This document shows, piece by piece, positions 1 through 20,000 of a DNA stretch of 20,000 nucleotides (within the stretch, counting starts at the first letter, position 1; each line of letters opens with the position of its first letter). The stretch comes from Vicugna vicugna (lineage: Eukaryota). The DNA lies in contig MU058213.1 of NCBI GenBank assembly GCA_013265495.1, positions 4,760,540-4,780,539 of the forward strand. The letters are read 5' to 3'. The notes beneath the pieces are model-generated. The model was given only the letters and a program-made list of their open reading frames with translations. It did no database searches and was not told the DNA's origin. Position numbers and translations under genes: made by a program.

Positions 1-342
1 GTCAGGCTGAGTCCCTGCTGAGTGGGAGGTAGGGGCGTCTGCGGGAGAGGGTGAGCCCAAGCTTGAGGGGAGCTAAGCGGGTCTGGCATGGAGATGGTGA
101 CATGAAAGGAGTGCCCGGCCTTGGCAGACACACTTGGGTTTAGGTGATGCGATTTGTGGTGGGACTTGCCCCCCCCCATGTTGTGACTTCGCTTATCAAC
201 AGTGAGGTTCACGAGGCAGTGAGGGAGGAGAATGTGTGATGGTTGTCCCTGCTCACGGTGGGGCAGAGTCTCCCCTGAAGACTAGGGTCTTGGGTTCGGG
301 GTTTGACCACACGCAGGGTTTGGGGTGAAGTAAGCAAGACCA

Positions 343-523
343 GCAAGTCCCCCGTGAAGCAGCGGCTCATAAAGGCCACCAGCAGAGGTGACAGAGCATT
401 GCACCGACGTGAAGTGGGGTGGGAAAAACAGACCTGGCCCCTCAGAGCACTGAAAGTGAGATCAGTTTCCCTTTTCTCCCTCAAATTAAATCAACTTTGG
501 AAAAGCTGAGGTAGTCAAATCAA
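343..523 (+). repeat. Left arm of exon-flanking inverted repeat (partner 1858-2039)
   Basis: Manual alignment to the reverse complement of 1858-2039 gives 112/159 identities without gaps over 345-503, then one 1-nt gap and about 20 more nt with 3 mismatches. Confidence 0.9.
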
Positions 524-707
524 GGGGAATATGGCCTCTGAGGAGGAAAAGGGGAGAGGCTACAAGGGTCTCAGCCGGTGTCTGTGCGAGGACAGTGGTT
601 GTTGGGGGACAGGCGAGGGAGTGGCCGTCCCTGCGGGTGGCCGAGGTCGAGGTGCAGGGCCACGAGACATCTGTTGCATCTTCACCTCCGCTGTGTTCCT
701 TCTCTAG

Positions 708-920
708 GAGCTCTTACAGGCAAAGCAGGACCTTCAAGATCTGCTCATCACCAAAGAGGAGCAGGAAGACCTCTTGAGAAAGCGAGAGCGTGAACTCACT
801 GCCCTGAAGGGAGCCCTGAAAGAGGAGGTGTCCAGCCACGACCAGGAGATGGACAAGCTGAAGGAACAGTACGACGCGGAGCTGCAGGCCCTGAGGGAGA
901 GCGTGGAGGAGGCCACCAAG
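708..920 (+). CDS. CGNL1: Internal coding exon of cingulin-like protein 1 (paracingulin/JACOP), coiled-coil rod; 71 codons, phase 0-0
   Basis: Acceptor ctgtgttccttctctAG ends at 707 and donor AAG|GTGAGT starts at 921. The 213 nt translate to [87 protein letters not shown] is the cingulin-family motif, and the flanks match CGNL1 as I recall it. No other exon was recognised in the window. Confidence 0.93.
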
Positions 921-927
921 GTGAGTC

Positions 928-950
928 GGGAGGGGTGGGGGAGGGGCGGG
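928..950 (+). promoter_or_regulatory. G-run cluster just downstream of the 5' splice site (candidate hnRNP F/H intronic enhancer / RNA G-quadruplex)
   Basis: GGGaGGGGtGGGGGaGGGGcGGG: five G-tracts with 1-nt loops starting at intron position +8. Confidence 0.55.
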
Positions 951-1857
951 AGCATCTGGCTTGGGTGCAGGGGATGGGCAGGACCACCTCTTCCACACCA
1001 GGGCCAGTTGTTTACCTTCCTCTTCATGACAGAGTGAAACTCAGTTTCACCAGGTCATTGATCCAGACCTTGTTCACAAAGGGTAAGCTCAGCAGTTCTG
1101 CTGTTGACCATTTTAAGTCGATAAACTTAAAGGTTGTTAAGGACACTGGTTAAAAGCTCTTGCACGCGGTGAGTCTTAGAGGCCCAGGAGTGAGCCCCTC
1201 CAGGATTCCTAAAGGTCAGAGGCCTAGAGCTTTGTGTGACTTTGCTAATGGGGCTGGATGGTAGACAGGACCCAGATTTCTGGAATCCTTCACCCTGGCC
1301 TCTGCTTGTTCGTTCTAACTTGTGAAGCCTTTTGTTAGATAATTCAGATGCTTTTCTCAGCAAAATTACAAGAGGGTTAATGGGCTGAATTGCCCAAACC
1401 CTTGCAAGATAATTTTTCTCTTAATTGAATTCTTGGCTCCTACAAATAGATTCTAAATTATGTTGAATCCTTTGGTGTGGGGCTTGGGCTGTTGAAGAAG
1501 AGAAAAGCAGTGTTTTGAAGGGAAAAATGTTTGAAATACCATGCCATCTTTAGGGAAAGAGGGGAATTACAGAGTATAAATTTTTTAGAGTCTCTGCAAT
1601 ATATAGGTTAGAGATGATGAAGAAAGAACTTTCGATATTGTTTGTTTATCCTGTGATGATTACAGTGACAGCTCAGAGCCGGCAGGCCCTCTCTCCCGCA
1701 TGCTCCGCGGTGATTCACTGTTTTTCAATTATGGCATGGTAATTGCAAATGACAAGAAGTGAAAGATGGGTTTGTTTGTTACAACAATAAAATGTCTGGG
1801 AAATAGTCTCTTTGAGGTTATTATAACTGAGACAGTTTTATAAAGAAAAGCCTCTTG

Positions 1858-2039
1858 TTGATTTGCCTATCTTAGCCTTTTTGAGATTTGGTTTAGTTTT
1901 AGGGAGGAAAGTGAAATGGGTGTAATTTTCATTGCTTTGCAGGGACATGTCTGTTTTTTCCATCTAATTTCCCTTCTGTGCAACAGCTTGGCGTCCCTGC
2001 TATTGCCCTTGATGTGCCGTTGCCTCATGGGGGACATGC
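1858..2039 (-). repeat. Right arm of exon-flanking inverted repeat (partner 343-523)
   Basis: Reverse complement gcatgtcccccatgaggcaacggcacatcaaggg...aaaaaacagacatgtccc...gctaagataggcaaatcaa matches left arm gcaagtcccccgtgaagcagcggctcataaaggc...gaaaaacagacctggccc...gctgaggtagtcaaatcaa. Confidence 0.9.
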
Positions 2040-3919
2040 CTACAGGGTACTGAGTAAAGTGATTCTCCTTTGGACCCATCATGTCTTTATCACCTTCAGA
2101 CCTTACGTCAAAGCTTGAGTTAACATGGCTTATTCATTGAAGGGTAGTTGAGAATGGTGTTTGGCGTGTTTATAGTGATTTGACTGTGAGGAAAATTAAA
2201 CTTAGGACATACATGGGATGCAGGATATTTTATAGGAAGCTTTAGGTCCTCTGCTGTCTCATGTTAAAAGCAGGAAAGGGAACCATGGTAGGCAAGAGAG
2301 AGTCTTTGTTACATGAAATTGAGATAATCTGTAAAGACTTAAGCTGCTGCATTTTGAGATCTCCTGACTTTTAAGCATTGCTTCAAATTAAAGAATCACA
2401 AAGACCAGGCACAAACCATCTGCAGGTGAACAGCATGTGACCTTTGTCCCTTTGTCCCTGTCCCTAGAACAGGGTCTGATGCAAAGTCACATCTGTGCAG
2501 TGTCTGATGAAAGTAAAGAGAGAACCAGTTCCTCTCTGAACTGGGTTTTCAGTCCCTGCTGTGTGGTTCCTGTTGGATTTTCTCCAGTGATGATGTGGGA
2601 GGTCTTTTAGGAAGCTCTGCTATTACTCTGTGAATTTCTCTGCCTTGCTTTCGTGTTTCCTTGCAGTTTCTTAAACAGGATCATGATTGTGTTTTTACAC
2701 CTTGTTAGCTATTGCTTCTGAAGGTGTTTGCTGAACAAATGTGACAGAATCATATTTAATGGGAAAAAATTTTGTCACTGTAGTGGACAGATGCTGCCTT
2801 TCTGGTGCATTATTTATTTATGTGGGTATTATATAGTAGAATTTTAGGAGTATTATGTTAACTACTTGGAGGAGAGTGAATTAAGTATAATTTTTTAATT
2901 TAGTAAACAGTTTTTCTTAATTTGTTCACTGGCCTTTAACCTTTTCCTGCCCCAGTGGAAGGACTCACCCAGCATTGTGACTAAAAGCTGACATTTCTTT
3001 AAGGAACTACATTATATTCAAAAGTTTATTTCCTCGGTAAGCCTTAGGAGGCGGCTCAACCTCCTGGCATCAGTTTTTCTAATTTTTGCCACTGCCCCAG
3101 GCCAGAAATCCCTAAAGTGCTGTTTTATCACCGTCAGATAAGAAGTATTTCATCCTGGCCTGAGCTTGAGCCCTAAAAGTTTTAAGTTACTAGAACATTT
3201 GGTGAAAAGTATCAGATTATTTTAAGAATATTTTATAAGTATTCCAAACGGATACTCTGTAAAAATGATTTTTGTAGACCCAGACTGCCTCAGCTTTTTA
3301 AGACCAGATTGATTGCTCCACAGAGGAGAACTGATGAGCCCTGTGATGGGGTGGGGGGGCGGTCCCTGTGCAGCAGAGTGAACGCATGACAGTGGTGGTC
3401 TGCTGCGTTTGGGGAGCTGCTTCAGTTCCCTCCCCACAGAGACACGGCTCCTCACTGTCTGCCTGTCACACATTCTTCTAGAGGACTGTTGGGGACTTTT
3501 ACTCATTATTTCGTAGCATAATTTCCCCCGATGTTACATCCTTTTAATACATGCTCTGCAGTTTTGAAAAGGAAATGTCCTCTTTCTCCTTGGGTTTGTG
3601 GCAGTGGCTGGAATGCATGTGGAGAAATGGACAGTCAACAGGGATGTGAACGACTGTCATCTGGAAGTAAAATGAAGACTGTCCACAGCTATCATCCCTA
3701 CCCTTTCCCGTCTCCCACTTTTGTGCAAAAGAGAGATGTAGATAGTGTTCAGTGTTTTCAGATTTCTCAGCATCGGCTCAGCTCGAATTCCAGCTCCTCC
3801 AAGAACTTCCCTGGTTGCTTCCTGGACCTTACAGTTTCCATGGACCTGGTATTGCTGGAAATTTTGTTCTTGGTTTTATCTTCCCTGTCATGCCAAGGAC
3901 TGTGAGTCATCATTTTCCA

Positions 3920-3990
3920 CTCAGCATCTCCAGTGTGCTTGGCGCTTAATAGGTGTTCAGTAAACATATGTGGTAGAGGAATGAGTAGAC
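3920..3990 (+). mobile_element. L2 LINE 3' end fragment
   Basis: cagtgtgcttggcgcttaataggtgttcagtaaacatatgtggtagaggaatgag resembles the L2 3' terminus (cagtgcctggcacatagtaggcgctcaataaatatttgttgaatgaa). Confidence 0.6.
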
Positions 3991-4359
3991 AAAGGGGAGA
4001 TGCCTTTGAGTCTTGACAGTCCCATTAGAATGTTTCAGGGTCTCGTTGATAAATTAAAATTGTTTTTGGTGAAAATGCACGAATCTTGCTTGTTGAGAAA
4101 GATATAATGTTATTATTGATCTTGGAAGGACTGAAATTGAGTCCAAAAGCTGCAGGTATTTTGAGGATGTTAAGAGAGCCACTTTTGTTTTTGTGTTGGG
4201 TAATAGGACTTCTGGGTCATTAGGCACTTTCAGGGTGTCAGCATGTAGCAGTTAGCAACAGATAGCTCTTGAATGAGTGGGTGGAGGGGAAGAGGAGGAT
4301 GAAGTGGGGTAAGATACTCTTACTGTCCTTCACTTCTCCATTTATATTATTTTTATGTA

Positions 4360-4750
4360 CAGCATTTACAGATTTACTTACTGAACAATTGCCAAGTGCA
4401 GGGTACTGTGCTAAGTTCTTCAAGGGTTATGAAGATAAATCAGATAAATCTACCTTGCAGAAGACTGGAAGGAAGACACCTAATACTCAGACTGTTTGCA
4501 GAGAAGGATAAAGTAAATGCCCCAAGTGAAGTAGAGATGAAGTGCTGTAGGAGATGGCGAGGGGCTGGTGGCCACCAGAAAAGATTTCATGAAGGGGGCA
4601 GTGTTGAGGTGGGGCTGTGAAAGGTGGGTGGTATTTGGTACACTGGGGATACTGAGTACTGCATAAACAACACCTTGTTAGGTGGGAAAGCAAGATGTGT
4701 GTCTGGGCTGGAGCCTTGTGGAGCAGTAGATGTTAAGGTGGTTACAGATT
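4360..4750 (-). mobile_element. L2 LINE, 3' part (continues at ~5560)
   Basis: tttacttactgaacaattgccaagtgcagggtactgtgctaag...gatttcatgaagggggcagtgttgaggtggggctgtgaaagg is a typical antisense L2 pattern. Boundaries are approximate. Confidence 0.6.
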
Positions 4751-4754
4751 AAAA

Positions 4755-5510
4755 GAGACTGTAAGAGTCAGGGACCCTGATCAAAAGCAGGAACCACGTT
4801 TGGAATCCCGGTTCAAACAAACCAACTGTAAAAGACAAAAAAAAAAATTGGGGACAATATTGGGGAAAAACAGTAAAATCATCGGGGTTATTTAAATGCT
4901 GGCTCTGTATTTAATGATATTAATAAATAATATGAACAAAATTTTAAGGGGTGATAATAGTGTTACTGTTTTTAGGAGTATTTATCTTTTAAAGAAACTT
5001 ACTGAAGTGAAATTACAGGTGAAATGATAGGCTATCTGGAATTTACTTTTTTTTGTTTGTTTTTGTTTTATTTTTTATTGGAGTATAATTGATTTACAGT
5101 ATCGTATTAGTTTCAGGTGTACAGCGTAGTGATTCAATATTTTTATAGATTATATTCCATTTAAAGTTACTGTAAAATCCTGGCTCTATTCCCTGTGCTG
5201 TACAACGTATCCTTGTGACTTACTTTATACATAGTAGTGTGTACCTCTTAATCCCCTCTTGCTCCTCCCCCTTTCTCTGTCACTTCTGGTAACCATTAGT
5301 TTGTTATTTATATTTGTAAGTCTGTTCCTGTTGTATGGAATTTACTTTAAAATTTGCTGAGGGGAGACAGTGAGTGAGGGTATGGCTGAAATGAGATTAG
5401 CCATGTGATGAGAAGTGTCAGAGCTGGGTGATGGACAAGTAAGACCTACTTGTACTATTCTCTCTACTTTTGCTAATGTTTGAAAATTTTTTATAATAAG
5501 TGGTTTATTT
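4755..5510 (+). mobile_element. Old L1 (L1ME/L1MC-like) 3' UTR, split by a younger L1 at 5050-5335
   Basis: ggttcaaacaaaccaactgtaaaagac...ttacaggtgaaatgataggctatctggaatttacttt // aaaattt...gagctgggtgatgg...tactattctctctacttttg...tgtttgaaaattttttataataa matches old L1M 3' ends. Confidence 0.75.
5050..5335 (-). mobile_element. 5'-truncated artiodactyl-type L1 3' end with 13-bp target site duplication
   Basis: T-rich tail, then ttttattggagtataattgatttacagtatcgtattagtttcaggtgtacagcgtagtgattca. The TSD TGGAATTTACTTT occurs at 5037-5049 and 5336-5348, and the bottom-strand target reads TT|AAAG (L1 endonuclease consensus). Confidence 0.85.
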
Positions 5511-5559
5511 TTTTCTTTTTTTAAAGCTGTTGTTTTTTTAAAGAACAACATAAAAAGAT

Positions 5560-5900
5560 TTAGGATAGAAAAGGTGAGGTAGAGTCAGATTGTAAATACC
5601 CTGATGCCATGGCAGATAAGTGGTTTTTGCTTGGTGAGGGAGCACTCTGAGTTTTTATGAGGGACCTGATGGGGACCTGATTCTGTAGTGGTGTGACCGG
5701 GAGGCGAGAGAAGTGAGAAGTTGGAAGAATGGTGAGGAGAAATGAGCGGACAGGTAGGGGCTGAGGAGAGGCTGGATGCCGGGAGAGATGTGTGATGATC
5801 AGGGCGAGGGAGGAAGGATACACAAAGCCGGGTGGTGCTCCCAGGTGCCTGGAAGGAGGCCTTGCTGGGAAGGGGAAGGTTCCGGCAGGGCCCATGGAGG
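5560..5900 (-). mobile_element. L2 LINE continuation (degenerate)
   Basis: ggtagagtcagattgtaaataccctgatgccatggcagataag...gagcactctgagtttttatgagg resembles the antisense L2 body. The end is uncertain. Confidence 0.45.
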
Positions 5901-6229
5901 GAGGCGGTGAGTGAGAGGCAGCGTGGCCCTGTTGTCGGGTGGGGACGGTGAGGGGTCCATGAGGATGGGGGAGAACCTGCTGGGGGACTGTGACAGGTTG
6001 GACAGAGAGAAGGAGACAGACTTCAGATAGGAGGAGGAGGACCCAGATGCAGGGACGTGAAGAGAAGCAGCCAGCCCAGTAACAGAAGAGCAGGGGAAGA
6101 GCACTGTACTTGCTTTATTAATGATAGATTTGAGAAACTTCTAAAAAGCAGCCTGTTTTGGTCTTACATACTTATATATTGGGTCCCCTTACATTTATAT
6201 GTTCCTACTTTGTAGTGTAAGTTCGTTCT

Positions 6230-6358
6230 TTTTTTTAAAAGAAAGTTTTGGTGGGGTGTTTGTTTATTTATGTATGTGTTAATGGAGGAGCTGGGGACTG
6301 AACCAGGACCCCCTGCGTGCTAAGCTCCCACTCTTCCACTGAGCTGTACCCTCCTGCC
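6230..6358 (-). mobile_element. tRNA-derived SINE, camelid Vic-1-like
   Basis: Reverse complement gagggtacagctcagtggaagagtgggagcttagcacgcagggggtcctggttcagtccccagctcctccattaa shows an A box, a B box and an A-rich tail. Degenerate TSD tgtaagttcgttct (6216-6229) / tgtaaagtctttct (6359-6372). Confidence 0.8.
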
Positions 6359-8479
6359 TGTAAAGTCTTTCTAACTTTACACCTGCATTTTATATTCTAT
6401 AACCTTTAGAGAAATAGTGTTCAAGTTCAGTAATATTGAAACTTTCTTCCCCTCCAAAACTGCCCTTAAATTATGGCCTTATGTTTGCGTTTCACCCAAT
6501 AATTTGGAAATGTCACTCAGTCTTATAAAAATGAATATGTGCTTCTGTGCTCCTTTCCCATAGCATGCCTAGATTTTTCTTTCCCTCTTTCCTGCCAGTC
6601 TGTGAGCAATTTCTTTCAAAGTGTAAGGTCAACAGAGGGTCAGATGGTAAAACCAGTGCTAATCTCAGGATCAATGGAATTGCCTCCCTTAAGACAAAGC
6701 TAATTCGGTGTAAAATCTCATTTCTGTCTTCTCCAGGCAAGCCAGGTTAGCAAGGGAAACTGTTTAAAACAAAACAAAAGAAAAACCTTATTTCCTCAGC
6801 TCTTTGATTTCAAATAATCAACTTACTCTGAAGGGCAGCTCTTGAGAGCAGGAGAAGCAGCGAGTTTACAATCAGGTGCCCAAGTAAAGGAAAATGTCTC
6901 TTTTCTGCTAATTCAAGTGTGCCTAGAATGAACTTCCAGACCTTTCTATCAGCAAAAGTAAAATGGGAAAGATTCAAGGTTAAAAAAAAGGTCTTCTTTT
7001 CATTTTTTTTCCTCTCTAGTCCACGCCCCCCCCATGACTCTTAATAATTACATCACTCTTCTATGTTCTGTATTGATTAAAACATAGATAAAGAAGAGGT
7101 CTGGTGTTTACCTACGATGTGATGTTCGTTTTGAACTTTCTGTCAAGGCCCCGGGCATGCCCGCTCCCTGATGGGACTCTGATCCCAGGTGCCTGGGTCC
7201 TGATAAGCCTCTTATGGGCCTTGGTCAACAGTAAACCGGACATCCCGGCACCTCAGCCCTGGTGTTCTAACTGAGCTGTGAAAAGTCACTTGCTGTGGGT
7301 ATAGAAGACAGACTAAGAGTTCTGGACACAGCCATTCATTTTCCATCAAATATTGGAATTTTGTTGTTTTTTTAAACCAATACCGGCCACTAAGGATATG
7401 AGGCAGGCAAACTCTTTCTTCTTATGGGGACAAATGAGCAGTTAAAATGATGATGGAGATACAGGTGCTGTGGTTGAGACATACATGGGGTAGGAGGTCA
7501 GGAGAGGCTTACTGCTTCAGGGGGCAACATTCAGGAGAGAGAGAGCCCATGTGTTCTGTAGCTCCACACCCTGAGTGTCTTTTATGTACCAGATACTCAA
7601 GAATTAGAAAAAGATACTTCCTTTTCCCAGGACCTCTCTTGAGTTTCTGAACATCAGCACATCTTGAACCTGCTGTCTTTGTCCCCTCCTTCTTTTAGCA
7701 AACTCAGAGTTAACATTTAGAATGGCCAGAAAGTTTAGTCGAAGTGCAAGACAAAGAATGTTGACCTGGGGAACGAGTTGAAAATAGATGTCATTTATTT
7801 AAAAAATCAGTTCGATTCCAGTTGTGGTTAAGATTCCCAGGGGGTAGGACCTCATAAAGGGAGATACTTGCGAGGAGGGCCTCTGCCTTTCCCGGGTGGG
7901 GTGACAGCATCCAGGGGGCTCCCCTTGGGGTCTCCTAATGACAGGGGGGTAGGTTGAGCTTCTGCTGTTCTGTGGGGAGCGTCACAGGCAGGAGGAAGGT
8001 GCCTCACACAGGGAGGCCGACCTTGGACAAGTTTTAGTGACGGTTCCTTGAGGCGTCGTGAGTTTCCTTAAGCAGGAGGGTGTTTTCCTGCAGCTCCAGG
8101 GAGAGGGGAGGAGGAAGCAGGGCTTCCAGGTCACCCACGGCACTTGGATGACCTAGAAAGTCACAACGATTTCACATGCAGCGTGAAGAGAAAGTGTGGA
8201 AACTGAATTGGGTTGGAGGAGGAGTGGGCGCCTTGTCCTGGCCTCGGGAAGAGCAGCAGAGCAGCCTGGGCTGTGGGCCATGCTGTCTGCCCCGCGTCTG
8301 ACACAGGCTTTCAGCCCATTCAGGGGTGGGAGCACAGCCCCTTCCCATTCCTCCCCGTAATGAGGAATGACCAGAAGTCGAGGCTTAAATAACTCAAGAT
8401 TTGACGATCAGTAGTCAGCATCAGCTCCTAACTGTTGGGAATGGATGGTTAACATGGTTTTTAGACTCTGTCAATAAGC

Positions 8480-9040
8480 AGTTCATTCATAGTCATTAAT
8501 TAATTAGGCAGATATCCATCAAGCATTTCATTTATGCCAGGCACTGTGCTAGGTTATGGGAATAAAATGGACAAGAGGGGTGAGCCAGACACAGTTCAGT
8601 CAATCATAAATGTGTAATTCAGTTGTGGTAAGCGCTTTGAAATGGAGGGAGGGAGGGAAAGCTCCCTTGAGCAGAATGAGGATGGAGCTCTGAAGGATGA
8701 ATAGGATGGATTTAAAAAAACTCACAGAATGTTCCAGGCAGAGGAAGCACTGTGCGCAAAGGGCTTTTTGGCAGGAGGGAGCGTGGTCTGTTCAAGGTGT
8801 AGAATGAAGGCCAGTGAGGCTGGACTCTGAAGGATGATGGAAAATCTGGTGTCAGAGTGGGTGGAGGGCAGAGTCGAGACCAGCACATGTAGCCTGTGTG
8901 CATCTTAAGGAATATATTCTTTTCCCTCAGAGCAGTGGAAATCATGGAAGGCTTTTAAACAGGGGTGTGTGCGCGCGCATGTGCACGTGGATGTGTGAGT
9001 GAGACATGAGCAGATTCCTCCTGTGGAAAAGAGTCTGCTC
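8480..9040 (-). mobile_element. L2 LINE 3' region
   Basis: ttcattcat...tatgccaggcactgtgctaggttatggg; gaatgttccaggcagaggaagcactgtgcgcaaagggc; gaaggccagtgaggctgga; ggaaatcatggaaggcttttaaacagggg are hallmark antisense L2 blocks. Confidence 0.8.
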
Positions 9041-9987
9041 TGGTCTTTACAAGTAAGATGGAACGCCCTGGGATGGCGTGTTCACACTGTCACCACTGAT
9101 GGAGGCGTGAGCTCTCTGGGGTCTCCTCAGCAATCCAGTTCATTTTTAATGGGGTTATCTCATGCCTCTGTCTTTGCTGAAGGGCAGAAGGGGAAGGGAG
9201 TCGGGGTCATGGAGGGTCCCATTTTGTTTGTGACATTTTGCTCTTTGCCAGTTCTTGGTGTACTGAATTTGTAAACTGTCTGTGAGCAAGTGGATGAGGA
9301 TAATAGGGATCACGGATGAGGGGAGAAGTCTGGTGTGTTGGTGGTGAGGTTTGTAGGAGGAAAGTTTTGTTTTTTGTCTGATAAGGCTGTTCTAATGTCT
9401 TAGCACTAGAAATTTATAGAAGTAGGTAGAATAACCTCATAAGGTGTTTGCCTCTCTCACCATATGGATCGAACATTCTGAGATCTCTGCACCATCCATG
9501 GACACCACCTAGATCCAAAACTGTGAGCAAGGCAGGAGTGGGGACCACTTACTGAGGGCCAGTAACCAGATGGATTTTCAGATGTGGATATGTTCAACCC
9601 ACAGAACTGGGCAGTGTAAGGAGAGAGGCTGTTTTAAATAACCCAGGACAATTGCAGCCACTCTCATACTGCAAATAGTTGAACCTTTACTATCTGAAAG
9701 GAAAACTACGTTAATTTTATTACCAGAAATCCTACTCAAACTGTGTTACACTTTTTCTGATCTTCTGTACTCTTTCTGACCTTCTAAATTCTGCCTGGTG
9801 AATATTTTTTCTAAAGACTTGCCAAGATCATTAAGTAGATTTCTACTTGGTGGAAAAACTTGGCACTATTATTTGATCACTCTTAGCAGAAAATGGAGCA
9901 CGTCATAAGCTCTCAGTCTTAGATAAAAGGCAGCATGGAAAGAGTCATGTCTGCAGTGTCAGAGCAAATCAAGACATGTCGGGCATT

Positions 9988-10520
9988 CAGGGTAGCCAGC
10001 CTCTGGGACGACCACCCCCGCCCCGCCCCACCCCGCCAATCTGTGCTTCCTGGTTGGTACCCTTGCTCCTTTGCAGGCCCTTCCCATGTTGAATAGGGCT
10101 GCTCTGTGTGACCAGTAGGAAAGTGTGACTTCCAAGGCTAGGTCATAAAAGACATTCTGGCTTCCTCCTTGCTTCCTCTTGAATCCGTTGCTCAAGGGAA
10201 AGCCAACTGCTATGCTGTGAGGGCCCTGAAGCAGCCTTTGGAAAGTCCCATGTGGTGAAGGACTGAGACTTCTTGTCAGGGGCCATGTGAGTGTGCCATC
10301 TTGGTAGTGGATCCTCCCTCCCCACTCAAGCCTTCACATGACTGCAGCCTTGGCCAGCATCATGACTACAGTCTCATTCGAGACTCTGAGCCAGAGCTGC
10401 CAAACTAAGCCACTTCTAGATTCCTTACCTTCAGAAACTGCGTGGTAGTAAATGTTTGCTGTTATTTTAGGCTGCTGAGTTTTGGGGTAATCTGTTACGC
10501 CATAAGAGATGCCTAATACA
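9988..10520 (+). mobile_element. MaLR solo LTR (MLT1F-like)
   Basis: ggtagccagcctc...ttgaatagggctg...gtgacttccaaggctaggtcataaaagacat...gccatgtgagtgtgccatcttgg...cagaaactg...gagttttggggtaatctgttacg...ctaataca matches the MLT1F group. No clear TSD. Confidence 0.85.
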
Positions 10521-10659
10521 AACCATCTCTTTTATGCCACATTTTATTATAGCCACTGACTCCACCAGAGCTGTAGCATCCTGCCACACCCTTGGTCTAG
10601 TCCTTGTTTTGCTGGACCATACCTGTTAGGTGATATGCCATTCTCCCCATTTTGAAGGA

Positions 10660-10870
10660 GGGACCATCTTATCCTTCGTATCCTCAGCACTTTGCAGGGG
10701 GTTCAGTAAGTTTTCTCTGTGTGCATGAATCAGAATGTGCAGAGGTAAAAAAGAACACTAACATACTTTAAGGATAAGTCAGCGTTCTAAATCTGGCTTT
10801 GCTTTTGTTGATTTCATAGAGGACTCCTCGTCCTTCCCTGTTTTTATTTCCTCATTAGTAAATGGATAGT
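10660..10870 (+). mobile_element. Degenerate L2 3' fragment followed by MIR fragment
   Basis: ttcgtatcctcagcac...gttcagtaagttt...gcatgaat (L2 end), then gttctaaatctggctttgc...tttcctcattagtaaatgg (MIR core-like). Confidence 0.45.
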
Positions 10871-11792
10871 GTTTGTATTATCAAGAACAAATGAAAAATG
10901 AAGGCATGGGCATATACGCTTTGTGTGTATAGACTATCTCAGGAAGGACGCAAAGTCATAGTGATTGGTTTTAGGGACAAGTGAAGGGTGTGGGATGAGA
11001 GGAAAACTTTTTAAAACACGGTATAAAACCTTTTGTACTGTCTGAATCTGTCCCGTGTACAATGCCATGGGAGTACTGATCTGTGCGCCCCAGGCAGGCT
11101 AAGAGGAAGCCCTGAGTTTAGTCGTGTATGTTTGCTTTTTGTCCCTGGGGGCACTTGCCTCCGCTTTGGCCTTCGCCTTCCCTCTGCTGCCCAGGTCTGT
11201 GTCCTCTGAGTCCCCAGCATCAGTATCCATCCCCGATCTCCTTTCCTACGGCTGCTGTCCTGGTTCAGGCCTCCTTATCTTCAGCCTGGATGACTTCAGC
11301 TGCCCTCTCCCTGTTTCCTCTCCTGGTTTGGTCTCTTTAGATCACACCCCCCCTGCTGCAGGTTGGCCACCCTCTCTAGCCCACCCTGGCCCCGGACAGT
11401 CCTGATGGCTTCCTGCACGAGCTGCCTTCCACCTGCCTTTTCCACTCCAGCCCTCGCTGTTGTCAATAATGAGCCCAGGGCCAGCCACACGGAGGACTTC
11501 CCCATTCACTGGTGGTGGTGTGTGCCTCCGTCCCCCGAAGCTTGCCTCCTCTGGGCTTTGGCTCTGCAGCCCCCCGCAGTCTGCAATCCAGTGTGTGCGG
11601 TAGGCAGCGTAGAGGCTTGCTGTCAGAAGACGTGGGCCTTGTCTCCACTGCTGTTGGGAGTACTGTGTTTTATTTCATTTTATGGAGTAATATTGTACGT
11701 CACTTTTTTAGAAATTGAATTTTTGTGCACCAGGTGCCACAATACCAGTTCTCTTTCCTCCTCCCAATCCTGCACTCCCTTGTGTGTTGGGA

Positions 11793-11976
11793 GATAGTCC
11801 TAGACAGCTAGGAGTGATGTTGTCTGCGTGCCCTGGGAGACATTTGGCAATCTGTGGACACGTTTTTGGTTGTCGTAATTGGGGGGATGCTACTGGTACC
11901 TAGTGGGTGGAGGCCAAGTGTGTAAATACCCTACACAGAATAGTCCCCCTTAACTGAGTTTGTGTTGAGAAACTGG
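11793..11976 (+). mobile_element. MER20 (hAT-Charlie non-autonomous DNA transposon)
   Basis: ccctgggagacatttggcaatctgtggacacgtttttggttgtcgtaattggggggatgctactggtacctagtgggtggaggccaag...gttgagaaactg matches the MER20 consensus, with an internal 3' deletion. Confidence 0.88.
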
Positions 11977-12474
11977 AATCTGTGTGTACAAGTGTGTGTA
12001 TGTATTTGTGTGTGTTTTCTTTTTACACATTGACTGCTGTGACCTTAAGCATAGTTGGTGAGCAGTAGACTGAATGACTGAATATTCGTGGCAAACCTTG
12101 CCTCTGTTTCCCAGAAGCCCCCGCTCTCAGTCAGGGAAGCAGCACCTGTTCCCGGGGTTGTGCATTCCTAGCCTCAGGCTGCATGTTCTGACTTGCTCTC
12201 CTCTGTCCTCCTCCCAGACTTCTGTGTCCCCTTGGCGGCCCCCTGCCTCCTCTCCCCCACCTCTCTGCTCAGATCAGCTGTCTGTCCCTGACGTCCTTCA
12301 CCACCCCCTGTGCCTTGGTCTCTGCAGCTACCATCCTGTCTGTCTGTCACGGCTGAGCTCAGGTGCCCTCTTCTTCGTGTAGTCCAGCAGCTGCTGTACT
12401 TACTGTTTGAGGGCCCCAGAGCCCTTGCCCCCCACCCCGTAGCACTTACTGTGGTTTGCTCTGCCTGTAGTTGT

Positions 12475-12790
12475 TGATTCACTCAGCTCCTAAATGTCGT
12501 GTGAAGCCTGGGGTGCAGAGATGGATGAGATGGTCTCTGCTCTTGGCTGTCCCGCTGCCCAGTCCCAAGACAGACGGAGGTGATGCTGCCAGTTTGGCAC
12601 ATGGAACAGGTTTGGAGAGGCTTTTTACAGCGTGTAAAGCAGAAATACAAGAAGAGATGATTTTGCTCCTTGTAGTCAGGCCAGGAAAAGTTCCTAAGGG
12701 GCACTGAGGCTTGAATTGAGTCTTGGGAGCAGTGAGAGTAGCGAGGTGATTTAGGGGTGGAAGGGCATTCACACGGAGGGAATGTCCTAC
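12475..12790 (-). mobile_element. L2 LINE fragment
   Basis: gcctggggtgcagagatggatgagatggtctctgctct; caggaaaagttcctaagggg...gagtcttg; gggcattcacacggagggaa. Confidence 0.55.
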
Positions 12791-12917
12791 GACGGAGCCT
12801 GGGACCTGTGGGGTTGTTCTCTCCTGAGACTTTAGGAGTAGCCATTTCCCTTACTCGTTTCTGCAACATCCATTGTCTTGCCCTAGGCAGTTAATAAATC
12901 TGTTTGTGTGTTCATGT

Positions 12918-12980
12918 GCTTATTCATTCAACAAATATTTTTAAGTGCTTTCCACATTTGAGGTACTGAACTGGTACAAA
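12918..12980 (-). mobile_element. L2 3' terminal fragment
   Basis: ttattcattcaacaaatatttttaagtgctttcca is the reverse complement of the L2 terminal motif. Confidence 0.6.
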
Positions 12981-15900
12981 TGGGTTTAGCGTGTGAGTGG
13001 CAGATGGACTGCAGTGGAAACCATTCGAGTAGTAGGTGGTCGCTGCAGCGATCGGATGTGGTTTAGTGAATTTTGAGCTACAGATGAGGTTACATGTTCG
13101 TGGTGACCACACGTTAGGATTCTGGAAATGTGTGTTAAGAGCAAGTCAGAGGCAGGTGTAATGGAAAGCTCCTCCTGCCCTAGTGATCACTAGGGAACAG
13201 AGCTTGTATGAGCCGGCATTGTGGGCTGGTTCCATGAAGGACAAAATAAAGCACAAGGTGCTTGTTCTACAGGGTGATTGCAGCAGTTTTCATAGTAATG
13301 AATAAAGCAGTGTTGTTCTATCAGCAGTAAGTAGGAGTTGGGTGGGAAAGGGGAAAGGGGAGAGGACTGTGAATTTCCTCGGAAATTCCAAGGTTGTGGA
13401 TGGACCTTGTCCTTGGGGACTCACGACAAAGGGGAGAACGTGGCCAAGTGCACAGATTTCTCCTTTTAACACGTCCCCTCTTTTCCTTTCTTTTTATTTG
13501 TTAAATTTCTGCACGTGTTTCTCCAATATGTGGTCCACAGAAAGGAAATACTGGCTGTGTCTGGATTTGGGGAAACTGAGTCCACTTAGAGTTAGAAAAA
13601 GGGGTCGGATGTGCTTCAGAGACTTGTTGGAGCAAGACTGGGGATAAAGTCAAGGAAATAAATGACAGAGCCCAGGAGAGATGGCCTTAGAGATGGACGT
13701 GAAAATATTTGAGCAGGTGTGACATAGGAAGATGGGAAAGCTTTGACTTTTCCATCTCTGAATTGTCCAGAAGCATCAGAGATATCTGTTCTGCACCAGG
13801 GAAAGTGTTGGCTGGATGACAGCACAGGGAAGTCTTAGACGCCTACAAATTTAGTTGGAAAACACTGAGTTCTTCATGGCTTTGGAGCAAGAGCCAAGGC
13901 GCTGATAAGTACTGGAAAATGGGCAGTGGGATTGTCCTGTAGAGTTCATATGTGGAGGGTTTTGGGCCAGTTGTCCTTATAAATATGACTCTGCATTTGA
14001 GTCCAGCACAGTCCAGGCCCCATGAAGCAACGTGCTGTTTGAATCCCACACGCTTTCTGACCTTCAGGGTCCTCTCTGCCCGATCAGGCATTCTTCTTGC
14101 AGGTCTCTAAGCCTGTGACCTTGTGTGAGAAGCAGGTTCCCGCTGCTTCTTCAGGGCTTGGTTCCTGAGGCCTCAGGGTGCCAGGCAGCTCCCCAGCCCG
14201 CGGGGCTTCCTTCTGCCACTCGGGTAGTGGACAGTCCCCTGCAGCCCCAGCTCACTGCCATTTCCCACATCTGTCTGAGTGTACCCTTCAAGCAGACACC
14301 TGTGCTGTGGACCGTGAGCTTCCTGCTGCCAAACTGGGGAGAAAACGTGGCTGGCAGGTGGTGAACTCTGCAGCTGATTCAGGCCCCATGGAGAACCACA
14401 GTTAATAATTTACTGTACTTCTGTGCAGCTACCGATGTTGACCTTGACAAAACTCTGCTAGAATTAGTCAGAGCCTGGCCTGGCATTTAACTAACAGGTA
14501 ATATGACCCAGAAATAACTTCTTGCCGAGAGGTTAATCCGGTCTCCGAGTTTACAGTTGGCATTCACAGATATCCGGTCCTGTTTGCATCCAGAGCAGAG
14601 GACTGTTGGCTCACCGTACTCATAGTGTTCATGAGACAGAGGTGTCACACGGAGTCAGGGGGCCTGGCTTTATGTGGGGCTGCTCTTCGTGGCAGAATAA
14701 AAGCCACGTTGATGGAGAAGCCCTGTAGGAGAGGTGATCTGGGCTTCGTGGGTACCACAGGTGAAGAGGCTCCCCACCCCCTACACACCTCTGACTTCAA
14801 CTTCATAGCCTGGTTTCTTGAGCAGTTCTGAATCTTTTACCTCTGGTGCCAGAAGGTTACACTGATCAAACTGCTTAGTGTAAAGTCAGCAGCACTGTTG
14901 CTTCTAGAAGGTACTTCAGCTAGGGGAGGGGGAGGCCATCTCCCTGTAGCATTTGTTCTCTCCCTTTCCTGAAGTGAAACTAGCCCCAGGGGAATGGAGA
15001 CAGCTGGATTAAAAGTTCGTCAGCTGCTGGATAAGCCTAGGCTGCTAGCAAATACATGGTGATCCGAAGTGGGCGCGCCCTCGCGGGGAGCTCTCTGCCG
15101 CGGCGGGGGCGCTGTGGGGCTACGCTGTGCTGTCTGCGGCAGCAGGGCGGTCATTTCCCCGTCAAGAGCTGCAGGGTGCTGTGGACCTTGGGCTGCCCTT
15201 CCTCCATAGCCCCCAGGCCTCTTGAGAACGAGCGATGGCTTGGTTAGAGATGGTTCTAGCGGATGGTTTCGGGGTGGCAGGTCAGTGCTTCTTCTAGTAC
15301 ACGGACTGGCACTTTTCTCCAGCCAACAAACACAGGCTCTTCAAACAGATGTGTGTTTCTGGGGAAGGCAGCTGGTCCCAAATGAGAGTGTTCAGAGGAT
15401 GGGACCGAAAAACAAAACAAGCCAGTAAAAGGAGAGGCAGAAGGGGAAGGACAGGAGCTGGCAGGGGGAGGGCTGGGGCGGAGACCAGTGTCCAGCTGCA
15501 GCATTAGAGGCAGGCACGAGGGACAGTCGTGGGTGGGGTGAGGCACAGTGGAGGCGGGGGCCAGAAAAGACCTACATGGGGAGGATGAGAGGGTGGGAGG
15601 TGGTATGATATGATAGGAAGTGGGCAAATGCAAGCATCAGGAGTTGAAAGAGGAGTCTGGAGTTGGAGCCACAGATCTAGAGGATAAAGGGAGGAAGGAT
15701 GGTTCTTTGAGGCACAAGAGGATAGAGGATAAGCTGTGAGCTATTTGTTGTGCCAGGTGGGATTTCTATTCCAGGGGTGTTGGCCCCAGTTATACTAGAT
15801 AAAGAGAAGCCAGTGTTGGTTTTATTGCAATATGAGAAGCATATGATTACTAAATAAATGACTTTTTATATAAAAGGTGAGGTGTGAGAACTAGAGGAGG

Positions 15901-16424
15901 CTAAACAAACTTTTGTCACCCAAGGTGGATCATCTTTATGCCTCCTGTTTCTAGGGACTCTGTCGATAGCACTGAGCATGGGTATGAAAATATGTATTTG
16001 AGTTTAATGTTTAAAAGAGTTACAAAAGTCTGTGGAAAGTAGGACCGTAGTCCGATAAGTTGTAGCTGTCTCTTCTGGTCTTTGGGCAGGAGTTTGAAGA
16101 GATTCTTGGAAAGACATTAAAAGAAGAATTTAAATGACTCAAGCTCCATCCGTGAGAATGGAACTAATACTCGTTTAAAAAAACCTGTATAGTCTAGCTG
16201 AGAATTTATACAGCCCTTTAAAGGGGAGACACGGTCTAGGTTCCCAGTGATCCATCTGTGAGCTTGTGGCTCTGGGTCTAGGACCTTGTTGCTCCTAGCA
16301 GCTGACTTGGGGCCATCTTCCTTCCTCTAGAAACCAATTTTCTTAGATATGTCTTCAGAGATCTCCTATTATTTCCTCCAAGCGAACAGTACTTTAAAAG
16401 CCTTCCCTTTGTATCTAGACATAA

Positions 16425-18218
<1,794 letters not shown>

Positions 18219-18299
18219 AAAAAAGGATTTTAAAATGGTAAACACAGATCAATCTAAGGGATAAAAATAATTTTTTCTTGAGCAGTTGAAAGATTGTTC

Positions 18300-18430
18300 C
18301 TAGTTGGACAAGCCATTTAACCACCTCTAACCTTCGTTACATCATCTGCAAATTGAGAATGCGCTTCTTTTTCAGTGGTTTACAAGTCCAACTACATTTG
18401 CATGTTAAAAGTAAGTGGTTGAGGATATGT
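18300..18430 (+). mobile_element. MIR fragment
   Basis: ttggacaagccatttaaccacctctaaccttcgttacatcatctgcaaattgagaat resembles the MIR core ttgggcaagttacttaacctctctgagcctcagtttcctcatctgtaaaatgggaat. Confidence 0.65.
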
Positions 18431-19054
18431 GAAGGATCAGATTATTTGCCACTGAGGGTTTTTTTTTCTCTCATTTAAATCGTAGTTTTGTGGATTTTTT
18501 ATATTTTACAGTTGCTTTCGTAAAAAGAAATGTTGGAAAAGGCTTGCTTTAAAAGAGTATAAGATAGGAAAAGATGAATGTATGTTGTGGATCATACTTT
18601 CGACAGCACGTAGTTTTCTTCTCTCACAGTGTATCTGGAGCATCTTTTTGGGTGAACATGTATGGAGTGTCCCCATATCCATTCATGGTAGCAGCACAGA
18701 CCACGGGACAGGGGTTTAATAAGAGTTTCAGCCACCTGCTGTCTCTTCTGGTGCCCGCCTCCCTGAGCTCTTTAATAGTCTAGCCTTCTCCTAGAGAAAT
18801 CAAAGAGCCTGCCAAAATAAGTCAGCAAACCAGACCAGAGTCAGGAGAGCCAGGAATTCAAATTCATGAGCAGCTGAGTCAGGGGACTGGAATCAGAAGT
18901 GAGGGTGAGTCAGGACCAGGGCCCAGGCTCCTTAGACAGGCCGAGGGGGTGGCCTTGTTTAATCTGCTGCCTTCCTTGTATTCTAGGGCTGGGTTGGGCT
19001 CAACTCTGCTCAAGTCTGAAACTTCATCTCCCACAGGGCTTGGCTGCCAGACAT

Positions 19055-19165
19055 GGCCAAGGAATTTGGCCCAGGTCAAGTCTGCCCACCTCTCCTTTAC
19101 TGTTACTTGTCAGAAAAATGTAAACCAAACTTTAGGGTCCCATGACTCTGTTTCTTTCTGTGGAA
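19055..19165 (+). mobile_element. MIR fragment (degenerate)
   Basis: catgactctgtttctttctgtggaaatgggaaccatacc resembles the MIR core. Confidence 0.4.
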
Positions 19166-19897
19166 ATGGGAACCATACCACTGCAAAGAGTCAGGGAGGA
19201 GGTAGTGAAGGGAAAGGAAGAGGGAGGTGAGTAGCTAACAAGGAGGAAGGGTCACAGGGTTGGGAAGCAGGGTGGATGTTGGGCTCTTCTGGAAGAAGTA
19301 AACTGTTCTTATCACCACTTCTGGTTGGTTCTACCTCTCAGGTAAGTCTGTCCACTCCTCTGCCCCACTTCTACCATCTAAATCCTTAAAACCAGAGTCC
19401 CTCCTCTCAGCTATGGTTCGATTGAATGGGTGAGAACAGGTGTTAAGAGTGATCGTCAAATATTCACACCAAGCGATGGGATGAATATTGGAGGCACTGA
19501 GAGATGCCCAGGTCTTGGCGGAGTGGTGAGCGGGATAAGGACTTGCATTTTATTCATACTGAGTCTGTGCTGTGTTTGTGGGGTGTTGGGACATCCAGTG
19601 AGAGGTCTCTGGCACAAGGGAGAGGCTGGGCTGGAGCTACCAATTTTGGTTGGCTCCTGTGTGCTCTTGCAATAGTTAATGACCCTAAGGAAGAGGCTGT
19701 TTGAATTCTGCCCTAGTTTTATATTCCCCTCAGGAGAATGTGTTCTAGAACTTCTTACTGATGTCACAGCATTTGTAGGCCTGGCCTTCTCAGGCACACT
19801 TGAGGTACTGTGCAGACAGTGCACCTCTTTGGTGTTATTTTTCCCAACCCGGTTCGGATATTTCCTGATGCAACATAGGCTTTTAGTAGAAGAAAGC

Positions 19898-20000
19898 TTT
19901 TTTTTTTTTTATTGATTCATAATCATTTTACAGTGTTGTGTCAAATTCCAGTGTTCAGCACAATTTTTCAGTCATTCATGGACATATACACACTCATTGT
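19898..20000 (-). mobile_element. Young lineage-specific L1 3' end, runs off the window
   Basis: Clean T13 tail then attgattcataatcattttacagtgttgtgtcaaattccagtgttcagcacaatttttcagtcatt, an L1 3' UTR of the camelid/artiodactyl type. Confidence 0.8.

Follow-up and report, generated by a model that had tools for sequence, protein, structure and literature searches.

An old inverted duplication around one CGNL1 exon of Vicugna vicugna and its possible part in back-splicing

One exon of CGNL1 in Vicugna vicugna is bracketed, in the two introns which flank it, by the arms of a real inverted duplication of about 181 bp. We consider, with a probability of about one half, that this local duplication is decaying neutrally and is still able to favour back-splicing of the exon. 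In the course of events which we propose, a locus-specific inverted duplication would have arisen near-perfect before the split from several other mammals, and each arm would then have gathered substitutions alone, about as quickly as the intron around it, until the present 74% complementarity was reached. The arms would pair in the pre-mRNA, closing a 1.3-kb loop with the exon and both of its splice sites inside, and their duplex would favour back-splicing into a 213-nt circle, possibly also exon skipping. Such an effect would most likely be a by-product of the duplication and not a structure kept by selection.

The inverted repeat and the exon which it encloses

The window, that is the whole stretch of 20,000 nucleotides which was analysed, lies on a contig of 7.6 Mb in a 2.03-Gb assembly of V. 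vicugna. The features on which the argument turns are the following (positions are those of the window):

343-523, plus strand: arm 1, in the upstream intron, ending 184 nt 5' of the exon
524-1857, plus strand: loop closed by the predicted duplex of arm 1 and arm 2, 1334 nt, including the exon and both splice sites
690-707, plus strand: polypyrimidine tract and acceptor AG (706-707), read directly from the letters
708-920, plus strand: CGNL1 coiled-coil exon, 213 nt or 71 codons, frame-preserving
921-926, plus strand: donor GTGAGT, read directly from the letters
1858-2039, minus strand: arm 2, reverse-complementary to arm 1 and located in the downstream intron, beginning 938 nt 3' of the exon

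A repeat search returned core arms at 343-505 and 1877-2039 (163 nt, 71% complementary, with a spacing of 1371 nt). The gapped local alignment of the arms contains 134 identical columns out of 183 (74% of the ungapped columns) and three gaps of one base, of which two cancel out within 4 nt; its score is 115, to be compared with 17.5 +/- 2.5 and a maximum of 29 for 300 dinucleotide shuffles. No third arm-like site scoring more than 30 against either arm was found in the 20-kb window. A sequence-only reading of this DNA had counted 112 identities out of 159, without any indel, over 345-503, and had described the arms as bracketing exactly one frame-preserving CGNL1 exon. The count was reproduced exactly, the inverted repeat is real, and the arms do enclose that exon and no other.

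The peptide of the exon is 100% identical to proteins source-named cingulin-like protein 1, and it corresponds approximately to residues 726-796 of a 1297-aa protein of that name. When the full-length CGNL1 protein is compared with the window by tblastn, this exon alone is matched, which means that the downstream intron is longer than 19 kb. Six more CGNL1 exon matches were found by the same program in the 20 kb upstream of the window, and the upstream intron begins at about -8250, counted in window positions, and ends at 707. The sizes of the four exons of which 708-920 is the last agree roughly with the 102, 136, 149 and 213 nt given for exons 5-8, which make up the human circCGNL1 hsa_circ_0035435 (PMC10829403); hence our exon is probably, judged by length, the counterpart of human exon 8. 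The first 1000 nucleotides of the window have a GC content of 58%, a GC skew of +0.23 and many runs of G near the exon, while the GC content just downstream is about 40%: the two arms therefore lie in different compositional settings.

Orthologous arms and their divergence

One reading frame is shared by the arms and open in both, at 279-509 on the plus strand (76 codons) for arm 1 and at 1867-2133 on the minus strand (88 codons) for arm 2; on the opposite strand, too, they have an open frame in common. We rejected the hypothesis that the arms code for a protein: they have no period-3 pattern (their differences fall 13, 13 and 17 times on the three codon positions, P=0.69), several frames are open, and a Pfam search returned no family at its cut-off. 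A pN/pS of 0.45 in the shared frame is not backed by the codon-position counts. The same frame is however open in several other mammals and is therefore recorded by gene callers, and the arm translations were used as probes, in the form of a two-sequence profile.

Against 1.84 billion proteins, this profile gave eight matches, six of which are short open-frame translations of arm 1 or of arm 2 on the contigs of other animals. The other two, P0121 (1220 aa, 24 tandem repeats, E=3e-38) and P0128 (3667 aa, E=2e-06), are artefacts whose scores are inflated because a weak match recurs many times: by pairwise BLASTP the former has no match and the latter 29% identity over 45 residues. A second profile search, in a word-indexed collection, added P0131, P0132 and P0133. 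The two very large protein libraries hold nine real arm-like ORF cluster representatives, none of which indicates another locus and seven of which bear the exon or the outer flank of this one. The orthologues of arm 1 (P0123/P0129 and P0132) run through the intron into the exon, out of frame, and those of arm 2 (P0125, P0126/P0130, P0127, P0131 and P0133) include the outer flank (2041-2105 in our sequence); P0122 nearly matches an ORF which bears flank or exon, and only P0124, which begins within the arm, shows no flank. P0113, which matches the exon peptide, has its start within the 3' end of arm 1 and reaches the exon in frame. Since the orthologous ORFs join the arms to the exon or to the flank, both arms have the same placement in several other mammals. 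Going by these open frames, the duplication is old and orthologous and predates the split from those mammals. The most distant copy of arm 1, P0132, has 18 of 44 residues in common with our own arm, which suggests that the split from its lineage is deep.

With the exon peptide as query, the metagenome contigs gave one distant homologue, L037 (3755 nt), where a homologous coiled-coil exon from a distant animal stands at the end of the contig (3556-3750, 63% identity); no arm-like sequence was found in the 3.5 kb upstream of it. The same query had no matches in the genome contigs and in the viral contigs.

Of 50 peptide columns, 22 differ between the arms of our own locus. Twelve of these differences are private to a single arm (six for each arm), six are common to some orthologues of the arm concerned, one was fixed long ago, and the remaining three are ambiguous. 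At 42 of the 50 columns, a residue is common to some orthologue of arm 1 and some orthologue of arm 2. Private changes together with these 42 columns mean that the ancestral repeat was nearly perfect and that the arms have been eroding separately; we concluded, from the peptide alignments, that the arms arose nearly identical and then diverged independently. No column (0 of 50, in an alignment made at the peptide level only) has a residue which is present in both own arms and absent from all orthologues, and no compensatory change is visible there.

In five orthologous open frames the arm 2 peptides are 57% identical to our own (132/230), against 72% (60/83) for the outer flank. For arm 1 and the adjacent intron, the identities are respectively 36/57 and 16/33, 18/44 and 18/46, 11/20 and 21/46. 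The arms are thus not specially conserved, and they diverge about as fast as the neighbouring intron. The stretch of intron just outside arm 2 (2040-2105, in a minus-strand frame) is better conserved at the peptide level than arm 2, and it may be a conserved intronic element.

The sequence-only reading had taken the scarcity of indels between the arms as a sign that their pairing register is constrained. This argument is not supported: three gap columns for 46 substitutions fit neutral decay, with a Poisson P(<=3) of 0.33, a value computed for a neutral ratio of roughly one indel to every ten substitutions. The mismatches which would break pairs number 27 to 31 in about 180 nt and are not clustered, and the longest uninterrupted helix between the arms is 17 bp, when random placement of the mismatches gives a mean of 20.5 by permutation. 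The decay of the arms looks neutral in all these respects.

Predicted pairing of the arms and back-splicing of the exon

The duplex of the two arms in the sense RNA has a predicted energy of -195.4 kcal/mol, against -82 +/- 6 for 100 shuffles. When the region 201-2200 is folded as a whole, the minimum-energy structure contains 154 pairs between arm 1 and arm 2, with a mean pair probability of 0.96. The long-range duplex of the pre-mRNA which had been proposed from the letters is thus recovered by prediction. When the upstream intron (9 kb) is compared with the first 19 kb of the downstream one, no reverse-complementary match other than the arms reaches E<=1e-5; the next-best inverted matches are of 40-56 nt with E>=0.01. 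In silico, the arms pair with each other over the exon in preference to competing partners. The 40 kb around the exon contain three copies of a tRNA-like SINE (one in the window at 6258-6354, the others about 5.8 kb and 12.4 kb upstream, in L038 and L039); they all point the same way, so that there is no inverted SINE pair here. We infer that the duplex would form in vivo and would act on splicing.

Back-splicing is described as being facilitated mainly by RCMs, reverse-complementary matches which pair between the flanking introns (PMC8938519), and such RCMs are reported in a preprint to promote both back-splicing and exon skipping (10.1101/2021.02.28.433292). Our arms resemble the inverted RCM pairs of the Alu type: each intron next to an exon able to circularise has one of two complementary sequences, at most about 0.2-1 kb away from the splice sites, and pairing over the exon is predicted. 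They differ from those pairs in being a unique local duplication, old and only 74% complementary. In mouse Sry, inverted repeats flank the circularised exon: this is likewise a non-SINE, locus-specific inverted duplication around a single exon, but its arms are nearly perfect over many kilobases whereas ours have 181 nt at 74%.

In human, a circle of 213 nt is listed for CGNL1, hsa_circ_0035436, at chr15:57753877-57754090 (PMC7762515; it is also listed in PMC6826865). This means that the human counterpart of the exon 708-920 forms a single-exon circle. This circle and the longer hsa_circ_0035435 come from the same gene and share with our locus an exon of the same length, 213 nt. The human CGNL1 circRNA data are silent on the flanking introns, at least in the titles, abstracts and passages which we found, and pairs of Alu elements flanking the human exon could explain hsa_circ_0035436. 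We also observed that three RNA-seq assemblies (X16-X18, labelled as reproductive-system metagenomes) contain 28-41% of the sampled words of 300-2100, a region of which 88% is intron; this may hint at coverage of retained intron or of pre-mRNA.

The duplication could also be real and old while the duplex either fails to form in vivo or has no importance there, for instance because of co-transcriptional splicing, of helicases, of ADAR editing or of too many mismatches; the splicing and the circRNA of CGNL1 would then not be measurably affected. We hold such an inert relic to be rather unlikely, although several of the results above suit it: the decay looks neutral, the longest helix is no longer than random placement would leave it, and arm 2 is less conserved at the peptide level than its outer flank. 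The splice sites add to this: the donor of the exon is strong and its polypyrimidine tract good, so that linear splicing may dominate. Against an inert relic one can set the only match across the exon, the circularisation of the human 213-nt exon and the size of the predicted duplex, about 150 pairs, when complementary stretches of 30-40 nt are reportedly sufficient for circularisation.

The opposite possibility is that the pairing register is under selection, the arms then forming a conserved regulatory duplex which would control exon skipping or circularisation. What speaks for it above all is the direction of the transitions between the arms. In the local alignment, 19 transitions still allow G:U pairing in the sense RNA and 5 result in A:C; in a MAFFT alignment, 22 are compatible with G:U against 9. 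The corresponding binomial P values are 0.003-0.006, with a composition-based null of 0.50-0.52, and the duplex of the sense RNA exceeds its antisense counterpart in stability by 45 kcal/mol. The presence of the pair of arms in several mammals, and its being the sole complementary match across the exon, go in the same direction.

However the G:U bias has a second possible source. The sense strand is here enriched in G and T, and this drives both inverted arms towards G and U, so that the bias is confounded. A mutational asymmetry is hinted at by the differences in which C stands versus A, which exceed those of A versus C by 8 to 3 despite the fact that both are mismatches. As a local control we took the three SINE copies which lie in these introns and set them against the consensus of 30 copies from the genome: their transitions are in the ratio 7:8 (Fisher P=0.08), or 7:6 outside CpG (P=0.14), so that the difference from the arms is not significant in this small control. 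Transversions, which always break a pair, account for 22 of the 46 differences and are not depleted. Selection on the register is further opposed by the complete lack (0 of 50) of columns where our two arms share a residue absent from the orthologues, by the arms being no better conserved than the flanking intron, by the unclustered mismatches and by an indel count which is the one expected for neutral decay. The 19:5 bias on the sense strand is therefore suggestive, but confounded and not decisive. It could reflect some selection instead of pure neutrality; we nevertheless regard a selected pairing register as improbable.

Copy number of the arms and meaning of the duplication

The genome was scanned with IUPAC consensus patterns common to both arms, with mismatches limited to 2-3. 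In the 2.03 Gb, a pattern of 33 nt allowing at most three mismatches has two matches, which are the two arms (control: 0). A pattern of 29 nt, again with at most three mismatches, finds the two arms and one other site (control: 1), and this other site has just 33 nt in common with the arm. A pattern of 21 nt with at most two mismatches has 63 matches against 13 for its control; 28 of the 61 loci other than the arms were examined, and none of the 28 aligns beyond the 27-57 nt around the seed. As a positive control, a 33-nt pattern made in the same way from two SINE copies of this region, which are 78% identical, has 18,969 matches (against 0 for its own control). By our estimate, one or more of the three patterns would detect a sibling copy of the same age with a probability of about 87%. 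This effectively excludes a family of ten or more such copies.

Other searches gave the same picture within their scope. A covariance model using the sequence only, run over 40 kb, gave the arms 163 and 162 bits and nothing further. The next best score, 9.9 bits (rough E=0.027, model positions 31-146), falls at 5557-5677 of L038 on the minus strand, about 4.4 kb upstream of the window, and is probably due to chance. Over 1-3000, Rfam returned two chance-level matches away from the arms, none of them relevant. When arm 1 was compared with its own genome by a search of the BLAST type, only arm 1 was returned and arm 2 was missed, which means that this method is too insensitive at such a divergence. 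The sequence-only reading had recognised no common dispersed repeat in either arm, and the scans bear it out, since they match the two arms alone where the SINE control reaches 18,969. By these scans the arms are each other's only close relatives, that is, a local inverted duplication, although an extremely old, low-copy family may have been duplicated locally. The tRNA-derived SINEs of this genome could likewise supply complementary matches to introns when they occur in pairs, but they are present in at least 18,969 pattern matches, against two for the CGNL1 arms.

That the arms are two opposed copies, or the termini, of a known interspersed transposon which a repeat library could name is very improbable, in spite of a divergence (26%) within the range of old mammalian repeats and of the ease with which very old low-copy families would escape patterns tolerating two or three mismatches, because the scans match the two arms only, none of the nine arm-like representatives indicates another locus, visual inspection of the arm ends revealed no target-site duplication, and a single element cannot contain an exon already present in the distant vertebrate homologue L037.

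Beside the neutrally decaying duplication which may still favour back-splicing, a bolder reading can be formulated, which we find improbable: the duplication would date from just before the placental radiation and would be a conserved cis-element circularising the 213-nt exon in many mammals (as hsa_circ_0035436 in human), its sense pairing being weakly selected, which would show in the G:U-biased divergence. Were the duplex inert, the repeat would be merely an old intronic duplication of no consequence. Were the bolder reading true, it would be a driver of a conserved circRNA, independent of transposons and roughly 80-100 million years old. Most mammalian circRNAs are attributed to lineage-specific pairs of SINEs, so that those circRNAs which are conserved need another explanation. 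A unique and ancient duplication around an exon which circularises in human would be a clean, testable example of a non-transposon pair across mammals.
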